From positions 31,655 to 95,654 of IMG/VR virus record IMGVR_UViG_3300014204_000139: a DNA stretch of 64,000 nucleotides. One strand, written 5' to 3'. Source of the DNA: a virus. Its lineage: Duplodnaviria; Caudoviricetes. Shown piece after piece: positions 1 through 64,000 of this stretch. Numbering within the stretch: the first letter of the stretch is position 1; every line of letters starts with the position of its first letter. The position numbers were made by a program, and so were the translations under genes. The notes below the pieces were generated by a model. That model did not search any database and was not told the DNA's origin. It saw only the letters and a program-made list of their open reading frames with translations.

Positions 1-308
1 GGTTGGTATTTTTCTTTTTCCTTATTCCATTTATACCAATACTCTTTTTGATTACAATTATATATTCCTGATTCAACTTCTTCTATTACACAAAAATTGT
101 TTGTAAATTCACAAATATCACCATAGTTATTCACAACACATTTTTCTGCTAATTTTAAAGTTGGAAACCATCCAACTGATCTTGATCTATTATCAAAGAA
201 TTTTTTTGTATTCTCATCAGGAATTCTCATTGTTGTTACAACAAATATTGTTTTTGATTTTCTTCTTCTTGGTTTTATATAAGTGAGTCGATAATGAATT
301 CTTAGCAT
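1..308 (-). CDS. hypothetical phage protein, 3'-truncated by window edge (MLRIHYRLTY...SVGWF...NNYGDICE...)
   Basis: Manual translation from ATG at 308 with upstream AAGGA; frame open to the window edge. Confidence 0.7.
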   Translation of the reverse strand, partial: MLRIHYRLTYIKPRRRKSKTIFVVTTMRIPDENTKKFFDNRSRSVGWFPTLKLAEKCVVNNYGDICEFTNNFCVIEEVESGIYNCNQKEYWYKWNKEKEKYQ

Positions 309-327
309 ATTTAAATCCTTTCTTTAG

Positions 328-404
328 TGGTACCCCTAGCAAGACTCGAACTTGCGACCCACTGATTAGAAGTCAGTTGCTCTATCCATCTGAGCTATAG
401 GGGC
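328..404 (-). tRNA. tRNA-Arg(TCT), CCA encoded
   Basis: Cloverleaf GCCCCTA...TAGGGGT-A-CCA; anticodon arm ACTGA-CT TCT AA-TCAGT; T-loop TTCGAGT. Confidence 0.95.
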
Positions 405-412
405 ATCTTTTT

Positions 413-484
413 GGTGAGTGAATGGATTTGAACCATCAATCCTGGAGCCACAATCCAGTGTCTTACCATTTGACGACACCCACC
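413..484 (-). tRNA. tRNA-His(GTG) with G-1:C73; CCA apparently not encoded
   Basis: G-GTGGGTG...CACTCAC-C; anticodon arm CTGGA-TT GTG GC-TCCAG. Confidence 0.9.
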
Positions 485-496
485 ATTAATTTTATG

Positions 497-569
497 AGCG
501 GTATACGAGACTCGAACTCGTAACAACTTGATTGGAAATCAAGAGCTCTACCAATTGAACTAATACCGC
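497..569 (-). tRNA. tRNA-Gly(TCC), no encoded CCA
   Basis: GCGGTAT...ATACCGC-T; anticodon arm CTTGA-TT TCC AA-TCAAG. Confidence 0.93.
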
Positions 570-571
570 TT

Positions 572-647
572 TGGTACTCCCAAACGGATTTGAACCGATG
601 TTTTCAGATTGAAGGTCTGACTACCTAACCAATTAGTAGATGGGAGC
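572..647 (-). tRNA. tRNA-Glu(TTC) with C33
   Basis: GCTCCCA...TGGGAGT-A-CCA; anticodon arm TCAGA-CC TTC AA-TCTGA. Confidence 0.9.
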
Positions 648-659
648 ATTTATAAAAGA

Positions 660-855
660 GAGATAATAATAGGTGGGATTTGAAACCCACAGCTGTAACC
701 AAAATATGAGCTAGCATCACTTTCGGCACCTTAATATTAGTATGTATTAACCTATACAGCTTTTTTAACTTTCAACATTTTTTATCTCATCCGGGTTCGG
801 ACCCTGAAAATTATGTTTACTTGTTAGCATTTCCTTCTGCGACTATTATTATCTC
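660..855 (-). ncRNA. candidate tRNA-like ncRNA (~196 nt) with 13-bp terminal stem, T-arm and long internal insert
   Basis: Perfect inverted repeat 660-672/843-855; T-arm-like GTGGG-TTTCAAAT-CCCAC abutting the 3' stem strand; lies in the tRNA cluster; no ORF in the track. Confidence 0.6.
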
Positions 856-865
856 AAATTCTTTT

Positions 866-1012
866 TTATTTTTCATATATTATAATAACTTTTTTACCTT
901 TTCTTTTTAGTTTTTTCAAAGGTAGATCGCCACATTTAGTTCCAGCAAATAAAGCTGCGGCTCCTTGATATTCTGATACTTCAAATTCTTGTATGATTTT
1001 ATTCTTTTTCAT
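866..1012 (-). CDS. small basic hypothetical protein (48 aa, MKKNKIIQEFEV...)
   Basis: Manual translation; abuts upstream gene stop. Confidence 0.5.
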   Translation of the reverse strand: MKKNKIIQEFEVSEYQGAAALFAGTKCGDLPLKKLKRKGKKVIIIYEK

Positions 1013-1013
1013 A

Positions 1014-1430
1014 TTAATTAATGATTATAAACTTAGAAAATGAACCAGATGGAATATGAAAATCAAAACGACATCTATATTCTACAGGATATGAAATAAC
1101 ATCATCTATTATAGATTCAGGAGGATTTTTTACTGTTGTCTCATATGTAATAATTAATTTTGACTGATCTATTGTTTTTACATCTTCATAAAATCTGCAC
1201 TTTTGTATTGGAACTTTACCAAATTTTAAATAATTATTATGTTTTATAACAAAATTTGCAAATTTTCCTTCATATGAAGATGCAGAACTTAAGAATGAAC
1301 CTGTAGTTACATTAGAGTTTTTAGTTTCTAATTGAATTAAGGTTAATTCAGCTAAATTTTGATTATAACATCCGCTTAAAATAAATAAAATAATTATAAT
1401 AAGAAAGATCTTTAATTTCATCTTATTCAC
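1014..1430 (-). CDS. putative lipoprotein
   Basis: Hydrophobic N-terminus ending in lipobox-like LSGC. Confidence 0.6.
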   Translation of the reverse strand: MNKMKLKIFLIIIILFILSGCYNQNLAELTLIQLETKNSNVTTGSFLSSASSYEGKFANFVIKHNNYLKFGKVPIQKCRFYEDVKTIDQSKLIITYETTVKNPPESIIDDVISYPVEYRCRFDFHIPSGSFSKFIIIN

Positions 1431-2013
1431 TTTCTTTATACCAATGATTTTCTTGTACGTATTTTATAATTTTTTCTAAAGAATCAAAAACTTTTAGTTC
1501 ATGTGTTACATGATATCTATCCAGCATTAGTTTATAAATTTTTTCTTCTTCATTAAATAACATATAATAAGAACCATTTTCAGATAAAGTATATTCGAAA
1601 ATATCTATAAACTTAAAACCTGGATAAGTTTCATGAAGGGGTTTTATAAATTCTAAAATTTCTTTAAGAGCTAAAATTGTTTTATTAAAAGATTCAATTG
1701 AGTTCTTAGTTAACATAACCTTAATGCATCTTTGACCAGTTTCAGGAAAATACCCACCATAATATAATCCTTTTTGTTGAACTATTTCTGAGTATTTATT
1801 ATAAACTGTATAACCACTATTTTCATCTAATAATAAATTCCAATCAGTTGGATTTTTATCAATTTTAAGTTTTCCTATTTCATTTTTTATTTTTTCAATT
1901 TTCTTATAATTAGAACTAAGTTCAGATTGAATAGGTTCTAAAAGTTTAAATAATTCTTTTCTTCTTTCTACTAATTTTTTCATTTCTTTTTGTAAATTTA
2001 ATTCAAGACTCAT
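1423..2013 (-). CDS. hypothetical protein, N-terminal coiled coil
   Basis: 196-aa ORF in operon. Confidence 0.7.
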   Translation of the reverse strand: MSLELNLQKEMKKLVERRKELFKLLEPIQSELSSNYKKIEKIKNEIGKLKIDKNPTDWNLLLDENSGYTVYNKYSEIVQQKGLYYGGYFPETGQRCIKVMLTKNSIESFNKTILALKEILEFIKPLHETYPGFKFIDIFEYTLSENGSYYMLFNEEEKIYKLMLDRYHVTHELKVFDSLEKIIKYVQENHWYKESE

Positions 2014-2150
2014 TAATCACCTATAATCTTTAAAAGAAGTTTCTTTCTCTTTTTTTAATAACCATTTTGTTAGAAATCTTTTCCAATATCCTTTTGGTTT
2101 TTTAAAAATCCCATCCTTTGTGAAATCCCACCAGCCACCTTTTGGATTCT

Positions 2151-2663
2151 TCATTTTCTAATAAAATTAAAATTGTCAGGTTTATTTTTCATAATTTCAA
2201 ATATTTTCTCTTCTGAGATAGGATAAAAATTATTATTATCTACTCCTATATCATGACATTTTCCTTGAACCATATCATTTAGACCTGAATGAGAATGTCC
2301 AAATAATAAAATACTGTTATAATGAGATCTTGGCCATACTAACATAGCATAATGACAAACAACAATATGTTGACTATTTATTGTTTTACACCACATTTCA
2401 TGATAACTTCTATCCATCCACTTATCATGAGATCCTCTTATAAAAAAATGCTGTCCATTTAATCTTTTTATAATTTCTTCTAAATACTTTCTATCTCTTA
2501 GTGAAGCATCTCCACCATGAATTACAATATCATTTGGCTTAACTATTTCATTATTTCTTTTAATTAATTCTTCATTCATTTCTTCAACTGAGTTAAAAGG
2601 TCTATTACAATATCGAATAATATTATAATGACCATAGTGTTCATCACTAGTAAAAAAATACAT
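2151..2663 (-). CDS. calcineurin-like metallophosphoesterase
   Basis: Motifs TSDEH, GGD, GSHD, CHY, GHSH, DIGVD. Confidence 0.9.
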   Translation of the reverse strand: MYFFTSDEHYGHYNIIRYCNRPFNSVEEMNEELIKRNNEIVKPNDIVIHGGDASLRDRKYLEEIIKRLNGQHFFIRGSHDKWMDRSYHEMWCKTINSQHIVVCHYAMLVWPRSHYNSILLFGHSHSGLNDMVQGKCHDIGVDNNNFYPISEEKIFEIMKNKPDNFNFIRK

Positions 2664-3122
2664 CTAATCGTCCTCTGTATTAGCTTTATAGCTTTTTATA
2701 AACTCAGTTGCTATTTCTATTTGTATTTGTTCCATGAATAAATCAGATATCTCTTTTATTTTTAATAGTTGTTCTTCAGTAAAATATTCAATACTTTTTT
2801 TATAATAGGTATAAATTCTTCCTTTATCTATATAATAATAATCAATATCATTACTTTTATAGTATAGAGGACCCATTAATAAAGAATTTAATACAAAATG
2901 AATTTGTCTGCATAATATTGTATTATTTTCTTGTACAAATATACATTCGCGAAATATTTCTTTAAATCTTTTTTTTAAACTAATTTTATGAAGCTTTTCG
3001 ATTATTTTATCTCTATTTTTTCGTATTCTTTCCGTACCAAAATTTGTTCCATTAATATTATAAGCATATAAATTATAAAACATACAAACTAATACATCAT
3101 AGAATGTGAATGGTAGTTTCAT
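2664..3122 (-). CDS. hypothetical protein
   Basis: 152-aa ORF, coupled to neighbours. Confidence 0.6.
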   Translation of the reverse strand: MKLPFTFYDVLVCMFYNLYAYNINGTNFGTERIRKNRDKIIEKLHKISLKKRFKEIFRECIFVQENNTILCRQIHFVLNSLLMGPLYYKSNDIDYYYIDKGRIYTYYKKSIEYFTEEQLLKIKEISDLFMEQIQIEIATEFIKSYKANTEDD

Positions 3123-3334
3123 ATATCACTAGTCTTTCTTGTTCTTTTATAGTTTTGACTTATTATATTCATTTCATGTGATGTTTTTCTTTGATCACTG
3201 ACTTCAATTATTTTCCAACTTCCTTCAAGTTCATCAATTTTAATTAATTTGTTTAAATTTGCAAATTTTTCTGGAATGTATGCAGTTGTTTTTTTATTTT
3301 CTTTTTCTAAGATACATTGTTTTAAATAATACAT
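3119..3334 (-). CDS. hypothetical protein
   Basis: 71-aa ORF with GAGG RBS. Confidence 0.65.
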   Translation of the reverse strand: MYYLKQCILEKENKKTTAYIPEKFANLNKLIKIDELEGSWKIIEVSDQRKTSHEMNIISQNYKRTRKTSDI

Positions 3335-3356
3335 TTTAATGTTTCCTCTTTATGAT

Positions 3357-3439
3357 TGGTAGGGAAGAAGGGATTCGAACCCTTAAACCGAAGTATCCGC
3401 TCTTGAGGCGGACGTGTATGCCAGCTCCACCACTTCCCC
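3357..3439 (-). tRNA. tRNA-Leu(CAA)
   Basis: GGGGAAG...CTTCCCT-A-CCA; anticodon arm TCCGC-CT CAA GA-GCGGA; long variable arm. Confidence 0.93.
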
Positions 3440-3448
3440 ACATTTACT

Positions 3449-3525
3449 TGGTCTCTATGGGAAGATTCGAACTTCCGACTCTCTGGTCCCAGGCCAGATA
3501 CGCTACCAGGCTGCGCTACATAGAG
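3449..3525 (-). tRNA. tRNA-Pro(TGG) with C33
   Basis: CTCTATG...CATAGAG-A-CCA; anticodon arm TCTGG-CC TGG GA-CCAGA. Confidence 0.92.
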
Positions 3526-3530
3526 AAAAA

Positions 3531-3606
3531 TGGTGACCCCAATGGGATTTGAACCCATCACCTACTGGTTAAAAGCCAGTTGCTCTACCAAATGAGCTAT
3601 GAGGTC
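3531..3606 (-). tRNA. tRNA-Lys(TTT)
   Basis: GACCTCA...TGGGGTC-A-CCA; anticodon arm ACTGG-CT TTT AA-CCAGT. Confidence 0.95.
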
Positions 3607-3612
3607 ACTGTT

Positions 3613-3993
3613 TTATTTTAAAATTAGAAAAGAATCTGGTAATTTTACATTTTCTGGGATATCATAGTTAAAAAACAATGGCGCGATATCTAATGGTTTA
3701 TAACCTGCAAGACCACATCCGATGGGAGTAACTAAGAATGTTAAATTTGGATTTCTTTTAGCAAATCTTATAAATTTTCCAATTTGACTCTCAATTATTT
3801 TTAATGGTAAAATTTTAAGATTTCTATCTTTTGTTGCTATTCCATAACACTTTCCCATTAAACCTGTTCCTACACCATTTCTTGCTCCAAATTTTTTTAG
3901 TGCTATTAAAGCTGCACCTTTACCATGTTTACCCGCGTAATTTGATCCAAATACAAATATTTCATTATCTTTTAATTTTGTTATTTTATTCAT
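3613..3993 (-). CDS. A1S_2505-like phage protein (possible macro-domain-like fold)
   Basis: IFVFGSN..GKHGKGAA and VTPIGCGLAG signatures. Confidence 0.7.
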   Translation of the reverse strand: MNKITKLKDNEIFVFGSNYAGKHGKGAALIALKKFGARNGVGTGLMGKCYGIATKDRNLKILPLKIIESQIGKFIRFAKRNPNLTFLVTPIGCGLAGYKPLDIAPLFFNYDIPENVKLPDSFLILK

Positions 3994-4005
3994 TTTAAAC
4001 TCCAG

Positions 4006-4079
4006 TGGCTGGCGGAATAGGACTCGAACCTATATTAATGGCTTCAAGGGCCACTTACCTACCTTTAGTAGATCCGTCA
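4006..4079 (-). tRNA. tRNA-Gln(TTG) with C33
   Basis: U1-A72 acceptor TGACGGA...TCCGCCA-G-CCA; anticodon arm GTGGC-CC TTG AA-GCCAT. Confidence 0.9.
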
Positions 4080-4087
4080 GTAATAAA

Positions 4088-4272
4088 AAATTGGTTCTTC
4101 TCTATCAATGATAAATTTATTTACAAATTTCCTACAAGGTCCATAATAGACTCTTAAAATGTTTTTAACAAATAATATTCAGTTTTCAAAGAGCATATCA
4201 TTTAGATAGAGTTTCCAATAAAATTTTACCACATGCCCATGAGTAAAATTAAATTAGATTAAGAACCAATTT
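4088..4272 (-). ncRNA. candidate structured RNA/leader containing an rrn-type boxA
   Basis: Terminal stem 4088-4099/4261-4272; inner helix 4100-4113/4196-4211; hairpin 4222-4250; TGCTCTTTGAAAACTGAATA at 4176-4195 on minus strand. Confidence 0.5.
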
Positions 4273-4280
4273 ATTAAATT

Positions 4281-4937
4281 CTACATATTCCTGAATGATG
4301 TTACTAAATCAAATCCTCCCTTTACTATTTTATCTTTATTGGAAATATTTACTATTTTATCTTCATCTGAGTTAATGACATTACCAATAAAAGATACAAT
4401 ATCAACGTAAAGTTGTTCAGCCGGAATTAATAGTGGTATACCTTTTATTTTTGAAAGGTTTGGACATCTTTCAAAAATCTCTACATAACTAACATGATTA
4501 TAGATACCAGTCCGACTTATCATAAAAATTGGCGATTTAATTTTCTTATGAATCTTTATTAAATCTTTTTCTTCTACATTTAGAAAAGATTTCAAAATCA
4601 TATCTTTGGATCTTTGGTTTCTTTTCTTAAATGTTAAAAAATCCATACTTGAATACATTAACTGATTCCAAATTCTTTGATCATTTAAATCTTCTTCAGA
4701 TAATATTTTAGATTTCTTCTCTTCTTCCATTACTAAAAATAATTTTGAACAAATTACCAACCAATAAAAATAAATACAACGCTCATGTTCATAAATGTGG
4801 CTTGGATAAGAACTACAATTAATGTTATAAAATGTTGTAGTTTCAAAATTTGTTCTGTTAAAAACTATCTTTTTATCAATTCCATATTTACCAATCAAAA
4901 AATCATAGTAATCTTTAAAATTTGAAATCACTAACAT
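4281..4937 (-). CDS. hypothetical phage protein (FKDYYD...GFDLVTSFR type)
   Basis: 218-aa ORF with AAGGA RBS. Confidence 0.75.
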   Translation of the reverse strand: MLVISNFKDYYDFLIGKYGIDKKIVFNRTNFETTTFYNINCSSYPSHIYEHERCIYFYWLVICSKLFLVMEEEKKSKILSEEDLNDQRIWNQLMYSSMDFLTFKKRNQRSKDMILKSFLNVEEKDLIKIHKKIKSPIFMISRTGIYNHVSYVEIFERCPNLSKIKGIPLLIPAEQLYVDIVSFIGNVINSDEDKIVNISNKDKIVKGGFDLVTSFRNM

Positions 4938-4956
4938 TTTGATTCCTTTCTTTATT

Positions 4957-5027
4957 TGGTAGTCGTGGGAGGATTTGAACCTTCGACCTGTCGCTTATAA
5001 GGCATCTACCTACTGAGCTACACGACT
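4957..5027 (-). pseudogene. degenerate tRNA-Ile(TAT)
   Basis: Intact acceptor (AGTCGTG/CACGACT-A-CCA), T-arm and loop CT TAT AA, but about 5 nt missing between the D stem and the 5' anticodon stem. Confidence 0.7.
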
Positions 5028-5050
5028 ACAATGATTTATTTTACTCACAA

Positions 5051-5065
5051 ATTAATATATGTAGT
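5051..5065 (-). promoter_or_regulatory. putative early-class promoter ACTACATATATTAAT
   Basis: Same motif at 7387-7400, 9598-9612, 27186-27200, each heading a minus-strand block. Confidence 0.6.
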
Positions 5066-5090
5066 AATAACTTATTTAACTAAAAAATTC

Positions 5091-5100
5091 TGAACAAAAT
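5091..5100 (+). promoter_or_regulatory. putative late-class promoter (GAACAAAAT)
   Basis: Member of the AGAACAAA family; precedes the 28-aa ORF. Confidence 0.5.
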
Positions 5101-5117
5101 AAAGGAGGATACTATAT

Positions 5118-5204
5118 ATGATTGTACTTGATATTTTAAGAAGTCTTATTGTATTTCTAATTATACTTCTTTGGTATAGATTCTATAAAAGAACAAAAAA
5201 ATAA
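5118..5204 (+). CDS. 28-aa single-TM peptide MIVLDILRSLIVFLIILLWYRFYKRTKK
   Basis: AGGAGG RBS, upstream late motif, downstream hairpin; hydrophobic core plus basic tail. Confidence 0.6.
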   Translation: MIVLDILRSLIVFLIILLWYRFYKRTKK

Positions 5205-5223
5205 TTTCTGGTTTTAATTAGAG

Positions 5224-5263
5224 ATGAGAGAGTGATAATCGACCAGAATTATCACTCTCTCAT
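5224..5263. terminator. 16-bp perfect hairpin between convergent units
   Basis: ATGAGAGAGTGATAAT / ATTATCACTCTCTCAT. Confidence 0.65.
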
Positions 5264-5309
5264 TCAGAAAGGAGAAAATGGAACCAGAGAATATTGTAAA
5301 ACTCCAAAT

Positions 5310-5535
5310 AGCAGCTGGGAGTTGTTAAGATGCTGAGAGATGCACAACTCGAATCCAGATTTTTCCAATGTCTTTAACCATAACTCTTAAGTCTTGTGTT
5401 ACCCATTATTTTATCAGTCGGGTTAACTGTCAGTCTTGAACCATTAGTCCTTAGTCTTGGTTTTCTTTTCGCGCCATATTGTGATTAAATAATAATCTAA
5501 TAATCGCACCCATTAACCCGAGGATACAGGGGCTC
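5310..5535 (-). ncRNA. candidate ncRNA with two blocks of 7-nt periodic repeats and flanking hairpins
   Basis: Heptamer blocks 5368-5395 and 5424-5458; hairpins 5319-5350 and 5401-5423; no long ORF. Confidence 0.5.
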
Positions 5536-5575
5536 TCAATTCCTTACTTTTACACTACCGAAGTCTTATTTTTAG

Positions 5576-5812
5576 GAGCGAGGAGTATTTTCTTTTAGCA
5601 AAGTATTTTAATAGGAACTCCTTCTGCTCGAATACTTTTTTGAAAAGCGAGTGGTATATTTCTGGAATGATTTATAGGAACCACTTATGCTTTTTGAATT
5701 TCAAAAGGCGGAAAGTATTTTCAATTTAATAGGAACTTTCTATGCCGATTTTATGTTAATATAGCGAGGAGTATGTCATCACCCAAGATTTTAATAGGAA
5801 CTCCTTCTGCTA
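5576..5812 (-). ncRNA. array of four covarying bulged hairpins (5576-5629, 5643-5694, 5707-5746, 5762-5812)
   Basis: Plus-strand consensus GC-G-NNNNGT-AT-[10-22 nt]-AT-AGGA-ACNNNN-TMT-GC with compensatory stem changes. Confidence 0.75.
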
Positions 5813-5843
5813 ATTCTTAAACTAATAGATTACTTTATTGTAT

Positions 5844-5853
5844 ATTTGTTCTA
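5844..5853 (-). promoter_or_regulatory. putative late-class promoter TAGAACAAAT pointing into the hairpin array
   Basis: Exact motif match, about 30 nt upstream of the first hairpin. Confidence 0.55.
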
Positions 5854-5922
5854 TAAAATTTTGAAATAAACTAAAAATTAACTAGAAAAAATAGAAATAT
5901 TATTGCATAAGTACTAAAAAAA

Positions 5923-6447
5923 TTATTCTACTATATCAGTGGTTGCATTTAACATTTCCAGATGAGCATCAATGTAATCAAATTTCATCTGCAGGTCTTT
6001 TAGAGAATTATTTTTAAAATCTTCATCGTATAACTGAATTGATTGAGCTCTTGATCCATCTGAATTCAGTTGAATTGATTTTAATTTGTTTTCTGCAACT
6101 ACCTTATTTAGAGCTACAAATAATGTACAGTATTCTTTATAATTCATTTTAAACATTAGAGCTTCTGCGATTGAAATTTCATGTTCTTGAGTCACAACAC
6201 CTTTTGGAATTCTTAATTTTGTATTGATGTTTGTCTTATCAATCATTACTTTTAATTTTGCTCTTCTTTCTAATAGATCTATTCCTGATTGAATTAGTCG
6301 AAGAATATGTTCCCTTTGAGTTTTTTCTGAATCAAATGCTGGTTTTTCAGTTGATGTTAATGATGAATACTTTTGAATTTCTTGAGTCACTCCTGCTACT
6401 TTCTTTTGATTTAACTTCTTTTCTTTTAAAGCTTCAATCATCTTCAT
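5923..6447 (-). CDS. DIP1984/septicolysin-like coiled-coil protein
   Basis: MKMIEALK start, IDKTN..T, SIAEAL, C-terminal ID..LE..NA.T pattern. Confidence 0.55.
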   Translation of the reverse strand: MKMIEALKEKKLNQKKVAGVTQEIQKYSSLTSTEKPAFDSEKTQREHILRLIQSGIDLLERRAKLKVMIDKTNINTKLRIPKGVVTQEHEISIAEALMFKMNYKEYCTLFVALNKVVAENKLKSIQLNSDGSRAQSIQLYDEDFKNNSLKDLQMKFDYIDAHLEMLNATTDIVE

Positions 6448-6495
6448 AAGTCTTAAATCTCTCCTTATTATATTATAGGATTATAAATAATCCTT

Positions 6496-6678
6496 TCAAA
6501 TCCAAAACTTTTTATTTTTCTCATCCTCATTCTTTTTCCAGTTCCATGACCATATTGGTATTTCACCATGTTTTGGACAAATTGCTCTACTAAATCTATA
6601 ATGATGTGGACCATGATAAAATCCACCAATTCCAAATATTTTAATTTTTTCTTCACAATCTTTTTGTGTGCAATTCAT
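6496..6678 (-). CDS. small Cys/His-containing hypothetical protein
   Basis: 60-aa ORF with CxxxxC and CPKH. Confidence 0.45.
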   Translation of the reverse strand: MNCTQKDCEEKIKIFGIGGFYHGPHHYRFSRAICPKHGEIPIWSWNWKKNEDEKNKKFWI

Positions 6679-6683
6679 AATAA

Positions 6684-7094
6684 TTATTCCACTGTTATTC
6701 CTTCTTGTTCTGCAATAATTTTTAGTAGTTGTAAGGTAGGTATACCTTTAAAAGCAGCATCAATCAACCATTTCAACATTGTATCTTCAGAATGATGATG
6801 CCACCATTCAACCCAATTTATCATTCCCCATAAACCTCTTGGTTTTTCACCTAGTTTTTTTCTATCACTATCTTTTAGATCAATTGGATGGGGGATTCGA
6901 AAGAATCCTGTTTTTGGCGGGATTATAGGATCATAAGACAATGTATTGTAGAACTCAAATGGTTGACATTCACCATACATATGAATCTTTGGACATTTAT
7001 CATTACAGAGGTAAAGATCCCCTTGTTGCCACGGAGCAATTTCATCAAACTTATTCTTTAAAGCTTTATAATACTTAATCTCTTCTTCAGTCAT
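6684..7094 (-). CDS. hypothetical protein
   Basis: 136-aa ORF with GGAG RBS. Confidence 0.65.
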   Translation of the reverse strand: MTEEEIKYYKALKNKFDEIAPWQQGDLYLCNDKCPKIHMYGECQPFEFYNTLSYDPIIPPKTGFFRIPHPIDLKDSDRKKLGEKPRGLWGMINWVEWWHHHSEDTMLKWLIDAAFKGIPTLQLLKIIAEQEGITVE

Positions 7095-7345
7095 GTTTTT
7101 ACTACTCCTTCAACTCTATCCATTAAGAATCTCCATTCCTTTAGAGCGTTTTCAAACATTTCTTTTAGTTTTTGATTTTCAAGTTCTAATGATTTTACAT
7201 CCTCATATCTTACAAACTCGCCATGTTGTGATAACTTCATGTGAGCTCCATTTTTTGAACTTTCCCATAAATCAAATCTATTCATTTTTTGTCTCCTTTT
7301 AAAAACAAAAAGAATATTATCGTGTCTAACACACGACATACTCAA
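7091..7345 (-). CDS. hypothetical protein (probable start at MNRFDLW, 7285)
   Basis: AGGAG RBS precedes the internal Met. Confidence 0.55.
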   Translation of the reverse strand: MSMSCVRHDNILFVFKRRQKMNRFDLWESSKNGAHMKLSQHGEFVRYEDVKSLELENQKLKEMFENALKEWRFLMDRVEGVVKT

Positions 7346-7386
7346 AAAATATTCAAGAGTTAGATTCTAAATTACTTTTCTCAAAT

Positions 7387-7400
7387 ATTAATATATTTAG
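7387..7400 (-). promoter_or_regulatory. putative early-class promoter CTAAATATATTAAT
   Basis: Recurring motif at a divergent junction. Confidence 0.55.
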
Positions 7401-7443
7401 CAGTCATTTTTATAATGAATTTTTAGTCTTTTTCTTTAAACCT

Positions 7444-7453
7444 TAGAACAAAT
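7444..7453 (+). promoter_or_regulatory. putative late-class promoter TAGAACAAAT
   Basis: Recurring motif upstream of the 7543 gene. Confidence 0.6.
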
Positions 7454-7542
7454 ATATGATGGATAAAACCATCAAAAAATCCAACCGACTTTAAAAATAA
7501 AAATGAGTTTAGTCGGTACTCAGTAAAAAGGAGGTAGTAAAA

Positions 7543-8340
7543 ATGATGTATAATTCAGGTCTTGTGGTAGTTGTCAAAAGTAATGGTAAAATTCTAAGAG
7601 AAGATAAAGATTTGGTTTTCTTACCATTCAATTCAGAGTATTCAATTCTTTTAAAAAATTTAGATTCCAGAAAAGCTTTAGTTAATGTTTCAATTGATGG
7701 TCAAGATGTATTAGATAATAAAAGTCTAATCTTAGATCCAAATAGTAAAAGAGAAATTAAGGGTTTTCTAAATGGAATGTCTGCAAAAAATAGATTTAAA
7801 TTTATTAAGAAAACAGAAGAAATTTCTGAATATCGAGGTGATAGAATCGATGATGGAATTATCAGAGTTGAGTATTGGTTTGAGAAAGTAATTGAAAAGA
7901 AACAAATAATAACAGAATATATTACATCCTATCCATATCCTTCCTTCCCACCAGTTTTTTATAATTCAAGCGGAATTTATGGTAGTTCTGAAGGAAATAA
8001 TTTAAGATCTTCTACAAGGTCAATTAATGTAAATTCAACAATAACAAAAAGTTTAAGTAATTCAGAAATAAATTCTTCGCTATCTACTAATTTTCAACCT
8101 CAAGAAGAAGGAATAACCGTTAAAGGTTCAGAGGTCTTTCAACAATTTAGTTATGGAACTATTGGATCTTTAGAAGATAATTCAAAGGTTATAATTTTAA
8201 AGCTAATTGGTACTAAACAATCTGGAAAAATAGTACAAGAACCAATAACAATTCAAACAAAAAAAATATGTCCAACATGCGGAAGAAGATCTAAATCTTA
8301 TGCTAAACATTGTTCAAATTGTGGCACATTTCTAGATTAA
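7543..8340 (+). CDS. hypothetical protein with C-terminal zinc ribbon
   Basis: AGGAGG RBS; CPTCG...CSNCG at the C-terminus. Confidence 0.8.
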   Translation: MMYNSGLVVVVKSNGKILREDKDLVFLPFNSEYSILLKNLDSRKALVNVSIDGQDVLDNKSLILDPNSKREIKGFLNGMSAKNRFKFIKKTEEISEYRGDRIDDGIIRVEYWFEKVIEKKQIITEYITSYPYPSFPPVFYNSSGIYGSSEGNNLRSSTRSINVNSTITKSLSNSEINSSLSTNFQPQEEGITVKGSEVFQQFSYGTIGSLEDNSKVIILKLIGTKQSGKIVQEPITIQTKKICPTCGRRSKSYAKHCSNCGTFLD

Positions 8341-8343
8341 TTT

Positions 8344-8385
8344 TTAAACCCTCTCATTTATATCACTATAAATGAGAGGGTTTAA
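8344..8385. terminator. bidirectional terminator hairpin
   Basis: 19-bp inverted repeat between convergent genes. Confidence 0.8.
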
Positions 8386-8389
8386 TCCG

Positions 8390-9595
8390 TTAGATTGCTG
8401 CTTGAAGTTGCTCTATCATATTTTTTATTTTCTCTCTTACCATATTCTCAGCAATTTCATTGACTCGTTTCTCAACCATGTCATTGGTAATATCAGAAAT
8501 CTTAAATCTCATTTGTTTGACGATATTCTCAATTCCATTCGCTATAATTTCATCGAATGGATTTTCATTTTTGAGAGTTTCATCAACTTGTTTTTCAACA
8601 ACTGGGATTGGAGTATCAACTTGTTTTTCAACAACTGGGATTGGTGTTTCTTTTTCTACTTCAGGTTTACTCTCAAGATCATTTCCTTCCTTTTTTAGTA
8701 TCCTCCATCCTTTAAATCTGTCGTTTTTACTTCCCGGTTGAAGTGATAGATGCCCCATTATAAATAGTTCATCACAACACCTTTCACAAAGAAATTTAGA
8801 AATATTATGTTTTTCTGCATAATATTCAATTGAATAAAAGTAGTGACCGCTATCATCAACTTGTGTAAACCAATTTAGAATTTCCGTGCGGAGGGTGAAA
8901 ATCTCATTAATTCTAACCTGTCCAAATTCTGGATTAGTAATAGAAATAATCCTATGAGCTTTTTTGGTTCTGTCAATTTTTATAAATCCTGAAAATTCAA
9001 AATAGTTCAAACACGTTGATGTGAAACCAAAAGATCTTCTGGTCTCATTGGAAATTTCTTTAACTGTTTTAAAACCTGAAAATATAGCTTTAATAGTTAG
9101 GTATTCAAACCATTTTCTTTCACCACTGCTATATGTTCCGTTTATATAATTTTCTAGTGCTTTATTTGTAATTTCTTCTGTCATAACCTTTTTCTCCTCT
9201 TCAATTTTTTGTTGTTTTACAAGTTTATAACTATCCTTGTATCTTTTAATTATTCCTGCCTTCACCATCCTATTCAGGACCTTTCTGCAGCATTTCGGAG
9301 AATATCCACAAGCTGAAACACAGCTTTTAATCTGTTCTTTGTTTGCAACATAAATCTGTCCGATATAATTTGTAATTATCGGAATGATTTTCATAATTTG
9401 AGAATATTTATTCTCTTCTAATTTTACTATTAATCTGCTTCTTTCCAACCTTTCAAGCTTCAAATCCAGGTCTGGAATACCTTCAAAAAACTCTGTAGTA
9501 ATAATACTTCCATTTGATAAGTTCTCCGATCCCAGTCTTTGAATAAGTTGTAGCACTTTTATTCTCCTTTCAAAAAAATAATTTTTTATATTCAA
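8390..9595 (-). CDS. putative multi-winged-helix DNA-binding protein (likely GTG start at 9557)
   Basis: Repeated wHTH-like endings (L.R..LI, MVKAGII, FEFSGFI, LFIMGHL); AGGAG before GTG. Confidence 0.55.
   Translation of the reverse strand: MNIKNYFFERRIKVLQLIQRLGSENLSNGSIITTEFFEGIPDLDLKLERLERSRLIVKLEENKYSQIMKIIPIITNYIGQIYVANKEQIKSCVSACGYSPKCCRKVLNRMVKAGIIKRYKDSYKLVKQQKIEEEKKVMTEEITNKALENYINGTYSSGERKWFEYLTIKAIFSGFKTVKEISNETRRSFGFTSTCLNYFEFSGFIKIDRTKKAHRIISITNPEFGQVRINEIFTLRTEILNWFTQVDDSGHYFYSIEYYAEKHNISKFLCERCCDELFIMGHLSLQPGSKNDRFKGWRILKKEGNDLESKPEVEKETPIPVVEKQVDTPIPVVEKQVDETLKNENPFDEIIANGIENIVKQMRFKISDITNDMVEKRVNEIAENMVREKIKNMIEQLQAAI
8582..8644. repeat. 33-bp-period tandem duplication encoding TPIPVVEKQVD x2
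   Basis: ATCAACTTGTTTTTCAACAACTGGGATTGG at 8582-8611 and 8615-8644. Confidence 0.9.
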
Positions 9596-9597
9596 AT

Positions 9598-9612
9598 ATT
9601 AATATATATAGT
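9598..9612 (-). promoter_or_regulatory. putative early-class promoter ACTATATATATTAAT
   Basis: Recurring motif at a divergent junction. Confidence 0.55.
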
Positions 9613-9654
9613 TAGATTCTTTTTAAAAGTATTTTTCTAATCTGATCAGAATTA

Positions 9655-9664
9655 TAGAACAAAT
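9655..9664 (+). promoter_or_regulatory. putative late-class promoter TAGAACAAAT
   Basis: Upstream of the tail/sheath operon. Confidence 0.65.
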
Positions 9665-9682
9665 AATAAATCTAAACTTCAT

Positions 9683-10384
9683 ATGTTTAAAAATAGAAGG
9701 ATTTATAAAAATATGGATAAAGAAAAAAATTTAGTTGTAGAAATTACAGATAACTATGGAGATTGCTTATCCGATAAAATTATTGGTAGTAGCAATAAAA
9801 ACTCAGAGAGACCAAAAGGTTTTGTTGAAATATATGAACTAACAGAAAAAAATAAAAAACGATTAATTGATAAACAAAATCTTGTAGTAAATCTTGGAAG
9901 AGAATGGTTGTTATCAAGAGCATTTAATGAAGCAAATACATCAATTGTTCCTTTACCATCGGAATTTATTACTTGGTTTGGAGTTGGAAATGGCGGATGT
10001 CCAATAGCAGATCCATTAAATCCTACTTCTCCAACAAATTTAGATACCGATTTAGCTAATTCAGTTATGATTAATGCAACAGATTCAACTTGTGCAGATT
10101 TTAGATTAACTCCAGATTCAGGATATTATAAACATCCATTTGATTCACTTACTTTTGAGCAAGATGGGGATAATAGCAATTCTTGGTTAATAATTAAAGT
10201 TTCAACTACATTAGATGCTGATGACGGAAATGATTTTAATTTAAATGAAGCAGGTCTGTTTACTGCAGCAAGTGGAGGCGGAGGATACTCTGGTAATTTT
10301 AATTTATACGCTAGAGTAACATTTCCATCTATTGTTAAAACAGCTGCAAGACAATTACTATTCGTTTGGTATGTATATTTTTAA
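9683..10384 (+). CDS. tail/baseplate structural protein (tail-fibre-attachment-like)
   Basis: NLVVNLGREWL, FGVGNG, NEAGLF, ARVTFP motifs; precedes the sheath gene. Confidence 0.65.
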   Translation: MFKNRRIYKNMDKEKNLVVEITDNYGDCLSDKIIGSSNKNSERPKGFVEIYELTEKNKKRLIDKQNLVVNLGREWLLSRAFNEANTSIVPLPSEFITWFGVGNGGCPIADPLNPTSPTNLDTDLANSVMINATDSTCADFRLTPDSGYYKHPFDSLTFEQDGDNSNSWLIIKVSTTLDADDGNDFNLNEAGLFTAASGGGGYSGNFNLYARVTFPSIVKTAARQLLFVWYVYF

Positions 10385-10458
10385 TATAGAATTGTAGGAA
10401 AGGAATAAACTAAAATAGAAGATAAAAAAATAAAAAAATAGAAATAGGAATAAATAAA

Positions 10459-12435
10459 ATGAATGTAAGTCCTGGTGTTTATAGTAAAATAATTGATATA
10501 TCTGATTATGTTCAATCTGTACCTAGTACAATTGGTTGTTTAATGGCTCTAACTAAAAAAGGAAAAGATAATCAATTTAGCTTTGTAGGGAGTCGTTCTG
10601 AGTTAATTTCAGGATGGGGTGAACCAAACATCAATGATTACGGAAAAAATTATGGACAGGGATTATATGAAGCATATAACTTTTTAGGTGAATCTGGTGC
10701 TCTTTATTTTATGAGATGTTTACCAGATGATGCTACATTCGCTTGTATTAGAATAGATGCTAGTTTAGCTCCAGCTGATTCCACTGCAGCAATTTCAATT
10801 AGTTATGTTGATAGTTTAAACACAATTGATGAAATCAAAACGGGTTTAGCAACTGCAGGAACTACTTTTCCATTATGTATGTTATATCCAATAGGAAGAG
10901 GTGAATATTACAATGCAATTTCTATTAGATTAACAGAATACTCTAATCCAATGGTTAATGGGGTTTATGTATTAGATATTTATGAAAAACAATCAGATGG
11001 TGATGATGTAATTATAGAATCATTTGAGGTTTCTTTTGATCCAAAAGCAGTTGATAGATCTGGAGATTCAATTTTTATTGCTTATATTTTAGAAACATAC
11101 TCTTCAATTCTTAGATGTGAAATGGTTTTAGCTAGTGGAGATTACACTAGTGGTTATAATCTTGTTAGTAGAATTTATGATAAAGATATTGGTACCGTTT
11201 CTATTGTTGAAACCGCAGCTTCAGCAGAAATAATTGATAACAAACAATTATTCACAGATTGGGAAAATAGTGGTGAAACAGGTAATGCAACATACATGGT
11301 AATTGCAAAAGATGCAAAAGGTAATTCCATTTATGGCTGGTTAGGTCAGGCTACAGGAACAGATAATGATAGAATCAATGTTTGGGACGGAAGAAATTTA
11401 TCTACTGCATCAAGAGGATGGATAGGAGATATTACATTATTTGATAATTCAAGTATAATTACTTATGAAATTAAAAAATCTAATACTTCAATAACTGATG
11501 CATTTATTTCTTCAACACCAGTTCCATTTAAGAAAGGAACAGATGGTACACTTCTAGATTCAGTTGGAAGTTTGGATACTACGGTTGCAACCCAAGTTTT
11601 AGCAGAAGCATATGCAGGAACATTAATAAATCCAATTACTGGATTAGTTGAAGATTTAATTACCGATACAGAAAATGTTTATTTTAGTATGGTTTTTGAT
11701 GCTGGTTATCCTGCAAGTGTTAAATCACAAATTTCAACTCTAGTACAAACCAGAAGAGATTGTGTTGCTATTATTGATAATGGTGATAATGCAACATATA
11801 ACTTAGCAATTTCTGCTAGAAATAATACTAATACATTTAATAACTACTATACTGCTATTTATGAATGTTATAATAAAGTGTATGATATCTTTACAGGGCA
11901 GGATATTTGGGTTAGTCCAATTTACCATATGTCTTATATTCTTCCTAGAAATGATAGTGTTAGTGAATTATGGAATGCTGCTGCAGGATTTAATAGAGCT
12001 TCAATAGATACAATTAAAGAATTAAGATATAATGCTAAGGTTGGTCAGAGAGATGGTTTTTATTTAACACAACTTAATGATATTGTTAAGTTTAGTTCTG
12101 GTTATGTTGTTTGGTCCCAGTTAACAAGTCAAGCTAAAGCTTCTGCAATGCAAGATTTAAATATAGTTCGATTAGTTTTATATTGTAAGAGAAGTCTTGA
12201 GAATTTTGCTAAATTTTATATATTCGAAATGAATGACCAAATTACATGGAATAAATTTAATAATGAAATAGTAGGATTTCTTGAAGATGTTAAAAGAAGA
12301 AGAGGTTTATACTCATATAGTACAGACACATCTGCAACTGCATATGAAAGAAAAACAAAAACCTTCCATTCAAATATTATTTTAGAACCTACACGTACTA
12401 CAGAGCAAATTAAATTAAACTTTTATGTTAAATAA
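10459..12435 (+). CDS. contractile tail sheath protein
   Basis: SPGVYS N-terminus; W.AAAGFNR, WSQLT, LNIVRL, FEMND..TW, P.RT.EQI C-terminal sheath motifs. Confidence 0.93.
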   Translation: MNVSPGVYSKIIDISDYVQSVPSTIGCLMALTKKGKDNQFSFVGSRSELISGWGEPNINDYGKNYGQGLYEAYNFLGESGALYFMRCLPDDATFACIRIDASLAPADSTAAISISYVDSLNTIDEIKTGLATAGTTFPLCMLYPIGRGEYYNAISIRLTEYSNPMVNGVYVLDIYEKQSDGDDVIIESFEVSFDPKAVDRSGDSIFIAYILETYSSILRCEMVLASGDYTSGYNLVSRIYDKDIGTVSIVETAASAEIIDNKQLFTDWENSGETGNATYMVIAKDAKGNSIYGWLGQATGTDNDRINVWDGRNLSTASRGWIGDITLFDNSSIITYEIKKSNTSITDAFISSTPVPFKKGTDGTLLDSVGSLDTTVATQVLAEAYAGTLINPITGLVEDLITDTENVYFSMVFDAGYPASVKSQISTLVQTRRDCVAIIDNGDNATYNLAISARNNTNTFNNYYTAIYECYNKVYDIFTGQDIWVSPIYHMSYILPRNDSVSELWNAAAGFNRASIDTIKELRYNAKVGQRDGFYLTQLNDIVKFSSGYVVWSQLTSQAKASAMQDLNIVRLVLYCKRSLENFAKFYIFEMNDQITWNKFNNEIVGFLEDVKRRRGLYSYSTDTSATAYERKTKTFHSNIILEPTRTTEQIKLNFYVK

Positions 12436-12456
12436 ATAATTTATACAAAAAAATAA

Positions 12457-12500
12457 TAAAAATGGAGTTAAGCTATAACTAAAGCTTAACTCCATTTTTA
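12457..12500. terminator. bidirectional terminator hairpin
   Basis: 18-bp inverted repeat between convergent operons. Confidence 0.8.
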
Positions 12501-12509
12501 CCGTAATAT

Positions 12510-12749
12510 TTATTTTCCGGGAGGTATCTCAACACCTATCCCATTATATATTTTATCTATTGCATCAATTTTAAAATAAGCTTCTTTATATTCTTTTGCA
12601 TCATTTTTTGCTGAAGTTAGTTTTTCAATTAGAAGATTAACTTGGCCTTCTGTTAATTCACATAATGCAGTACCAATTAGTAATATAATCTTTCCTTTAG
12701 GAGAAATCTTTACCCTAACATTTCTAATAGCGTCTGATTCAGTTCCCAT
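12510..12749 (-). CDS. hypothetical protein
   Basis: 79-aa ORF at operon end. Confidence 0.6.
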   Translation of the reverse strand: MGTESDAIRNVRVKISPKGKIILLIGTALCELTEGQVNLLIEKLTSAKNDAKEYKEAYFKIDAIDKIYNGIGVEIPPGK

Positions 12750-12755
12750 AAAAGT

Positions 12756-13169
12756 TTATCCATCTCTCCAAGCTTCTTCTATAAATGCTAATTCGTTCTC
12801 TTTTACAATAATTCCATAACTTGCAAGTTCTGAAATAATTTCTTTCTTAAAATCTCCCAGTGTTTGATTATCTTGCATATTTACAGGTGATGCAGCAATC
12901 ATAATATAATCAGAACCATAACAACCAAAAGAAAAATTAAGAATCGTACTATAAAAATTATCTGAAATATTATATCTTAGATTTTTTTTGTCTTCTATAA
13001 ATTTTTCATAATTAATAGATACATCATAATATTTACTTGTTTTGTAGTTTTCAAAACATCTCTTTAAAAATAATTCATTTTTAAAAATATTACTATTTTC
13101 TATTTCAACTCCCCATCCAATAAAAGATGTTGTACTTGAGTTTGTAACAAAATCTAACTTTCTTCTCAT
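12756..13169 (-). CDS. DFVTNSS-motif protein 1
   Basis: Starts MRRKLDFVTNSSTTSFI. Confidence 0.85.
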   Translation of the reverse strand: MRRKLDFVTNSSTTSFIGWGVEIENSNIFKNELFLKRCFENYKTSKYYDVSINYEKFIEDKKNLRYNISDNFYSTILNFSFGCYGSDYIMIAASPVNMQDNQTLGDFKKEIISELASYGIIVKENELAFIEEAWRDG

Positions 13170-13190
13170 AAAAATGTATAAAATCTCCTC

Positions 13191-13706
13191 TTAGTGCGTA
13201 TCAACCACTTCAATTTTTACTTTATTGATGTCAAACTTTTTTAAATTTGTTTCTCTATAAATTAAGTATAGCATCCAATCTGGAACATCTTGAAAAAAAT
13301 CATTATACATACTTGTATCATGAGTAACAGTAAAGAAATTTTCAAACTTTATATCAAAATTCATTTCTCCTAATAACGTTCTTTTTATTTGGTCATCTGT
13401 AGCTAATAAACTAGCTTTTTCATCAAAATGTTTATATATCAAATCATAAAATAATTCGTCTCTCTTATCCGCTTCTCCTTTCTCAATTTTTTCTTCTAAT
13501 TCTTTTTTGCTTTTTATGTGTTTTTTAGTAGCATCCTTATATTTTTCAACTTTTTTATCTAAACTTTCAGAATTAATTTCTATATAATAATCTATATATT
13601 TATTCCACAATTTAATAAATTCATTTAAAGTTTTTGCTTCACAATTTACATATAAAATAAATGAGGCACTTGATGAATTAGTTATAAAATCTGTTTTTAC
13701 TTTCAT
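13191..13706 (-). CDS. DFVTNSS-motif protein 2 (start re-assigned to 13706)
   Basis: Starts MKVKTDFITNSSSASFI. Confidence 0.85.
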   Translation of the reverse strand: MKVKTDFITNSSSASFILYVNCEAKTLNEFIKLWNKYIDYYIEINSESLDKKVEKYKDATKKHIKSKKELEEKIEKGEADKRDELFYDLIYKHFDEKASLLATDDQIKRTLLGEMNFDIKFENFFTVTHDTSMYNDFFQDVPDWMLYLIYRETNLKKFDINKVKIEVVDTH

Positions 13707-13707
13707 A

Positions 13708-14241
13708 TTAATGTTCACTATTTTCTAAATTTGGAAGTTGATTAAAAGTGCCACCGTGTTCCATGTCGCTAAAAAACCCCCCACCTTCATCTGAATAACA
13801 AAAAGTATATATAAAACCTTTTTTATTTTCTAAAATAAAATCTTTTAAATCATCATCTGAGACTCTTAAAGTTGTATAATTATCAGAAAAATGTTTTATT
13901 ATTTTCATTACAATATAATCAACTTGTGCAACTGGAATTATTAGACTAGGATAAAAATTTGCACTTTTTTCTTTTATTTCTTCAATAATAGAATTAACAA
14001 AATCAGGATCAAATCTATCTAATAAAATTGATTCAACTAAATCCATAAAATTAACATCAGCAAAAGTTTTACTAAGATCTATTTCTATTGGAATTTGTTC
14101 CATTGAATCTCTAAAAACCTGTTTTGCTTTTTCTAAAGCCATATAAGGACTTACATCATCTATAGACTCAATCTTTTTTGGAAATAAAACTATGAAGCTT
14201 GTTGAACTTGAATTAGTTACGAAATCATACTTTATTTTCAT
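13708..14241 (-). CDS. DFVTNSS-motif protein 3
   Basis: Starts MKIKYDFVTNSSSTSFI. Confidence 0.85.
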   Translation of the reverse strand: MKIKYDFVTNSSSTSFIVLFPKKIESIDDVSPYMALEKAKQVFRDSMEQIPIEIDLSKTFADVNFMDLVESILLDRFDPDFVNSIIEEIKEKSANFYPSLIIPVAQVDYIVMKIIKHFSDNYTTLRVSDDDLKDFILENKKGFIYTFCYSDEGGGFFSDMEHGGTFNQLPNLENSEH

Positions 14242-14588
14242 TAATAACCGCCATCACCAATTATAACTTCAAAATCTTTTCCAAAATTTAATTTATTAAT
14301 TCCATTATTTACCATAAAAATCTCAAGAGGATCATCTGATTCTGAAGAAGCCTCAATTAATAAAATTTCTCCGTTACTATTTATAACATTCTTCATTTTT
14401 TCAAAATCTGTGTAATCTTTAAAATTTTGTTTTAATTGATCAATATCTCTAATTTTATCACTAACATATCTATCTAGATCAATCTCAATCTCAATTTTTA
14501 TTTTTCCTAATTTTTCATTTCTATTTGTATGACCTATAATAAAACAAGCGCTGCTTGAATTGGTTACAAAATCTGTTTTTCTTTTCAA
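14241..14588 (-). CDS. DFVTNSS-motif protein 4 (TTG start at 14588)
   Basis: GGAG-6nt-TTG gives MKRKTDFVTNSSSACFI. Confidence 0.8.
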   Translation of the reverse strand: MKRKTDFVTNSSSACFIIGHTNRNEKLGKIKIEIEIDLDRYVSDKIRDIDQLKQNFKDYTDFEKMKNVINSNGEILLIEASSESDDPLEIFMVNNGINKLNFGKDFEVIIGDGGY

Positions 14589-14860
14589 TGATCGCTCCAC
14601 TTAATCTTTTTTTCATCAACGTGAATTAATTCTAAAAATTCACGCATATTAAAATTATCTAAAAATGTAGATAATTTTAATGCTTCTCCCAAATCTTCAA
14701 TATACCATTTGTCTTCTTCTGCATATTGACCCATTCCCATTCTTGTAGCATAATATAAGTGATTTTCAATTTTTTTAATTTGATTTGGACTTAAATATTC
14801 TTTTTGAATTATAAATGAGCAACTACTTGAATTTGTTACAAAATCATTCTTGAATTTCAT
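14585..14860 (-). CDS. DFVTNSS-motif protein 5
   Basis: Starts MKFKNDFVTNSSSCSFI. Confidence 0.85.
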   Translation of the reverse strand: MKFKNDFVTNSSSCSFIIQKEYLSPNQIKKIENHLYYATRMGMGQYAEEDKWYIEDLGEALKLSTFLDNFNMREFLELIHVDEKKIKWSDH

Positions 14861-15485
14861 TGAACTTCTTATCCTTATTACAAACTATTACGATATTTTT
14901 TTCAGATTTGCACTGTTTATCAAATTGACCATTACCATTAGATAACTTACAAAGATCTAAACACCATAATTCATATGGACTTAACTTATCTACAATAAAA
15001 GATGGATATTTTTCTGATTTATTTCCTTCACAACAGGGCATCATAATTAAATAATCTGCCCCTGATTTTTTATAAATATCAATAATTGCAATAGCTAGTT
15101 CATCACAAGGATGAACTGATACAATTATAGAAGGATTATTTTCGTTTATTGTTTTAATTAAAATATCTTTTTCTTTTATTATATCTAACTTTATTCTACT
15201 AAAACCTCTGATTTTAGAAAATCCTTGTCTATCTCTATCTTTATTATCAATTGCAACTACATTTTTGACTTTAAATAAATGTGCTATTAAAGAAGAAGTA
15301 ACACAATTACCTGAACACAAATCAAAAATATTATATTTATTAGGATTTGTAACTAAAATCTTTTTAATCCTTTTAATTATAGACATAGATTCAGTAATTT
15401 CTTTTTCAGGTTCAAGAAATGGATATACTGAATTTAAAACATCTCCTGCACATTTTAGTTCTAGAAAATGATTAATAGCACTCAT
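14844..15485 (-). CDS. class I SAM-dependent methyltransferase (Methyltransf_32/Trm13-like)
   Basis: FDLCSGN motif I, VAID, SVHPCDELA, MPCC. Confidence 0.75.
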   Translation of the reverse strand: MSAINHFLELKCAGDVLNSVYPFLEPEKEITESMSIIKRIKKILVTNPNKYNIFDLCSGNCVTSSLIAHLFKVKNVVAIDNKDRDRQGFSKIRGFSRIKLDIIKEKDILIKTINENNPSIIVSVHPCDELAIAIIDIYKKSGADYLIMMPCCEGNKSEKYPSFIVDKLSPYELWCLDLCKLSNGNGQFDKQCKSEKNIVIVCNKDKKFNEIQE

Positions 15486-15502
15486 TTAATCTTCTTTCTT
15501 TA

Positions 15503-16522
15503 TTACAATTCATATGGACAAGACATTGGATTATTGTTTAGTTTATTTCTAAACATTTGAAAAGATGAACCATCATCCCAAATTTTTTGAATTGGTGTTT
15601 CTTTTGTAATTTTCAAACCATATTTGTATTTATCTCCAAAAGAGCATGGCATAAACATCATATCTGGAGAAATATAACAACTCATTCTTGAACCTTCACA
15701 TGTATCAACACAAGTTTTTTCATTTTCGGTCAAATCTCTTACTTGACTAACCTTGTTAATCATACATGAATCACAACCAATTTTAAATTTTGACTTTGGA
15801 TCAAGAAGGTGATTTGCAAACTCTTTTATTTGATCATTATTTAAACATAGATATTTTTTATCTGCACCATTTCCTTGTGGTTTAAATAAAAGAAATACTA
15901 CAGCATTTAATTTATCAATAGGAAATTTTTCATTCCATATATCTTCACCTTTTAAGATTTTAATTGAGTTAAAAAAAGTTTCATTTGAAACTACAAAATG
16001 AATATTAGTTTTAATTTCTTCTTTAATGAATTTATTTAATGCATTATAAGTAAAATCTTTATCATAATTTGAAACTGCAACAGCGCCACATAGTTTACTA
16101 ATTTCAACTTCTTCATCTGTTAAACCATTACCAGATGTAGTATAATTTGGAATTACATTATTCTTTCTGCAATATTCAAGAATTTCTTTAAAATTTTCAT
16201 GTTTATTTGGGTCACCCTTTCCACCTAAAGCGACCTGATTAATATGAGATTTACATTGATCGATAATTGATTTAAAATCTTCTAATTTCATATTTGGTTC
16301 ATTGACATCGCCCTGATAGCAAATTTTACAATTATTTAAGCAATGGCCCATAATACCAATATCAATCATACTAGGAGAATTCAGAACAAATGGATCTGGA
16401 TTTCCATGAATACCAGACAGAACTTCAAAACCATTAAAACCATTAAACAAAATAATATACTTCTCAGTCTCAATCTTCTTAGTAAAAATCATTATAATAC
16501 CTTTCAGAAATATTTTATTCAT
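15503..16522 (-). CDS. radical SAM enzyme with C-terminal twitch/SPASM-like Cys domain
   Basis: CLNNCKIC (CxxxCxxC), ALGGKGDP, TTSG; GCDSC, CEGSRMSCYISPD...PCSF...CP. Confidence 0.9.
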   Translation of the reverse strand: MNKIFLKGIIMIFTKKIETEKYIILFNGFNGFEVLSGIHGNPDPFVLNSPSMIDIGIMGHCLNNCKICYQGDVNEPNMKLEDFKSIIDQCKSHINQVALGGKGDPNKHENFKEILEYCRKNNVIPNYTTSGNGLTDEEVEISKLCGAVAVSNYDKDFTYNALNKFIKEEIKTNIHFVVSNETFFNSIKILKGEDIWNEKFPIDKLNAVVFLLFKPQGNGADKKYLCLNNDQIKEFANHLLDPKSKFKIGCDSCMINKVSQVRDLTENEKTCVDTCEGSRMSCYISPDMMFMPCSFGDKYKYGLKITKETPIQKIWDDGSSFQMFRNKLNNNPMSCPYEL

Positions 16523-17003
16523 TCCCAGTAACTAAAACTACTAATTTATCATTATCAATTTTAATTCTTTCATATCTCATTTTACATTCAGATAAATTTC
16601 CATTATGATCTGAAAATCCACAGGTACTTATAGATTTAAAACCCTTTCTCTCTTTATATTTCAAAAGTTCAATTAGTTTTTCATCTTTCTCAATTTCATC
16701 TTTATAATATTCTAAATATATCGATGATTTATCTCTTTCATCTTTAATCAATCTTTTATAAGTAATTATATTTTTTTCTATTTCTTTAATTTTATCGTTA
16801 ATATCTATTACTTTAACATAATCTTTTTCATTTATAATTTTAATAACCTCATATACATTTACATTATAAATTTCATCAATAAATTCAAAAGATCTCCAGT
16901 TATCTTTCATAACTGAATAAAGATCATTTAATTCTCTTCCTCTAAAAACAAAAATATATGAAGTTGAACTTGAGTTAGTTACAAAATCTCTTTTTATTAA
17001 CAT
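16515..17003 (-). CDS. DFVTNSS-motif protein 6
   Basis: Starts MLIKRDFVTNSSSTSYI. Confidence 0.85.
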   Translation of the reverse strand: MLIKRDFVTNSSSTSYIFVFRGRELNDLYSVMKDNWRSFEFIDEIYNVNVYEVIKIINEKDYVKVIDINDKIKEIEKNIITYKRLIKDERDKSSIYLEYYKDEIEKDEKLIELLKYKERKGFKSISTCGFSDHNGNLSECKMRYERIKIDNDKLVVLVTGNE

Positions 17004-17364
17004 TAATCATTCTAGCCTTTATAAGCGTGTAAGATGAAGATTCTTTTTTACCAAAAATTTTTTCTAACCAGTTTAAAATTCCAGTTGTATTACATGTATC
17101 ACAACTAAGATTCATTTTAGAATTAGGCTTAGTAAAACAATCAGGACATAAAAAATTTGGTGGTTTAATTATAACTACAAATACTTCTTTACATATTGTA
17201 CATCTAAAAATATATTTTGATTGATTAATTTTTCTTAAAAGTTTTAAATAATATCTTGTATAAGATTCACTAGAAAAATTTGGAAATGGACCATGATTAT
17301 TAATACATTTTAAACCTTCCGAACTAATGAATTTTTTAGTATTACTATTATATATTGTTATCAT
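16975..17364 (-). CDS. zinc-finger hypothetical protein
   Basis: CTIC, CPDC, CDTCNTTG. Confidence 0.6.
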   Translation of the reverse strand: MITIYNSNTKKFISSEGLKCINNHGPFPNFSSESYTRYYLKLLRKINQSKYIFRCTICKEVFVVIIKPPNFLCPDCFTKPNSKMNLSCDTCNTTGILNWLEKIFGKKESSSYTLIKARMINVNKKRFCN

Positions 17365-17493
17365 TAATTAATTCTTTATTCATTATCTTTAATTTAGTAG
17401 AACATTCTCTACTAAATTGAAAAATATAATTAGTATCTAAAGTATATAAGATATCATCAAAAATATTTCTAAAGATTAATTTTTTTTCTTCAA

Positions 17494-18567
17494 TTAATCC
17501 AATTGACATTTTGTCTCCTTAGATAAAAGAAATCTTTTTGTAATTTTTTGACAAAGTTTATCAATTGCAACTTTATTTGCTGTATGTGGAAGAACAGACT
17601 TCTCATATAGTTCATTAAATTTTAAATCAAATGATTCTAGAAGATTTGAAATTTCTTCATATTTATAAGTGCCATTTTTAATTTCAAGTAAGAATTTTGC
17701 ATCTGGTCTTGGAAATGTTATTTTTCCTGTTGTTAATAATTCTTCGCCTTCAGTAATTAATCTTACTAAATGTGAACCATGTTTTGTATCAAATCCATAT
17801 TTTTCTTCTAGTTTTGCTCTTTCTGGATTTCTATTCTTTTTCCAATTTTCATACTGATTAAAATATCTTTCTGCCATTGCATAAGAATTTTCTTTTTGAA
17901 GAATTTCTATAAATTGATCAGAAATAGGTAAAATTGCTTGAGTTGCTTCTTTGTCTAAATTTGGAAATTGTTTGCAAAGAGCTTTAAAATCATAAGTCTC
18001 TTGCATTTGTTCTAGTTGTTCTTTTAGAGGATGAAACTCTTTAACATTCTCTAACTTCATTGCAACTAATACATTTAAAGCACCAATTTGATCTTTTGTT
18101 AAATCAGATTTAGATTCAGATAAACCATAATCAGATCTTTTTGGTTTTTTAGTTGGAGGATTTAGTAACCAAGATCTATGTAGTTTAATTCTATTAAATT
18201 GAGAATGAGCATAACCTGAAAATGTAAATTTAGACTTTTTAGAAACAAATAAGTCTCTATTTTTTGAAATTTGTAACCAGTCTACTGAGTTCTGTAGCCA
18301 TTTATCTTTTGGAACAAATAAAAGTTCAATAATATTTGGGTTATTTTCCATTGCTAACTGCATAAATTTTCTAATTTCAAAATATGTTATATCATTTTTC
18401 TTATCTTCAAATTGCTCTACTCTATTTAAGAACCCATAAAAATATGTTTCATCTGCAATAAAAACACCTCGTTCATCAATATCTGATTGTGGTGTATTTG
18501 TGCCATATAGATGTGATCCAGCTAAACATCTAAAAATTAATTTAAAGGAGTTTGGAAGTTGAATCAA
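17494..18567 (-). CDS. Pol-beta superfamily nucleotidyltransferase (RlaP/NrdC.11-like)
   Basis: GSHLYGTNTPQSDIDERG (GS + DxD), NNPNIIELL, GFDTKHGSHLVRL. Confidence 0.88.
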   Translation of the reverse strand: MIQLPNSFKLIFRCLAGSHLYGTNTPQSDIDERGVFIADETYFYGFLNRVEQFEDKKNDITYFEIRKFMQLAMENNPNIIELLFVPKDKWLQNSVDWLQISKNRDLFVSKKSKFTFSGYAHSQFNRIKLHRSWLLNPPTKKPKRSDYGLSESKSDLTKDQIGALNVLVAMKLENVKEFHPLKEQLEQMQETYDFKALCKQFPNLDKEATQAILPISDQFIEILQKENSYAMAERYFNQYENWKKNRNPERAKLEEKYGFDTKHGSHLVRLITEGEELLTTGKITFPRPDAKFLLEIKNGTYKYEEISNLLESFDLKFNELYEKSVLPHTANKVAIDKLCQKITKRFLLSKETKCQLD

Positions 18568-18596
18568 TTCTTATTACCTTTCTTTTTATTAAAATA

Positions 18597-18634
18597 ATAT
18601 CCGCATTAGACAAACTAATATCTAATGCGGATAT
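18597..18634. terminator. 14-bp hairpin between the 633-aa gene and the nucleotidyltransferase
   Basis: ATATCCGCATTAGA / TCTAATGCGGATAT. Confidence 0.6.
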
Positions 18635-18641
18635 CTTAAAC

Positions 18642-20543
18642 TTAGCTAATCAGATTTATTATTGTATCTTTCTCTAAACTTTCAGGTGAAAGATCAATAT
18701 CACAATCTTCTTTTGAGTCAACCAATATTGCTCCAGATTTCTCTAAAACCTCATTTAATGTTATACTACCAAAATTAAAGTCAAAAAGAAACTGTCTAAT
18801 TTTATTGGTTGATTTTGTTGCTCTTGATGTTATTGAATCCCCAAATGAGGTTTCAACATAATAGAATTTACACTCTTTCTCGTTAGTAACCATCAACCCA
18901 ATAATTTTCTGACGAGTTGAAATTTTAGCACTGTCGGACGAGATAACGTTATTTGGACTAATCATATAATTTCTGGAAAGATTTTCTCTTACATCTCTTC
19001 CAACAATTATTTTGAATGGAACCTCAACCTTTTCGTTAAAATTATAATAGTTGACAAACATAATTGAACATATGGAACTATTTTTATTTACATGAAATAA
19101 TTCTGTAGCACCATTTGGAGGAGTTGCAGAGGTCATATCTCCAGAAAATAAAACAGTTAAATTCTGATTCCTGTAACGTCCATCCCATCCTATTTTGTCT
19201 CCAAGATGATTAATCAAAGAGAGATCTAGATCAATTCTATTTTCTCCAACATCATTCCAATGAATACCAAAAATCATATTATTTGGAACACTAATACAGG
19301 TTCCAGATGGAAAATTTCCAACAAATTGTTTTTCTGTTGCAGGTAATGAATATGTAATATTTTTTGGAATATAAATATTCTTTCCTGCAACCTTTTGTCG
19401 GAGATTTTCACTTATAGATTTTAGAATAATGTTCAATGCATCTTGATGTTTTTTAGAACTTAATTCATTAAAATCTGTAACAAAATTTTTTCCATTTCTA
19501 ATTCTATACAATATATAACTTGGTTCAGATTCTCTAAACTTTACTGAATATACAAGTCTTATTTTTCTAAAGACATTTACTTTTTTTAATTCTTTTTCAA
19601 GAATTTCTAAATCTAGAGTATCATTTTTAATTTTAGATGTTACACTGTTTAGAAAATCTTCTGGCATCGGTTTATGAAAACGTACTGCAAGTCTTCTGAT
19701 TCTATTAATTATGTTATTCATTTCTTCACTTCTTTTAAATGCTAGAAATAAAGGTTTAAATCTGTAGAAAATCTCGCCAAGATGTTCAATACCAAATTCT
19801 TTATCATATTTTTTAAATAATTTGTAAACAATATCTTTGGTGATTGTCATTGATACTTTTATTTCTGAAATTGTATTTGGATCTTTAATCAACAACGTTC
19901 TCCCAATAGATTTAAATATTACAAATCTTAGGAATTCAATAGGATTCTTTGGAATTTTATTTAGACTATCATATAGAACAACTCTAACTTCTTTATTTTT
20001 AATTTGAACCAACTCATCTTCAGAAAAATTAAAAAGTTGTTTAATAAGATTAACCATGCCAATTTTTGTATCATCTTTTAAAGCGATTCCAGACTTTAGA
20101 ACTGCAAAAACTTTTTCTTTTAATTCTTCTATAGTGTATCCCTTAATAACTGTCAAGGGAATTTTATCTAAATTGATTCTTGGAAGTTCTAATTTTTCAC
20201 ATGGAATATAAACTGAATTATTATCATATACACCAAGAGCCTCAAATCCATATGTAGTTATGTAATGCATTATTTGCTCAATTACTAAAACTTCAATATT
20301 TGTTTCTTTTATTTTTCTCCATGATTTATGAAAGGTGTTGTTTATCTTTCTTGAATTAAATCCAATTGTTTCTTCAATCATGGGAATTATTTTAATTAAA
20401 AAATCTGTATCATAGTTATAAATTACTTCTGGTGCATAAATAAATCCACTTTTAATTGTTTCTTTGAGAAGTTTTTTATTTGCTTCTTTTTTTCCATTTT
20501 TTGTAATTGGTAATGCTTTGAATAAACTAATAAATGTCTGCAT
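18642..20543 (-). CDS. large helical protein with C-terminal TerD-like domain (possible Ro/TROVE(Rot)-TerD-type RNA-binding protein)
   Basis: EQIMHYITTYG in the helical region; FGIHW..RIDLDLS..IGWDG..FSGDMTSA..GATE in the C-terminal region. Confidence 0.55.
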   Translation of the reverse strand: MQTFISLFKALPITKNGKKEANKKLLKETIKSGFIYAPEVIYNYDTDFLIKIIPMIEETIGFNSRKINNTFHKSWRKIKETNIEVLVIEQIMHYITTYGFEALGVYDNNSVYIPCEKLELPRINLDKIPLTVIKGYTIEELKEKVFAVLKSGIALKDDTKIGMVNLIKQLFNFSEDELVQIKNKEVRVVLYDSLNKIPKNPIEFLRFVIFKSIGRTLLIKDPNTISEIKVSMTITKDIVYKLFKKYDKEFGIEHLGEIFYRFKPLFLAFKRSEEMNNIINRIRRLAVRFHKPMPEDFLNSVTSKIKNDTLDLEILEKELKKVNVFRKIRLVYSVKFRESEPSYILYRIRNGKNFVTDFNELSSKKHQDALNIILKSISENLRQKVAGKNIYIPKNITYSLPATEKQFVGNFPSGTCISVPNNMIFGIHWNDVGENRIDLDLSLINHLGDKIGWDGRYRNQNLTVLFSGDMTSATPPNGATELFHVNKNSSICSIMFVNYYNFNEKVEVPFKIIVGRDVRENLSRNYMISPNNVISSDSAKISTRQKIIGLMVTNEKECKFYYVETSFGDSITSRATKSTNKIRQFLFDFNFGSITLNEVLEKSGAILVDSKEDCDIDLSPESLEKDTIINLIS

Positions 20544-20560
20544 AAAAATTTCCTTTCTTT

Positions 20561-20601
20561 AAGCGAATGGTATTTTGATTTAATAAGGACCATATATGCT
20601 T
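20561..20601 (-). promoter_or_regulatory. fifth copy of the bulged-hairpin motif, in the leader of the 633-aa gene
   Basis: AAGC-G-AATGGT-AT-9nt-AT-AAGG-ACCATA-TAT-GCTT (plus strand); directly upstream of the AAAGGA RBS. Confidence 0.7.
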
Positions 20602-20622
20602 TAAATAATACCTTTTATTTTG

Positions 20623-21180
20623 TTATCTTAGTTTTATAGGTGCAGCCTTTTTTTCTTCAAAAGCTTTTTCAGTTTCTGTTGATGTAATAATTGTCATTTT
20701 AGAAAGATCAATCTTTGGGAATCCCAACATACTTGCAATAATACTTCTTGGAAAAATTCCCAACATTGTCTCATAGACTCTCTTTTTATCAATCAACATT
20801 TTTTGATTCATCTCAAAATCATTTCTTCCAGCTTCAATTACTTGTTGAATTTTAACATAGAGACTTGAATCAAAGTTTGGATTATGTTCCTTGATAAACT
20901 GAAACATTGCTTTTGATCCTTCTGCGCCATATCTAGCAGAAATAGCACTATTGTACACCTTTTTCATATCTTCAGTATACATATCAGGTACCTGGGCAAC
21001 TTCCTTAACCTTTTTAAAGAAGTTATCATAGTTATTTCTATTCTGGTCATATTGTGCTTTAATGATCTGTTCTTGTTTTACCATGTCATTATTTATACCA
21101 ATGATTGCTGAACAAGAACCAATTGCAAGGACCAAAATAATCACTGCAAATACCATAAAGATTTTCATTCCAGTCTTCAT
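20623..21180 (-). CDS. LemA-like membrane-anchored protein
   Basis: N-terminal TM helix, coiled coil, IEAGRNDF..YE....FP..IIA..LGF. Confidence 0.7.
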   Translation of the reverse strand: MKTGMKIFMVFAVIILVLAIGSCSAIIGINNDMVKQEQIIKAQYDQNRNNYDNFFKKVKEVAQVPDMYTEDMKKVYNSAISARYGAEGSKAMFQFIKEHNPNFDSSLYVKIQQVIEAGRNDFEMNQKMLIDKKRVYETMLGIFPRSIIASMLGFPKIDLSKMTIITSTETEKAFEEKKAAPIKLR

Positions 21181-21201
21181 TCTTTTTTTCCTCCAAAATA
21201 C

Positions 21202-22299
21202 TTAGTTTTTATAAAAATATAGTGTTAAAAAGAAACAAATAATTGAGTTTATTATAGTTGCCACTAATAGCTGACCTTCTGTTGGTGCTATACTAGCTGA
21301 CAAATATTCAAAATCTCTCATCCTTTTTCTTTGATAATTTACCCTTACATTACTTTCTATTTCTGAATATATTTTTGGCATATCCAATGTTCCGATAGAC
21401 ATAATTGAATCTCTTAATTTAACTCTAAATATGTCACTATTAGCCAAACAAATTACATTTACCCATTCAATTTTTTTATTTGTTTCATCAACTGAAATTA
21501 CAATAATTATGTCGTTTTTATTTCCTCCTCTCCATTTTTGGTCAAGTGCATAAATATAATTTGGATTTTGTTTCTTTACCAAGTTTATGATTATATTACA
21601 TTGTTTTGCAGGACTAATTCTTCCATTCATTTCAGATAAATTAGTTTGTAATTCACCAATATTTTTTATTGGAACCTCACTTACAATAAATCTATCTAAT
21701 CTGTAATAGTCATAAATCCCAAAAGGATATTCTGGTATTTTAAAACCTTCATATTTAGCTTCTTTACTAAATAAGTTTCCCTTTGACGCCTTAACATAGT
21801 CTTTATATTCATGTTTACTTGATGTTGGTTCTCCAATTTTAACTTGATCAAATCTTTGAGGAGTTTTTAAACCTTGTCTATCTATTCTATCAATTGTAAA
21901 TCTTTCACCCGTATTATCATGAACTCTATACGAAAAATCATAAGGATGTTCATAACAGGTATCACATGTTGTACTGCATGATCTATTCTTTCCAGAACCA
22001 GAACAAGATTCTCTACAATTACATGAGTAGCTATGTTCACAAGAAACTTTTTCTCTTACTTTTTTTGTAACTAAACCATTCCAGATCTCATCATGCGTCA
22101 CATTTTGGTGATAAATAAAAACTATTGAAAGTGCCGCTATGATTATTGAAACTGAAATTAGAATTAAAAATTCTTTAATTGTAATTTGTCTTATATTTAT
22201 TCCAAATCTATTTTTTTGATTTTTAGTTGAATATATAACACCTGCAGCAACTATACAAAACGGAACTATCAAAATTACCAGAAAGTATAGAAAGTTCAT
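21202..22299 (-). CDS. membrane protein with Cys-rich loop and TPM-like domain
   Basis: Three TM segments; CEHSYSCNC...CDTCYEH; WRGGNKNDIIIVI; adjacent to the LemA-like gene. Confidence 0.65.
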   Translation of the reverse strand: MNFLYFLVILIVPFCIVAAGVIYSTKNQKNRFGINIRQITIKEFLILISVSIIIAALSIVFIYHQNVTHDEIWNGLVTKKVREKVSCEHSYSCNCRESCSGSGKNRSCSTTCDTCYEHPYDFSYRVHDNTGERFTIDRIDRQGLKTPQRFDQVKIGEPTSSKHEYKDYVKASKGNLFSKEAKYEGFKIPEYPFGIYDYYRLDRFIVSEVPIKNIGELQTNLSEMNGRISPAKQCNIIINLVKKQNPNYIYALDQKWRGGNKNDIIIVISVDETNKKIEWVNVICLANSDIFRVKLRDSIMSIGTLDMPKIYSEIESNVRVNYQRKRMRDFEYLSASIAPTEGQLLVATIINSIICFFLTLYFYKN

Positions 22300-22308
22300 A
22301 TATTTACC

Positions 22309-22956
22309 TCAAAATTTTAGTTTTCCTCTTTCTTCTGGCGGAAAATCTAAGTATTTTAATTTAGTAATAATTCTTTCACCAGATCTTGTATATAACTCTT
22401 CTTCTGGTTTTGCAACAATTCCCTCTGCTGGAAGATTTGCAAGATTTGATATAAATCCATTTTTTACAATTTCAAGCATTTCTTTTAAAGTTCCGCTTCC
22501 AATATTTGGAACAATATTAAAATTAAATTTTTTTGCAATCATTTGTTTAGAAATATTATTTAGCCACCATCCATCAATATTAATATCAATTAGAATTATT
22601 GAAACTCCATTTGGAAGATATCTTGATCCATCATTTTCTTGGATCCCTTTTCCATAACCTTCAAAATACATCTCAACTTCTTTATCTTTAAACATTTCTT
22701 CAAATAAATCAATTTTTGAAAAAACTTTTTCACCACAATAATTTATCAATGGAACTGGAATTTGACTTCCTGGATTTCCAAAAGATATACAATTATTATT
22801 CCATTTAATACAAATATTAGTACCATTTATTTTTTCAGTAAAATTCCAAATATTATTTTGTAAATATCTAAATTCAGGTATAGAATAATCACCAACAATT
22901 AATCTTTTTGAGTTATCTCTTTTAAACAATGATTGTATTTTATGATATTCCTTCAT
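22309..22956 (-). CDS. ATP-dependent RNA ligase-family nucleotidyltransferase (short Rnl2-like)
   Basis: Motif I TEKINGTN, FEGYG, AEGIVAKP, ITKLK. Confidence 0.8.
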   Translation of the reverse strand: MKEYHKIQSLFKRDNSKRLIVGDYSIPEFRYLQNNIWNFTEKINGTNICIKWNNNCISFGNPGSQIPVPLINYCGEKVFSKIDLFEEMFKDKEVEMYFEGYGKGIQENDGSRYLPNGVSIILIDINIDGWWLNNISKQMIAKKFNFNIVPNIGSGTLKEMLEIVKNGFISNLANLPAEGIVAKPEEELYTRSGERIITKLKYLDFPPEERGKLKF

Positions 22957-22959
22957 TAT

Positions 22960-23451
22960 TTACCCCATAAAAGCTTCATTAAATCTTGATCTTGAATTTT
23001 TAAAATTATGTACAATTAATTTACAAATATTTTCTATTTCTGCTTTTTCCATTCCGTCTTTTATAAGTTCATCTTCTAGAGTAGATAAAGCTAGATACAT
23101 TATATCACCTGATATAAATTCTCTTCCTAAACAATGTAAAAATTTTTGAAATAATGGATCTAAATTTTTATTTTCTTCTTTTATTACTGTTCTATTTTTT
23201 ATGTCTTGTCTCCAAGAATTTAAACCACAACAACAACCAGCACCTACATATAATTCTTCTCTATATGAAGTCCCCATCTTTCCTGGTATTTGCATTAATT
23301 TACAAAAATATCTATTTTCTTCTTCTGACCAATTTAATGCTTTACAAATATCAGATGATCCAAAAAGTCTTAAACCAGCTGCACATTTAGTTTTAATACA
23401 ACAAAATCCACAACCAACACATGGTTTAGTTATAATTTTAAAATCATCCAT
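22960..23451 (-). CDS. CxxCxxCC (YkgJ-like) Cys-cluster protein
   Basis: PCVGCGFCC...C...C...GAGCC. Confidence 0.65.
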   Translation of the reverse strand: MDDFKIITKPCVGCGFCCIKTKCAAGLRLFGSSDICKALNWSEEENRYFCKLMQIPGKMGTSYREELYVGAGCCCGLNSWRQDIKNRTVIKEENKNLDPLFQKFLHCLGREFISGDIMYLALSTLEDELIKDGMEKAEIENICKLIVHNFKNSRSRFNEAFMG

Positions 23452-23723
23452 TATGAATACCTCTTAAAGGTAAATACTTCTTTTGCAATTTTAATTTGAT
23501 CTTTATATGGAAGATCTCTAAATTCTAATAATTCTTCTTTTTTAAAACCACCATGAGTTTCCATGTAATCTGCATCTAAAACAACTTCTATAACTTCTCT
23601 TTGCGGAATTGACTCACCAACTCCTTCACATTGAAAGATATCACTTGAAATTGCATCCCATGTATTTCGCATACATCTATGAACCTTTTCAATTGTTTCT
23701 TTTGGTAGTAATTCTTTTTTCAT
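23451..23723 (-). CDS. hypothetical protein
   Basis: 90-aa ORF in operon. Confidence 0.65.
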   Translation of the reverse strand: MKKELLPKETIEKVHRCMRNTWDAISSDIFQCEGVGESIPQREVIEVVLDADYMETHGGFKKEELLEFRDLPYKDQIKIAKEVFTFKRYS

Positions 23724-23741
23724 TCTTTCCTTTCCTTTCCT

Positions 23742-24095
23742 TTAATCTACTACAAATACTTCTGGATAACAAATTGTTCCTTGTGGAACTACAGCTATTC
23801 TATAAATATCTCTATTTCCTTCATAAAAATATTTTATAGAAGTTTCAAAACTGATATTTTTAGATGATATAGCTATACATTCTGGTATATTTCCTCTTTT
23901 TAATGGAATTACTCTTAAAATTTTATCGCCAGGTACCACAAAATTTTTAGCATCTTTTTTTCTTTTAAAACAAAAGATTCCCAAAGTATTATCTTTTGCT
24001 TTTACAGTCGATCCTGTTTCATATTTTAAATAATACTCACTACCTTTAACTATTATACTTTCTCTATTTTTATTAACAACTTTATATCTTATCAT
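23742..24095 (-). CDS. hypothetical protein, paralog of the upstream gene
   Basis: YKVV..NRESIIV, LGIFCFK.K.DA, ILRV.PLKRG, GTICYPEV. Confidence 0.75.
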   Translation of the reverse strand: MIRYKVVNKNRESIIVKGSEYYLKYETGSTVKAKDNTLGIFCFKRKKDAKNFVVPGDKILRVIPLKRGNIPECIAISSKNISFETSIKYFYEGNRDIYRIAVVPQGTICYPEVFVVD

Positions 24096-24111
24096 ATTTT
24101 AAGTTTCCCCT

Positions 24112-24458
24112 TTAATCAATTACCAATACTTCTGGATAGCAAATTGTACCTTCTGGTCCACCATAAGAAATTTTTGTATTCATTTTTCTTCTATAAAAAT
24201 TTTCTAGGTTGTGGGTATCCAAGCCTATTTTTTTGGACTTTTTCCTCTTTTTAATGGAACAACCCTTAAAATTCTAGATGTTGTAAAGTTATTTGCAAAA
24301 TGTGTAGCATCTCTTTTTGTTTTGAAACAAAATACACCCAAACTATCATCTTTACCTTTTATAATAGATCCTTTTTCATATTTTAATATAAATTTAAGAT
24401 CCCTAACTATAATACTTTCTCTATTATGATCTACAACTTTATATTTATATTTAGTCAT
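24112..24458 (-). pseudogene. paralog of 23742..24095 interrupted by a -1 frameshift at an A7 run (24228-24234)
   Basis: Frame 0 ends ..SPKK*; the -1 frame continues IGLDTHNLENFY...PEGTICYPEVLVID*. Confidence 0.75.
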
Positions 24459-25792
24459 ATTTCAAGTTCCTTAACTAGATTAGTTAATTTTTCTTTATCA
24501 TTTAATTCAGGTTCATCTAAAACACATTCCAATAAATACTTCAAAACATCACCAACTTCTTTTCCTGGTTTTAATCCTGTTAATTCCATAATCTCATAAC
24601 CATCTATTTTTAAATCTCGAAATTGATTAACAGGGTCTTTTCTATTAGCCTGATCTCTAAAACATTTTGTTAAGTTATAGATATCTCTTAGTTTATAATA
24701 TTCTCTACTTTTTAAACCACCCATCTTATCACAAATTGCAACTCTAATTAGACTTTGGTATGGAATATTACAATCATTTAATGATTTGAGAGTTCTCCTT
24801 ACACCCTTTGGACCAGTTCTTTCACTGGAGACTCTCATATGCAATAATATTAAATTAGAGATTAAATTAATCTCTTCATAACTAAACCTTAAATTTCCTA
24901 ATTCAAATTTTGCTTCTTCACATCCTGTTTCCTCATGACCCTCAAACCAAATATCTTTTGTTTTTGGGTTAGTTCTTGCAGAGATTGGTTTTCCTATATC
25001 ATGAAGATAGGCAGCTAATTTGATTAATGGATCTTTTGTATGACAATGATCGCCTGCCATCATACAGTGATCAAATACATCTTCTATATGATATGGACCA
25101 CCTGGGTGCAAATATGCTAAATTTAAACTTGGAAAAACATATTTTAATGCATTAATATCATAAAGAGATCTAAAGAATATGGAAGCCTTTTTTACTGACA
25201 TAGCTTTTAATACTTCAAGTCTTATTCTTTCTGGACTAATATAAGACTTAATATAATCAGAATATTTTTTCAAAGATTCAAATGTATCATCTGAAAAGTA
25301 TCCATCAATTTTTGCTAAAAATCTACAAGCTCTTATGATTCTATTTGGATCTTCCCAGATTCTCTTTTCTGGTTCTCCATTAAATCTTATGATTCTCTTT
25401 TGAAGATCTTCTTGACCATTTACATAATCAATAATCTTTTTTGAAGTTGGATCATATAGTAAAGAATTAATTGTAAAATCCCTTCTTTTTACATCCTCTT
25501 CAGCTGATTTAGAAACTTTAATTTGTACATTTTTATCATTTAGTCCATTATAAGAATCTGTTCTGAATGTTGCAACTTCAATACCATCAATAAAAGTAAC
25601 CAGAAAACTTTTACCAAATGTTTTTATTTCTTGATCTTTAAAAATTTCAATTAATTTATCTGGTTCAGCTGAAGTTACTACATCTTTATCTTTACATTTA
25701 ATCCCTAGAATCATATCTCTAACATAACCACCAACAAGATATGATTCATAACCTAAATCTTGAAGTTTTAAAATAATTTCTTCTGCAGTCAT
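24455..25792 (-). CDS. cca: CCA-adding tRNA nucleotidyltransferase / poly(A) polymerase family with HD domain
   Basis: VGGYVRD..DKD, EVATFR, RRDFTIN, EDPNRIIRA.RF, LHDIGK, GHE. Confidence 0.88.
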   Translation of the reverse strand: MTAEEIILKLQDLGYESYLVGGYVRDMILGIKCKDKDVVTSAEPDKLIEIFKDQEIKTFGKSFLVTFIDGIEVATFRTDSYNGLNDKNVQIKVSKSAEEDVKRRDFTINSLLYDPTSKKIIDYVNGQEDLQKRIIRFNGEPEKRIWEDPNRIIRACRFLAKIDGYFSDDTFESLKKYSDYIKSYISPERIRLEVLKAMSVKKASIFFRSLYDINALKYVFPSLNLAYLHPGGPYHIEDVFDHCMMAGDHCHTKDPLIKLAAYLHDIGKPISARTNPKTKDIWFEGHEETGCEEAKFELGNLRFSYEEINLISNLILLHMRVSSERTGPKGVRRTLKSLNDCNIPYQSLIRVAICDKMGGLKSREYYKLRDIYNLTKCFRDQANRKDPVNQFRDLKIDGYEIMELTGLKPGKEVGDVLKYLLECVLDEPELNDKEKLTNLVKELEI

Positions 25793-25807
25793 AGTTTTTC
25801 CCTAATA

Positions 25808-26041
25808 TTAGTCAATTTCTACTCTATCTATTTTTCCACAAATAGTGCATTTATTAACATAAATTATTGATTTTACCACTTCTTGATAATAATAATTTCT
25901 ATTTGTTATTCTATACTGTTCAATTAATATCCATTTATGATTAGTACATGGTGGTTCTCTAAAAGCTTTTCCACAATTTATACAATATTGAAATCCATCT
26001 TTTTCAACTTTTCCTAGCTTATGTTTACAAAAATTAAACAT
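25808..26041 (-). CDS. small zinc-finger protein
   Basis: CKH..CINCG..C.NH..CTICG. Confidence 0.6.
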   Translation of the reverse strand: MFNFCKHKLGKVEKDGFQYCINCGKAFREPPCTNHKWILIEQYRITNRNYYYQEVVKSIIYVNKCTICGKIDRVEID

Positions 26042-26084
26042 TAATATTCCTTTTTATAAAAAACTTTTTAAAGATTTTATTTCT

Positions 26085-26360
26085 TTATATACCATATCTT
26101 CTATAATTTTCGCCTTCAATCGACTTTCTAATAATTTTTTCATACCAACTATTATCTTCGTCTTCAATTAAACTTTTATTAACTTCTTCAAGCAAAATAT
26201 TATCTTCTTGATCATATGATTCAATTTCTAAAGTTCCAAAACAATCATAATTATATACAAAACTTTTACATTTTTTAATTTCGCTTGAATCTTCTTTAGT
26301 ACAAAATAAACTTTTAGTACAAAATAAACAAGGAAAACTTGCATCTTCTCTTACTATCAT
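26085..26360 (-). CDS. hypothetical protein
   Basis: 91-aa ORF with GAGGAG RBS. Confidence 0.55.
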   Translation of the reverse strand: MIVREDASFPCLFCTKSLFCTKEDSSEIKKCKSFVYNYDCFGTLEIESYDQEDNILLEEVNKSLIEDEDNSWYEKIIRKSIEGENYRRYGI

Positions 26361-26662
26361 GATTCTTCTCCTCTTTCTGATTGAATAATAGCTTTATTAA
26401 ATTCTTTTAAAACTTTTGAAATTTGATCCTCATGAAAACCATTTGCTGTACTTATTAATGTTTGTGGTATTTTCTTAATTAGTTTATATTTTCCTTGTCC
26501 AATTCTTTCTAGATAATTCTCTCTTGTTAGTGTTCTTCTGTATATATCAATTGTATATTTTTCACCTGTAGTTTCTATTTCTTTAATAATTTCTTTTCTG
26601 GTTATTATTTCTCCAATTGAATGAGTATTTATAAAATTAATTAATTTCTGAAATTTTGTCAT
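26357..26662 (-). CDS. winged-helix-like hypothetical protein
   Basis: ITRKEII...YLERIGQGKY wHTH-like pattern. Confidence 0.55.
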   Translation of the reverse strand: MTKFQKLINFINTHSIGEIITRKEIIKEIETTGEKYTIDIYRRTLTRENYLERIGQGKYKLIKKIPQTLISTANGFHEDQISKVLKEFNKAIIQSERGEES

Positions 26663-27164
26663 TTTTCTCTTTCTTTAATTTTAATTCTAATTTTTTCAAT
26701 AAAAAAAGATAATATGTTTTAAAAATTAAAAGAATTAAATCTTCATTTTCAATTTCAATTATTGGTTTATGATTATTAATTCCATCAAATGTTAATTTCA
26801 TAATCCAAGTATAGTCATAATCAGAATAAATATTCATACAACAAACCAATTTACTTTCTCTAATTATCTTCAAAAAATTAAGAGCGTATTCTTTATTGAA
26901 TAGTTTTTTAAATAGATTATCTTTATCAAAATACAATTTTATATTATTTTTTGTTAAATAAGAATACATAGTTCTATTTCCAAATGAAAATTTATGCCAA
27001 ATTCTTTTAAATTTTGATTTTGGCACTTCTATTTTTTCTATTATAAAAATATGATCCAACAAGAAAAAAATAAGATCATCACCTTTTAAAGCATTAAATT
27101 TATTTTCTATATCTTTTATTCTATTTAATTTACTTTCTAAATCGTTCATTGTTTTTCCTTTCAA
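26637..27164 (-). CDS. hypothetical protein
   Basis: First ORF after the early motif at 27186-27200. Confidence 0.6.
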   Translation of the reverse strand: MKGKTMNDLESKLNRIKDIENKFNALKGDDLIFFLLDHIFIIEKIEVPKSKFKRIWHKFSFGNRTMYSYLTKNNIKLYFDKDNLFKKLFNKEYALNFLKIIRESKLVCCMNIYSDYDYTWIMKLTFDGINNHKPIIEIENEDLILLIFKTYYLFLLKKLELKLKKEKNDKISEIN

Positions 27165-27185
27165 TAAATTTTTATTATTTCATTA

Positions 27186-27200
27186 AATAATATATGTAGT
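27186..27200 (-). promoter_or_regulatory. putative early-class promoter ACTACATATATTATT
   Basis: Recurring motif heading the 12.5-27.2 kb minus-strand block. Confidence 0.6.
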
Positions 27201-27266
27201 AACTAATTAAATAACTAAATTTAAATTCGGAAGTTTCTAAAAACATTTGATAAGTTCAGGAAAATA

Positions 27267-27277
27267 TAGAACAAAAT
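27267..27277 (+). promoter_or_regulatory. putative late-class promoter TAGAACAAAAT
   Basis: Heads the plus-strand structural block. Confidence 0.6.
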
Positions 27278-27312
27278 ATAAATTACCATTATTTTACTCA
27301 TGGAGAGAATGA

Positions 27313-27825
27313 ATGCTTAAAAAGTATTTAAAGTGGTTAAGCGAAGATAATGAAACCGAGTCAGTTGGTGGTTTCGCAATAGATTCTTTTCCAAATAAAG
27401 CTAATAAAAAACCTTTACCCGTAGTATATCCAGAAAATATAGTCGGAGAAAATTATAATCCAGATGTTGAAAGAATTATGATTGATTTTGACAGAACTAT
27501 TCATAAATATTCAGAAGGTTGGAAAGACGGATCTATATATGATGAACCATTTGATGGAGTAAAAGAAGTTATTAAAATTCTCAGAGAAAATGGTTATGAA
27601 ATAGTAATTTTTACTTGCAGATTGAGTGAAACTGCTAATGGAAAAGAAAATGTTGAAAAACAAAAAATCTTAATTAAAGATTGGTTGAAAAAATATGAAA
27701 TTGAAGTGGATGGTATGACTGCAGAAAAATTACCAGCTTTAGCTTATATTGATGATTCAGCTTTATATTTTGATGGACAATGGAATAAAGAATTTGTCAA
27801 TCAAATAAAAAATAGAATTACTTAA
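27313..27825 (+). CDS. HAD-superfamily phosphatase/nucleotidase
   Basis: IDFDRTI (DxD), IFTCR, EK.P..AYIDD. Confidence 0.8.
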   Translation: MLKKYLKWLSEDNETESVGGFAIDSFPNKANKKPLPVVYPENIVGENYNPDVERIMIDFDRTIHKYSEGWKDGSIYDEPFDGVKEVIKILRENGYEIVIFTCRLSETANGKENVEKQKILIKDWLKKYEIEVDGMTAEKLPALAYIDDSALYFDGQWNKEFVNQIKNRIT

Positions 27826-27829
27826 AAAT

Positions 27830-27839
27830 CAGAACAAAT
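27830..27839 (+). promoter_or_regulatory. putative late-class promoter CAGAACAAAT
   Basis: Recurring motif. Confidence 0.55.
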
Positions 27840-27870
27840 ATATAATAAGAAAAAATTTTAAAGAGATAAA

Positions 27871-29085
27871 ATGTCAAGAGGAAAAGTAATATCTGTACCA
27901 TTAAATGATAATGAAAATTTAATATGTGAATATGGATGCGGTAAAAAAGCTAAATTTAGATTTACTAATAATAAAGTTTGTTGTTCAAATATACATGTTA
28001 AATGTGATAATTTTAGAAAAAATCTATCTGTAAAAAATTATGGAAAAGCAAATACAGGGCAATGTTTTAAAAATTACGATAATTTACTTTGTCATTTTGG
28101 TTGTGGACAATTAGCTAAATATAAGTTTAAAAATAAAGTATGTTGTGAAAAATATGTTAATTCATGTCCATCTGTAAGACAAAAAATGAGTAATAGCATG
28201 TCAGGTAGAGAAACTAAAGCTAATAAAATTGAGAATATTACAGGAATTCTTTGTGAATTTGGTTGTGGAAAAATAGCACAATATAAGTATAAACTTGGAA
28301 AATATTCGTGCAGTGAAAAGTGGGAAAGTTGTCCAGTTATTAGAAAAAGAAATTCAGAAATAATTATAAATAAATGGTTACAACCAGATTTTAGAGATAA
28401 AATTACTAAAAGAATTAGAGATTCAAGAGATGAAAAATTTTGTAATTTGATCAGTTTAAAAAAACTTTCTGAATGGCGAGATCCGAATAGTTTACTTAAT
28501 TCATTAGAAAGAAGTAAAAAATTAAGTAAATCTCAAAAAATGGGATTAGAAAAATTATCTAAAAAATATCCAGATTTTATAAAAAATAGAAATGGTGAAG
28601 TAATAGAAGATGAAAAAACTAGAAAAATTATAGTAAAATGTGATTGTTGTAAAAAATGGTTTATTCCAGAAGAAGAATATTTATATGAAGCTACTTTTAA
28701 ATCTACTATTAAAAATTTATATTTTTTAATGCTATGTAGTTTTAAATGTTTTATAAAAATGGGAATTGAACCTAAAAAATGGTCATATTTAGAAGAATAT
28801 AAAAAATATAAAGAATATAGCTATAAAGTAGTAAAAGAAACAGGAAAAACAATTAGAAAATATGGAAATAAAATAAAAAATTTAGAGTTAAGAGGATTTA
28901 AATTTGGATATGAAATAGATCATAAATTATCAGTAATTCAGGGTTTTAAATTAGGAGTAGATATAAAAATAATTTCACATTGGAAAAATTTAGAAATAAT
29001 AACATTACAAAAAAATAGAAAAAAATTAGGAAATTCTTCTATAACTTTAGAAGAATTATTGAAAGAAATTAAAAGTATACAATAG
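27871..29085 (+). CDS. putative HNH homing endonuclease with three N-terminal C-x-[YF]-GCG repeats
   Basis: CEYGCG/CHFGCG/CEFGCG; C-terminal IDHKLSV..GF...HWKNLEII...N.KK. Confidence 0.75.
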   Translation: MSRGKVISVPLNDNENLICEYGCGKKAKFRFTNNKVCCSNIHVKCDNFRKNLSVKNYGKANTGQCFKNYDNLLCHFGCGQLAKYKFKNKVCCEKYVNSCPSVRQKMSNSMSGRETKANKIENITGILCEFGCGKIAQYKYKLGKYSCSEKWESCPVIRKRNSEIIINKWLQPDFRDKITKRIRDSRDEKFCNLISLKKLSEWRDPNSLLNSLERSKKLSKSQKMGLEKLSKKYPDFIKNRNGEVIEDEKTRKIIVKCDCCKKWFIPEEEYLYEATFKSTIKNLYFLMLCSFKCFIKMGIEPKKWSYLEEYKKYKEYSYKVVKETGKTIRKYGNKIKNLELRGFKFGYEIDHKLSVIQGFKLGVDIKIISHWKNLEIITLQKNRKKLGNSSITLEELLKEIKSIQ

Positions 29086-29098
29086 GGGGTATATCATT

Positions 29099-29818
29099 AT
29101 GCGCTATAGTTTTGCTGAATTGGGGCAAAATATGTTAACAAGAAAATTTGGTGGAACAAAAGTAGGTGTAGCAGATCCATATATTACAGGATATCATTTT
29201 ATATATTTTGATAATCTACCACCAAGACTTATCAATTTTACAAATGCTTATAACAGTGGTTTAAATAATATTGATGAGATTGCAAATGTTCTTTCAGCTT
29301 CTTGTTTAAGTGTAACTCCTCCAGGGGGAAGTCTTAATAAGATAGAATTTACTGGATTGGGTGGAGTTAAATTTGCGGTTCCTGGAAATATTGATTATGG
29401 AAATAGTGTTTCTATAAAATTCTTAGAGTTTAATAAAACACCTATTTTAGATATTTTCTCTGGATGGTTCAAATTAATTCGAGATTATAGAACAGGTGTT
29501 ACTGATTTGGTTGATGGAGAGCAAGGAGAGGGATATACTAAAAAAGCTTATGGAGCTTCAATGTTTTATTGGACAACTGCACCTGATGCAGAAACAGTAG
29601 AATTTTTTGCATACTATGATGGTATGTTCCCAACAAAAGATCCATCTGATTTATTTGGTAGTGATGTAGAAACAGTAGGAAGACTTGATATAGAAATAGA
29701 ATTTAACGTTGACTATGCATGGAGAGAACCATGGGTTCTTCAGAAATGTAAAGATTATACTGAATTCTTCAAGGCTTCTAAATCAACTGTTAAAGAATAC
29801 AATCCATCAGGAAGATAA
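29099..29818 (+). CDS. putative tail tube protein
   Basis: Tube-like pattern (SVTPPG, FLEF, YYDGMFPT, IEFNVD); upstream of baseplate genes. Confidence 0.65.
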   Translation: MRYSFAELGQNMLTRKFGGTKVGVADPYITGYHFIYFDNLPPRLINFTNAYNSGLNNIDEIANVLSASCLSVTPPGGSLNKIEFTGLGGVKFAVPGNIDYGNSVSIKFLEFNKTPILDIFSGWFKLIRDYRTGVTDLVDGEQGEGYTKKAYGASMFYWTTAPDAETVEFFAYYDGMFPTKDPSDLFGSDVETVGRLDIEIEFNVDYAWREPWVLQKCKDYTEFFKASKSTVKEYNPSGR

Positions 29819-29855
29819 TTTTAAAAATAGAAAATAAAAGAAAGGGGATTAAAAA

Positions 29856-30647
29856 ATGTCATTTACAGGTTTTAACATAAAATATCCAGAATACGAGGTA
29901 ATAACTCCACAGACACATTTATCATTTACAACTAGAAGTTTAAGCGTTCAAGATGAAGAAAGATTAAAAGGTTCATTAATGACACCTTCTAAAATAATTG
30001 AACATTTAAACAAATCTATTTATGAAACATTAGTTAAGAAACCAGATACAATTAAGGAGTACAAAGATTTCTTAAAATTAGTAACTTTAAAAGATAGAGA
30101 TACTTTACTTTATGGTCTTTATCATATAACTTATGAAGATATAAGAAATTATGATATTAAATGTAAAAATTGTAAAAAGGATTTCTCGGTTACTGTATCA
30201 GCTTCAGATACTTTTAATTTTAATCCTTATCCAGGTGAAGATATATTAACAAAAAGAATTAAAGTTACTCTACCAAAATCAGTTGGAGTTTACGCTTATA
30301 TTAAACAACCAACTTTAGATGATGAAATGGAATCTATTAAAAATATGTCAGCTAGACCTGGTTTAACAATGGATATAATTACAGAAACATTAATTATTGA
30401 AAAATTTGAACAAGATATTGAAGCTAGTATTGAACCAAGAATTATTAATACTAGAATTGATGTAATAGATGCATATAGATCTTTACCAGCTAAAGATAAA
30501 AGAGAAATTCATGAAAAATTTAATGAAGAGTTTGGTCAATTTGAAACTTCTTTAAAAATGAAAGTTTTTTGTCAGCACTGTGGTACTGAAGATATTATAA
30601 CATTAGATTTGGTCGACAACTTTTTTCGTATGGTGTACTCTTCATAG
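29856..30647 (+). CDS. baseplate hub assembly protein (T4 gp26-like)
   Basis: PEYEVITP, RSLSVQDE, CKNC and CQHCG, terminal FF. Confidence 0.75.
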   Translation: MSFTGFNIKYPEYEVITPQTHLSFTTRSLSVQDEERLKGSLMTPSKIIEHLNKSIYETLVKKPDTIKEYKDFLKLVTLKDRDTLLYGLYHITYEDIRNYDIKCKNCKKDFSVTVSASDTFNFNPYPGEDILTKRIKVTLPKSVGVYAYIKQPTLDDEMESIKNMSARPGLTMDIITETLIIEKFEQDIEASIEPRIINTRIDVIDAYRSLPAKDKREIHEKFNEEFGQFETSLKMKVFCQHCGTEDIITLDLVDNFFRMVYSS

Positions 30648-30651
30648 TGAT

Positions 30652-30858
30652 ATGATACGTTATAAGAAAAGTCTGACAGAGAATATATTTTCATTAATGG
30701 AATTAATGAAAATTCCATATCATGATATTATGTTCATGCCAGTAAAAAGATTTTATGATTTAATCAAATGGAAATCTGATTTAGAAGAAGAGAAACAAAA
30801 AATTATGAAGGAGCAAGAAAGTAAGATCAGATCCAATCAAAAAAATATTAAGAGGTAA
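30652..30858 (+). CDS. baseplate hub assembly chaperone (T4 gp51-like)
   Basis: Small ORF after the gp26-like gene with Y.DI..MP..R. Confidence 0.6.
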   Translation: MIRYKKSLTENIFSLMELMKIPYHDIMFMPVKRFYDLIKWKSDLEEEKQKIMKEQESKIRSNQKNIKR

Positions 30859-30859
30859 A

Positions 30860-31285
30860 ATGGCTAATATATTAGATAGATTTAAAAGTACAACTGTTGG
30901 ATCATCTGGAAGAGTATTAGATTATTCTTCCAAGTTATCTCCAAATGGTGACTTTACTAAATTATATGATATAGATGCTATTCTTACTTCATGGAATAAT
31001 ATTTTAATTACACCTAGAGGTTCTATGGATCATGATCCTGAATTTGGATGTAATTTATACTTATATTTATTTGAACCATTAGATGAGGTCTCACAAGAGG
31101 GTATTAAAGATGAGATAATTAGTTCATTAAGTAGATATGATGACAGAGCTACTGTTGAAGATGTAGAGGTTTCTTTTTTTAAAAATAAAAAAGGTTTTAA
31201 TGTTTCAATAAGTGTAAGTTATGCAGGAACTAAAAATAATTTAAGTCTCACTTTGGATGAAAATACATATCAGAACTTTATTTAA
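30860..31285 (+). CDS. baseplate wedge protein (gp25-like)
   Basis: NILITPRGS..DPEFGCNL..YLFEP..YDDR. Confidence 0.88.
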   Translation: MANILDRFKSTTVGSSGRVLDYSSKLSPNGDFTKLYDIDAILTSWNNILITPRGSMDHDPEFGCNLYLYLFEPLDEVSQEGIKDEIISSLSRYDDRATVEDVEVSFFKNKKGFNVSISVSYAGTKNNLSLTLDENTYQNFI

Positions 31286-31289
31286 AAGA

Positions 31290-31299
31290 AGAACAAATT
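31290..31299 (+). promoter_or_regulatory. putative late-class promoter AGAACAAATT
   Basis: Recurring motif upstream of the 31328 gene. Confidence 0.5.
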
Positions 31300-31327
31300 A
31301 AAAATGATATAGGAGTCTACCATAAAA

Positions 31328-31876
31328 ATGGATGGAACTATAAAATATTTTGTTGTTAAAAAATATAAAGGATTATTAATTAAACGACATAAAAATAATA
31401 CACATTTATTTTTTATTCCGGTAGATCCTAAAAAATATATGTACCTAGCTTTAATTGGACAATTATCTGATGAAGAAGATACATATGCTGCTCAGTTATT
31501 AGTAAGACTACCAGAGGAAGTTATTGATGAAACCATTGAAGGAGAATATGAGTATTTTGGTGAAAGATTTGTAGAAGTAGAATCTTTAAAATGTAAATCA
31601 TTAAATCAATCACCAGGAAGATATTCAATTGCTCTTCCAAAAAAAGGTTTTAATATTAGATCAAATTTGGAAATAGAATATCAAGTTGAATATAGTACTG
31701 TTTCAAGAAGAATATATCTAATCAAAGGAGATTTAAATTTAATAACTGGGGAAATAACAGATCAAGACATAAAAATGGTTGCTTCAAAACAGGCAGCTTT
31801 TATGGGAGATAAACAAAGGTTTGAAGAAATGAAAAAAATAACAAAATCAGGAGGATTAAAATACTATTATGACTAG
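31328..31876 (+). CDS. hypothetical (probable virion) protein
   Basis: 182-aa ORF, AGGAG RBS, structural block. Confidence 0.65.
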   Translation: MDGTIKYFVVKKYKGLLIKRHKNNTHLFFIPVDPKKYMYLALIGQLSDEEDTYAAQLLVRLPEEVIDETIEGEYEYFGERFVEVESLKCKSLNQSPGRYSIALPKKGFNIRSNLEIEYQVEYSTVSRRIYLIKGDLNLITGEITDQDIKMVASKQAAFMGDKQRFEEMKKITKSGGLKYYYD

Positions 31877-32534
31877 AGACAGCAAATTAATCGAACTTTC
31901 TTGTAAAGAAGTTTTAATGACAATCGTTAAAGAGAGTAAGGTTCTAGACAAAAAACTTTCTTTTTTCCAGAAAACTCTTTTATATGATAAGATTAGAGAA
32001 ATGGATTATGATAAAGTTATTAGCCTTTTATTTAATGAAGGTGAAAAAATTACAACAGAACAGAAAAGAGATTTTGAATCAAAAACTAAAAAGATAGCTA
32101 CATATGGAGCAGCAGGTATAGGTGGTGCGATGCTTTATAGAAGAAGAAAAAATTTAAAAAATCTTCCAGGAAAAATAAAAAGAGGGGCAAAATGGATGTT
32201 TCAAGCACCTGGTGAACTAAAATCTTTTAGACTTCAGAAGGCTGGAACTAGAGCAGGTATTGTTGGTGCAGCTGGTGCTGTTGCAGGTCTATATCTTTTT
32301 AGAAAATTAACTGATCCTTGTATAAGAAAACATATTGGAAATAAACAAGCGCAGTTGGCTTGTAAAATGGAAGCATCCAAAAAAGTTATTTCTCAGATTA
32401 AAACAGATATTGGAAAGTGTACATCTGCATCTAATCCAGTTAAATGTAAACAAAAACTTTCTAAAGAATTAATTAAATGGCAGTCAAAGTATCAGTCATA
32501 TTTAGTTGAACTTTCAAAAGCTAAGAGACAGTAA
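31869..32534 (+). CDS. probable virion protein with Gly/Ala-rich helices and Cys-containing C-terminal domain
   Basis: GAAGIGG, GIVGAAGAVAG; C....NPVKC. Confidence 0.65.
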   Translation: MTRDSKLIELSCKEVLMTIVKESKVLDKKLSFFQKTLLYDKIREMDYDKVISLLFNEGEKITTEQKRDFESKTKKIATYGAAGIGGAMLYRRRKNLKNLPGKIKRGAKWMFQAPGELKSFRLQKAGTRAGIVGAAGAVAGLYLFRKLTDPCIRKHIGNKQAQLACKMEASKKVISQIKTDIGKCTSASNPVKCKQKLSKELIKWQSKYQSYLVELSKAKRQ

Positions 32535-32539
32535 TTTTA

Positions 32540-33082
32540 ATGAATGTCAAAAAAATTAGAAATCTTTTATTAAATGTAATACATACCAGTGATACAATTA
32601 AAAAAAAGATTTCTAATCTTGAAAGAAATCAATTAATTGAATCTATCAATACTATTTCTAATGATAAAATTTTAAAATTATATAAAATTTTAGAAGGTGA
32701 ACGTTCAAGAAATATTTTAAGAAAAATTGAAAGATATTCAAAATTGGCTGCTGTTCTTCCTGTTCCTGGAAGTGAAGCAATTTATGGAGTTTACAAATTA
32801 GCTACATTATTTAATTATAGATGTGGAATGACATGTCACAATAAAGTTGATGAACTTGATAAAAGATTGTGTTACAAATTATGTGATGTAGCATCTATTG
32901 AAAAAGCTATTGGTGAAGTTAAAAGAGAATTAACAGATTGTTGGTATGATAAAAATCCAAATAGATGCAGAAAAAGAACCATATCATATTTAAAAGAATT
33001 ATATAAAAAGTTAGAGAAATCAAGAATAAAACTAGTTTATTATCAAATTAAAATTAAGGAAAAAGAAAGTGCAAAATTATAA
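32540..33082 (+). CDS. probable virion protein, distant paralog of 31869..32534
   Basis: C....NPNRC motif shared. Confidence 0.6.
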   Translation: MNVKKIRNLLLNVIHTSDTIKKKISNLERNQLIESINTISNDKILKLYKILEGERSRNILRKIERYSKLAAVLPVPGSEAIYGVYKLATLFNYRCGMTCHNKVDELDKRLCYKLCDVASIEKAIGEVKRELTDCWYDKNPNRCRKRTISYLKELYKKLEKSRIKLVYYQIKIKEKESAKL

Positions 33083-33710
33083 TAGAATCAATGATTATTT
33101 TGTAGATTATTGGCGACTATTATATGACTATTATTCGAAACATGGACAAGCTTATTTAGTTACATATTATAATATAGATACTGTTGAAACTGTTTGGGAT
33201 AATGAAAATTTAATGGGTGGTTATTATGAAAAGATAGGTGTATATTCTGGAGTCAGATGGAAAAAAATTCTAACTCTTCCTGTATTTTTTATTGAAGAAA
33301 CAGATACTATTTTTGATGCTCAAGATGTAGGTTTAATAAATGAAGGAAAAACAGGATTTGTTATTCCTAGTTCATATGGTATAACTCCGTACGCAAATGA
33401 CATGATTAAATTATATCAAAATTATTTACAGGATGAAGATACTCATGCATTATTTGTAATAACAGGAATTCAAAAACAAAGTAGTGGAGACAGAACATTT
33501 TGGAAATGCAGCTGCAGTGTGGAGCAATCCCGCACAGAAATTGAGATTGATAGACAAGTAACAGACTCATTAATATTTTATGATTATGATAAAAAAATTC
33601 ATAATCTTACAGAATCAATTTCAATGACAAAATTATTATCAAAAAATGAAACAATTAGAGGAAATTTAAATTCATTGTTTGATCAAAATTCAGGATTATA
33701 CTTTGTATGA
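33069..33710 (+). CDS. probable neck/head-closure-like structural protein
   Basis: 213-aa beta-rich ORF in the structural block. Confidence 0.45.
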   Translation: MQNYNRINDYFVDYWRLLYDYYSKHGQAYLVTYYNIDTVETVWDNENLMGGYYEKIGVYSGVRWKKILTLPVFFIEETDTIFDAQDVGLINEGKTGFVIPSSYGITPYANDMIKLYQNYLQDEDTHALFVITGIQKQSSGDRTFWKCSCSVEQSRTEIEIDRQVTDSLIFYDYDKKIHNLTESISMTKLLSKNETIRGNLNSLFDQNSGLYFV

Positions 33711-34513
33711 TAAATTTTTGTTGTTATGGTTGTGGACAAGAAGCTAAATTTAAATTTAAAAATGGTAAATGGTGCTGTTGTTCTAGCCATAATAAATGCG
33801 AGAACATCAAAAATAAAAATACTGGTAATACAGGACATAAGTGTACAGATGAGAAAAAAGAAAAAATTAGACAAGGAAATACTGGAAAAATAATTTCAGA
33901 AAAAACAAAACATTTAATTTCAATATCTTCTAAAATTTGGTCAAATAGTGAAAATGGAAAAAAAATTTTATCTAACAATGGTAAAATGAGAAAAGGTAAA
34001 AAACTTAAACTTTGGTCAGAAGATCAAAAAAACAAACTAAGGGAAAAAAGATTAGGAAAAAATAATCCAATGTTTGGATTTCATCATAGTGATAAAACAA
34101 AAAGTATAATTGGTTTAAATTCTAGCAAACTAAAACATACAGATGAATTTAAAGAAAAAATGAGACAAAGAATGTTAAATGGTGGTCATGAATATGTTTC
34201 TTCTTTTATTACAAAAATTTCAAAAGAAGAAAAAGAATTACGAGAAATGGTAAAAAATTTATATTCAAATTGTATATATCAATTTAAAATTTTTAGATAT
34301 GAAATAGATGTTGCAATACCTGAATATAAAATAGCTATAGAATACGATGGTTGGTATCATTTTGATTCGGAAGAACACAAACAATATCATAAATTTAGGC
34401 AAGAACGAATTGAAGGTGAAGGATGGAAATTTTTAAGGTATAATATTTTTCAAAAGTTTCCAACATTAGATCAAATAGAAAAAGATTTAAATGAAATAAT
34501 AAAAGGATATTAA
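33707..34513 (+). CDS. putative homing endonuclease: CxYGCG module + NUMOD3-like repeats + DUF559/Vsr-like nuclease
   Basis: NNPMFGFHHSDKTK; IDVAIPEYKIAIEYDGWYH..GWKFLR. Confidence 0.8.
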   Translation: MINFCCYGCGQEAKFKFKNGKWCCCSSHNKCENIKNKNTGNTGHKCTDEKKEKIRQGNTGKIISEKTKHLISISSKIWSNSENGKKILSNNGKMRKGKKLKLWSEDQKNKLREKRLGKNNPMFGFHHSDKTKSIIGLNSSKLKHTDEFKEKMRQRMLNGGHEYVSSFITKISKEEKELREMVKNLYSNCIYQFKIFRYEIDVAIPEYKIAIEYDGWYHFDSEEHKQYHKFRQERIEGEGWKFLRYNIFQKFPTLDQIEKDLNEIIKGY

Positions 34514-34519
34514 AAATAA

Positions 34520-37063
34520 ATGACAACAAATTCACAGATAGATACGACTTTGTCTAATCAAATTTATTTATCAAGAGATAATATTCGAAATCAAATTATT
34601 GAATATATGCAGTATTATCTTGAGATAGAAAATGTTGATTTAGTTAAGGGATCATTTTTATCATTTTTGATTGATACTATTGCAACTCTTACATCAAATA
34701 TTCTTTTTTATACAAGTTCAAGTTATAAAGAATTCTTTCTAACAACTGCACAACTTCCTGAATCCATTTTTAATTTATCTGCATTTCTAGGATATAATTC
34801 TTCTGAAGCAACTTATGCTATGGCTAATGTTGTAATAAATGTTCCTTTTGGATTTACAGATGTTAATGTAAATTTTAATATTCCTGAAGGTTTTAAATTT
34901 TATGCTGGAGATACCGAGTTTGTTACTTATTATGAAACAGATTTAACAATTATAAATAATAGTAGTGTTACAATTACAGCTATTGAGGATTCTACAAAAA
35001 CATATAGTATTCCTGTTAGTATAGATTCTACTTCTGCAATTCCATCATTTACATTTATTTTACCAATAAGACAGTATAAAGAAATAATTCAAGAATTTCA
35101 AATTGATGATGATACTGAAGTATATCAATTTGTAACTATTGATGTTCCATTAGATGGTAAAGTTTCTTCGTTAACTGTTGAGATTAAAGATCCAGATAGT
35201 GCATCATGGAGATTATACACTGAATATAATAGTGTGTATTTAATGTCTTCTACAGATTATGGTTTTGTTTCTAGAACTACAGTAAATGGAAGAAGATTAA
35301 CTTTTGGAAATGGATTAATTGGAGTTCAACCATTAGGTGGATCAACTGTAAAAGTTTCTGCATTTATTACTGAAGGCGCTGATGGAAATGTTATATCATC
35401 ATCAATTAAAACAGGAGATAGAATCTCTACAATAGATGATGGAAAAACAAAAATTTTAAATTATACAGTTACAAATCCATCTCCTGCTACAGGTGGAGAA
35501 GATGAAGAATCAATTCAGGAAATTAGAAGCAATGCTATAGCTAATTTAGTAGCATTAAATCGTTTAGTATCTGAGTATGATTATAAAAATGCTGGAGTAA
35601 TTATTAGTAACTCACCAATAGCAGCAAAATCATTTCCTGTATTAAAAAGATCTGATGTAAAATGTAATGAAATTCAATTATTTACAATTTTACAATTTGG
35701 AACAACAACTAGAATATCTAGTATTACTGGAGAAACAATTACAGAAAATACAATTGTTCCAACAAGAAATGTTAAATATTCTGTTTCACCATTAACAACT
35801 TATATTCCAAGAGAAACAATAATTACAATCGGATCTTATGATTATTATACTCTCTTTGATATAAATATTGATTTAATTAATCAATCAGCAAATTATGATT
35901 ATATAATGTATGAAGTTGAAACTATTCCTATTTTAGTTACAAGTTATGGAGTAGTATATGATATAGTTTGTTCTAAATTAGATGTTTCTAAAATTGGAAA
36001 TACTGCTGTGTTTGAATTATCATATAACTCTACAGAAATAGATTATGATTTATGTATAGCTGAATTAAGAGTTATTGAAACATCTTTAGTTTATTCAATG
36101 ACAAATGATTCTATTACTAAAAAATTTAGTTGTACATTTAATCCATATACTTTATTTCCAAGTGGTAATGTTAATTTAGAATTAACAATATATACAAATT
36201 CTGGTATTCCAATTTCTACCTATTCTACAGAACTTACATTCAGAAAAGCTTTAAATGATTTTATGATGTCAAATGTTGAAATTGATTCTACATCTACAAT
36301 TATTTATGATATACCTGTTGTAGAAAAAACATATTATGATTCAATTGTTAAAAAAGATTTTGAATTAGATGTTTTACAAGAGATGATGTCTACAATGGAT
36401 TTTAAATCTTATAGGATGTTAACTGATTTTACTAATTTTAAATTTACAAATACAATTGGAACATTAACAAATATGAAATATAATGCTGTTACAAAAACTG
36501 ATTGTATAGATATTGGAATAATAACCCCTCCTTCGTCTCCAAATATTGATGATAGATATATTATTGGTTATACTGAATCTGGAACCTGGGCAAATAAAAA
36601 TGGACAAATTGCTCAATGTATAGCAACAAGTGGAACTATCTGGTATTACTATACTCCAATAACAGATGATATTATCTATGTAACAAATAAAGCAAAAAAA
36701 TATATTTATAATGGAAATAAATGGATAATGATGGAATATCAAATTCCATTAGTAATTGATATTGAAGTATTTAAGGATTCAACTTATTATGGTTCTGATA
36801 TAGAACTAGCAAATATTGTTAAAGATACATTATTAACAGAATACTCTAGCAGATTTGGTCAGAATGTTACATTATATCAATCTGAAATTATTAAAACAGT
36901 ACAACAAATTACTGGAATAAGAAATTGTAATTTAATTAAACCTGAGTCAAATCTTTTCTTTGAATATGATTTAAATACTCTAACTGAATCTGAATTATTA
37001 GAGTATGGTCCAGAATATATTTATTTTGATGTAAATTCTATATCTGTTAAGGTATATAGCTAA
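34520..37063 (+). CDS. baseplate wedge subunit (T4 gp6 / baseplate J-like)
   Basis: FLTTAQLPESI..LGY, TFGNG..G, TEGADGN, GGEDEESIQEIR, RLVSEYDY. Confidence 0.88.
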   Translation: MTTNSQIDTTLSNQIYLSRDNIRNQIIEYMQYYLEIENVDLVKGSFLSFLIDTIATLTSNILFYTSSSYKEFFLTTAQLPESIFNLSAFLGYNSSEATYAMANVVINVPFGFTDVNVNFNIPEGFKFYAGDTEFVTYYETDLTIINNSSVTITAIEDSTKTYSIPVSIDSTSAIPSFTFILPIRQYKEIIQEFQIDDDTEVYQFVTIDVPLDGKVSSLTVEIKDPDSASWRLYTEYNSVYLMSSTDYGFVSRTTVNGRRLTFGNGLIGVQPLGGSTVKVSAFITEGADGNVISSSIKTGDRISTIDDGKTKILNYTVTNPSPATGGEDEESIQEIRSNAIANLVALNRLVSEYDYKNAGVIISNSPIAAKSFPVLKRSDVKCNEIQLFTILQFGTTTRISSITGETITENTIVPTRNVKYSVSPLTTYIPRETIITIGSYDYYTLFDINIDLINQSANYDYIMYEVETIPILVTSYGVVYDIVCSKLDVSKIGNTAVFELSYNSTEIDYDLCIAELRVIETSLVYSMTNDSITKKFSCTFNPYTLFPSGNVNLELTIYTNSGIPISTYSTELTFRKALNDFMMSNVEIDSTSTIIYDIPVVEKTYYDSIVKKDFELDVLQEMMSTMDFKSYRMLTDFTNFKFTNTIGTLTNMKYNAVTKTDCIDIGIITPPSSPNIDDRYIIGYTESGTWANKNGQIAQCIATSGTIWYYYTPITDDIIYVTNKAKKYIYNGNKWIMMEYQIPLVIDIEVFKDSTYYGSDIELANIVKDTLLTEYSSRFGQNVTLYQSEIIKTVQQITGIRNCNLIKPESNLFFEYDLNTLTESELLEYGPEYIYFDVNSISVKVYS

Positions 37064-38172
37064 TGGAAATTATTTTACAAAATGCAGTTTTTGAAGATGC
37101 AAAACTTAAAACATATATTAACAGAGTTACCGTAAATGAATTAAATAATTTAACGGAACCCTGTTATTTTCCTGATTGGCAGAAACATTATCATGAATTA
37201 CTTAATTTAACTAGAATAAAAGAAAAAGATATTAAAAGTTTTATTAAAAGATTTTATGTTGGAACTAAGGCTCAAGATGCATTATTACAATCTGATCCAG
37301 GTTCAAATTTTTTAATTATTTTAATGTATCATTTTTTAAAAAATAATGACCAAGCTACATATTCAACTTTAATGATTTATCATATGGTGCGTCAGTATGG
37401 AAATTTTATTAGAAGACTTTTTCCAAATTTTTGTAAACCAGAAGTTTTTAGTTATACAATAGACCATTTAAATCCAAGTCATTTATTTGCTAGAGAAAAA
37501 ACTATTTCTAATGCTTTATTTCACCTTGCTACTGAAATGAAAAGAAGATATACTAAATTTATACTTGAATTAAATGCTGAAAAAATATCTGATTTTTTAT
37601 ATGAGTCAAGAGGAAGAATAGCTCAGAGTTTAAAAAGTTTTGCGGAAGCATATTATAGGAATCAAGAAGAAGGTTTTGGTATTTCTACTAAAAAAGAAAG
37701 TGAAACAGGAGAAGAAATTCCTGGTCAAGAGTTAGAACGAGGAAATCGTATTGCAGAATTAGTGTCTTCCAAAATTTGCATTTATAAAGAACCTGATTAT
37801 AAAGCATTTAATGAAGCTAGAACCCTAACAAAAGTTAATGTATCTTTAGCAACAATTATTATAAAAAAATTACAAGATACTTCCTTAACAAATGATATTA
37901 AATTTATAGTTGAATTATTTTTTAGAGATATGAAATCAATAAACGAAATTTGCGGAAAAGATTCTACAAGTTATGTTAAAAAATTAATGTCAATTAAACG
38001 AACCAGTAAAACAGTATATTTTAAACAAGAAATAAATAATTTATTTTTAAAAATAATTAAAGATACAGAATTTGAAGAAAAGTATAATTCTTTAACCTCC
38101 CAAACTCAATTCCAATTTAATTCCTTCCTAGCTTATTATATCACATTCTACATAAAAAATTTAGTTTGTTAA
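37063..38172 (+). CDS. jumbo-phage hypothetical protein (helical, probable virion component)
   Basis: 369-aa ORF coupled to the baseplate gene. Confidence 0.65.
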   Translation: MEIILQNAVFEDAKLKTYINRVTVNELNNLTEPCYFPDWQKHYHELLNLTRIKEKDIKSFIKRFYVGTKAQDALLQSDPGSNFLIILMYHFLKNNDQATYSTLMIYHMVRQYGNFIRRLFPNFCKPEVFSYTIDHLNPSHLFAREKTISNALFHLATEMKRRYTKFILELNAEKISDFLYESRGRIAQSLKSFAEAYYRNQEEGFGISTKKESETGEEIPGQELERGNRIAELVSSKICIYKEPDYKAFNEARTLTKVNVSLATIIIKKLQDTSLTNDIKFIVELFFRDMKSINEICGKDSTSYVKKLMSIKRTSKTVYFKQEINNLFLKIIKDTEFEEKYNSLTSQTQFQFNSFLAYYITFYIKNLVC

Positions 38173-38179
38173 TAAATTT

Positions 38180-39451
38180 TTATGTAACAATTCTTTCATA
38201 AAATTGTTTTCCTGAAGTTAATGTTTGTTCTACTTTTAATTTTGCTGCGTCCACTCTTGATGTTACAGGAGTTGTAATATCTACAACATTTGCAGAAGTA
38301 TCAATTTTTGAATTTTCAATATCTTGTAGTTCCTCTTCTGATTGAGTTAAATAATCATATTCTTTGTATATTTTAAATAATTTTCTTCCTTGTAACATAT
38401 TATTTAAATAACCTTTCAAAGTTGGTCTTTTAGTTCCAGGATTACTAGATAATAACATAGTTGAGTATAAATTTATAAAATCTATTCTTACATCAACTAA
38501 ATTAACTATTTGATTATATCCAATTAAACCAGAATCTCCTCCTTTCAAAACTGTAATATTACTTATAGCTCCCATTGGTATTTCAAATAATCCAGGACAA
38601 ATAACCTTACAAAAGAAAGGCCATGTATAGGAATCATTTTCTGTTGACTGTGGCAGGGCTAGTGTTAATAAAGCAGCCAATGGACCTATTACATATTTTT
38701 TTGTTGTTTGTTTACTAGAAGGATTTGGATTATATAATCTAATTGTACATGAAAAAGCTGTATTATATGAACTATTTTTCCAAACTTGAGGAAAATCAAT
38801 TCTTGCTCCAGCTAATAATTGATCCATAGCTGAGGCCATTGTTCCCATACTACCACCACCAGCTTTTAACTTATTAATTCCATTCTGAGCAAATTTTGCT
38901 CCAGTATCTATATATCCACCAAGACTGTCTAAAAGACCTCCAGCTGTTCCTCCTAAACTTTTTGCTCCCTCTTTCATTTCAGATCCTAATTTTGCTGCAG
39001 CACCTGTTGCAGTTTTTTGTCCCATCATTTGAGCAACTTCACCAAATGCGCTTCCTGCCACATCTGTCATTCTATTTAAAAAATGTTCTCCATATTCATT
39101 AGAAAATGAATCAGATGGAAATGATTCAGCTTGAGCTGCAACTTTAATTTTAGTTTTTTGAGAAGATGATGGAGTATAACCCAATGAAGATAAAAGTTCT
39201 ACGTATCTATTCCAAGCTGGTACTAGAGAAAATAATGATAATCCACTAGTTTCTGGTGATGTTGTACATGGTTCAATAAAAAGAGTCAGTCTTGAATTTT
39301 TTCTGATACTATCTGTAATTCCTTCTGTATTAGATGCTTCTGGTGGACCGCCTAAAACATCTGGTAAAGTTATTTTTGTTGAAGATTTAGATTCAGATGG
39401 TTTAGTTTTTTGTTTTGGATTTGTTTTACTAAAATCATATTTTCCGGGCAT
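38180..39451 (-). CDS. probable baseplate/tail-tube initiator protein
   Basis: FPQVWKNSSY, WPFFCKV..PG, ISNITV.KGG; follows the tape measure gene. Confidence 0.6.
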   Translation of the reverse strand: MPGKYDFSKTNPKQKTKPSESKSSTKITLPDVLGGPPEASNTEGITDSIRKNSRLTLFIEPCTTSPETSGLSLFSLVPAWNRYVELLSSLGYTPSSSQKTKIKVAAQAESFPSDSFSNEYGEHFLNRMTDVAGSAFGEVAQMMGQKTATGAAAKLGSEMKEGAKSLGGTAGGLLDSLGGYIDTGAKFAQNGINKLKAGGGSMGTMASAMDQLLAGARIDFPQVWKNSSYNTAFSCTIRLYNPNPSSKQTTKKYVIGPLAALLTLALPQSTENDSYTWPFFCKVICPGLFEIPMGAISNITVLKGGDSGLIGYNQIVNLVDVRIDFINLYSTMLLSSNPGTKRPTLKGYLNNMLQGRKLFKIYKEYDYLTQSEEELQDIENSKIDTSANVVDITTPVTSRVDAAKLKVEQTLTSGKQFYERIVT

Positions 39452-39469
39452 TTTTAATCTCCTTGTTTA

Positions 39470-42400
39470 TTAACCAAATCTTGCAGAAAGAATTGATGCT
39501 ATTTCATCATTTCCTTGATTGTTTCCTTGACCATCTCCAGAAGAAATTGATCTTGATAAACTATTCATTGAAGATGATAATATATTACCAACATTACTCA
39601 TTATGACACCCGCCTGTTTTCCATTACTAGTCATAGAATCCAAAGCAGCGTTCTGAAAACCTTTAGATGATTCATTTATTAAATTAGATGTTAATAAATC
39701 TTTATCTGATTGCATTTTTGCAACATCTTTTTTAGTTAACATAGCTTTTAATATTGAATCTTTAACATCTTGAATTGGTCCAATTATTTCTCCAGCATGA
39801 GCATAAATTGCACCATCTTTTGTAATAACTCCTCCAAGTCTAGCTTTTGGTAAGGATTGAGGACTAACTCCTTCTCCGCTTCCTAGTGCACCTAAAGCCA
39901 TAGATGCTTCTTTTTGAATTCTATTAGCAACAGAAGCCTGAATTCCTGGGGTTGAACTTTTAAAGTTTTGAGCTACATTTGCATATTTATATTCATAAAT
40001 CTTTTTAATAAGTTCTTCATCTGTTGCTGTTTGTGGTAGACCTTGAATAGCTTTAGGAATAATTCCACTTCCTGGGCCATATTGTACTGCAGCAGAATTA
40101 ACAACTTCTTGAAGTACTGGGGATCTTAAACTTAAATCAAATCCTGTATCTCTTTTAATTTTCTCTAGATATGGACTTAAATATTTTTGTTTAATAAACT
40201 GATGTTGAGTAATACCAAAATTAGGGTCTGTTGATCCCAATTGTTTCCATTTTTGATTAAATTCTGGACTTCCAACATTCATTCCTAAAAATTGTTTTCC
40301 ATATTGAGGAAAACTTCCTAAAAATTGTTGAATAGTTCCTGCTTTTTCTGACATCTGATAATATCCATAAGAATTACCACCAGTTCTGTCCCATCCAATT
40401 GCAGAAGGTCCAGCTCCAGCTGATTCAAATAATCTTGATAACCAACCAAATCCAGATGATGGTCCTAATGATTCTTTTACTTTTTGATATCCCATTTTTA
40501 GTTTATTAACTACTCCACCAACAATACCATCTGGAGAATTTATCATTTCATTTAATTTATCTATAATAGAAGTAACCATATCTGGATGAGTACTACCCAT
40601 TCTAAAATCAGATGGAACGTTTCCTGTCAAACTAGAATTTTTTACAACACTTTTTGGAATTATTTGTTCCCCTTCATGTACAATAGCAAATTGACCGCCT
40701 CTACCATCCAATCCTCCACCTGGGGCAGGAGGAACTATTCCTCCTTTTTCATATACTCCTATATGAGCAATACTTGCAGATTGTCCAATATTTTGTGCTA
40801 AGTCTCTAACTGTTTTTGTAGCATTAGTACCAATTTCACTTCCTCTTTCTTGAATTCCAACTAATGTTTTTACCCAACTTGGAATTGAAGAGGTTAGCCA
40901 TTCTACCATTCTTCGAGGTAAATCTTTTATCCAATCCCATAAGTCAGTTGATTTTTGAGATACATAATTTGATAATCTCTCAAACCATTTTTTTGGATAA
41001 CTCAAAATTCCTTCTAAAACGTTCCAAATTCCTTCAGAAATTTTCTTAGTAATATCCCAAGCTTTATCTAATCCTTTAGCTATATTTTGTCCACCAATAG
41101 CTCCTAATATTCCTCCTCCAACTGCTCCAACAAGACCGCCAATAAGAGTACCAACTACAGGAACAGCGCTACCAACTGTAGCTCCCAACATCATTCCTTT
41201 CATGGCCCCTGTAGCAGCACCCGCCCAACCTTTTCTGTCTCCTCCTAAAGCCCCTCCAAGTGTAGCAGCAGTTTTAGATGTGCCCCATTCATCTGCATGT
41301 TGATATCCTTGATAAGCATCATATACAGTTCCAGCTGTAGCTGCTGCAACTCCAAATTTATGTTTACCAATAAATTTCCCAACATTTTTTCCCATCCAGG
41401 CTCCAGCACCTAAAACTCCCTTGCCAGCCATTTTTAGCCCACCTAAGACGCCTCTGCCACCAAGTTTTAAGGCACTACCACCTAATGATAATAAACTACC
41501 CAAAGCACTTTTTATAAATCCAAAACCCATCATAACCCAAGTTAGAATAGAACTTAATCCTTTTTTTAAAGATGAATGAACAAAACCTAATTTATTTTCA
41601 CTTCCTTCAGTAGCTTTTTTAATTTTAAGTAATGTATTTTCTTGAGTAGTTCTTGATCTTTCTCCTTTCTTAATTGGACCAATTAAAATATCAAGTTTTT
41701 CTGTTACAATATTATAAAAGTTAGCAAAATCTTCAGCTAGTTTAACTTGAGGATTTTTATCTTTAGATAAAAAACTAGAATATTTATTTCTTTTAAATAG
41801 TTTATATATACCCCTTGCAGCTGAAACTAGAGTACTGACTTGTAAAATTTTAACTAATGTATCCAATTTACTAACTGTTGGTTTCATTGCAAATTTCATA
41901 GTTCCTTCTAACTTATTAAGTGGTGCAACAACCTCTGCTGCGTGTAATTGAGCTACTCCAGCTTTTTGTATGTAACCACCTGATGCTAATTTAGGTATAT
42001 CTTTCTCATTATTTTTTGATTCTTTTCTTTTTGAATACCAATCTTTTACTCTTTCTCTCCCCCTACCTAATACATCTTTCATTTTATTTGCAACATAGGT
42101 AACAGCTAATCCCATTTTTTCTTTTATTAAATTACTAAAATTTCTAAATACACTTGTCTCCATAAATTTTCCAGCAAAATATCCAAAAATTGGAGAAGCT
42201 TTTGCAAGAGTCATTGCTAAAAAATTACCTTTATTAATATAAAAGTCTGCATTTAAAGCTCTACCATATTCAGATAGAGTTTGTTTTGTAGCTTTAGCTG
42301 TATCTATTAATATCTTTTTAGAACTTTTACCTAATATATCAATGGTATAACCAAGTTTTCCTAGTATTTGTTGTACCGATTTTTCAATAACTTTTACTTC

Positions 42401-42679
42401 TTTTGATGATGACATTTCCTTCATTCTAATTTGTTTAACTATTCTTTCTTGTTGTTTAGCTGTAGAGCTAAGGGAACCGGAAATCCCCTTTACTTGTTTA
42501 TGAAAATCTGTTTGAGATTTTTCTAATACTCCAGCTAATGAATTTATATTCTTATGTACTTGTGTTATTTTTACTTTATCATCAATAGAAGTATCAGATA
42601 ATATTTTAGAAAATTGCGGATCTTTCTCAAATCCTTTTCCATAGTTAATATTATCAGCTCCATACTTATCTTTTGCCAT
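39470..42679 (-). CDS. tape-measure-like protein with lysozyme-fold muramidase domain
   Basis: Long helical, Gly-rich hydrophobic region; FESAG...DRTGGNSYGYYQM...SAAVQYG. Confidence 0.8.
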   Translation of the reverse strand: MAKDKYGADNINYGKGFEKDPQFSKILSDTSIDDKVKITQVHKNINSLAGVLEKSQTDFHKQVKGISGSLSSTAKQQERIVKQIRMKEMSSSKEVKVIEKSVQQILGKLGYTIDILGKSSKKILIDTAKATKQTLSEYGRALNADFYINKGNFLAMTLAKASPIFGYFAGKFMETSVFRNFSNLIKEKMGLAVTYVANKMKDVLGRGRERVKDWYSKRKESKNNEKDIPKLASGGYIQKAGVAQLHAAEVVAPLNKLEGTMKFAMKPTVSKLDTLVKILQVSTLVSAARGIYKLFKRNKYSSFLSKDKNPQVKLAEDFANFYNIVTEKLDILIGPIKKGERSRTTQENTLLKIKKATEGSENKLGFVHSSLKKGLSSILTWVMMGFGFIKSALGSLLSLGGSALKLGGRGVLGGLKMAGKGVLGAGAWMGKNVGKFIGKHKFGVAAATAGTVYDAYQGYQHADEWGTSKTAATLGGALGGDRKGWAGAATGAMKGMMLGATVGSAVPVVGTLIGGLVGAVGGGILGAIGGQNIAKGLDKAWDITKKISEGIWNVLEGILSYPKKWFERLSNYVSQKSTDLWDWIKDLPRRMVEWLTSSIPSWVKTLVGIQERGSEIGTNATKTVRDLAQNIGQSASIAHIGVYEKGGIVPPAPGGGLDGRGGQFAIVHEGEQIIPKSVVKNSSLTGNVPSDFRMGSTHPDMVTSIIDKLNEMINSPDGIVGGVVNKLKMGYQKVKESLGPSSGFGWLSRLFESAGAGPSAIGWDRTGGNSYGYYQMSEKAGTIQQFLGSFPQYGKQFLGMNVGSPEFNQKWKQLGSTDPNFGITQHQFIKQKYLSPYLEKIKRDTGFDLSLRSPVLQEVVNSAAVQYGPGSGIIPKAIQGLPQTATDEELIKKIYEYKYANVAQNFKSSTPGIQASVANRIQKEASMALGALGSGEGVSPQSLPKARLGGVITKDGAIYAHAGEIIGPIQDVKDSILKAMLTKKDVAKMQSDKDLLTSNLINESSKGFQNAALDSMTSNGKQAGVIMSNVGNILSSSMNSLSRSISSGDGQGNNQGNDEIASILSARFG

Positions 42680-42691
42680 TTTATATCTCCA

Positions 42692-43645
42692 TTATAAAGA
42701 TTGTAACGCAGTTTTTACTTTTGAATCAACAATTATATCTGAATATCCACAAACTACTTCAGAAGGAAAAATTAATTCTTGAACACAGCCTTTATCTGGT
42801 TGTTTCCCAAATGATATAGTATATGATTCGAATGCAGGTTTTACTATATATAAATATTTAGTATTAACTAAATTTACTAAAACATCTAAATTTCTTTGAG
42901 TTACTAAAGTAGAAACTTTTAAATAATCAACTGCGGTTTTTTTAAACTCTTTTTTATCTAAATTAGAAAAATCTTTTAATAAATTTAATTTTTTTAATAA
43001 TCCTGTTTGTGATAAAAACAAATCTGATGACATTTCATATTTTAAAAATAGATATTTATAAATAGTTTCAATACTATCTATTAACATTTTATCATCTTTA
43101 AGTTTAAAAACTTCCTTAAAAAAATTCAAATAATATAAGTTTAACTCTTCTTTAAATAAACTTAAAAATTTGTAAGGATTTTGGTGAGCATATAAATGCA
43201 TCATTTCATGACTCAAAGCAGCAGCAATAGAATTATCAGATGCTGTAACAGAAAAATTTTTGTGTATATGATTACTTATTAAAACAACTATTTTATTAGC
43301 ATCAAAAATATAAAAAGCTAATACATAATCTAAAGGATGTTCAATAGGTTTTTTTCCTACTAAAAATACTTTTAAAACTCTTAACAATCCTGAGCTAGTA
43401 TCTCTTGATAATCTTTTCTTAAAATATTCCAAGATATTTTTTTCAGCAAAAACAGGTATTATTTGATGATTTTTTACCATCTTAGAAACTGGATCATATA
43501 TTATCTTTCCTCTATTTGAATCTTTAATTGATTGTATAAATTTATCGTTTAATGTTTGTGATCCATATAACATATAATTATTCATATATACTGCTGGTTT
43601 TAATCCTATTGGTAAAGCAAATAATTCTTGTAATGGATTAATCAT
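42692..43645 (-). CDS. putative zincin-like metallopeptidase
   Basis: SHEMMH (HExxH) plus downstream QEL..PSE. Confidence 0.55.
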   Translation of the reverse strand: MINPLQELFALPIGLKPAVYMNNYMLYGSQTLNDKFIQSIKDSNRGKIIYDPVSKMVKNHQIIPVFAEKNILEYFKKRLSRDTSSGLLRVLKVFLVGKKPIEHPLDYVLAFYIFDANKIVVLISNHIHKNFSVTASDNSIAAALSHEMMHLYAHQNPYKFLSLFKEELNLYYLNFFKEVFKLKDDKMLIDSIETIYKYLFLKYEMSSDLFLSQTGLLKKLNLLKDFSNLDKKEFKKTAVDYLKVSTLVTQRNLDVLVNLVNTKYLYIVKPAFESYTISFGKQPDKGCVQELIFPSEVVCGYSDIIVDSKVKTALQSL

Positions 43646-44435
43646 TATTTATTATCCTCTGAATATTTTCTTTAACTTCTTGTAATGTTGGGAATTTATC
43701 AAACATAGTCACCCTATAAAATTTCCATCCTTCTTTTTCAATTTTTTCTTGTCTATTTTTATGATATTCTATATTTTCTTTACAACTAAAATGAAAATAA
43801 CCATCATATTCAATTGCTATTTTATGATCAACAATAGCAACATCTAAAAAATATTTTAGAATAGTATGTTGAAATTTACAATCTGAATATATTTGTTGGA
43901 CCATTTCTCTTAATTTTAATTCTTCATTAGAAATTTTTTTAATAAAAGAACAAACATATTTTGTCCCACCATTTATCATATACTGTCTTTTTTCCTCTCT
44001 TCTTTCCACTGTCCAACTTTCTGATATTCTTTTTTTATGTAACTCAGTATGTGGACCTTTTTTAACACCTAAATGGCTAACTCTCATTTTTTCTAAAGAT
44101 TTTTCTGAGTGATGTTTATTAAAAAACCCATTTTTAGAACCCAAATTTGCTTCTTTATTTTTTCTTTTTAATTCATCGCATTTACTAGTTGCATTTTCAC
44201 AACAAAATTTTCCATTTTTTAATTGATATTTAGCCTTCTTACTAAGACAGTAGCTACACAAAATATTATTTTCATTTTCAAATAATATTGGTTTTCTTTG
44301 TTTTGATCCTGTTACTTTTTTAATTCGTTTTTCTATAAAGTTTCTACATTTTCTAAAATTATCTTCACAACACCATTTATTAGAACTAATTTGATATTTT
44401 GATTCTTTACCACATCCATAATCACATAGTTTCAT
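43638..44435 (-). CDS. putative homing endonuclease: CxYGCG module + NUMOD3-like + DUF559/Vsr-like nuclease
   Basis: NGFFNKHHSEKS; LDVAIVDHKIAIEYDGYFH..GWKFYR; close paralog of 33707..34513. Confidence 0.8.
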   Translation of the reverse strand: MKLCDYGCGKESKYQISSNKWCCEDNFRKCRNFIEKRIKKVTGSKQRKPILFENENNILCSYCLSKKAKYQLKNGKFCCENATSKCDELKRKNKEANLGSKNGFFNKHHSEKSLEKMRVSHLGVKKGPHTELHKKRISESWTVERREEKRQYMINGGTKYVCSFIKKISNEELKLREMVQQIYSDCKFQHTILKYFLDVAIVDHKIAIEYDGYFHFSCKENIEYHKNRQEKIEKEGWKFYRVTMFDKFPTLQEVKENIQRIINND

Positions 44436-44437
44436 AT

Positions 44438-46084
44438 TTATCCTCTATTATAAAATAAATCTAGTGTATTAACTAATGCATCTTCTGGTTTAAATATATT
44501 TTCTTTTACATGTTTCATAATACTTGAATCATCTGAAAATTTTGTTTCTAAATTTGAATTCATTTCTAATATTTCCATGAATGCATTTTGAGCTGTTTTA
44601 TTTACATCTAGGAAAAGTGGGGGATCATATTTCCGCACATACATACAGAATGACAATGTTAAAGCTAAGTCGTCATGACATCCCGAGTCTGCTTCTACCC
44701 TTCCCTTTTTATCTACTAATCCAATTAATTCTAAAGCTAGTCTTTTAGACTTAACCATTTTTGGAAATTGAGTTACATATGAATATAAAGCGTCAATCAT
44801 TAATGGTCTTGTTTTTGCATTATTGGATAATCCTGCAGCTATTTTATTTTCTCCTCGTCTCTCTTTATAAACCATTCCAACAAATTCACTAGCACTCATT
44901 TCTTCCATAACTTGGTTTCCATATGAATTATTTTCAATCACAAGTGTACCAGGATATTGAGAAGCAACATATTTTACAACTTTGATAAAATCCATTACTT
45001 TACATTTAGTTTGATATTCCCAAACTTGATCTAATGTTTCATAATTCCAAACAGTAATAGCAGATTTATCTTCTCCAAACTCTGGTGCAGTATCAACTCC
45101 TATAATATAATGTTTTCCTGGAACAGGACCTTCATATTTCCAAATTTCTCCATCAAATAATTTAAATGTTTCAATTGGATTAATTTTCTTTGTATTTTCT
45201 TGTAAAATTAAACAGGTTTGTTCATCAAAGAATGATCCACTACTAGGTAAGAATTTTAACTCCAATTCCTGTTCAATTTTTCTACTATCATTATCAAACA
45301 TTTCACACTGAATTTTAAACCATGATGGATCATTTACTAATTCTGGAATATCTCTCCAATAAACAATACAAGGTTTGAATATTCCTTCTTTAGATATAGC
45401 TCTTGTATATCTAGTAAAATACCATTCACCCATACCAGTTGTTTTGTTAGGTGTAGAGATTATTAATGTTCCATAAGGCGTTCCAGTTTCTCTAGCCTGT
45501 TTCTGAGCAGTAGAAAGTGCCGGAACTAATGAAGTCCATGCAGTATCTAGCTTACCGATGAATGCTGCTTCGTCTATAACTAAAAATGTAACAGGTTTTC
45601 CTCTAAGAGTTTTTTCTGGAGCAATAGGGTTAACTGTTGCAACGAATAGTTTTGCGCCATTTGATAAAATAAAACTCTGTTCTGATTTTTTATCAAAACA
45701 TCCTCCTTCTCTTCCCTTCTTCGGGGTTAACCATCCGGGAAGTTTTTCAATCATATTTCTAATTGATCTTGAAAAGTCTGTTGCTTCTTTTCCATCTTTT
45801 GAAATTACTCCAATTACAACGTTATCATAAAAATTTAATAACCATGCGCAATAAGCTTGAGTAGTAGTACTGATTCCGGTCTGTCTGGTTTTTAAACATA
45901 TTACATTATGTTCAACATGTACCAAATTTATAAATTCTAACTGTTTTTTATATGGAGCATATAGCTTATCTCCGCCTGCTAATTCAAGATAGATATATCT
46001 AGTTGCAAAATATTCAAAATCATTTTTACATTTTAAATATTCCTCAACAAACCATTCTACCTTTTCTTTAGTTTCCTGCTTCAT
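44438..46084 (-). CDS. terL: terminase large subunit (T4 gp17-like)
   Basis: Walker A KTRQTGIST, Walker B FLVIDEAAF, ISTPN, RNase H-like GVDTA..D, IENN, HDD. Confidence 0.95.
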   Translation of the reverse strand: MKQETKEKVEWFVEEYLKCKNDFEYFATRYIYLELAGGDKLYAPYKKQLEFINLVHVEHNVICLKTRQTGISTTTQAYCAWLLNFYDNVVIGVISKDGKEATDFSRSIRNMIEKLPGWLTPKKGREGGCFDKKSEQSFILSNGAKLFVATVNPIAPEKTLRGKPVTFLVIDEAAFIGKLDTAWTSLVPALSTAQKQARETGTPYGTLIISTPNKTTGMGEWYFTRYTRAISKEGIFKPCIVYWRDIPELVNDPSWFKIQCEMFDNDSRKIEQELELKFLPSSGSFFDEQTCLILQENTKKINPIETFKLFDGEIWKYEGPVPGKHYIIGVDTAPEFGEDKSAITVWNYETLDQVWEYQTKCKVMDFIKVVKYVASQYPGTLVIENNSYGNQVMEEMSASEFVGMVYKERRGENKIAAGLSNNAKTRPLMIDALYSYVTQFPKMVKSKRLALELIGLVDKKGRVEADSGCHDDLALTLSFCMYVRKYDPPLFLDVNKTAQNAFMEILEMNSNLETKFSDDSSIMKHVKENIFKPEDALVNTLDLFYNRG

Positions 46085-46096
46085 TTTTATTTTTCC

Positions 46097-47335
46097 TTAA
46101 ATGTATTGATTCGTGCGACATAGAGTTACTACACACGAACTAACCCAATCAGCTGTTTCTCTAGTAAAATTAATATCACTAGATTTTAGAATATATTTTC
46201 CGCTTAATGGAATATATTCTAGTGTTCCACATCTTAATTTAACTGGTTCTCCAACTTTAAGTAAATTTATTAATGGCAGACTTTTTTCTAACCCTATTTG
46301 AACAGTTGATAGATCAATAATTTGTCTCGCCATTATAGAATTTGCAAATTTATTTGATGAATCATTTCCACTATGAAATATATTATAAACTTCTCTAGTA
46401 TCTAAATTTGAATCCATTTTAATTTCTGGATCTTTTGCAATAGCTCCAAATTTCAAACACACCTCATCTAATTTTTGTTCAAAAATTCTAAACAATTCGT
46501 CTTTTGGTTTAATCATATGATAAATATTTTTTGCTTCTACAGCAAATTTAGCATTTCCTGAATATTGATTTATTAATGAACCATATGAATAAAATCTTTT
46601 TCCATCTCCACATTTTGCAATAACTTCATCATTTTTTCTACTATCAGTTGCTAATTGGTAAATTGTAAATTCTTGATTTTTATTCATTCTTGTAGTTAAA
46701 TTTTGAATATGTACTTTACCATCATATTGACAAAATCCTAAATTTGAACCTCCCTCAAATAATCCAAAATTATCATCTAAATATCTTATAGTATTATATA
46801 ATGTAGTTGGAGGTAAAACTACTTGATCTATTACTTCAGAATTTTCTTTGTCTGTATCATAAATTAATTCACCACCAGCTTTAGATACTAATTCTTCAAT
46901 TATTTGTTTTGGTGTTTTTTCTAAAAATACATCATTAACTAATGTTGACATTATTTTAAATGGTTTTCTACATACGGTTATTATATTAACTAAAGTTCTA
47001 TCTTTCATAATACCTTCTGAAACTTTAGGTCTTATTTGAGCTTTTGAATCATGTTTTACATATTGTAATTCCATTTCTATATTTTCAAGAGGAATTTTTG
47101 AAGATTGTCTTCCTAATAATTTAATAGATAATTTTAATGGTTCTTTTCCCATAACATCTTCAAGAATTAAATCATTTGGATCTAAGGATATTGATATTCT
47201 TGCTATTTGATAAGCTGCATTAATAGTAGATACAAGTCTAATAGATCTTAAATCATTAGTATAATCCAAGTCTTTAATTTTTAATTGTATATCATACCCA
47301 CTAGTAGGGGTTAAACTTCTTTTTTTCTCGGGCAT
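46097..47335 (-). CDS. probable baseplate hub protein (gp27-like)
   Basis: 412 aa; C-terminal VGEPV...LSGKYILKS pattern; structural operon. Confidence 0.55.
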   Translation of the reverse strand: MPEKKRSLTPTSGYDIQLKIKDLDYTNDLRSIRLVSTINAAYQIARISISLDPNDLILEDVMGKEPLKLSIKLLGRQSSKIPLENIEMELQYVKHDSKAQIRPKVSEGIMKDRTLVNIITVCRKPFKIMSTLVNDVFLEKTPKQIIEELVSKAGGELIYDTDKENSEVIDQVVLPPTTLYNTIRYLDDNFGLFEGGSNLGFCQYDGKVHIQNLTTRMNKNQEFTIYQLATDSRKNDEVIAKCGDGKRFYSYGSLINQYSGNAKFAVEAKNIYHMIKPKDELFRIFEQKLDEVCLKFGAIAKDPEIKMDSNLDTREVYNIFHSGNDSSNKFANSIMARQIIDLSTVQIGLEKSLPLINLLKVGEPVKLRCGTLEYIPLSGKYILKSSDINFTRETADWVSSCVVTLCRTNQYI

Positions 47336-47599
47336 TTATTCTTTCCTTTTACATTGTTTTTCCATTTTTTCTAAAAGAGTATAATATATTTTACATTCAG
47401 ATAAGTGATCACGAGCAATTGCTTTAGCTATTTCCGGATCATCAGTATGTTCTTTTTCAATTTCAATTCCTTTTTTTAATTCATCTTGAGGAAAATGACT
47501 ATCTGGAATATTGTTATGTTTTCCAATTTTTATACTATCATTAAGTTCCTCTTTTAATAGATTTAAATATTTATCAATAATTGTTTCATATTTTTCCAT
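47336..47599 (-). CDS. DUF5661-like protein
   Basis: ELKKGIEIEKEHTDDPEIAKAIARDHLSE...YYT.L. Confidence 0.75.
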   Translation of the reverse strand: MEKYETIIDKYLNLLKEELNDSIKIGKHNNIPDSHFPQDELKKGIEIEKEHTDDPEIAKAIARDHLSECKIYYTLLEKMEKQCKRKE

Positions 47600-47626
47600 T
47601 TCAATATCTCCTCAAAGGTATTTATA

Positions 47627-47636
47627 ATTTGTTCTA
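47627..47636 (-). promoter_or_regulatory. putative late-class promoter TAGAACAAAT
   Basis: Heads the minus-strand terminase/tape-measure operon. Confidence 0.65.
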
Positions 47637-47670
47637 ACAAAAAAATAAACAAAAAAAATTCTACGGAAAA

Positions 47671-47712
47671 ATAGAGGTTAGAGAAAAATAATATCAAATC
47701 TCTAACCTCTAT
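47671..47712 (-). terminator. intrinsic terminator
   Basis: 14-bp stem followed by T-rich tract on the minus strand. Confidence 0.75.
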
Positions 47713-47720
47713 CTTGATCT

Positions 47721-48608
47721 TTAACCATTTAACTCTTTAAGAACTGATTGAATTTCAATAGGGATAACTAATACTTTTTCAGCTATATCATCTAACAATG
47801 ATTTAATATTAACATTTTTTTCAATTGTGGAAAAGAATGATATAGCTAAAAACAGATTCCATGCATTTGTTGTTCCACCAGTTTCTTTCGCCATATCTGC
47901 AAGATAACCAGAAACTTCAATTTTTCTTCTCTTTCCAATTGTTTCTAACATATCAAAAACTGTGGTTAAGTGCTCTTCTGTAACAGGTGTATTAAAGTTA
48001 TGATCAATAATTGCAAGAATATTTTCACTAAACAATTCAACATATTTTGAAATTGGACTTGAGAAAGAAGTTCTTGAATGTATATTATGAACCTGCCTTA
48101 CTTTCGCAATTTTATTTTTAAAACCAAAACCAAAAAGTCTTGTATTTTCTTCTAATACACTAAATCCAAATAAAAATTCTCTAGCACCACTTCCGTCATA
48201 TGTATTTTTAACAACAATTTGAGGATATACATCACCAACTCTTGGAATATTTGAACTATGTTGAATTAAAATTTCATTAGACATTCTTGTTCTTATTGGA
48301 TTTAAATGAATATATTCTCTAAAAATTGGAGTTCCAACTTCAAGAATAGATTGTCTAATTTTATTATTCATTACTTCATTACCTTCAAATTGATATAATT
48401 CAGAAACATATCCTGAATATTTAAATTCTATATCTTCAACAGGAGGTTTTGTAAAGATTCCATAAATTGGTACATCTACAGAATCTTTACTCTGTAAATG
48501 TTTGTATATTACACTTCCAATAGAATCATCATACCTAAAACATTCATCGCCCAAATGGGTTAATCCCATCGCTTCCGCTCTGAGGGGAAAACTCAATGTA
48601 TTTGACAT
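47721..48608 (-). CDS. DUF932-like protein
   Basis: VKNTYDGS, RQVH, NAWNLF pattern. Confidence 0.5.
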   Translation of the reverse strand: MSNTLSFPLRAEAMGLTHLGDECFRYDDSIGSVIYKHLQSKDSVDVPIYGIFTKPPVEDIEFKYSGYVSELYQFEGNEVMNNKIRQSILEVGTPIFREYIHLNPIRTRMSNEILIQHSSNIPRVGDVYPQIVVKNTYDGSGAREFLFGFSVLEENTRLFGFGFKNKIAKVRQVHNIHSRTSFSSPISKYVELFSENILAIIDHNFNTPVTEEHLTTVFDMLETIGKRRKIEVSGYLADMAKETGGTTNAWNLFLAISFFSTIEKNVNIKSLLDDIAEKVLVIPIEIQSVLKELNG

Positions 48609-48822
48609 CGTTATTATCTATTTCTCCTTCTTCAACAATTTTTAATTCAATGTCTGATCCTAATTTTTTAAGTTCTTTTTTAACTTTTTCAATTTTTTCA
48701 TTAAAATCAGGTGTTTCTAAATTCATATTTGGAAAACATATGATTTCTATTTTTTGAAGAACTATAATTTTTTCTAAACCTAAAAAATTAACTATTCTAT
48801 CTAAATTTCTTTGATCAATCAT
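48544..48822 (-). CDS. hypothetical protein
   Basis: 92-aa ORF; 3' end overlaps the next gene. Confidence 0.45.
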   Translation of the reverse strand: MIDQRNLDRIVNFLGLEKIIVLQKIEIICFPNMNLETPDFNEKIEKVKKELKKLGSDIELKIVEEGEIDNNDVKYIEFSPQSGSDGINPFGR

Positions 48823-49043
48823 TCTATTTCTTCTATTCTTTTATAAATATAATAGAAACCTCTAATACTATATGTATGGACTCTTTGTCTTAATATATAT
48901 TCTAACCAGATTTTTTTATATCGTTCTATATTTTCCTTTTTTTCTACGCCTATTGTTACTGGATGCCAAGCATACCACTTTTGCCACTCATTGTATAATC
49001 TGTGTTCTTTAGATTGTTGTGTTTCTCCATTTAACCATTCCAT
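48819..49043 (-). CDS. Trp-rich hypothetical protein, paralog of 57642..57887
   Basis: M.W.NG.T...EW..[WY].A..PV..G...WL. Confidence 0.65.
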   Translation of the reverse strand: MEWLNGETQQSKEHRLYNEWQKWYAWHPVTIGVEKKENIERYKKIWLEYILRQRVHTYSIRGFYYIYKRIEEIE

Positions 49044-49667
49044 TTATTTAATCCTTTTAGCCAAAAATCTTAGATATAAATCTCTTCCGTCAAAATTATA
49101 ATCTCTAATATCAATAATTTTAAATCTTTTTTCTAATTCAAAAAAGTGTTTTATTCTTTTTTCAGTCCAAATACTTGCATGTGGACAATATGGTTCATTT
49201 AATAGTTCAAATGTTGTAATAATATCTTCAGCTTCAAAATTTTTAGATTTTACATTTTCTGAAAGAATTCTTTCAGCTAAAATTTCATAGTTAGGAACAA
49301 TTACGTCAACATATCCACCAATTCTTATTGTAGTAGATAAAATATATAAGAAATATAAAATCTTAACTTTTGGAACATGTTCCAAAAATCTATACATCGA
49401 TATCCCATCAAATAGAATATGATATCTTTCTAAAAAATCATAAATATCCCAATTACTATAATATTTAGATTCTGTAAATGTTGAGCATTTTGTTATATTA
49501 AAAAAATTTTTATGAGCTTTAATAACTTCATTTATATGAATTGAATTCAAATACATTTGATCTAAATTTAGTAAAAAATCCATATTTTTATATAAATCAT
49601 AACCCGGATATTCAATTGGTTCAATTTTTCCGCCAGCTATATTTAAAATTGATTGTCCATTACTCAT
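49044..49667 (-). CDS. class I SAM methyltransferase-like protein
   Basis: ILNIAGG, RFLEHV, GGYVDVIVPN. Confidence 0.65.
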   Translation of the reverse strand: MSNGQSILNIAGGKIEPIEYPGYDLYKNMDFLLNLDQMYLNSIHINEVIKAHKNFFNITKCSTFTESKYYSNWDIYDFLERYHILFDGISMYRFLEHVPKVKILYFLYILSTTIRIGGYVDVIVPNYEILAERILSENVKSKNFEAEDIITTFELLNEPYCPHASIWTEKRIKHFFELEKRFKIIDIRDYNFDGRDLYLRFLAKRIK

Positions 49668-49694
49668 TTAATATTTCTCCTTATCTAAATTTTA

Positions 49695-49904
49695 TTAGTT
49701 TACTTTTGATTTACTAATTATTTCTTTAATTTTAGCAACTGCATCTACTACTTTATCTTTATCACTTTTAAGTATTTGATATTGATAAACACCATCTTCA
49801 TTATAATAATTATCTTTAACTCTACAACAACCTAATAAAGTTAAAATAGTACTTTCTACCTCGTGTTTAGTTTCTATAGTTATTTTATTTTCAATAATTA
49901 TCAT
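49695..49904 (-). CDS. hypothetical protein
   Basis: 69-aa ORF with AGGAG RBS. Confidence 0.6.
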   Translation of the reverse strand: MIIIENKITIETKHEVESTILTLLGCCRVKDNYYNEDGVYQYQILKSDKDKVVDAVAKIKEIISKSKVN

Positions 49905-49915
49905 ATTAAATTCTC

Positions 49916-50650
49916 CTATAAAAATTCAATTACAATACTATCAAAGAAATTTTGAAAATAATAATTAAAATATCTTTCTTTATCAATATCATCCGTATCC
50001 ATTACATTTATTAAAGTTTCAGATATTTCAAATTGTCCATATTGTTTTAAGAAAATATTATATTTTTCTTCTCCAGATGGTATACAATATAATTTTGCAT
50101 TATTAGAACTTAAAACTTCATTTTTTATATTTTGTAAACTTACAAATGTTGAGTTTTTATTTGCGTAATTAATAAATAAAATCTTTTTATATATTTCATC
50201 AACTTCTTCGTATCTATGTGAAACACCCTTAATAGATATCTTGCTACCATCTGTTGCAATGAATTTTGTTCTGTCTAAAGAAATTATAAATACTGAGAAA
50301 ATTGATTGTAAATCTATTGGAAGGTATATATCTGTTGTTTGTTTTAATGGTTTTAAAGACATAAAACCATCATATTGTCTTATTAGAATATCATCTTTAA
50401 ATATTTTATTTCTTAAAATATATTCATCAATTAATGCTTCAGTTGTGGATCTTATTGTTGTTGTTAATTTTGGATTATCTCTCATTAATTTTCCAATTTG
50501 AATATTTCTTTTTAATTTATCATCTTTTTCAATATTGGAAATATCAATATTTAGACTTTTTAATATATTATAATGACAAGATGAAATATCATATGAGTAA
50601 ACATTACTTAAAAATAATTTACAATTTTTATTTATATTCATATTTATCAC
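49916..50650 (-). CDS. small family-B DNA polymerase palm-like protein
   Basis: YSYDISSCH (motif A-like), RNIQIG (B-like), RQYDG (C-like), IKG, ID...Y. Confidence 0.6.
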   Translation of the reverse strand: MINMNINKNCKLFLSNVYSYDISSCHYNILKSLNIDISNIEKDDKLKRNIQIGKLMRDNPKLTTTIRSTTEALIDEYILRNKIFKDDILIRQYDGFMSLKPLKQTTDIYLPIDLQSIFSVFIISLDRTKFIATDGSKISIKGVSHRYEEVDEIYKKILFINYANKNSTFVSLQNIKNEVLSSNNAKLYCIPSGEEKYNIFLKQYGQFEISETLINVMDTDDIDKERYFNYYFQNFFDSIVIEFL

Positions 50651-50826
50651 TCATTAAAAATATTTTCTAGCCAAGTTAATTTTCCTCTCCCTCTACATTT
50701 ATCACAGTCAGTCATTAACCTTGCTTCTTTTTTAGTATTACAGTTGAAATATACAAAAATACCTTCCATACATCCTGAACCTTTACATTTATTACATTTT
50801 ATAAAACCATCATTTTCTTTTTTCAT
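50647..50826 (-). CDS. 59-aa DnaJ-type zinc-finger protein
   Basis: Manual translation: CNKCKGSG...CDKCRGRGKLTWLENIF. Confidence 0.65.
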   Translation of the reverse strand: MKKENDGFIKCNKCKGSGCMEGIFVYFNCNTKKEARLMTDCDKCRGRGKLTWLENIFNE

Positions 50827-51590
50827 TGTAGTTTATGAAAATCATAAATTCTTGAATATAAATCTATCCATTCTATGTAAGAAGTTGGATATTCTTTATC
50901 AAATTTATATAATTGTGGACATGCAGAAATACCACCATCTGGAAATACCCATATAGCTTTTAGAGTTATACATCTTTTATTACAAGATTTACAACCAATT
51001 CCTCGATTCTCTTGAACTCCTGTAAATCTAAAATTCAATAATTCAGGACCAAAATAATGATATGATTCCTCCATAAATTTATAGTAATCAGAAAGATCTT
51101 CTTCAAAAAAATCTGAAAATACTTTAACTTTAATTTTTTTACTTAAAAAGTATTTTATAAAATCTGTTGTAACATAAGGATTTCTTTTTGAATATACACA
51201 TTGAACATCACCATTAAATTTTACAGATATATTATTTCTGTCTTCATAAGTTCCAATATGAAGACAATCAATAAATTCTCTCCCTTTAAGATTATATCCA
51301 TTGCTACATAATGTAGTTCTACAATTAAATTTTTTTGATAATTCTAAAATTTTTAAATAATCAGGATGAAGAGTTGGTTCTCCTCCGCTTAAATATACCT
51401 GAAGTGGTACTTTATAATTAAAAAAGTCTGAATAATATACAATTGAATCAAATGCTTTACTATAATCTAAATACTGTATCGGAGATTTTTCTTGAAAATC
51501 ATTTAAGCAAAAATTACAATGTCTATTACATTCATTTGTAAGTAACAAACGAAGTTTTATTTCATGTGAATGAATTTGTTTATTAATCAT
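50823..51590 (-). CDS. radical SAM protein (MoaA/QueE-like)
   Basis: LTNECNRHCNFC, SGGEPTLHP, CSNG, C-terminal CKSC...C...CPQ. Confidence 0.85.
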   Translation of the reverse strand: MINKQIHSHEIKLRLLLTNECNRHCNFCLNDFQEKSPIQYLDYSKAFDSIVYYSDFFNYKVPLQVYLSGGEPTLHPDYLKILELSKKFNCRTTLCSNGYNLKGREFIDCLHIGTYEDRNNISVKFNGDVQCVYSKRNPYVTTDFIKYFLSKKIKVKVFSDFFEEDLSDYYKFMEESYHYFGPELLNFRFTGVQENRGIGCKSCNKRCITLKAIWVFPDGGISACPQLYKFDKEYPTSYIEWIDLYSRIYDFHKLQ

Positions 51591-51602
51591 ATTTACCCTT
51601 TT

Positions 51603-51630
51603 GGGAGGGATATAATAATATATCCCTCCC
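51603..51630. terminator. hairpin/terminator
   Basis: GGGAGGGATATA / TATATCCCTCCC. Confidence 0.65.
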
Positions 51631-51640
51631 TTCTTTAAGA

Positions 51641-52411
51641 TTAAATTACATTAATTAAAACGTTATCAATTTTCAAAAGATGATTAATATCAATAACATC
51701 AACAGACTTCTTTATAAACCAGTCAACTGTACTTTCTTTTGTTGTAAATTGAGAACTGTGTTTAATAGCCTGTTTGTATAGAAGTTGTACTGCTTCTAAA
51801 TCTACATTCTCCTGTAGTTTATTTCTAATTTCATCTACAATACCTTCATGATAAATAACATTAAATGAAGTTGCATCTTTCTTAATTTTAATTTTTTGAT
51901 ACGGAATAACTTTTCCGTCTACATTAGCACATAGAACCAAAATTAAACCAGCTTTTACTCCATAACTCTTAATAAAGATTTCATCGTTATACTGATGAAG
52001 AACTTCAAATGTATCATTTTTAAATACATTCATATAAACAGGAGGAAGATTTACTACAGGTCTTAGTGTTGGATTATAAAAACTTATAAGCTGCATAGCA
52101 GACTCATCTGTAGTACTTCCCTTCTGAATTTTAAAAATAATGCTATCTTTTGAATCAATATTGGAAACCTCAGCTTTAACTCTAGAAACATTATTGATTA
52201 CTCCAGAATTTGATTCAAACCAATCATAAAAATTTGTTAACATAACTTTTGTAGCATCATCTGCTACTACTTCTTCAACTTCTTCTGTTACATTTTCTGA
52301 TTCTGTAGAAGCGTCTTCTGTTGTAGTATTTACTACCTCTTCCATAACTGGAGGTGGTGCTACTGATCCATCATTTAGATTATTAATCATTTCCTGTAGA
52401 TTCTCCTGCAT
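51641..52411 (-). CDS. hypothetical protein with acidic disordered N-terminus
   Basis: 256-aa ORF with AGGAG RBS. Confidence 0.75.
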   Translation of the reverse strand: MQENLQEMINNLNDGSVAPPPVMEEVVNTTTEDASTESENVTEEVEEVVADDATKVMLTNFYDWFESNSGVINNVSRVKAEVSNIDSKDSIIFKIQKGSTTDESAMQLISFYNPTLRPVVNLPPVYMNVFKNDTFEVLHQYNDEIFIKSYGVKAGLILVLCANVDGKVIPYQKIKIKKDATSFNVIYHEGIVDEIRNKLQENVDLEAVQLLYKQAIKHSSQFTTKESTVDWFIKKSVDVIDINHLLKIDNVLINVI

Positions 52412-52436
52412 GGTAAAACTCCTTTTTCTTTTTATA

Positions 52437-52661
52437 CTAAAATACTGGTTCTACTGTTATTCTATTTTTTGATTTATGAACGTATATAATTCTATATCTA
52501 ATATTTTCAATTTCAATTTTATCATTTATTTCACAAAAATTGTAACCTCCTATTAAATCTAAATTTATCCTATCTTTATTTAGATGAGTAATTCTATATT
52601 CAGTTCCCCTATACATAAAAGTTTTTCCAACTTCAATCATGTATAAATCCTTTACAACCAT
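52437..52661 (-). CDS. hypothetical protein
   Basis: 74-aa ORF with internal duplication YRI. Confidence 0.55.
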   Translation of the reverse strand: MVVKDLYMIEVGKTFMYRGTEYRITHLNKDRINLDLIGGYNFCEINDKIEIENIRYRIIYVHKSKNRITVEPVF

Positions 52662-52996
52662 TTATTTTTAATTCCATCTTCTCTCCATTTAGAAACATCA
52701 ATCGCAGCATATGATTCTAATGCTGCTCCTGCTAATACAAAGATTTTTACTAATTCTTCATATGTATCAACAGGAGAAGAACCTTGAATCAATTGTTCTT
52801 TAGATTCTAAAAGCCAAGATGGTGGTTTATCAGTCCATTTAGATACATAATATTTTTTAGCTTTATCTAAATATGAATCTAAAAACAGTAAAAATGATGC
52901 TAAATTAAGAGAGGGATTATTTTTATATTCACCAAAAATACTTTCTTGATAATCCCTCTCTTTTTCATATAACTTAATTACTTCTGATCGTGTCAT
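52652..52996 (-). CDS. MazG-like all-alpha NTP pyrophosphohydrolase-type protein
   Basis: ERDYQE..FG...EELVKIFVLAGAALE. Confidence 0.5.
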   Translation of the reverse strand: MTRSEVIKLYEKERDYQESIFGEYKNNPSLNLASFLLFLDSYLDKAKKYYVSKWTDKPPSWLLESKEQLIQGSSPVDTYEELVKIFVLAGAALESYAAIDVSKWREDGIKNKWL

Positions 52997-53745
52997 TCTT
53001 TTTCAAAATCCTTTTCTAGATCAAGTGGATAAGTTTTAAGTTCTCCAGATTTTATTTTTTCAACTGTTTCTTCTAAATCTTTTGATTTTAAATCTCTCTG
53101 TTCTGGGGTTCCGTAGAATGAAATTTCATAAATAAGTGAAGTTAGAAATTCAAATAATGTATAATTAACATTTAGTTCTTCTGTTATACATTTAAATTCT
53201 GATGTATTATCTTCCTTTTTTATTCTAGTATTTTTTAAATATTCTCCATTTAAAAGTTTAATTGGAATATCTAAATAGTTTTTTAAAGCCCAAAAATCAA
53301 TACCATAAGATTGTTCATCAGATAAACCGTTTATTGATGTAAAAATTTCGCAATTGTAATTCTTATTTTCTTGATCATATTTATCTAATTCTATGTACTT
53401 TTGAAAAGTTATTGTATGTATTTTTTTATCTGGATCAATACAACCTTCTTCTGGACACTTATGAAATTCTATTAGAAATGAATTAATAAATGGATCTAAA
53501 ACTTTATATGATGAATAATTAATAAATAATTTAAAATAATCTCTTACAGTAAATCCTTCTTCAAGTTCTACTGTTTCACAAAGAACATGAAAAAGTTTTT
53601 CTTCTCGAAATCCCTTGTAATTAATTATTTCTGGAGTAATTTGTATAAATTTATATGATCCTTTTTTTAATTTTTTATTATACTTCCATTCTTTTTCTTC
53701 AATAAATCCGCCTTTTTTTAGAAATAGACTCATTTTACTCTCCAC
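52993..53745 (-). CDS. hypothetical protein
   Basis: 250-aa ORF, YEISFYGTPEQRD. Confidence 0.7.
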   Translation of the reverse strand: MESKMSLFLKKGGFIEEKEWKYNKKLKKGSYKFIQITPEIINYKGFREEKLFHVLCETVELEEGFTVRDYFKLFINYSSYKVLDPFINSFLIEFHKCPEEGCIDPDKKIHTITFQKYIELDKYDQENKNYNCEIFTSINGLSDEQSYGIDFWALKNYLDIPIKLLNGEYLKNTRIKKEDNTSEFKCITEELNVNYTLFEFLTSLIYEISFYGTPEQRDLKSKDLEETVEKIKSGELKTYPLDLEKDFEKE

Positions 53746-54083
53746 TCTTTAATAAATTCTCTATCTGAAAATTTATTATTAGTTCTTTGATTAATATAAT
53801 CTTCTAGAATTTTTAAATCTTCAAGAAACAGTGCCCCAATATGCCACATTTCTATACTTTTTGCTGTAACTTTTTTATGTGTATAGTTAGGTCCATCCTT
53901 ATAATTATAAATACATATTGGGGTAAAATTTAATTTAAATGTCCATTCCCAATCAACCTTATCTCCAGGATCATAAATACCATTTGGTCTTCCAAAAATA
54001 GAAACAAGTTCTTTATAAGTTAAACTTATATAACCTTTTAAAGATGTATTAGTTATATCATCACATTTTGTAAATTTAATCAT
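53730..54083 (-). CDS. hypothetical phage protein
   Basis: TSLKG..Y..L...FG.P..DKVDWEW..IYNYK..WHIG. Confidence 0.7.
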   Translation of the reverse strand: MIKFTKCDDITNTSLKGYISLTYKELVSIFGRPNGIYDPGDKVDWEWTFKLNFTPICIYNYKDGPNYTHKKVTAKSIEMWHIGALFLEDLKILEDYINQRTNNKFSDREFIKEWRVK

Positions 54084-54357
54084 TGTGAGATCCTAGGTGT
54101 CTATTAAATATTTCTGTACAACAATTCATAATTTCAACCTCAAAAGGTGCTTTAAATAATTTTAAAGTTTCATTATCTGTATAAACAATATTAGATAATA
54201 TTTTAGATATTAACTTAAAAGCAACAGGATGATTTAATAATTCTAAATCTCCATATCTGCTTTTTAAAATCTTTAAATTATCATCTCTATCTAAACTTAT
54301 ACAGATCATTGCATTTTGAATATTATCTAAAAAACTATCAAAATGTTTCGAACTCAT
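54076..54357 (-). CDS. hypothetical protein
   Basis: 93-aa ORF in operon. Confidence 0.6.
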   Translation of the reverse strand: MSSKHFDSFLDNIQNAMICISLDRDDNLKILKSRYGDLELLNHPVAFKLISKILSNIVYTDNETLKLFKAPFEVEIMNCCTEIFNRHLGSHND

Positions 54358-55415
54358 ACATAATCTAAAGAAACAGTTTCTGACTTCTCATATTCTCTTT
54401 TTCTAATTGATACTGATCTCTGTCCAACACCTGGTTGAAATAATACAAGTCTGTCCCATTTAATTCTCTTACCAGGAATGGTATAATCATTTTCCCATTT
54501 TACATTTTCCAACCAAGCAGGCATCACACTATTTTTACTATTATAATAGGACAATTCAGTTGCTCTGGTTGCAAATCTTAACTTTGGGGTTAGATTATAA
54601 ACATAATACTTTCTTAAATCAGCTAACTTTACAAGATTTTCCTGATTATGTTCGTAAACTGGATATTTTGAATCATTTTGAGGAACATCAATCTCAACCT
54701 GAAATGCTTTAACTTTAATTGATTTTCCCTTCTCAACTTCTTTATGAGGCCATTCTTCTGGTTTAGCAGTTTCAGGGAAATTAATCCCTTCTGATACCAT
54801 CTTTTTAACTTCAGAATTATAATAAGCTGCTTCTTCAGTTAACCTATCAATTAGAGCTTTGGTCATAAAATAATACTGTCCAAAGAAACTTGTCCATCTA
54901 TTTGGATGAGAAAAATTCTTAAATACAATATGATTTCCTTGAAGAATTTTACTTTCAGTTAGAAACTTATTTTCTTTTGCATCTGGCATGAATTCAATCT
55001 TTTCCCAACCTTTATACCAGTTACCAGAAAAATCTGTTAATGAGAAATTTCTAAAATCTCCTACAGTATTACTATTAATAACATTCATATCTTTAATTCT
55101 AAGAGAAAAGATAAATGTTTCTTTATTTGCAGTTAAACCTAAAATATTACCATGTCTATTTTTAGAAGAAACAACCATTTGACCTTCTTTATGACCAGTT
55201 GCTCTAATTCCCTTATAAGTTGGGAGATTAATTACTGCATTTCTATCAGCTAGTTCATATAGAAAACAGGCTAAATCTAAATCTGTTCCAATAAATACTC
55301 CATCATCAGAGTATGCAGGACCAGGTTTTCTTGAAAATAAATCATATTTCCACCAACTAGTTACTTCTGGAATAATTTCTTTTAGATCTTTTGATCTATC
55401 AAGAATATCAATCAT
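54354..55415 (-). CDS. hypothetical protein (N-terminus may extend to about 55474)
   Basis: 353-aa ORF; frame open upstream. Confidence 0.8.
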   Translation of the reverse strand: MIDILDRSKDLKEIIPEVTSWWKYDLFSRKPGPAYSDDGVFIGTDLDLACFLYELADRNAVINLPTYKGIRATGHKEGQMVVSSKNRHGNILGLTANKETFIFSLRIKDMNVINSNTVGDFRNFSLTDFSGNWYKGWEKIEFMPDAKENKFLTESKILQGNHIVFKNFSHPNRWTSFFGQYYFMTKALIDRLTEEAAYYNSEVKKMVSEGINFPETAKPEEWPHKEVEKGKSIKVKAFQVEIDVPQNDSKYPVYEHNQENLVKLADLRKYYVYNLTPKLRFATRATELSYYNSKNSVMPAWLENVKWENDYTIPGKRIKWDRLVLFQPGVGQRSVSIRKREYEKSETVSLDYV

Positions 55416-55594
55416 AACTGGATTTTCTAAAATATTTTTAATCGTGGTTGCTACTTTCTTTGGTGCTGTCTCATCTTTCGTTCTCCTTTTAAGTAAGTTT
55501 TTATAAATAATTAAAATTATTTTCTTCTCACCATGACTCTATTCCTACTTCATAATCATAACTTGATCCGTCCATAAAATTTCCTTTCTTTTTT

Positions 55595-55831
55595 TTATTC
55601 AAAATTTTCTTCTTTATTTGATGTAATTCTATTATAAAATTTTCCTATTAAAGGAGGCATAAATTCGCCAAATTTAGATTCTTCAGTTTTGTTACTTGTA
55701 TATCTCCAATTAATTAAAACACAATCATGAAAAAATACTGCTTCTTCTATTGTTTCAAATCTTATATTTAATTCAAATGGTTTTAATTTTTTAACTTTTG
55801 GTGCATCATCTGTAATTTTAAATGTCATCAT
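55595..55831 (-). CDS. hypothetical protein
   Basis: 78-aa ORF. Confidence 0.55.
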   Translation of the reverse strand: MMTFKITDDAPKVKKLKPFELNIRFETIEEAVFFHDCVLINWRYTSNKTEESKFGEFMPPLIGKFYNRITSNKEENFE

Positions 55832-56129
55832 TTTTTAAATATGCTATCCTTATTCTTTTAGAGTTTTTTGTTATTTTTTTTAGTTCTTTTATTTTATCTT
55901 TACAAATAGAAATTTTTTGCGAAATTAATTTTAATACTTCTGATTTAGCTTTCTCTTCTGAATCAACTAAATCTTTATCTTTAACCCATAACAGAAAAAA
56001 TGTATTATCTTTATAAATAAATATTGAAATACTATTCTTTTTTCGTTTATTTATCATACCTACTACACATTGAAAAATTTCAAATTTTTCATGATCTATA
56101 ATAAAAGCTACATCTCCTGTTTTTCTCAT
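55818..56129 (-). CDS. hypothetical protein
   Basis: 103-aa ORF. Confidence 0.55.
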   Translation of the reverse strand: MRKTGDVAFIIDHEKFEIFQCVVGMINKRKKNSISIFIYKDNTFFLLWVKDKDLVDSEEKAKSEVLKLISQKISICKDKIKELKKITKNSKRIRIAYLKNDDI

Positions 56130-56141
56130 TTTTAGATTTTC

Positions 56142-56993
56142 CTATAAAAAGTATGTACCTCTAAAACCTTTTTCCACACCTTTCCATGCTGTTGCAATTG
56201 CATTAGAAGTATGAAGAGATTCCTCATGACTACACTTTACAATATAATCATAAATAAATTCTTCTTTATTTAAAGCATTACAAATTCTTCTAATACTATC
56301 TTCAACAAATTGAGGATTTTCTCCTGCAACTTTTGCTACCATCTGTTCATCCATCCTTCGTAATATTGGATAAACTTTATTTGAAACTGCATTTTCAATT
56401 AATTCAATTAAAGTTTCTAACCAAATAACATTTTCAGGTTTAACTTCAACAAGTAAATCACAAAAACTTCTTTGAGCATGCGGAAAACCATAAGAACCAT
56501 TTTCTTTTAAATGATCACATAATGAGGCTGAGCATGGACAATAACTTTGATACTGAACCCTTACCTTTTGAAAGAATCTAAATTCATCATGATCTAATTT
56601 TCCTGAAAATCCACATCTATAAAACTGAGGAAAAACCATATTAGATTTTGGAGCTCTTTTATTTATTGGTAAATCAAATTCAAATTTAATTACACTATGT
56701 TCTGAATTTGTTTCTACGGCTGTTTTAAATTCTTCTAAAATCTTATAAATAATATTATGTTTTAATGGTTTATCTAAATACTCAATGAGTGTGCGGAGAA
56801 GCATACTCATACTAATTCCTTTAATATTGTTTCTTAGATCAGTTGACATTTCAACGTTTGCAATAAGAGAATGAGTTCCCCCATATAAACTATCCAATAG
56901 AAATGGAACTTTAACGTTTTCAACTCCAACCTGATTAATGTATAATTCAAATGGCGGTTTTAATGAATGTTGAATATCTGGTAGTTCATTCAT
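56142..56993 (-). CDS. folE2: GTP cyclohydrolase IB (FolE2/MptA family)
   Basis: LPDIQ, QVGV, KGISMS, SYCPCS, HAQRS, NPQFVEDSIR, ESLHTSNA. Confidence 0.92.
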   Translation of the reverse strand: MNELPDIQHSLKPPFELYINQVGVENVKVPFLLDSLYGGTHSLIANVEMSTDLRNNIKGISMSMLLRTLIEYLDKPLKHNIIYKILEEFKTAVETNSEHSVIKFEFDLPINKRAPKSNMVFPQFYRCGFSGKLDHDEFRFFQKVRVQYQSYCPCSASLCDHLKENGSYGFPHAQRSFCDLLVEVKPENVIWLETLIELIENAVSNKVYPILRRMDEQMVAKVAGENPQFVEDSIRRICNALNKEEFIYDYIVKCSHEESLHTSNAIATAWKGVEKGFRGTYFL

Positions 56994-57253
56994 TTAAAAA
57001 TTTCTCCTTTTGTGGTACCTGTTTTATTATAAAATTTTCTCTTCTTTTTCTTACAAAGAATTCCATTTGCAACCCAAGTTATATCTTCTAGAACTAATCT
57101 TGAAAAACCTTTTTCTTTTACTATATAATAAAATCCTCTAAAGTTTTGAATTAAAACTTCATTGTTATTTTCACATATAGTTTTATACTCTCCAATTATA
57201 GAAGATATATTATAATGAGGATGTAATTCTTCAAGTTTTTCTAAAGTTGTCAT
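56990..57253 (-). CDS. hypothetical protein
   Basis: 87-aa ORF. Confidence 0.55.
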   Translation of the reverse strand: MTTLEKLEELHPHYNISSIIGEYKTICENNNEVLIQNFRGFYYIVKEKGFSRLVLEDITWVANGILCKKKKRKFYNKTGTTKGEIFK

Positions 57254-57258
57254 TAAAT

Positions 57259-57645
57259 TTATCCTTTTTCTTTTTCACATTTATCACAAAGAGTTCTTAA
57301 CCATGACCCTTTCCTTAATAATACATTTTCTTTACTTCCACATTTTTCGCATGTTTTAGAAGCTTCAGATTCTGCTTCATTAATTACATCACAAATTTCT
57401 TTATAATTTGCTTCTTTAATTGGAGTTAGATAAAATCTGAGTCCTCCAAATTTTTCTTTAACTTGAATTGCTTCAATAGTTGAATCAATTTCTGAAATTT
57501 TTCTACTAAGATTATAAATTATATCGAACCAACCATCTCCACAAGTAAATCCATAAGACATGCATGTTTCTCTTTTTGGAAGATTGTGTTGTCTATATAA
57601 GTTTGGAAAATCATTAAATAATTTGTTTTCGAGTTCTTTTCTCAT
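57259..57645 (-). CDS. conserved phage hypothetical protein with C-terminal zinc finger
   Basis: CGDGWFDII, QVKEKFGGLRFY, TCEKCG..W..TLC..C. Confidence 0.8.
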   Translation of the reverse strand: MRKELENKLFNDFPNLYRQHNLPKRETCMSYGFTCGDGWFDIIYNLSRKISEIDSTIEAIQVKEKFGGLRFYLTPIKEANYKEICDVINEAESEASKTCEKCGSKENVLLRKGSWLRTLCDKCEKEKG

Positions 57646-57887
57646 ACTTTTTCCCTATATTCCCAACTCCAAAATGGCCGCCACCAGTTTTGTATATGAT
57701 CGGGTTTATGAAGTGTTCCCTTTCTCATAACTGTTTTTAACCATACTTTAATTTCTCTTTTATCTTCCGTTACCCCAACAACTACAGGTTCCAAAGCAAA
57801 ATATTCATGCCATTCTTTTAATCTCTCTTCTTCTAATTTTTCTCTTCTTCTCTTTTCTTCTTTAGTAAAACCATTTATCCATTTCAT
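57642..57887 (-). CDS. Trp-rich hypothetical protein, paralog of 48819..49043
   Basis: Shared motif pattern. Confidence 0.65.
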   Translation of the reverse strand: MKWINGFTKEEKRRREKLEEERLKEWHEYFALEPVVVGVTEDKREIKVWLKTVMRKGTLHKPDHIQNWWRPFWSWEYREKV

Positions 57888-57907
57888 AAAAAACCTCTAA
57901 AAAGTTT

Positions 57908-57927
57908 GGGGGATATAAATATCCCCC
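57908..57927 (-). terminator. hairpin downstream of the RNAP beta gene
   Basis: GGGGGATAT / ATATCCCCC. Confidence 0.55.
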
Positions 57928-57932
57928 CTTCT

Positions 57933-60900
57933 TTATTTATCCATATCTAACCCTGTTATTAATAGATAATTCTTTAACAAATTAACTGTTTCAGGTATTT
58001 TAGAAATTTCTGATTCATCTTTTAAGTAAGTTGAATCAATAATACTTTTAATATATTGATTTTTTAAATCTATACAATCAGATTTTGTTGTAATTGATTC
58101 TGTTAAATTTTTAAGTGCACCATGTCCAATTAAACAATTAATTTCCATCTCTCCAAGTCTTTGACCTCCAGATTGTTTTCTTCCCGCTGGCGGTTGAAGA
58201 GTCTTTCTATTATACATAGAAATCGATCTAAAAGCTAATTTGTGTTCTGCTATATGAACCATTCTGAAAAAATACATATAACCAACACATATAGGATTCA
58301 GAATAAAATCATTTGAATTAAAATCAAAAAGTTTATACTCAGCTTCAGTATTTGTATATTTCATAGCCTTTAGAACCATATCATAAGAGGAAGATTCAAA
58401 TGGCGGCTCTATTAAAGATAAATTATTAATAAATTCTTTATTTATTTCTATATCTTTTAATTGAGATTTAAACTGTTTATAATACCATCTATCTTTAGTA
58501 TTATCTATAATTTTAATATAATCTAATAGATATTTCTCAATTTTAGAATTTTTACTTATTATAAAATCTCCAGTAACTTCTTCATTATACATCTTTAACA
58601 AATTAATTTTAAGATCATTTAAAGACATAGCTAGATTTGTTTCAAAAACTTGTCCAACATTCATTCTAGAAATAATACCCAATGGATTAATACATATATC
58701 TACATTTCTTCCATCTTCCATTTTTGGCATCTCATTATGTGGTAAAATTTTTGAAATAACTCCTTTATTTCCATGTCTATTCCCTATTTTATCACCAACT
58801 TCAATATTTCTTAAATAGAGAGAAGTCATCTCAACATAGATTCCATTTATTTCTTTACCTTTTATCTTATATTTTCCAGAATGAGAAAACTTATCTAAGT
58901 TGTTATCTCTAATAAATTGTAAAGCTTTAATTTTTGGTAATTTTTCATAAATTATATTTTGAATTCTTTTTTCTTCATCAATTTGTTTTTGTTGGGTGCT
59001 TTCCACCCAATTTACATATTGTTGAATTTCAGTATTATATTTATTTACAAAAACATTTACATCAGTTATAAATAAATTTCTTTTTGCTAACAATGGAATT
59101 TCTTCTTTAAATATTGAATTAAAATCCATTGGGTTACCAGGCATCTCTTTCAAAATAGCATATGGATTACCATAAGCTATAAAATCATATTTTTTCTTAG
59201 GATTTTTTTCATCTTGAATATTATAAGGTTTTGGTAATGGTTTATATTTATCTTTTTCTAATGATAATAGAATTTTTGATTCAGGAATAACAAATGATAA
59301 ATCTTTTGTATGTACTGAAGTGAATGTATTTTCTTTAATTAACCTATCAGAAATAATAATTCCATCTTCATAATTATATCCATCTTTTGGCATAATTGCA
59401 GTTAATAAATTCTTACCGATATTTATTTCACCATTTTTACAGAAATTACTTTCTGCAATTATATCTCCAGCTTTTACTTTAGTTCCTTCAGATACATAAA
59501 CTTCCATAACATCTAAGTTTTCAACATAAATTCTTCTTAACCCAACATTAATTAAATCAAAATCTCCATCATCATACACTATCATTACATAATCTGAATC
59601 AACATGAATTACTTCACCATTCTTTTTAGCTCTTTTAATAAATTGTGTGTAATCTGTATATAATCCTTCACACCCAGTTTTAATCATTGGTTGATCAAAA
59701 TTAAATAACATAATCGCCTGTCTCATCTGAGATGAAGCCATTTGTAATCTTGTTTGATCATCATTTTTTAAAAATGGAACCATTGTAACTGGAATTGAAA
59801 TTGGTTGATCAGTTTTTGCTATATCTGTAAATTTTAAATTTTCATCTAAATCTACATTAGGAATAAGACTTTGTAAAATACCACAGTTTTCTCTATCTGG
59901 AGTATCTACTGGACATAATCTTCCAAACATAGATGGTTGAATATCTCTTAAATAATAGGGCACATTCTCCCTACTAAAACCTCCAGGTCCTACAAGACTT
60001 GTTCTTGATAACATAGTTAATTCTTCAATAGGATTGATAGAAAAATCAAATTGAATAATATTAGATACGTTACAATCCGATAATATTTGACTCGAATTAA
60101 TTCCAAATTTTGCTTGTTTTGAAGTTCTATTTGCCATACATAAATCAAAAATTACTTTAGAAATCTTTCCTAAAATAACATATTCAAAACATCTAACTCT
60201 TTTATTTATAAAATCTGTATCGTCAATATCTTTAATTTTTAAAACTTCTATTAAATCACCAAGAACAGTTCCTGTTGTAAAGAATCTTGCTGACATTAAA
60301 TCTGTTTTTAAAATTAAATCCAGACCATACATTAAATCTTCGCCCTTAATTCTATAATCAAATGACGAATAATATTTACCTGTTTCTTTAATAAAATCAT
60401 CTCTTGTACTATCTTCTGAAGTTTTATAAAAATCTTTTAAATCAAATAATAATTTTTCATAAATTGATAATGTTGAAATATTTTCTTCATTGATATCAAT
60501 ATTTTTAAAGTCAAATATTTCCCCAATTTTTTCATAACCAAAATATGAAAACATGACTAGAGAAAGAGGAACTTTCTTTCCAAATATTGAAATATAAACA
60601 TATGGAAATTCTTTTTCCTCAAAAACCATTAAAGATGTAACATTTGTTCTCATTTTAACGGTTTTTCCTCTAGTCACAAATGGTATATCAAATAATTGAA
60701 ATAATGGAATCTTTTTCCTTCCACCAATTACTAAATAATTACCATCTACTAATTTAGGTAGTAACATTGATAAATCAATTTCAGATTTACCTTTTTCTAA
60801 TTTAATAACTAAATTTCTTTTTAAAGTTCTATATAATTCTCCAGATAAAAACTTTGGTTCTTTAATTCCAAAATCTGTGATAGTAAATCCTAGTTCTTCA

Positions 60901-61013
60901 GCAGGTTTTAGAATTTCTCTAATGGTAGATTCTAAATTTTCGTATTCAGATTGTCTTAGAGTAAAAATGTTTCTTTCTTTATTGACACTATAACTAGGAT
61001 TTATAAATTTCAA
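57933..61013 (-). CDS. rpoB: phage multisubunit RNA polymerase beta-like subunit
   Basis: GRLCPVDTPD.ENCG, PFLKNDD.TRLQMASSQMRQA, GYNYEDG, GDKIGNRHGNKG, NPLGIISRMN.GQ, GGQRLGEME. Confidence 0.95.
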   Translation of the reverse strand: MKFINPSYSVNKERNIFTLRQSEYENLESTIREILKPAEELGFTITDFGIKEPKFLSGELYRTLKRNLVIKLEKGKSEIDLSMLLPKLVDGNYLVIGGRKKIPLFQLFDIPFVTRGKTVKMRTNVTSLMVFEEKEFPYVYISIFGKKVPLSLVMFSYFGYEKIGEIFDFKNIDINEENISTLSIYEKLLFDLKDFYKTSEDSTRDDFIKETGKYYSSFDYRIKGEDLMYGLDLILKTDLMSARFFTTGTVLGDLIEVLKIKDIDDTDFINKRVRCFEYVILGKISKVIFDLCMANRTSKQAKFGINSSQILSDCNVSNIIQFDFSINPIEELTMLSRTSLVGPGGFSRENVPYYLRDIQPSMFGRLCPVDTPDRENCGILQSLIPNVDLDENLKFTDIAKTDQPISIPVTMVPFLKNDDQTRLQMASSQMRQAIMLFNFDQPMIKTGCEGLYTDYTQFIKRAKKNGEVIHVDSDYVMIVYDDGDFDLINVGLRRIYVENLDVMEVYVSEGTKVKAGDIIAESNFCKNGEINIGKNLLTAIMPKDGYNYEDGIIISDRLIKENTFTSVHTKDLSFVIPESKILLSLEKDKYKPLPKPYNIQDEKNPKKKYDFIAYGNPYAILKEMPGNPMDFNSIFKEEIPLLAKRNLFITDVNVFVNKYNTEIQQYVNWVESTQQKQIDEEKRIQNIIYEKLPKIKALQFIRDNNLDKFSHSGKYKIKGKEINGIYVEMTSLYLRNIEVGDKIGNRHGNKGVISKILPHNEMPKMEDGRNVDICINPLGIISRMNVGQVFETNLAMSLNDLKINLLKMYNEEVTGDFIISKNSKIEKYLLDYIKIIDNTKDRWYYKQFKSQLKDIEINKEFINNLSLIEPPFESSSYDMVLKAMKYTNTEAEYKLFDFNSNDFILNPICVGYMYFFRMVHIAEHKLAFRSISMYNRKTLQPPAGRKQSGGQRLGEMEINCLIGHGALKNLTESITTKSDCIDLKNQYIKSIIDSTYLKDESEISKIPETVNLLKNYLLITGLDMDK

Positions 61014-61246
61014 TTTGTTAATCTCCTATATATCTTATTAGAAATTTCAATTAAAGTTTTATCATTTAAATCACTTAACCAGTTAAAATCCATTTTTTTC
61101 TTTATCCAATGATAATCAAAATCATTATGCTCTAAAATTTCTACATTTTTTCTTAAAAATTTAAATAATTTTTTTCTGCAGAATGTTCTTTCATCTCTAA
61201 TTCTAGAAAGTTCTATTATATTGCTTCTTATTTCTTCTAGACTCAT
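61010..61246 (-). CDS. hypothetical protein
   Basis: 78-aa ORF between the RNAP genes. Confidence 0.55.
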   Translation of the reverse strand: MSLEEIRSNIIELSRIRDERTFCRKKLFKFLRKNVEILEHNDFDYHWIKKKMDFNWLSDLNDKTLIEISNKIYRRLTN

Positions 61247-61590
61247 AACTTTGTTATTGTTTCCTCTTGTGAATTATCCAGTACTATTATTTTTAAAGTT
61301 TCATATTCTTCCTTTGACAAATCATCTATATTTATATTTCCATCTGCTATATAAAAATCTTTAAGGAAATTAGATTTATTGTTTTTTATAACTACCTCTC
61401 CACACTTACATCTATAAATAATACTATCAACAAATCCAGATTGATATACTCTATTATATTCAACCAAAAATGGATATGAATTATGATTATTTACAACTGC
61501 TAATTTTTTTGAAATTGAAATATCTTTAAAATGAATTTGAATACTTCCAATATTCTCTTTGCATATTGTACACATAAGTGTTGATTTCAT
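61243..61590 (-). CDS. zinc-ribbon hypothetical protein
   Basis: CTIC...CKCG. Confidence 0.55.
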   Translation of the reverse strand: MKSTLMCTICKENIGSIQIHFKDISISKKLAVVNNHNSYPFLVEYNRVYQSGFVDSIIYRCKCGEVVIKNNKSNFLKDFYIADGNINIDDLSKEEYETLKIIVLDNSQEETITKL

Positions 61591-61597
61591 AAATTTC

Positions 61598-61918
61598 TTA
61601 TAAAAACAAACTTTTAAATTTTGTTTTCATTTTTTCAAATTCAGATATTAAAATATTCTTCTCAGAATTTTTTAACTCTCTTAATGAAATATCTTTGCTA
61701 AAACTTATTGTTAAAAGATCTTCCATAATAATACAAATTAAAAAATCTTTAAATTCTGCATTAGTAGGAGATGATCTATCAATATTTATACCTTCCGCCT
61801 CGCCATCTGAATCTGTTCTAGATGTTATTATTAAAAAATTTCCTGATTTTCCCGTTACTACTCTATAACTATCAACATTAATTTTAAACATTTTAATCTC
61901 CTTATAAATCTCCACCAC
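61598..61918 (-). CDS. hypothetical protein (probable start MFKINV)
   Basis: AAGGAG RBS before the internal Met. Confidence 0.55.
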   Translation of the reverse strand: MVEIYKEIKMFKINVDSYRVVTGKSGNFLIITSRTDSDGEAEGINIDRSSPTNAEFKDFLICIIMEDLLTISFSKDISLRELKNSEKNILISEFEKMKTKFKSLFL

Positions 61919-64000
61919 AAATCATTCTGTCAAAAATTCCACTATATTGACCCGATTTTTGTAGACCTTTAATTATCTGTCTTTTTGGATTTGAGAAACC
62001 AAGACCTAGTAACCAACTAGATTTTTCTGGAACTGATTGAATACTATAATAGATTGGAACTATCTTATCCCTTTCTACAATTAATCTCCAGAGAGTTTCT
62101 TCGCCATTATAAAAACTCCACATCATTTGAGAAATTAAACATTCAAAATGAACATGATGAATATCTCTACTTCTGTTATAAATTTCATAAGACTCATCAA
62201 CTAATTCCTTAAATGTTTTTCCTTTTGTCTGATGAAATAATCTAGAAGCAAGAGTCAAATCTCCACTAATATCCTTCTGTTTTGATCCATCCTCATCTTC
62301 ATTTTCTTCTTCATTCTTTCCTAATTTTGCAACACCAGAATTATGAAATACACGAAGAATTAACTGAGTGTTTGTTTCGCCTAATGATTGTGCAGCAATT
62401 ACTCCAACAAATCTGCTATGAATATATTTAAATAAATCTCCATAACATTTATGACAAATTTGTTCACTTTTACAAAATATTGGACTTCTTAATTTTATAG
62501 TTTTACCAATTAAACTTTTTCTATTTTCTTTTGTAATTCTTTCTAATTCATTATTTTCTTCATTTAAAAAATATCTTTCTAATAACATCTTCGATTTTTT
62601 ATCATCATATACATATACATCTAAATAATCTGTTGTATGACAATCTTCTAAGTCTTCGCTTAATTCAAGATTGGTTCCGGTAAATAATAATTTTCTAGAA
62701 AGATATCCCGAAGTACCTGTATTTAATGCAACATCAAGAAGTCCTTTTCTACAACCATAAGTTGAGTTAAAAAATTCTTCTTGACTTAAACCTTCTAATA
62801 AACTATGTTTAATTGGTGTTTCTTTAATCATACCATTAAAGTCTGAAACATATCCTCTTGAGAATACAATTTGTTTAGCTTGCTCCCAACTACCTCTTGC
62901 TCCAGATTCAATTAGATATGAATATTTAAAGTTTTCTTTTAAAAAGTCTTCTGTTTCTTTTGAATTTAATCTCATTAATTGCTCGATAACAGTTCCATCT
63001 TTATAAATCAAATCTCTAACTTTTCCAGAATTTTTAATTCCAAATGATTGTAATGATAGAGATGGTCCAAAGATAGTTGAATATTTAAATCCCATTGCTT
63101 TAATTCTATCCAGAGTTTTTGCTGTATCATCTTCGCTATACTTTTCTTTTATATCATTTAAAATTCTTAAAAGTTCTTTTTTTCCGACTGGATAATTAAT
63201 TAAAGGGTATGACTCTGGAAAACAATCATTTAAAATCTTTATACTTTCTGGAACTTTTTCATTTTTACATTCTACTAATTCTTGTAATTTTGGAAATTGA
63301 TTCGTGCTAAGAGTATATATTCCTAAAACAATATCCTGACTTGGAACAGAAGATAATTCCATATTTGCAGGATTTGTAAAATTTTTCGTAATTATAATTT
63401 TATCTAAAATTTCTTCTTTTGTTTCATCTGAAATTGGTATATAAACTGCCATCTGGTCCCCGTCAAAATCAGCATTAAAACCAGAACATGCAAGAGGGTG
63501 TAATTTAATAACATTATCTGTAGATATTTTAACTTTAAATCCCAACATACTTAATCTATGTAATGATGGTTGTCTATTTAAAATACACAACTCATTTTTA
63601 GATAGTTCTTGACATACAGTAAATAATACAGGATTTTTTAATGAAATACAATCGTCAATATAATCGATAGCTTCATTTAGAAATTTAAATTTACCCAACT
63701 CAATCAACTTTTTGGAAATTTGTAATTTAAATAATTCTAAAAACATAACATATGGTAATGAACATTCATCAATATTAAGTTCTGGATCTGGTATAATAAC
63801 TGCTCTTCCAGAAAAGTCAATTCTTTTTCCTAAGATATTTGATCTAATTAAACCTTCTTTTTTAGATAGTTTTTCAATAATATGATCATATAACTCAATT
63901 GCATCTTTTTGTAACTGTTTAAAATATGAATAAAATAATGTTTTATCTCTATTAATATCAATAATTGTATCTTTCATAGATTCTTTTTTTGTTAAAATTT
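61902..64000 (-). CDS. rpoC: phage multisubunit RNA polymerase beta'-like subunit, 5'-truncated by window edge
   Basis: GKRIDFSGRAVI, NRQPSLH, catalytic NADFDGD, SGARG, bridge helix RKGLLDVALNT..SGYLSRKL, trigger loop AAQSLGETNTQLILRVFH; frame open to 64000. Confidence 0.96.
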   Translation of the reverse strand, partial: ILTKKESMKDTIIDINRDKTLFYSYFKQLQKDAIELYDHIIEKLSKKEGLIRSNILGKRIDFSGRAVIIPDPELNIDECSLPYVMFLELFKLQISKKLIELGKFKFLNEAIDYIDDCISLKNPVLFTVCQELSKNELCILNRQPSLHRLSMLGFKVKISTDNVIKLHPLACSGFNADFDGDQMAVYIPISDETKEEILDKIIITKNFTNPANMELSSVPSQDIVLGIYTLSTNQFPKLQELVECKNEKVPESIKILNDCFPESYPLINYPVGKKELLRILNDIKEKYSEDDTAKTLDRIKAMGFKYSTIFGPSLSLQSFGIKNSGKVRDLIYKDGTVIEQLMRLNSKETEDFLKENFKYSYLIESGARGSWEQAKQIVFSRGYVSDFNGMIKETPIKHSLLEGLSQEEFFNSTYGCRKGLLDVALNTGTSGYLSRKLLFTGTNLELSEDLEDCHTTDYLDVYVYDDKKSKMLLERYFLNEENNELERITKENRKSLIGKTIKLRSPIFCKSEQICHKCYGDLFKYIHSRFVGVIAAQSLGETNTQLILRVFHNSGVAKLGKNEEENEDEDGSKQKDISGDLTLASRLFHQTKGKTFKELVDESYEIYNRSRDIHHVHFECLISQMMWSFYNGEETLWRLIVERDKIVPIYYSIQSVPEKSSWLLGLGFSNPKRQIIKGLQKSGQYSGIFDRMICGGDL

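What the first reader, a model, noticed from the sequence alone, without database searches (positions are those of the whole stretch)
5576..5853. Array of four covarying bulged-hairpin RNAs with its own promoter motif, and a fifth copy 15 kb away in a gene leader
Seen (plus strand): GAGC-G-AGGAGT-AT-22nt-AT-AGGA-ACTCCT-TCT-GCTC; AAGC-G-AGTGGT-AT-16nt-AT-AGGA-ACCACT-TAT-GCTT; GGC-G-GAAAGT-AT-10nt-AT-AGGA-ACTTTC-TAT-GCC; TAGC-G-AGGAGT-AT-19nt-AT-AGGA-ACTCCT-TCT-GCTA. Stem sequences change but pairing is kept, bulge sequences are conserved and apical loops vary. A TAGAACAAAT motif at 5844-5853 points into the array on the minus strand. The RNA would read GC-A[GU]A-6bp stem-UCCU-AU-loop-AU-stem-C-GC. 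A fifth copy is at 20561-20601. Inference: small protein-binding ncRNAs, possibly processed to monomers. The single C with a 3-nt opposite element loosely recalls the Ro-binding helix of Y RNAs. The variable loops could be tethers or guides.
Basis: partly seen in the sequence, partly recalled or inferred. Interest (0 to 1): 0.85.

Follow-up and report, generated by a model that had tools for sequence, protein, structure and literature searches.

The report
Detached array of Y-like handle RNAs
Four small folded RNAs that share one conserved "handle" lie beside this large phage's tRNA genes, 15 kb from an uncharacterised protein gene that the same handle accompanies in nearly every related phage and bacterial locus, so they are probably the RNA half of an undescribed RNA-protein particle built like Ro60 with its Y RNAs.

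Summary
Four hairpins (5576-5812) and a weaker fifth (20561-20601) share one motif on the minus strand: NNGC, A-N-A opposite C, a purine-rich 6-bp stem, a UCCU bulge, a variable top.

A covariance model finds only these five copies in the 95.6-kb contig. It finds more than 300 copies in 152 related loci. All are on the sense strand and within 2 kb of a homologue of the 633-aa protein (18642-20543). Stems covary strongly: 141 of 149 sites chosen by sequence anchors alone are fully paired, against 24 expected.

The protein has a helical N-domain and a TerD-like fold. It shows no sequence kinship to Ro60/TROVE. Long relatives of the hairpin carry a permuted tRNA mimic (T arm, closed acceptor stem, D arm) and match Rfam YrlA below threshold.

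Here the array is detached from the protein gene. It has its own recurring promoter-like motif and sits upstream of the tRNA cluster, amid RNA-repair genes. This argues for action in trans.

Best reading: Y-RNA-like handle RNAs for a non-Ro60 protein, tied to tRNA maintenance. Transcription, processing and binding are not shown.

The motif is not in Rfam, and I found no paper on it. This scan has already reported the same RNA-protein pair in at least eight other genomes.

The parts
5762..5812 (-). Handle hairpin 1 in transcription order. Outer stem UAGC/GCUA, AGA opposite C, inner stem AGGAGU/ACUCCU, UCCU bulge. The top is AUC-UUGGGU-GAU, which resembles a tRNA D loop.
   Evidence: Covariance model R1 scores it 56.2 bits, E 1e-14. 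Sequence. Top analysed.
5706..5747 (-). Handle hairpin 2. Outer stem GGC/GCC, AUA opposite C, inner stem GAAAGU/ACUUUC. It has the shortest top of the array.
   Evidence: R1 scores it 53.3 bits, E 8e-14.
5645..5692 (-). Handle hairpin 3. Outer stem AAGC/GCUU, AUA opposite C, inner stem AGUGGU/ACCACU.
   Evidence: R1 scores it 56.9 bits, E 6e-15.
5576..5629 (-). Handle hairpin 4. Outer stem GAGC/GCUC, AGA opposite C, inner stem AGGAGU/ACUCCU. The top contains ACUUUGC, a sequence that recurs in relatives.
   Evidence: R1 scores it 58.0 bits, E 3e-15. ACUUUGC was also seen by eye in the tops of L034 and L070 in the listing.
5843..5852 (-). AGAACAAATA, a promoter-like motif 31 nt upstream of the first hairpin.
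   Evidence: Four exact copies in the window against 0.66 expected. The others are at 7445, 9656 and 27831 on the + strand, each 18-89 nt before a + strand ORF. Its function as a promoter is inferred.
20561..20601 (-). Degenerate fifth copy in the leader of the partner gene.
   Evidence: R1 scores it 41.7 bits. The UCCU is altered and one stem pair is mismatched. It lies in the 79-nt gap between ORFs 20623-21180 and 18642-20543.
18642..20543 (-). Presumed partner protein of 633 aa: a helical N-domain (residues 1-385) followed by a TerD-like beta sandwich (about 418-586).
   Evidence: More than 3329 homologues, none with a Pfam family. The C-domain matches TerD structures 2qz7 (Z 10.8) and 2kxt (Z 10.2). 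Hairpins lie beside its homologues in 137 of 152 loci by the tight scan. By the model at E<=0.001 they lie beside 77 of 80 viral loci; with the looser limit of 0.01 used for the rest, all 80 viral and 61 of 72 genome loci.
17494..18567 (-). RlaP, an RNA-repair nucleotidyltransferase, directly downstream of the partner gene.
   Evidence: PF10127, E 6e-24. Its biochemistry is described in bioRxiv 10.64898/2025.12.29.696909.
328..5027 (-). tRNA cluster downstream of the array on the same strand. The nearest gene is tRNA-Ile(UAU) at 4957-5027.
   Evidence: No terminator-like site between the array and the cluster.
22309..25792 (-). RNA-repair genes upstream of the partner gene: an RNA ligase (22309-22956) and a CCA-adding enzyme with an HD domain (24455-25792).
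   Evidence: PF09414 at 2.6e-10; PF01743 at 1.6e-31 together with HD.

Best explanation
The four units are genes for small non-coding RNAs of about 40-55 nt, transcribed on the minus strand.

Inferred: transcription starts at the AGAACAAATA motif. It may run on into the downstream tRNA cluster, and the transcript is cut into monomers.

Each RNA is a 'handle' plus a variable top. The handle has a GC-closed outer stem, an A-N-A/C internal loop, a purine-rich 6-bp stem and a UCCU bulge closed by an A-U pair.

Inferred from co-occurrence: the handle is the docking site of the 633-aa helical + TerD-fold protein encoded 15 kb away (18642-20543). The pair forms a ribonucleoprotein organised like Ro60 with Y RNAs: a constant protein-binding stem and an exchangeable module.

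In relatives the module is often a tRNA arm or a whole permuted tRNA mimic. The pair lies among tRNA and RNA-repair genes. The particle therefore most likely acts in tRNA or RNA maintenance, by tethering or decoying factors that recognise tRNA. That last step is the least certain.
For: 1. RNA-level selection. At sites chosen by sequence anchors alone, 141 of 149 have all four free inner-stem positions paired, against 23.7 after shuffling partners. There are 40 different arm sequences. The outer positions pair in 144 of 149 sites, against 63.5. On 137 distinct model hits, 98.4% of cells are paired against 79.9% shuffled. Nine of 11 pairs show changes on both sides, in 333 cells. Controls with the 3' partner slid by 1-3 columns give 33-58% paired.

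2. Strand. All 217 + 97 model hits are on the sense strand of the protein gene. The tight scan gives 311 hits on the sense strand and 3 on the other. There are about 25 G-U cells against 6 non-pairs.

3. Partner. Every one of the 311 hits lies within 2 kb of the protein gene: 290 upstream and 21 downstream. No other neighbouring gene is conserved.

4. Hairpin-first search. Starting from the hairpin, 16 of 26 confirmed loci have the gene adjacent. All four larger records that lack an adjacent gene encode a homologue elsewhere; two of these are complete genomes of 416 and 424 kb.

5. Action in trans. The array is 15 kb from the gene and has its own motif.

6. Y-like modularity. Long variants contain a T arm, a closed acceptor stem and a D arm inside the same handle, and match Rfam YrlA at 36-46 bits. 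T-loop-like stem-loops occur in 33 tops, against 0.5 in shuffles.

7. tRNA and repair context. RlaP, an RNA ligase, a CCA-adding enzyme and the tRNA cluster lie here. tRNAs lie within 1 kb in 29 of 137 loci, and 101 of 102 of them are on the same strand. In the cultured cyanophages S-CRM01 and S-CBWM1 the gene and the hairpins sit inside tRNA arrays.
Against: The protein has no recognised RNA-binding domain. Its TerD-like domain is known for binding calcium, not RNA.

The window's own four tops are short and none is a clear tRNA mimic.

Only about a fifth of the loci have tRNA or repair genes close by, so the functional theme may not be general.

The promoter reading rests on four copies of a 10-mer.
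Confidence: 0.7

Rival explanations
1. The hairpins are cis-acting operators in the mRNA leader. The protein binds them in its own 5' UTR to control its translation or stability, and they have no function as free RNAs.
For: In most loci the hairpins lie directly upstream of the gene on the same strand. The last hairpin ends a median of 103 nt before the start codon, and 13 nt at the 5th percentile. The fifth copy here ends 17 nt before the ATG.
Against: The four best copies here are 15 kb from the gene and in front of tRNAs. Twenty-one copies lie downstream of the gene. Complete jumbo phages carry copies unlinked from the gene. Arrays of 2-6 units with distinct, recurring tops, including tRNA mimics, are not needed for an operator. 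Autoregulation could still coexist with action in trans.
Confidence: 0.12
2. They are true Y RNAs that serve a canonical Ro60 (TROVE) protein encoded in the unsampled part of the phage genome or in the host. Their linkage to the TerD-fold protein is indirect.
For: The long relatives match YrlA. The contig is estimated to be 28% complete. A TROVE gene lies 2.5 kb from the homologue in one Bythopirellula genome. The 5' strand GUUCCUA shares 5 of 7 letters with the vertebrate Ro60 site GGUCCGA, as quoted from PMC4201824.
Against: A TROVE gene occurs in 1 of 152 loci and not in this contig. Of five cellular genomes with the pair, two show no TROVE match. The bacterial Ro60-binding motif GNCGAAN0-1G is absent. 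The YrlA matches come from the tRNA-like module, not from the handle.
Confidence: 0.05
3. They are processing or stability punctuation for tRNA-cluster transcripts, such as RNase entry sites or protective hairpins, with no dedicated protein partner.
For: The array lies upstream of the tRNA cluster with no terminator between them. In S-CBWM1 one copy sits between two tRNA genes.
Against: About 80% of loci with hairpins have no tRNA gene within 1 kb, yet every hit lies beside the protein gene. Unpaired nucleotides that never vary (UCCU, A-N-A/C) point to specific recognition.
Confidence: 0.06
4. They are single-stranded DNA hairpins used in replication, recombination or transposition of a mobile gene cassette.
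For: The protein-plus-hairpin module occurs in very different phages and bacteria with no other conserved neighbour. Compensatory changes would also be expected for structures in single-stranded DNA.
Against: The hairpins lie on one side of the gene only and always on its sense strand. Their cargoes follow RNA-specific tRNA consensus (T loop UUCRANY, D loop) and match YrlA. No transposase or recombinase travels with the module.
Confidence: 0.03

Closest known systems
Ro60 (Rsr; TROVE + vWA) with bacterial and phage Y RNAs YrlA/YrlB (Rfam RF02553; Chen et al. 2014, PMC4201824). Examples are the Salmonella rsr-yrlBA-rtcBA operon and mycobacteriophages.
   Same: The small RNAs are encoded next to the protein gene on the same strand, often several per locus. 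The 5' and 3' ends form a conserved stem interrupted by bulges, and the distal module is exchangeable. At least one paralogue in many loci carries a T arm, a closed acceptor stem and a D arm, while the others are plain hairpins, like YrlB. The pair is linked to RtcB, other RNA-repair genes and tRNA genes.
   Different: The partner is not a TROVE protein: no Pfam match, profile-profile probability below 1%, and only noise-level fold scores. A TerD-like sandwich stands where Ro60 has vWA. The handle sequence differs (GGC-ANA-RRNRGU-UCCUA ... U-ACYNYY-C-GCC) and lacks GNCGAAN0-1G. No hit reaches the Rfam threshold. The four RNAs in this window have no tRNA-like module and are unlinked from the gene.
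Ro60 of Thermus phage phiLo (PDB 9l5y; PMC12135203).
   Same: It is a phage-encoded protein of the Ro60 kind. In the fold search it gave one of the longest alignments to the N-domain: Z 5.8 over 192 residues.
   Different: It is a bona fide TROVE ring. The Z score here is within the noise for helical repeats, with rmsd 9.2 A.
MXAN_6230/SCO0854 family of RING-domain proteins (NCBIfam NF041916; Prok-RING_4).
   Same: In the ESM Atlas the whole predicted fold aligns with this family (TM 0.74 over 596 residues). There is also a partial sequence match, E 1.5e-6.
   Different: Those proteins are about 850-1000 aa, actinobacterial and carry a RING domain. Their function is unknown. I did not examine them for handle RNAs.
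TerD family (PF02342; PDB 2kxt, 2qz7).
   Same: The C-terminal beta sandwich has the TerD fold (Z 10.2-10.8).
   Different: TerD proteins are stand-alone calcium-binding proteins of about 190 aa from tellurite-resistance operons, with no known RNA partner.

Membership tests
Y RNA / YrlA (Rfam RF02553, RF00019) | Scores at or above the Rfam gathering threshold | tested here: not met
   No Y RNA or YrlA match in window 4900-6000 even at E<=10, nor in the whole window at the gathering threshold. Long relatives reach 32-46 bits against the threshold of 69.
Y RNA / YrlA (Rfam RF02553, RF00019) | Ro60-binding motif in the 5' strand: GGUCCGA in vertebrates, GNCGAAN0-1G in bacteria (PMC4201824) | tested here: not met
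   The conserved 5' strand is G-U-UCCU-A. It shares 5 of 7 letters with GGUCCGA and does not fit GNCGAAN0-1G.
Y RNA / YrlA (Rfam RF02553, RF00019) | Encoded within about 2 kb of a TROVE (Ro60/Rsr) gene on the same strand | tested here: not met
   No TROVE match in the contig. A TROVE ORF occurs in 1 of 152 loci, and there it is on the opposite strand.
Y RNA / YrlA (Rfam RF02553, RF00019) | Terminal stem formed by the 5' and 3' ends, with conserved bulges and a variable distal module | tested here: met
Y RNA / YrlA (Rfam RF02553, RF00019) | tRNA-like module (T arm, closed acceptor stem, D arm) in at least one paralogue | tested here: not met
   None of the five copies in this contig has one. 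The feature is met in relatives such as L005, L015, L054, L124, L126 and L135.
Y RNA / YrlA (Rfam RF02553, RF00019) | Physically bound by Ro60 | not testable with these tools
   This needs immunoprecipitation or a gel-shift assay.
Ro60 / TROVE (PF05731), for the 633-aa protein | Sequence match to the TROVE domain | tested here: not met
   No Pfam match at E<=0.1. hhalign of A1 and A5 against 15 TROVE ORFs gives probability below 1%. A profile search of the PDB sequences finds nothing.
Ro60 / TROVE (PF05731), for the 633-aa protein | Ring of HEAT-like repeats | tested here: inconclusive
   Three Ro60 structures appear with the longest alignments: 1yvp_A (Z 5.4, 200 aa), 2nvo_A (Z 5.2, 195 aa) and 9l5y_B (Z 5.8, 192 aa). 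These Z scores are at noise level for helical repeats, and Foldseek finds nothing.
Ro60 / TROVE (PF05731), for the 633-aa protein | C-terminal vWA domain with a MIDAS site | tested here: inconclusive
   No Pfam vWA match at E<=0.1.
TerD (PF02342), for the C-terminal domain | TerD beta-sandwich fold | tested here: met
   2qz7_B: Z 10.8 over 144 aa. 2kxt: Z 10.2 over 145 aa. Foldseek probability 1.0. The Pfam TerD model itself does not match.
Kink-turn RNA motif | Three-nucleotide bulge followed by tandem sheared G-A pairs | tested here: not met
   The A-N-A loop is followed by covarying Watson-Crick R-Y pairs, with no G-A/A-G step.
CRISPR array or solitary repeat units | Near-identical direct repeats separated by variable spacers | tested here: not met
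   The arms differ between units and covary. Only the unpaired letters are constant.
Intrinsic terminators | GC-rich hairpin followed by a run of U | tested here: not met
   No terminator-like site in 4900-6600.

The most novel reading that the evidence does not exclude
The handle RNAs and the helical + TerD-fold protein form a second, independently evolved Ro/Y-type particle. It is widespread in large phages and present in some bacteria. It displays separate tRNA parts (D-arm-like, anticodon-arm-like and T-arm-like tops, or a whole permuted tRNA) on one protein-bound handle. These parts would recruit or decoy tRNA-recognising factors, for example host anticodon nucleases or the phage's own repair enzymes RlaP, RtcB, RNA ligase and CCA-adding enzyme. 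The particle would thus protect the phage's tRNA supply during infection.
Probability: 0.3. Interest if true: 0.9.

Novelty: new variant of a known kind. Interest (0 to 1): 0.8.

Why it matters
Ro60 with Y RNA has been the only known particle of this design: a protein-bound stem carrying an exchangeable, often tRNA-like, module. Even there the bacterial function is only partly understood.

A second family would show that the design is a general solution. This family has a different handle and a partner with no detectable kinship to Ro60. The partner has thousands of homologues, mostly viral. The family is tied to tRNA clusters and RNA-repair genes.

It would also give an uncharacterised protein family, and an RNA family missing from Rfam, a testable role in the contest between phage and host over tRNA.

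This window adds the clearest natural separation of the RNA array from the protein gene, which argues that the RNAs act in trans. Two cultured cyanophages, S-CRM01 and S-CBWM1, carry the pair, so experiments are feasible.

Tried and rejected
- Rfam at the gathering threshold and at E<=10 found nothing on the array.
- blastn of 4900-6000 against deposited phages matched only the tRNA-Ile gene.
- PHROGs and PADLOC gave nothing for the 633-aa protein. NCBIfam gave only a partial RING_SCO0854 match.
- A profile search of the PDB sequences gave no match.
- Foldseek on the N-domain alone gave nothing at E<=0.001.
- hhalign against TROVE gave probability below 1%.
- Free-energy z-scores of the array on either strand were not significant.
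- My first loose regex scan gave equal numbers of hits on both strands (773 and 778). I discarded it for a tighter one.
- In the collection-wide pattern search, 19 of 45 matches were chance hits that the covariance model did not confirm.
- MFE folding of the short AU-rich tops gave few structures, so I counted motifs against shuffles instead.
- Burroughs and Aravind 2016 could not be fetched.
- I considered and rejected the kink-turn, CRISPR-repeat, terminator and integron attC readings on sequence grounds.

Full report
**What is there**

The window is part of a 95.6-kb contig with 27% G+C. The contig belongs to a myovirus with multisubunit RNA polymerase genes and is estimated to be 28% complete, so the phage is probably a jumbo phage.

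Read on the minus strand, each is: NNGC, A-N-A, a 6-bp stem, UCCU, A, a variable top, U, the 3' arm of the stem, C, GCNN.

A fifth, weaker copy sits in the 79-nt gap before the 633-aa ORF 18642-20543. A covariance model (R1) scores the four at 53-58 bits and the fifth at 41.7 bits. It finds nothing else in the window or in the rest of the contig. Rfam has no match, even at E<=10.

**Is it more than chance, and on which strand?**

Folding energy alone is unremarkable. The comparative evidence is strong.

I fetched 80 viral and 72 genomic loci through homologues of the 633-aa protein. I then picked sites by conserved unpaired letters only, leaving the stem letters free.
- 141 of 149 sites had all four free inner positions paired, against 23.7 after shuffling partners. 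There were 40 different arm sequences.
- The two free outer positions paired in 144 of 149 sites, against 63.5.

On 137 distinct model hits:
- 98.4% of cells pair, against 79.9% in shuffles and 33-58% when the partner column is slid.
- 9 of 11 pairs change on both sides.

All 314 model hits are on the sense strand of the protein gene. A tight sequence-plus-pairing scan gives 311 sense hits and 3 antisense hits. About 25 cells are G-U and 6 are non-pairs. A double-stranded DNA site is therefore excluded. An RNA on the window's minus strand is the natural reading.

**The conserved handle**

These positions are invariant or nearly so: C4, A5, A7, G13, U14, U15-C16-C17-U18, a U and A-C on the 3' side, and C-G. 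The 5' arm is almost always purine, so pairs change mainly by transitions. Only the first of the two A-U pairs proposed above the bulge is conserved. The motif is not a kink-turn, because no tandem G-A pairs follow the loop.

**The partner**

Every one of the 311 hits lies within 2 kb of the protein gene: 290 upstream and 21 downstream. By the model, hairpins occur in 77 of 80 viral loci at E<=0.001, in all 80 when weaker hits are counted, and in 61 of 72 genomic loci. Several of the remaining loci lack upstream sequence. No other gene is a conserved neighbour.

I also searched from the hairpin side. Of 26 model-confirmed loci, 16 had the gene adjacent. The four larger records without an adjacent gene all encode a homologue elsewhere; two of these are complete phage genomes of 416 and 424 kb.

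The arrangement in this window recurs in those records: the array is detached by 15 kb, has its own motif, and lies next to the tRNAs. This argues that the RNAs work in trans.

The motif AGAACAAATA occurs four times exactly, against 0.66 expected. Each copy lies just upstream of a gene or of the array and points the right way. Its promoter function is inferred.

**The protein**

It has more than 3329 homologues at about 50% identity over the full length, none with a Pfam family. The models show a helical N-domain (residues 1-385) and a TerD-like sandwich that matches 2qz7 at Z 10.8 and 2kxt at Z 10.2.

The N-domain folded alone (pLDDT 83) has no Foldseek match. In the exhaustive structural search, three Ro60 structures give the longest alignments, 192-200 residues, but with Z of only 5.2-5.8. 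That is within the noise for helical repeats. Profile-profile comparison with 15 TROVE proteins gives probability below 1%. Kinship to Ro60 is therefore not shown.

The ESM Atlas shows the whole fold shared with the MXAN_6230/SCO0854 RING family.

**The link to Y RNA**

Some hits are 110-124 nt long. Inside the same handle they contain a T arm, an acceptor-like stem closed by a loop, and a D arm. This is the permuted tRNA mimic of YrlA. These hits match Rfam YrlA at 36-46 bits, below the threshold of 69, through that module and not through the handle.

Among 286 distinct tops, counted against shuffles:
- T-loop-like stem-loops occur in 33, against 0.5.
- Anticodon-loop-like seven-membered loops occur in 82, against 28. 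CUGUUAA and CUUGAAA recur.
- D-loop-like AYUGG motifs occur in 52, against 21.

Chen et al. 2014 (PMC4201824) describe the same layout for Ro60: several RNAs beside the gene on the same strand, one tRNA-like and the others plain hairpins. However, their binding motif (GNCGAAN0-1G, or GGUCCGA in vertebrates) is not the one seen here. TROVE genes are absent from this contig and from 151 of 152 loci.

**Context**

In this phage the partner gene is followed by RlaP and preceded by an RNA ligase and a CCA-adding/HD enzyme.

tRNA genes lie within 1 kb of the module in 29 of 137 loci, and 101 of 102 of them are on the same strand. In the cultured cyanophages S-CRM01 (g174) and S-CBWM1 (gp22) the gene and two or three hairpins sit inside the tRNA arrays.

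**Verdict**

Most likely (0.7), these are trans-acting handle RNAs for the 633-aa helical + TerD-fold protein. A role in tRNA maintenance is plausible but less certain. The system works like Ro60 with Y RNA but fails the membership tests for that family.

I found it neither in Rfam nor in the papers searched. Other agents of this scan have reported the same pair in at least eight other genomes and on the neighbouring stretch of this genome. My tests were run independently and agree with those reports.

Transcription, processing and binding are all still inferred.

Noticed in passing
window 5028-5575 (minus strand): A 550-nt non-coding stretch lies between the array and tRNA-Ile and carries repeated AAGACU-type heptamers. 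It has no Rfam match, and covariance model R1 finds nothing there. It may belong to the same transcript as the array.
   Followed up: partly
window 2151-2663, 17494-18567, 22309-22956 and 24455-25792 (all minus strand): These genes form an RNA-repair set around the partner gene: a calcineurin-like phosphoesterase, the RlaP nucleotidyltransferase, an RNA ligase (PF09414) and a CCA-adding enzyme with an HD domain. Homologues of the first, second and fourth each recur in 9 of the 80 related viral loci.
   Followed up: partly
window 7445-7454, 9656-9665 and 27831-27840 (+ strand); 5843-5852 (- strand): AGAACAAATA occurs exactly four times (0.66 expected), always 18-89 nt upstream of a gene or of the array. 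It is a candidate promoter element of the phage's own RNA polymerase.
   Followed up: partly
L225 (Synechococcus phage S-CRM01, NC_015569) 3599-3726: Two handle hairpins lie on the strand opposite the annotated 48-aa ORF g173c (locus 3641-3787) and overlap it. That ORF is probably a false gene call.
   Followed up: no
L110 (Bythopirellula MAG chromosome OZ245849), about 2.5 kb downstream of the homologue: A 553-aa TROVE (Ro60) ORF lies convergent to the TerD-fold homologue. It is the only such case in 152 loci. This could be chance, or a hint that the two systems interact.
   Followed up: partly
L165, L181 and L195 (jumbo phage records of 230-424 kb): Handle hairpins are scattered over several kb without the protein gene nearby, while a divergent homologue (31-38% identity) is encoded elsewhere in the same genome.
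   Followed up: partly
window 4957-5027 (minus strand): tRNA-Ile with anticodon UAU scores only 39 bits on the Rfam tRNA model, the weakest of the cluster.
   Followed up: no

Follow-up and report, generated by a model that had tools for sequence, protein, structure and literature searches.

A 64,000-nucleotide stretch of DNA from an uncultured phage (hereinafter, the window) includes a transcription unit in which a radical SAM enzyme is encoded among six small, mostly acidic proteins (91–177 aa) that begin with the same short tag. We show that this tag is real, N-terminal, under selection at the peptide level and carried by unrelated protein bodies, and that it is tightly co-inherited and co-transcribed with two radical SAM lineages. 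The pairing of enzyme and tag is found again in thousands of sequences from uncultured phages and, given that our literature search found no paper on this module and no described function, is probably an uncharacterized protein-modification system. We put at about 0.5 the probability that a twitch/SPASM-type radical SAM maturase acts on an exposed tail that diverse folded proteins have in common.

The transcription unit and the shared N-terminal tag

The unit and all its features are on the minus strand. It ends at a terminator-like hairpin with a 20-pair stem and a T run (12455..12502) and, given a second such hairpin upstream (18596..18635), consists of the genes for an RlaP nucleotidyltransferase, a zinc-ribbon-like protein, tagged protein 6, the radical SAM enzyme, a methyltransferase, tagged proteins 5 to 1 and a 79-aa ORF. 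A tail sheath gene lies next to the unit, and the phage is myovirus-like. The first gene (17494..18567) encodes an RlaP-type nucleotidyltransferase of the pol-beta superfamily (Pfam PF10127, E 6.4e-24), which is a recurrent, not universal, neighbor of the enzyme, located just upstream of lineage 1 on the same strand in about 15–20 of 95 distinct loci. The accessory Cys-rich, zinc-ribbon-like protein (16975..17364; 129 aa, weak Zn-ribbon matches) has relatives in only 7 other loci. The operon contains no gene for a protease or an exporter. The first-pass annotation, made from the sequence alone, assigned to the system both genes embedded among the tagged ORFs, a radical SAM enzyme and a SAM methyltransferase. 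Both identities hold, but the methyltransferase (14844..15485; 213 aa; Methyltransf_32, Pfam E 1.8e-10) is not a member of the conserved module because none of the 154 other loci encodes a relative; it is a local insertion or passenger, which recurs unaltered in a second metagenome.

All six ORFs that had been proposed to carry the motif exist. Tagged protein 6 (16515..17003; 162 aa), which begins MLIKRDFVTNSSSTSYI, has its stop 23 nt before the probable start of the enzyme, and its body belongs to cluster 5, with 10 members from other phages. The enzyme ORF, of lineage 1 (15503..16522), encodes 339 aa from ATG 16522, and its orthologs suggest a start at ATG 16492 (329 aa). Downstream of the methyltransferase are tagged protein 5 (14585..14860; 91 aa; begins MKFKNDFVTNSSSCSFI; body cluster 9) and tagged protein 4 (14241..14588; 115 aa from TTG 14588; begins (M)KRKTDFVTNSSSACFI; body cluster 4), the orthologs of which open with MK.K in register. 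These are followed by tagged protein 3 (13708..14241; 177 aa; begins MKIKYDFVTNSSSTSFI; phrog_7397), with orthologs that also keep Y-x-D-E-x-G, E-H-G-G-T-F and a terminal His, tagged protein 2 (13191..13706; 171 aa from ATG 13706; begins MKVKTDFITNSSSASFI; body cluster 3) and tagged protein 1 (12756..13169; 137 aa; begins MRRKLDFVTNSSTTSFI), a member of the largest body family.

The six ORFs open with M-x-x-K-x-D-F-[VI]-T-N-S-S in identical register and share an N-terminal tail of 13–17 residues. The residues originally reported as invariant (K4, D6, F7, T9, N10, S11 and S12) are indeed so, and M1 and I17 join them. In a six-frame scan, D-[FYW..]-[VI]-T-N-S-S had exactly 6 matches in the window and 6 in the whole 95,654-bp contig, each located five residues past a start codon, compared with a chance expectation of 0.0006 from the window's own six-frame composition. 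As noted in the first pass, the codons of the motif differ synonymously, S12 and S13 alternating between TCN and AGY and K4, T9 and N10 also varying, which indicates that selection acts on the peptide. The two re-assigned starts are well supported: ATG 13706 follows the stop of the gene before it by 1 nt, TTG 14588 overlaps the stop of its own upstream neighbor, and, in related loci, a start codon occupies this register in 176 of the 186 ORFs with the motif. A 34-residue tag profile matches 8,161 representative protein clusters and, among the top 150 of these, nearly all match it at residues 1–32. A natural two-domain protein, P0026, contains an internal copy of the motif that lacks the M-K-x-K start and opens the second domain, so that a free N-terminus is not always required.

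The bodies, in contrast to the tag, could not be aligned, in agreement with the initial observation, and no ordinary known domain is shared by the six. With the first 20 residues removed, BLAST detected no mutual matches, the six bodies fell into six different clusters, and hhalign gave a probability below 10% for every pair. When a second motif common to the bodies was sought by Gibbs sampling, the score was 10.5 bits, against 10.2 ± 0.16 on shuffled bodies. AlphaFold (AF2) models of two tagged proteins are confident (pLDDT 88–90) and show differing alpha/beta bodies in which the order of helices and strands is not the same. In the model of tagged protein 3 (pLDDT 88.2), residues 1–10 are below 50 and strand 1 spans residues 13–20, whereas in that of tagged protein 1 (pLDDT 89.7), residues 1–12 are coil and strand 1 spans residues 13–24; mean pLDDT over residues 1–10 is 44 and 51 in the two models. 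As modeled, a low-confidence tail before a confidently folded body is the pattern of a segment that would fold on a partner. Fold searches with the models of tagged proteins 3 and 1 yielded no match (best Z 4.3 for the latter).

Linkage of the tag to two radical SAM lineages

The enzyme retains an invariant CxxxCxxC and four invariant C-terminal Cys in a 28-sequence alignment; judging from this pattern, it is twitch-like, with four Cys corresponding to a single predicted auxiliary cluster. Its Pfam scores (Radical_SAM, 23.9 bits; SPASM, 18.4 bits) are both below the cut-off, but it matches phrog_7293 (E 4.6e-26), and its neighbors in the Atlas are viral Radical_SAM/SPASM clusters. The only sequence relative in the PDB is SkfB (6efn, E 2e-4), a twitch-domain peptide crosslinker, and the weak NCBIfam matches, namely, the tungsten-cofactor oxidoreductase maturase, NirJ2, PqqE and the mycofactocin maturase, are all SPASM-group maturases. 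Only about 45 residues precede the CxxxCxxC and a search for an RRE/PqqD domain in the enzyme gave no matches, so that leader-type recognition would differ from that in most RiPP maturases. Inteins and homing endonucleases, elements that target conserved, important genes, have often inserted into the enzyme gene. A second, very divergent radical SAM lineage, which passes Pfam PF04055, also accompanies the tag, and some contigs hold both lineages.

Co-occurrence, examined in both directions, bears out the proposal of the first-pass annotation that the tag is portable among unrelated folded proteins and tied to a SPASM/twitch radical SAM enzyme. Among 60 motif-seeded viral loci, lineage 1 is present within 10 kb in 33, lineage 2 in a further 9, and another 6 have one or the other lineage in a different part of the contig, for a total of 48/60, the remaining 12 being fragments or loci with truncated flanks; by comparison, any relative of the enzyme is found in only 168 of 50,697 cultured phage records. 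Thus, most proteins with the motif do occur alongside the radical SAM enzyme. Conversely, 58 of the 78 enzyme-seeded loci contain the strict motif, or 65 if variants that keep TNSSS are counted, whereas 13 have no tag gene within 8 kb, some of these carrying the RlaP nucleotidyltransferase instead. A tag gene flanks 94 of the 111 distinct enzyme genes, on the same strand in 93/94 cases and downstream in 83/94, with a median gap of 23 nt. In the contig analyzed here, all six motif ORFs (6/6) share one terminator-bracketed unit with the enzyme. The number of tag genes per enzyme gene ranges from 1 to 6, which, by analogy, resembles one maturase serving many precursors. The tags next to lineage 1 and lineage 2 are indistinguishable at positions 1–13, so covariation gives no sign of a specific interface, and the actual partner of the tag could be a third party.

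The possible role of the tail and alternative explanations

Under the maturase reading, to which we give roughly even odds, the phage module would have two components, a SPASM/twitch-group radical SAM enzyme and several tail-bearing proteins. From the pairing, we infer that the enzyme contacts the tail, that its clients are substrates, and where and how they might be modified. The enzyme, with one radical SAM cluster and one auxiliary cluster, would act post-translationally on residues 1–12 (M-K-x-K-x-D-F-[VI]-T-N-S-S), and this tail would be anchored to the body because residues 13–20 (S-x-S-F-[IV]-[IV]...) form the first beta strand. Like RiPP leader/core peptides, the tail may thread in extended form into the barrel of the enzyme, with the modified residue within the invariant T9-N10-S11-S12-S13, and with K2, K4, D6 and F7 adding recognition. 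One enzyme would serve up to six or more client proteins encoded alongside. The candidate chemistries are oxidation of Ser to an aldehyde, epimerization and a carbon-carbon crosslink from Phe7 to Thr9 or Asn10. If so, we speculate that the modification may arm or stabilize diverse acidic effector or decoy proteins.

An unlikely alternative is that the bodies represent one fast-evolving alpha/beta domain family in which only the functional site, the motif at the start of strand 1, is still recognizable; the motif would function in ligand or metal binding or in catalysis, and the enzyme would belong to the same pathway, for example, making the ligand or converting a motif residue into a cofactor (compare anSME and sulfatases). 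The fact that residues 13–20 are the first body strand in both models and that the internal motif copy in P0026 opens a domain fits this explanation, as does an M-x-[DH]-x-x-T-[LF] element common to a few tagged-protein families, and the Atlas model of the 137-aa tagged protein resembles three other viral clusters (TM 0.64–0.73), so that a single such domain is conceivable. However, the lack of profile-profile similarity between the bodies, the second-motif score no better than that on shuffled bodies and the unlike order of helices and strands all argue against it; furthermore, the most conserved residues (1–12) lie outside the confidently folded part, and the start-codon register in 176/186 ORFs would be unusual for an internal active site. 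Nearly the same low probability attaches to the tail being a docking peptide that plugs swappable specificity or regulatory subunits into the enzyme or a common third partner, the true substrate of the enzyme being different (for example, a host protein, nucleic acid or small molecule). Co-occurrence and adjacency speak for docking, too, and a docking segment, too, would be modeled with low confidence on its own; the identical tag for two very different enzyme lineages and the RNA-repair neighborhood, with RlaP recurrent upstream, also fit. Yet, to our knowledge, swappable subunits attached via an N-terminal peptide are without precedent among radical SAM enzymes, and the near-absolute invariance of T-N-S-S-S, a run of five small polar residues, over the 8,161 clusters is more typical of a reaction site than of a docking surface.

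Two further explanations would leave the enzyme at most indirectly involved. Pyruvoyl enzymes and related proteins that process themselves are classically cut at Asn-Ser and Ser-Ser junctions, and the tagged proteins might be cleaved at Asn10-Ser11 or within the Ser run, generating a pyruvoyl group or N-terminal nucleophile, consistent with the confidently modeled part starting at about residues 11–13. This possibility, raised already in the first-pass annotation, appears quite improbable: autoproteolysis needs no radical SAM enzyme and would not explain the linkage, the tag being almost never found without one; residues 2–9, which cleavage would remove, are conserved to the same degree as the site itself; and self-cleaving sites need a conserved fold around them, whereas the bodies share none. 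Least probable of all is an enzyme-independent sorting or turnover signal directing the proteins to the capsid, export or a protease. T4 internal proteins carry a capsid-targeting sequence, and a register-locked N-terminal peptide on polymorphic small acidic proteins of a myovirus-like phage, with the tail sheath gene adjoining, is reminiscent of this, but the lineage-specific, near-obligate adjacency to radical SAM genes would be left unexplained, the tail has no hydrophobic signal-peptide core, and the operon lacks a prohead-protease-type gene.

Comparison with known systems

The proposed maturation recalls the SPASM/twitch maturases of RiPPs (SkfB-SkfA, SuiB-SuiA, CteB-CteA, PqqE-PqqA and MftC-MftA), which likewise combine CxxxCxxC with a C-terminal Cys-rich auxiliary-cluster domain, and in which a single enzyme gene is adjoined by one or several others that encode a conserved N-terminal recognition-like segment and a variable remainder. 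The label 'RiPP-like' used in the first pass fits as an analogy only, because the phage clients are folded proteins of 91–177 aa rather than peptides, the enzyme has no RRE/PqqD and the operon no protease or exporter gene; moreover, the phage module is viral, and its segment (12–17 residues) is at the extreme N-terminus and runs straight into strand 1. Also by analogy only, one enzyme, many clients, a conserved leader and a hypervariable remainder are features of prochlorosin maturation, in which one lanthipeptide synthetase, ProcM, processes many precursors with one leader, but ProcM belongs to another enzyme class, and its clients are peptides, not folded proteins. In the case of the anaerobic sulfatase-maturating enzymes (anSME/AtsB), a SPASM-group enzyme modifies a short Ser/Cys motif near the N-terminus of whole proteins, and one enzyme serves many clients per genome. 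In contrast, (C/S)-x-(P/A)-x-R occurs in the first 20 residues of 0/156 tagged proteins, the bodies are not sulfatases, and the phage enzyme keeps four C-terminal Cys rather than seven or eight.

In the HXS antiphage system, the radical SAM enzymes HxsB and HxsC mature a protein effector, HxsA (Nat Commun 2026, PMC13128918). Points of likeness are the use of radical SAM enzymes to mature an effector protein in the conflict between phage and host, where the N-terminus is reported to be processed and the mass to change slightly, and the presence of two radical SAM enzymes, given that some phage contigs carry two lineages. HXS is a bacterial defense with a periplasmic effector, whereas the tagged phage proteins look cytoplasmic and acidic, have no HxS repeats and showed no Hxs-family matches in NCBIfam. 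FxSxx-COOH peptides of bacterial conflict systems, the partners of an enzyme of the radical SAM/SPASM type (Kaur et al., eLife 2020, PMC7159879), differ in that the motif is C-terminal and on peptides (0/156 tagged proteins end in FxSxx) and in the vWA-MoxR or STAND partners, which are absent from the phage module; nevertheless, in both cases a SPASM radical SAM enzyme accompanies variable polypeptides marked by a short conserved motif, in a setting related to conflict.

The tag and its gene unit

All six ORFs that the first-pass annotation described as sharing an N-terminal DF[VI]TNSS tag are present in the window. Scanned in six frames, the window contains the motif six times, and so does the whole contig, in each case five residues after a start codon; 0.0006 occurrences are expected from the window's own amino-acid composition. 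The six proteins are identical at M1, K4, D6, F7, T9, N10, S11, S12 and I17. Codons of both the TCN and the AGY type encode S12 and S13, and K4, T9 and N10 are synonymously variable, so that selection acts on the peptide rather than on DNA or RNA, as the annotation had argued. The two starts that it had re-assigned, ATG 13706 and TTG 14588, are reasonable: each lies directly beside or overlaps the stop codon of the gene before it, and the start codon is in exactly the same register in 176 of 186 motif ORFs of related loci. In one natural protein, two tag-plus-body units are fused into a single polypeptide (P0026, 213 aa; locus L156, 1438-2079); its second motif copy lies inside the chain and has no M-K-x-K start.

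The tagged genes belong to a minus-strand string bracketed by two strong terminator-like hairpins (18635-18596 and 12502-12455). The unit is headed by an RlaP-type nucleotidyltransferase (17494-18567; PF10127, E 6.4e-24), followed by a Cys-rich zinc-ribbon-like protein (16975-17364), tagged protein 6 (16515-17003), the radical SAM enzyme (15503-16522), a Methyltransf_32 methyltransferase (14844-15485) and tagged proteins 5 (14585-14860), 4 (14241-14588), 3 (13708-14241; 177 aa), 2 (13191-13706) and 1 (12756-13169; 137 aa), with a 79-aa ORF as the last gene. Searched at E up to 1 against the PADLOC models of families known in anti-phage defence or anti-defence, none of the ten operon proteins gave a match. 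The window forms the final 64 kb of one viral contig of 95,654 bp; GC content is 24-31%, and a tail sheath gene (10459-12435) identifies the phage as myovirus-like. Identical copies of the contig DNA occur both in a landfill metagenome, the probable source, and in a groundwater metagenome independent of it, which places the phage in two anoxic-type habitats; parts of the operon (window 12400-18700) are matched identically by the groundwater contigs, which come from a different study. Short 'joints' between contigs, which connect the tag regions of different paralogs, were dismissed as assembly cross-links at a repeat. A check for expression among the listed public runs turned up no RNA source.

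The methyltransferase, which the first-pass annotation had counted as a member of the proposed maturation system, does not hold that place: although it is kept in the groundwater-metagenome copy of this phage, all 154 other loci lack a relative, and the gene is a passenger of local origin or, at the most, an addition specific to the lineage. Relatives of the zinc-ribbon protein are encoded in 7 loci, those of the 79-aa ORF in 1. The most interesting accessory is the RlaP nucleotidyltransferase: in about 15-20 of 95 distinct loci with relatives of the enzyme (lineage 1), some of them without a tag gene, it is encoded a short distance upstream on the same strand. In the window, the RlaP gene (17494-18567, minus strand) is part of an RNA-repair-type set near the module, together with 22309-22956 and 24455-25792, both on the minus strand; the other members are an RNA ligase and a CCA-adding enzyme with an HD domain. 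A family of about 221 aa without a Pfam match (L036, 10727-11425, and relatives) lies less than 3 kb away, on the same strand, from 46 of 95 lineage-1 enzyme genes and may be either an additional partner or a case of synteny alone. This family, a CreA-like protein, WYL_2 and a Rad50/SbcC-like protein were not retained as module parts, since none of them is encoded in the window and their recurrence resembles lineage synteny.

The radical SAM enzyme and its linkage to the tag

The three cysteines of the CxxxCxxC motif of the enzyme (C51, C55 and C58, numbered from ATG 16492), preceded by about 45 residues, are invariant in 28 sequences. The enzyme scores 23.9 bits against Pfam PF04055 (cut-off 29.5), and this family is present in 53-76% of the members of its Atlas neighbour clusters. 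In the C-terminal third, only four cysteines are invariant in the 28-sequence alignment (C243, C265, C283 and C325), enough for one auxiliary cluster, which these residues suggest the enzyme may carry; a twitch-like domain thus fits better than a full SPASM domain, the seven-Cys motif of which (two auxiliary clusters) is absent (Pfam SPASM 18.4 bits, cut-off 21.5). The only solved sequence relative is SkfB (6efn; profile E 2e-4, residues 50-289), and the weak NCBIfam matches are all SPASM-group maturases.

Longer relatives of the enzyme (P0175-P0191, 665-869 aa) mostly represent the gene interrupted by inteins or LAGLIDADG homing endonucleases (PF14890, PF14528); GIY-YIG plus NUMOD3 domains occur in one relative, one fusion to an unrelated domain was found, and none is fused to the tag. 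A 400-aa radical SAM protein, 28% identical to the window's enzyme over 93-98% of the latter, is encoded in 168 records of cultured T4-like phages of Klebsiella, Enterobacter and Cronobacter, for example Klebsiella phage KP15 (locus L155; KP15_135, NC_014036.1 90116-91318), and is annotated as hypothetical in most of them. These phages were not counted as carrying the module: no TNSSS-type ORF is found less than 6 kb from the KP15 gene, and the 137-aa client (tagged protein 1) has no match among cultured phage records. The window also encodes a second, unrelated radical SAM protein (50823-51590, minus strand; 255 aa, PF04055 40.8 bits, Fer4_12) with no tag genes nearby.

The key claim of the first-pass annotation, that tag and enzyme co-occur, holds in both directions. 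Among 60 viral loci chosen by the pattern DF[VI]TNSS[ST] alone, a lineage-1 enzyme is encoded within 10 kb in 33, and in nine more the tag gene is directly followed by a gene for a CxxxCxxC protein of about 350 aa. These proteins pass the PF04055 cut-off (35.7-52.4 bits) and share with lineage 1 only the generic core (hhalign probability 58%, 121 columns); they are referred to as lineage 2. The two lineages occur together on two contigs. When the whole records of the nine exceptions with full flanks were searched, six were found to encode lineage 1 or 2 elsewhere on the contig, which brings the total to 48 of 60; the other 12 have truncated flanks or are fragments, three checked ones being 5-34% complete. 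Starting from the enzyme alignment, a strict-motif ORF is found on the same strand in 58 of 78 loci, and seven more have variant tags (D6 to S or G, F7 to H) with TNSSS kept, for a total of 65. Of 111 distinct enzyme genes, 94 have a tag gene in their flank, at a median gap of 23 nt, with 93 of the 94 co-oriented and 83 downstream of the enzyme, against a base rate of any enzyme relative in only 168 of 50,697 cultured phage records.

The profile search over protein sets that the annotation had proposed, run with the first 34 residues against 1.84 billion proteins, yielded 8,161 representative clusters at 50% identity (E<=0.001); in nearly all of the best 150 of these, the match covers residues 1-32 of a protein of about 110-140 aa. 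The strict motif is rare among species-representative prokaryote genomes (108 matched stretches), and each of the five loci confirmed in this set is a low-GC MAG contig that shows the same tandem arrays and enzymes. The Atlas neighbours are 93-100% viral. The module is confined to uncultured, probably anaerobic phages from landfill, groundwater and sediment samples, and this may be the reason that it went unnoticed; in a literature search, the motif was not mentioned in any paper in a protein context.

Client bodies and predicted structures

Searches of Pfam, NCBIfam, PADLOC and the PDB sequence library returned only sub-threshold noise for all six clients, and the sole match is that of phrog_7397 (unknown function) to the 177-aa member. 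After removal of the first 20 residues, 156 distinct tag-bearing proteins of related loci fall into 21 BLAST clusters, and the six bodies of the window belong to six different clusters of 5 to 56 members each, so that each body represents a conserved family in its own right. The median length of the 156 proteins is 128 aa (91-177 aa for the clients in the window). Their bodies are acidic: net charge has a median of -11, and the six clients of the window range from -1 to -14. In the 177-aa family (tagged protein 3, 13708-14241, with its orthologs in alignment A2), an invariant His is the last residue, accompanied by Y-x-D-E-x-G and E-H-G-G-T-F blocks; His is also terminal in two other clients of the window (..VDTH and ..WSDH).

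Structures of the 177-aa member (22 orthologs; pLDDT 88.2, pTM 0.79) and the 137-aa member (49 relatives; pLDDT 89.7, pTM 0.81) were predicted with high scores and differ in the order of helices and strands. An ordinary known domain common to all six, the finding that the first-pass annotation had set against its own proposal, is absent by Pfam and NCBIfam, and neither model has a match in the PDB or BFVD at E<=0.001 in Foldseek; the best VIA-align Z scores (4.4 and 4.3) correspond to partial, generic alpha/beta alignments. The idea of a palm/GGDEF-like enzyme was dropped, as the weak Atlas similarity to the reverse-transcriptase palm (TM 0.53-0.54) does not rise above noise in fold searches. 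In both models, residues 1-12 are non-regular and of low confidence (mean pLDDT of residues 1-10, 44 and 51) and strand 1 starts at residue 13, which points to a two-part segment consisting of a free tail, M-K-x-K-x-D-F-V-T-N-S-S, and an anchor, S-x-S-F-I-V, the latter being the predicted strand 1 of whatever body comes next. A complex prediction for the enzyme (alignment A3) and the 177-aa client with SAM and two 4Fe-4S clusters, run without controls, scored 0.00 and speaks neither for nor against binding.

Interpretation and relation to known systems

The genomic evidence is strong, and enzyme and tag very probably form a functional couple. We favour, at roughly even odds (about 0.5), an enzyme-substrate relationship in which the radical SAM protein is a maturase acting on the tagged clients, because the group to which it belongs modifies peptides and proteins, many clients share one enzyme, the exposed tail has a suitable length for threading into a radical SAM barrel, and a run of five small polar residues has stayed almost absolutely constant. 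Several observations count against certainty, namely, no covariation between tag and enzyme lineages, the internal tag in the fused protein P0026 and the Atlas structural likeness to three other viral clusters (TM 0.64-0.73). This likeness also makes a single-domain origin of the bodies possible and lends some weight to the view that the tail is an intrinsic functional site of one fast-evolving domain, which we nevertheless consider unlikely, given that profile-profile comparison detects no relation between body clusters (below 10% probability for all pairs among the six of the window) and that the candidate second body motif ([FY]-[GS]-D-[EN]-x-G, or strand-A-S-acidic) was rejected in a Gibbs search (10.5 bits, compared with 10.2 +/- 0.16 for shuffled sequences). 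That the tail serves as a docking peptide seems unlikely, too, and self-processing at Asn-Ser is distinctly improbable; least credible is a sorting signal.

The module is real and widespread, with no published description found, and by kind it would be a radical SAM maturase with tagged clients of an unusual type. The radical SAM maturases known so far act on peptides or on a small number of dedicated protein clients. Confirmation of the enzyme-substrate relationship would mean that a short portable tag turns any folded protein into a client, and that post-translational chemistry can be organised in a new manner. It would also assign a function to a very large family of phage genes that is still uncharacterised, and the tag with its enzyme might be developed into a tool for protein engineering. 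More tentatively, the radical SAM protein might be a general arming station in phages, where one enzyme, through a 12-residue N-terminal handle, would place the same radical-derived modification, perhaps a crosslink, an aldehyde or an epimerised residue, on many clients; these would be a rapidly diversifying panel of folded acidic effectors in phage-host conflict. If true, this would be the protein-level counterpart of combinatorial RiPP biosynthesis, spread across thousands of uncultured phages.

In the way of working, the closest known systems are RiPP maturases with leader-bearing precursors and anSME with sulfatases. RiPP systems, however, need a small precursor peptide, whereas the clients here are 91-177 aa long and confidently folded in two models; they have an RRE (PqqD-like) in or beside the maturase and a leader peptidase and/or exporter, whereas no operon protein has an RRE/PqqD match, and family searches find no protease or transporter family among them. 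The anSME motif, (C/S)-x-(P/A)-x-R, occurs within the first 20 residues in 0 of 156 tags, and the clients have no sulfatase Pfam match; likewise, the glycyl-radical enzyme motif RVxG[FWY] is found in 0 of 156 tagged proteins. The HXS system comprises HxsB, HxsC, HxsD and an HxsA with His-Xaa-Ser repeats; such repeats are absent from the clients, and no Hxs family in NCBIfam or PADLOC is matched. HXS (PMC13128918) and the FxSxx systems (PMC7159879) are related in concept, as analogies only, and have different motifs and partners.

What the first reader, a model, noticed from the sequence alone, without database searches (positions are those of the whole stretch)
18642..20601. The hairpin motif sits on the RBS-proximal leader of a 633-aa helical/TerD-like gene: likely cognate RNA-binding protein with autoregulation
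Seen: the only other copy of the array motif I found lies immediately upstream of the AAAGGA RBS of the 633-aa gene, in the same orientation. The protein has a long helical region and a C-terminal segment with DLDLS/FSGD/GATE motifs resembling TerD. From memory and unverified: Ro/TROVE(Rot)-like proteins fused to TerD, with adjacent Y-like RNAs, occur in RNA-repair neighbourhoods. Inference: the protein binds the hairpin, represses its own translation through the leader copy, and forms RNPs with (or is titrated by) the four trans-encoded copies made later in infection.
Basis: partly seen in the sequence, partly recalled or inferred. Interest (0 to 1): 0.78.

Follow-up and report, generated by a model that had tools for sequence, protein, structure and literature searches.

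The report
Degenerate Y-like RNA hairpin in TerD-protein leader
An uncharacterised 633-residue phage protein and a small folded RNA "handle" are encoded side by side in about 150 of 161 phage and bacterial loci examined, much like the Ro60/Y-RNA particle; here the RNA array has moved 15 kb away and only a weakened copy remains before the gene.

Summary
A fifth copy of the array hairpin lies at 20560-20602 (-), about 6 nt upstream of the AAGGA ribosome-binding site of the 633-aa gene. It is the only copy outside the four-unit array (5575-5813) in the 95.6-kb record.

A covariance model built without any window sequence scores the array copies at 53-56 bits. The leader copy scores only 26.3 bits (E 1.4e-4), so it is real but degenerate.

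The protein's C-terminal part has a TerD fold (Z 8.7-8.8). The helical N-terminal part has no convincing known fold, and the Ro/TROVE link is not supported (no Pfam hit, hhalign probability 0.13, Z 5-6).

RNA-protein linkage is very strong:
- 222 motif hits in 81 viral loci and 138 hits in 80 genome loci.
- Every hit is on the gene's strand and nearly all are directly upstream.
- Base pairs covary heavily.
- Some relatives carry tRNA-like modules, or a circularly permuted handle inside a tRNA-like RNA.
- Chryseobacterium has rtcB, then these RNAs, then the gene.

It therefore works like Ro60/Y RNA without being a family member. Autoregulation through the leader copy is plausible but untested, and at least four relatives lack a proximal copy. 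This scan noted the same RNA-protein pair earlier on other DNA.

The parts
18642..20543 (-). 633-aa gene: small N-terminal alpha/beta part, helical body (about residues 130-390), TerD-fold domain, short C-terminal tail
   Evidence: ORF and translation. More than 3300 homologues of about 630 aa, none with a Pfam domain. AlphaFold2 model with pLDDT 83.5 and pTM 0.83.
18786..19292 (-). Codons for the TerD-fold beta-sandwich (residues about 418-586)
   Evidence: Foldseek: 2kxt E 4.2e-5, probability 1.00, TMt 0.61; 3ibz E 1.3e-4. VIA: 2qz7_B Z 8.8, rmsd 3.3, 144 aligned; 2kxt Z 8.7, rmsd 3.2, 147 aligned. NF041916 matches residues 411-486 at E 1.5e-6.
20560..20602 (-). Leader copy of the RNA handle. 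It is degenerate: the loop core reads UCCUU instead of UUCCU, and the inner stem has 5 bp plus a U-U.
   Evidence: R1 51.2 bits. Independent R2 26.3 bits, E 1.4e-4. Fold.
20551..20555 (-). AAGGA Shine-Dalgarno site, 7 nt before the ATG and about 6 nt after the hairpin's outer helix
   Evidence: Read directly from the sequence.
5575..5813 (-). Array of four full-strength handle hairpins (5761-5813, 5705-5748, 5644-5693, 5575-5630), lying in the tRNA and non-coding RNA region
   Evidence: R2 53-56 bits, E about 1e-12. Stems covary.
5844..5853 (-). TAGAACAAAT promoter-like motif pointing into the array
   Evidence: Four of the five exact copies in the window are intergenic and point at the next gene or the array (with the ORF map).
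18596..18635 (-). Terminator-like hairpin with a 17-bp stem and a T-rich tail, directly after the gene's stop codon
   Evidence: Terminator scan.

Best explanation
The 633-aa protein has a helical body fused to a TerD-fold domain. It is most likely the protein partner of a family of small structured RNAs that share one conserved handle.

The handle consists of an outer helix ending in GC, a 3x1 internal loop (A-N-A opposite C), a 6-bp inner helix closed by G-C and U-A, and then UCCUAUWAAA.

Together they most likely form a ribonucleoprotein that works like Ro60 with Y RNAs. The handle binds the protein. The variable apical parts, which are tRNA-like in many relatives, would engage other partners in tRNA or RNA repair and quality control alongside RtcB, RlaP, an RNA ligase and the CCA-adding enzyme.

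The ancestral layout is RNA array, then ribosome-binding site, then gene, all on one transcript. In this phage four intact RNAs have moved to the tRNA region under their own promoter-like motif. One weakened copy remains about 6 nt upstream of the Shine-Dalgarno site.

If the protein still binds that copy, it would block 30S access and so give feedback repression. That last step is inference only.

Shown here: the motif, its covariation, the linkage and the TerD fold. Inferred: binding, the RNP function and the repression.
For: Linkage:
- All 222 R1 hits in 81 viral loci are on the gene's strand. Nearly all lie within about 500 nt upstream.
- All 138 hits in 80 genome loci show the same arrangement.
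- By a separate pattern scan, 75 of 81 loci have an upstream copy. The last copy mostly ends 19-31 nt before the ATG; in the window it ends 20 nt before.

RNA structure:
- 99.7% of cells are paired, 8 of 9 pairs show compensatory changes, and 0 of 500 shuffles reach the observed values. Slid controls give only 34-61% paired.

The handle as a discrete module:
- 20 loci carry a circularly permuted handle, all on the + strand.
- In Chryseobacterium it sits inside a tRNA-like RNA, which the tRNA model scores at 49.6 bits with a 44-nt insert.
- Proximal copies in relatives carry T-arm and D-arm modules, as in YrlA (PMC4201824).

Context:
- The window has RlaP, an RNA ligase and a CCA-adding enzyme nearby.
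- About 30 genomes have rtcB directly upstream on the same strand.
- Homologues are embedded in same-strand tRNA clusters.

Leader copy: it is independently significant.
Against: - No binding or expression data exist. No RNA sequencing run was listed.
- The leader copy scores half of the array copies and alters two near-invariant nucleotides. It may no longer bind.
- L021 and L070 have arrays only downstream of the gene. L032 and L050 have no proximal copy. A leader copy is therefore not required.
- A position next to the ribosome-binding site is also what a compact array-then-gene layout gives by default.
- The helical part has no recognisable RNA-binding fold.
Confidence: 0.72

Rival explanations
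1. The protein and the four array RNAs are partners, but the leader copy is only a decaying remnant of the ancestral upstream array. It has no regulatory role.
For: - The leader copy scores 26.3 bits against 53-56 for the array copies under a model that never saw the window.
- It is the only one of 80 aligned copies that is changed at two near-invariant loop positions.
- Relatives with rearranged arrays (L021, L070, L032, L050) keep no proximal copy.
Against: - Both helices still pair, and the inner stem sequence differs from all four array copies. It is therefore not a recent duplicate, and it has stayed folded.
- The spacing to the Shine-Dalgarno site matches the family norm.
Confidence: 0.4
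2. The hairpins are cis-acting RNA elements that the protein does not bind. They could be processing sites or 5' stabilisers that separate tRNA precursors from the mRNA.
For: Arrays usually lie between tRNAs and the gene on one strand. The last hairpin would then form the 5' end of a processed mRNA.
Against: - The motif follows this one gene family across phages and many bacterial phyla, with or without tRNAs nearby.
- Arrays also occur downstream of the gene, and in this window they occur in trans.
- tRNA-like and permuted versions argue for stable, functional RNAs.
Confidence: 0.1
3. The protein is an enzyme that modifies, cleaves or joins the hairpin or tRNA-like RNAs. In this reading the RNAs are its substrates, not scaffolds.
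For: - Invariant His, Lys, Glu and Arg clusters occur in the N-terminal part: FHKSW at residues 71-75, H93-G99, E116 and R326-R329.
- The neighbourhood is rich in RNA-repair enzymes.
Against: - No catalytic fold or family was recognised by Pfam, PHROGs, NCBIfam, PDB sequence search or fold search.
- Several different RNAs sharing one handle fit a binding platform better than a substrate set.
Confidence: 0.12

Closest known systems
Ro60 (Rsr) with bacterial Y RNAs YrlA and YrlB, as in the Salmonella rsr-yrlBA-rtcBA operon and mycobacteriophage Ro60 loci (PMC4201824, PMC7790460)
   Same: - A large protein of about 60-70 kDa is encoded next to, and on the same strand as, two or more small RNAs that share a protein-binding stem with a bulge.
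- At least one RNA in many loci carries a tRNA-like T-arm and D-arm module.
- The genes lie in or near rtcB RNA-repair operons.
- The system occurs in both bacteria and phages.
   Different: - No TROVE or vWA_Ro60 domain is present. The C-terminal domain is a TerD sandwich, not vWA.
- The RNA handle differs in sequence and shape from the Ro-binding helix. Rfam YrlA scores 17.6 bits against a gathering score of 69.
- A true Ro60 is encoded beside one homologue (L113), so the two are not simple substitutes.
TerD-family proteins (Klebsiella TerD 2kxt; Streptomyces SCO6318 2qz7)
   Same: The beta-sandwich fold of residues about 418-586 matches (Z 8.7-8.8). Conserved acidic DxDxS, SGD and GAxE motifs are present.
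   Different: - There is no Pfam TerD sequence match.
- The domain is fused to a 400-residue helical body.
- There is no ter operon context. The context is RNA instead.
MXAN_6230/SCO0854 family RING-domain proteins (NCBIfam NF041916)
   Same: The whole-protein predicted structures agree, with TM 0.74 over 596 residues. A weak sequence match covers residues 411-486 (E 1.5e-6).
   Different: - The phage protein lacks the RING domain and is 200-360 residues shorter.
- It scores 26.7 bits against a cut-off of 600.
- That family's function is also unknown.
Translational operators bound by their own gene product (T4 RegA, MS2 coat protein, ribosomal-protein leaders; from general knowledge)
   Same: A hairpin resembling the protein's main RNA target sits just 5' of the Shine-Dalgarno site. 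It deviates from the consensus, as weaker operator mimics often do.
   Different: No binding or repression has been shown. In relatives the proximal copy is usually a full-strength member of the array.

Membership tests
TerD domain | TerD-type beta-sandwich fold | tested here: met
   2qz7_B Z 8.8 (rmsd 3.3, 144 aligned). 2kxt Z 8.7 (rmsd 3.2, 147 aligned). Foldseek probability 1.00.
TerD domain | Match to Pfam PF02342 | tested here: not met
   No hit for any of 33 family members at E <= 5.
TerD domain | Calcium-binding acidic sites | not testable with these tools
   Invariant D438, D440, D469 and E481 are suggestive only. No residue-level alignment to TerD was obtained.
Ro60 / TROVE | TROVE domain by sequence | tested here: not met
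   No PF05731 hit at E <= 5. hhalign of A1 against the Ro60 of L113 gives probability 0.13. A profile search of PDB sequences found nothing at E <= 10.
Ro60 / TROVE | HEAT-repeat ring fold | tested here: inconclusive
   Full model: 1yvp_A Z 6.0 (rmsd 4.9, 199 aligned) and 9l5y_B Z 5.8 (rmsd 6.6, 192 aligned). N-terminal part alone: Z 5.0-5.3. These values are within the noise for helical proteins.
Ro60 / TROVE | C-terminal vWA domain | tested here: not met
   The C-terminal domain has a TerD fold. There is no vWA_Ro60 hit.
Ro60 / TROVE | Adjacent same-strand small RNAs with a shared stem, some of them tRNA-like | tested here: met
Y RNA (Rfam YrlA RF02553) | Score at or above the family's gathering threshold | tested here: not met
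   No hit in the window or in seven relatives' loci. The best score is 17.6 bits against 69.
NF041916 RING_SCO0854 | Score above the cut-off and presence of a RING domain | tested here: not met
   26.7 bits against a cut-off of 600. No RING family match.
Autoregulatory translational operator | Target-like hairpin within the 30S footprint of the protein's own mRNA | tested here: met
   The helix ends at 20561, the Shine-Dalgarno site is 20551-20555 and the ATG is 20541-20543.
Autoregulatory translational operator | The protein binds the operator and represses translation | not testable with these tools
   This needs EMSA and reporter assays.
Autoregulatory translational operator | The proximal copy is conserved across the family | tested here: inconclusive
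   It is present in most loci (56 of 75 within 8-37 nt). It is absent in L021, L070, L032 and L050.

The most novel reading that the evidence does not exclude
A widespread and so far undescribed ribonucleoprotein family exists in phages and at least eight bacterial phyla. A helical/TerD protein binds arrays of Y-like and tRNA-like RNAs through a modular handle. It is an analogue of Ro60/Y RNA of independent origin and works with RtcB and RlaP in tRNA repair. In this phage it also sets its own level through a low-affinity handle in its mRNA leader.
Probability: 0.45. Interest if true: 0.85.

Novelty: new variant of a known kind. Interest (0 to 1): 0.72.

Why it matters
Ro60/Y RNA is the only well-studied case of a protein that small RNAs tether to RNA-repair or decay enzymes. 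A second, unrelated protein with its own RNA handle would show that this design arose more than once.

The system found here has more than 3300 homologues, modular tRNA-like RNAs and the same rtcB context. It would also give meaning to a large family of hypothetical phage proteins that sit in tRNA clusters.

Cultivable Chryseobacterium strains and cultured phages (S-CRM01, Campylobacter IBB35, Lactobacillus LpeD) make it testable.

The split layout in this window is a natural experiment. It shows that the RNAs need not be in cis with the gene, and it isolates a single leader copy for a clean test of feedback control.

Tried and rejected
- Pfam, PHROGs and NCBIfam gave no family for the protein apart from the weak NF041916 match.
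- A profile search of PDB sequences found nothing at E <= 10.
- The N-terminal 410 residues were folded alone (pLDDT 76). Foldseek found nothing better than E 0.17, and the best VIA score was Z 6.2, to dynein. No fold was assigned.
- hhalign against a real Ro60 was negative.
- Rfam has no family for the hairpin, in either gathering or E-value mode.
- The botulinum-toxin rows in Foldseek have TM below 0.1 and rmsd above 27. I dismissed them as spurious.
The contigs of the closest homologues (P0002-P0006, 60-63% identity) could not be fetched.
- The metagenome scan gave no relative above 54% identity. Whether the split layout is conserved in a clade could therefore not be tested.
- No RNA holder was listed for the locus.
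- The LemA-like and phrog_2087 neighbours are not conserved beside homologues. I dropped them from the system.
- The Burroughs and Aravind 2016 paper on RNA repair is not held. Its treatment of Rot/TROVE could not be checked.
- Literature searches for TerD together with TROVE or RtcB found no description of this pair.

Full report
**What is there**

The window comes from a phage-like record of about 27% GC, 95.6 kb long and estimated 28% complete. Most genes are on the minus strand and there are several tRNA runs.

The finding's gene is 18642-20543 (-) and encodes 633 aa. A 17-bp terminator-like hairpin at 18596-18635 follows it. The LemA-like gene upstream ends 79 nt before its ATG, and no terminator was found between them.

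The 79-nt leader contains one hairpin at 20560-20602 (-). Its outer helix ends at 20561. The AAGGA site is 20551-20555 and the ATG is 20541-20543.

It has four units of one design:
- an outer helix ending in GC;
- an internal loop, A-N-A opposite C;
- a 6-bp inner helix;
- a loop beginning UCCUAUWAAA and ending AU before the stem.

The stems differ between units but always pair. The inner stems are AGGAGU, GAAAGU and AGUGGU, and one outer helix is GGC/GCC instead of AGC/GCU.

**Is the leader copy real?**

Model R1 was built from the five window copies. It finds only those five in the window and in the whole record, and the next best site has E 0.5.

That test is circular, so I built R2 from 70 copies in relatives only. 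R2 gives 53.1-56.0 bits for the four array units, 26.3 bits (E 1.4e-4) for the leader copy and 13.6 bits for the next site.

The leader copy is therefore a genuine member of the family but a weak one. Among 80 aligned copies it alone differs at two near-invariant loop positions. It also has a U-U at the base of the inner stem and the shortest loop.

**Linkage with the protein**

The protein has more than 3300 homologues of about 630 aa. All are unnamed and none has a Pfam domain.

In 81 viral loci, R1 gives 222 hits at E <= 1. All are on the gene's strand. Nearly all form arrays of two to seven units within about 500 nt upstream, and a few lie just downstream.

In 80 loci from bacterial and MAG genomes there are 138 hits at E <= 0.1. 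Again all are on the gene's strand and directly upstream. These genomes include 30 or more Chryseobacterium genomes, Pirellulaceae, cyanobacteria, Ktedonobacter, Desulfobacterales and Erysipelotrichaceae.

Across 80 copies, 99.7% of cells pair and eight of nine pairs show compensatory changes. No shuffle of 500 reaches the observed values, and slid controls pair at only 34-61%. That alignment was fitted to the model, which favours pairing, but the variety of compensatory pair types is large.

**The handle behaves as a module**

Many RBS-proximal copies in relatives carry a T-arm and a D-arm in the apical region, in the order T then D. This is the circularly permuted tRNA-like layout described for YrlA (PMC4201824).

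Twenty loci have the opposite topology. There the outer helix is capped by a 3-9-nt loop and the open ends run into a larger RNA. In Chryseobacterium sp. S-02 that larger RNA matches the tRNA model at 49.6 bits, with the handle as a 44-nt insert in the anticodon loop.

Both topologies give the same object: a tRNA-like body joined to the handle. That is what one expects if the handle is a protein-binding unit.

**Context**

In the window the gene lies among an RlaP nucleotidyltransferase, an RNA ligase and a CCA-adding enzyme.

About 30 flavobacterial genomes have rtcB, then the RNAs, then the gene, with RlaP genes nearby.

In roughly 20 of 50 viral loci the gene and array are embedded in same-strand tRNA clusters, often with a tRNA directly 5' of the array. 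In Synechococcus phage S-CRM01 the homologue g174 sits in the middle of the tRNA cluster.

One planctomycete locus also encodes a true Ro60 two genes away.

**The protein**

The full-length model is confident (pLDDT 83.5, pTM 0.83). Residues about 418-586 match TerD structures: Foldseek probability 1.00, VIA Z 8.7-8.8 with rmsd 3.2-3.3 over 144-147 residues.

The helical part gives only middling, non-specific matches. Ro60 entries appear at Z 5.0-6.0 among many unrelated helical proteins. Foldseek finds nothing for the N-terminal part. Sequence and profile tests for TROVE are negative.

The whole architecture resembles the bacterial MXAN_6230/SCO0854 RING family, with TM 0.74 over 596 residues and a weak sequence match. 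It also resembles uncharacterised proteins of Campylobacter virus IBB35 and Lactobacillus phage LpeD.

**Autoregulation**

*For:*
- The hairpin lies within the 30S footprint.
- The spacing from the last hairpin to the ATG is 19-31 nt in most relatives and 20 nt here.
- When the array moved, one folded copy stayed behind.

*Against:*
- That copy is the most degenerate one.
- Proximal copies in relatives are normally full-strength array members.
- L021 and L070 have arrays only downstream. L032 has an HNH-like ORF between the array and the gene. L050 has a gap.
- A compact array-then-gene layout explains the spacing without any regulation.

I put the operator role at about 0.3 and the relic reading at about 0.4. 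Cognate RNA-protein pairing I put at about 0.85.

**Comparison and novelty**

The system works like Ro60/Y RNA but fails the membership tests for TROVE, vWA and the YrlA model. I found no description of it in Rfam, Pfam or the papers searched.

Earlier notes from this scan describe the same pair on other genomes. I reached the same reading with my own tests. What this window adds is the split layout and the independently scored, degenerate leader copy.

Noticed in passing
window 5230-5560 (-): A GC-richer, structured-looking RNA region of about 330 nt lies directly 3' of the hairpin array. It has repeated AAGACU units and ends in a long terminator-like hairpin at about 5220-5265. Rfam gives no match even at E 10.
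   Followed up: partly
window 5844-5853 (-), 7444-7453 (+), 9655-9664 (+), 47627-47636 (-): Four of the five exact TAGAACAAAT copies are intergenic and point at the next gene or the array. One-mismatch copies are about twice as frequent as in shuffles (42 against 22). This is probably a phage promoter element.
   Followed up: partly
L113:9675-11324 (-): A true Ro60 (TROVE plus vWA_Ro60) is encoded two genes from the helical/TerD homologue in a Bythopirellula genome, with a PcfJ-like gene between them. The two systems can therefore co-occur.
   Followed up: partly
L005:3705-4001; L007:6395-6826; L080:6514-6937: Related phage contigs carry an RNase P RNA (148.8 bits) or a tmRNA inside the same tRNA clusters that hold the gene and array.
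   Followed up: no
L032:8466-9986: An ORF with an HNH-like GHIPWNK motif appears to have been inserted between the hairpin array and the gene. This leaves the gene without a proximal hairpin.
   Followed up: no
window 575-647 (-): Rfam finds a tRNA here (54.6 bits) that ARAGORN did not report.
   Followed up: no
It does not contain the GUUCCUA handle, so I did not count it as part of this system.
   Followed up: partly
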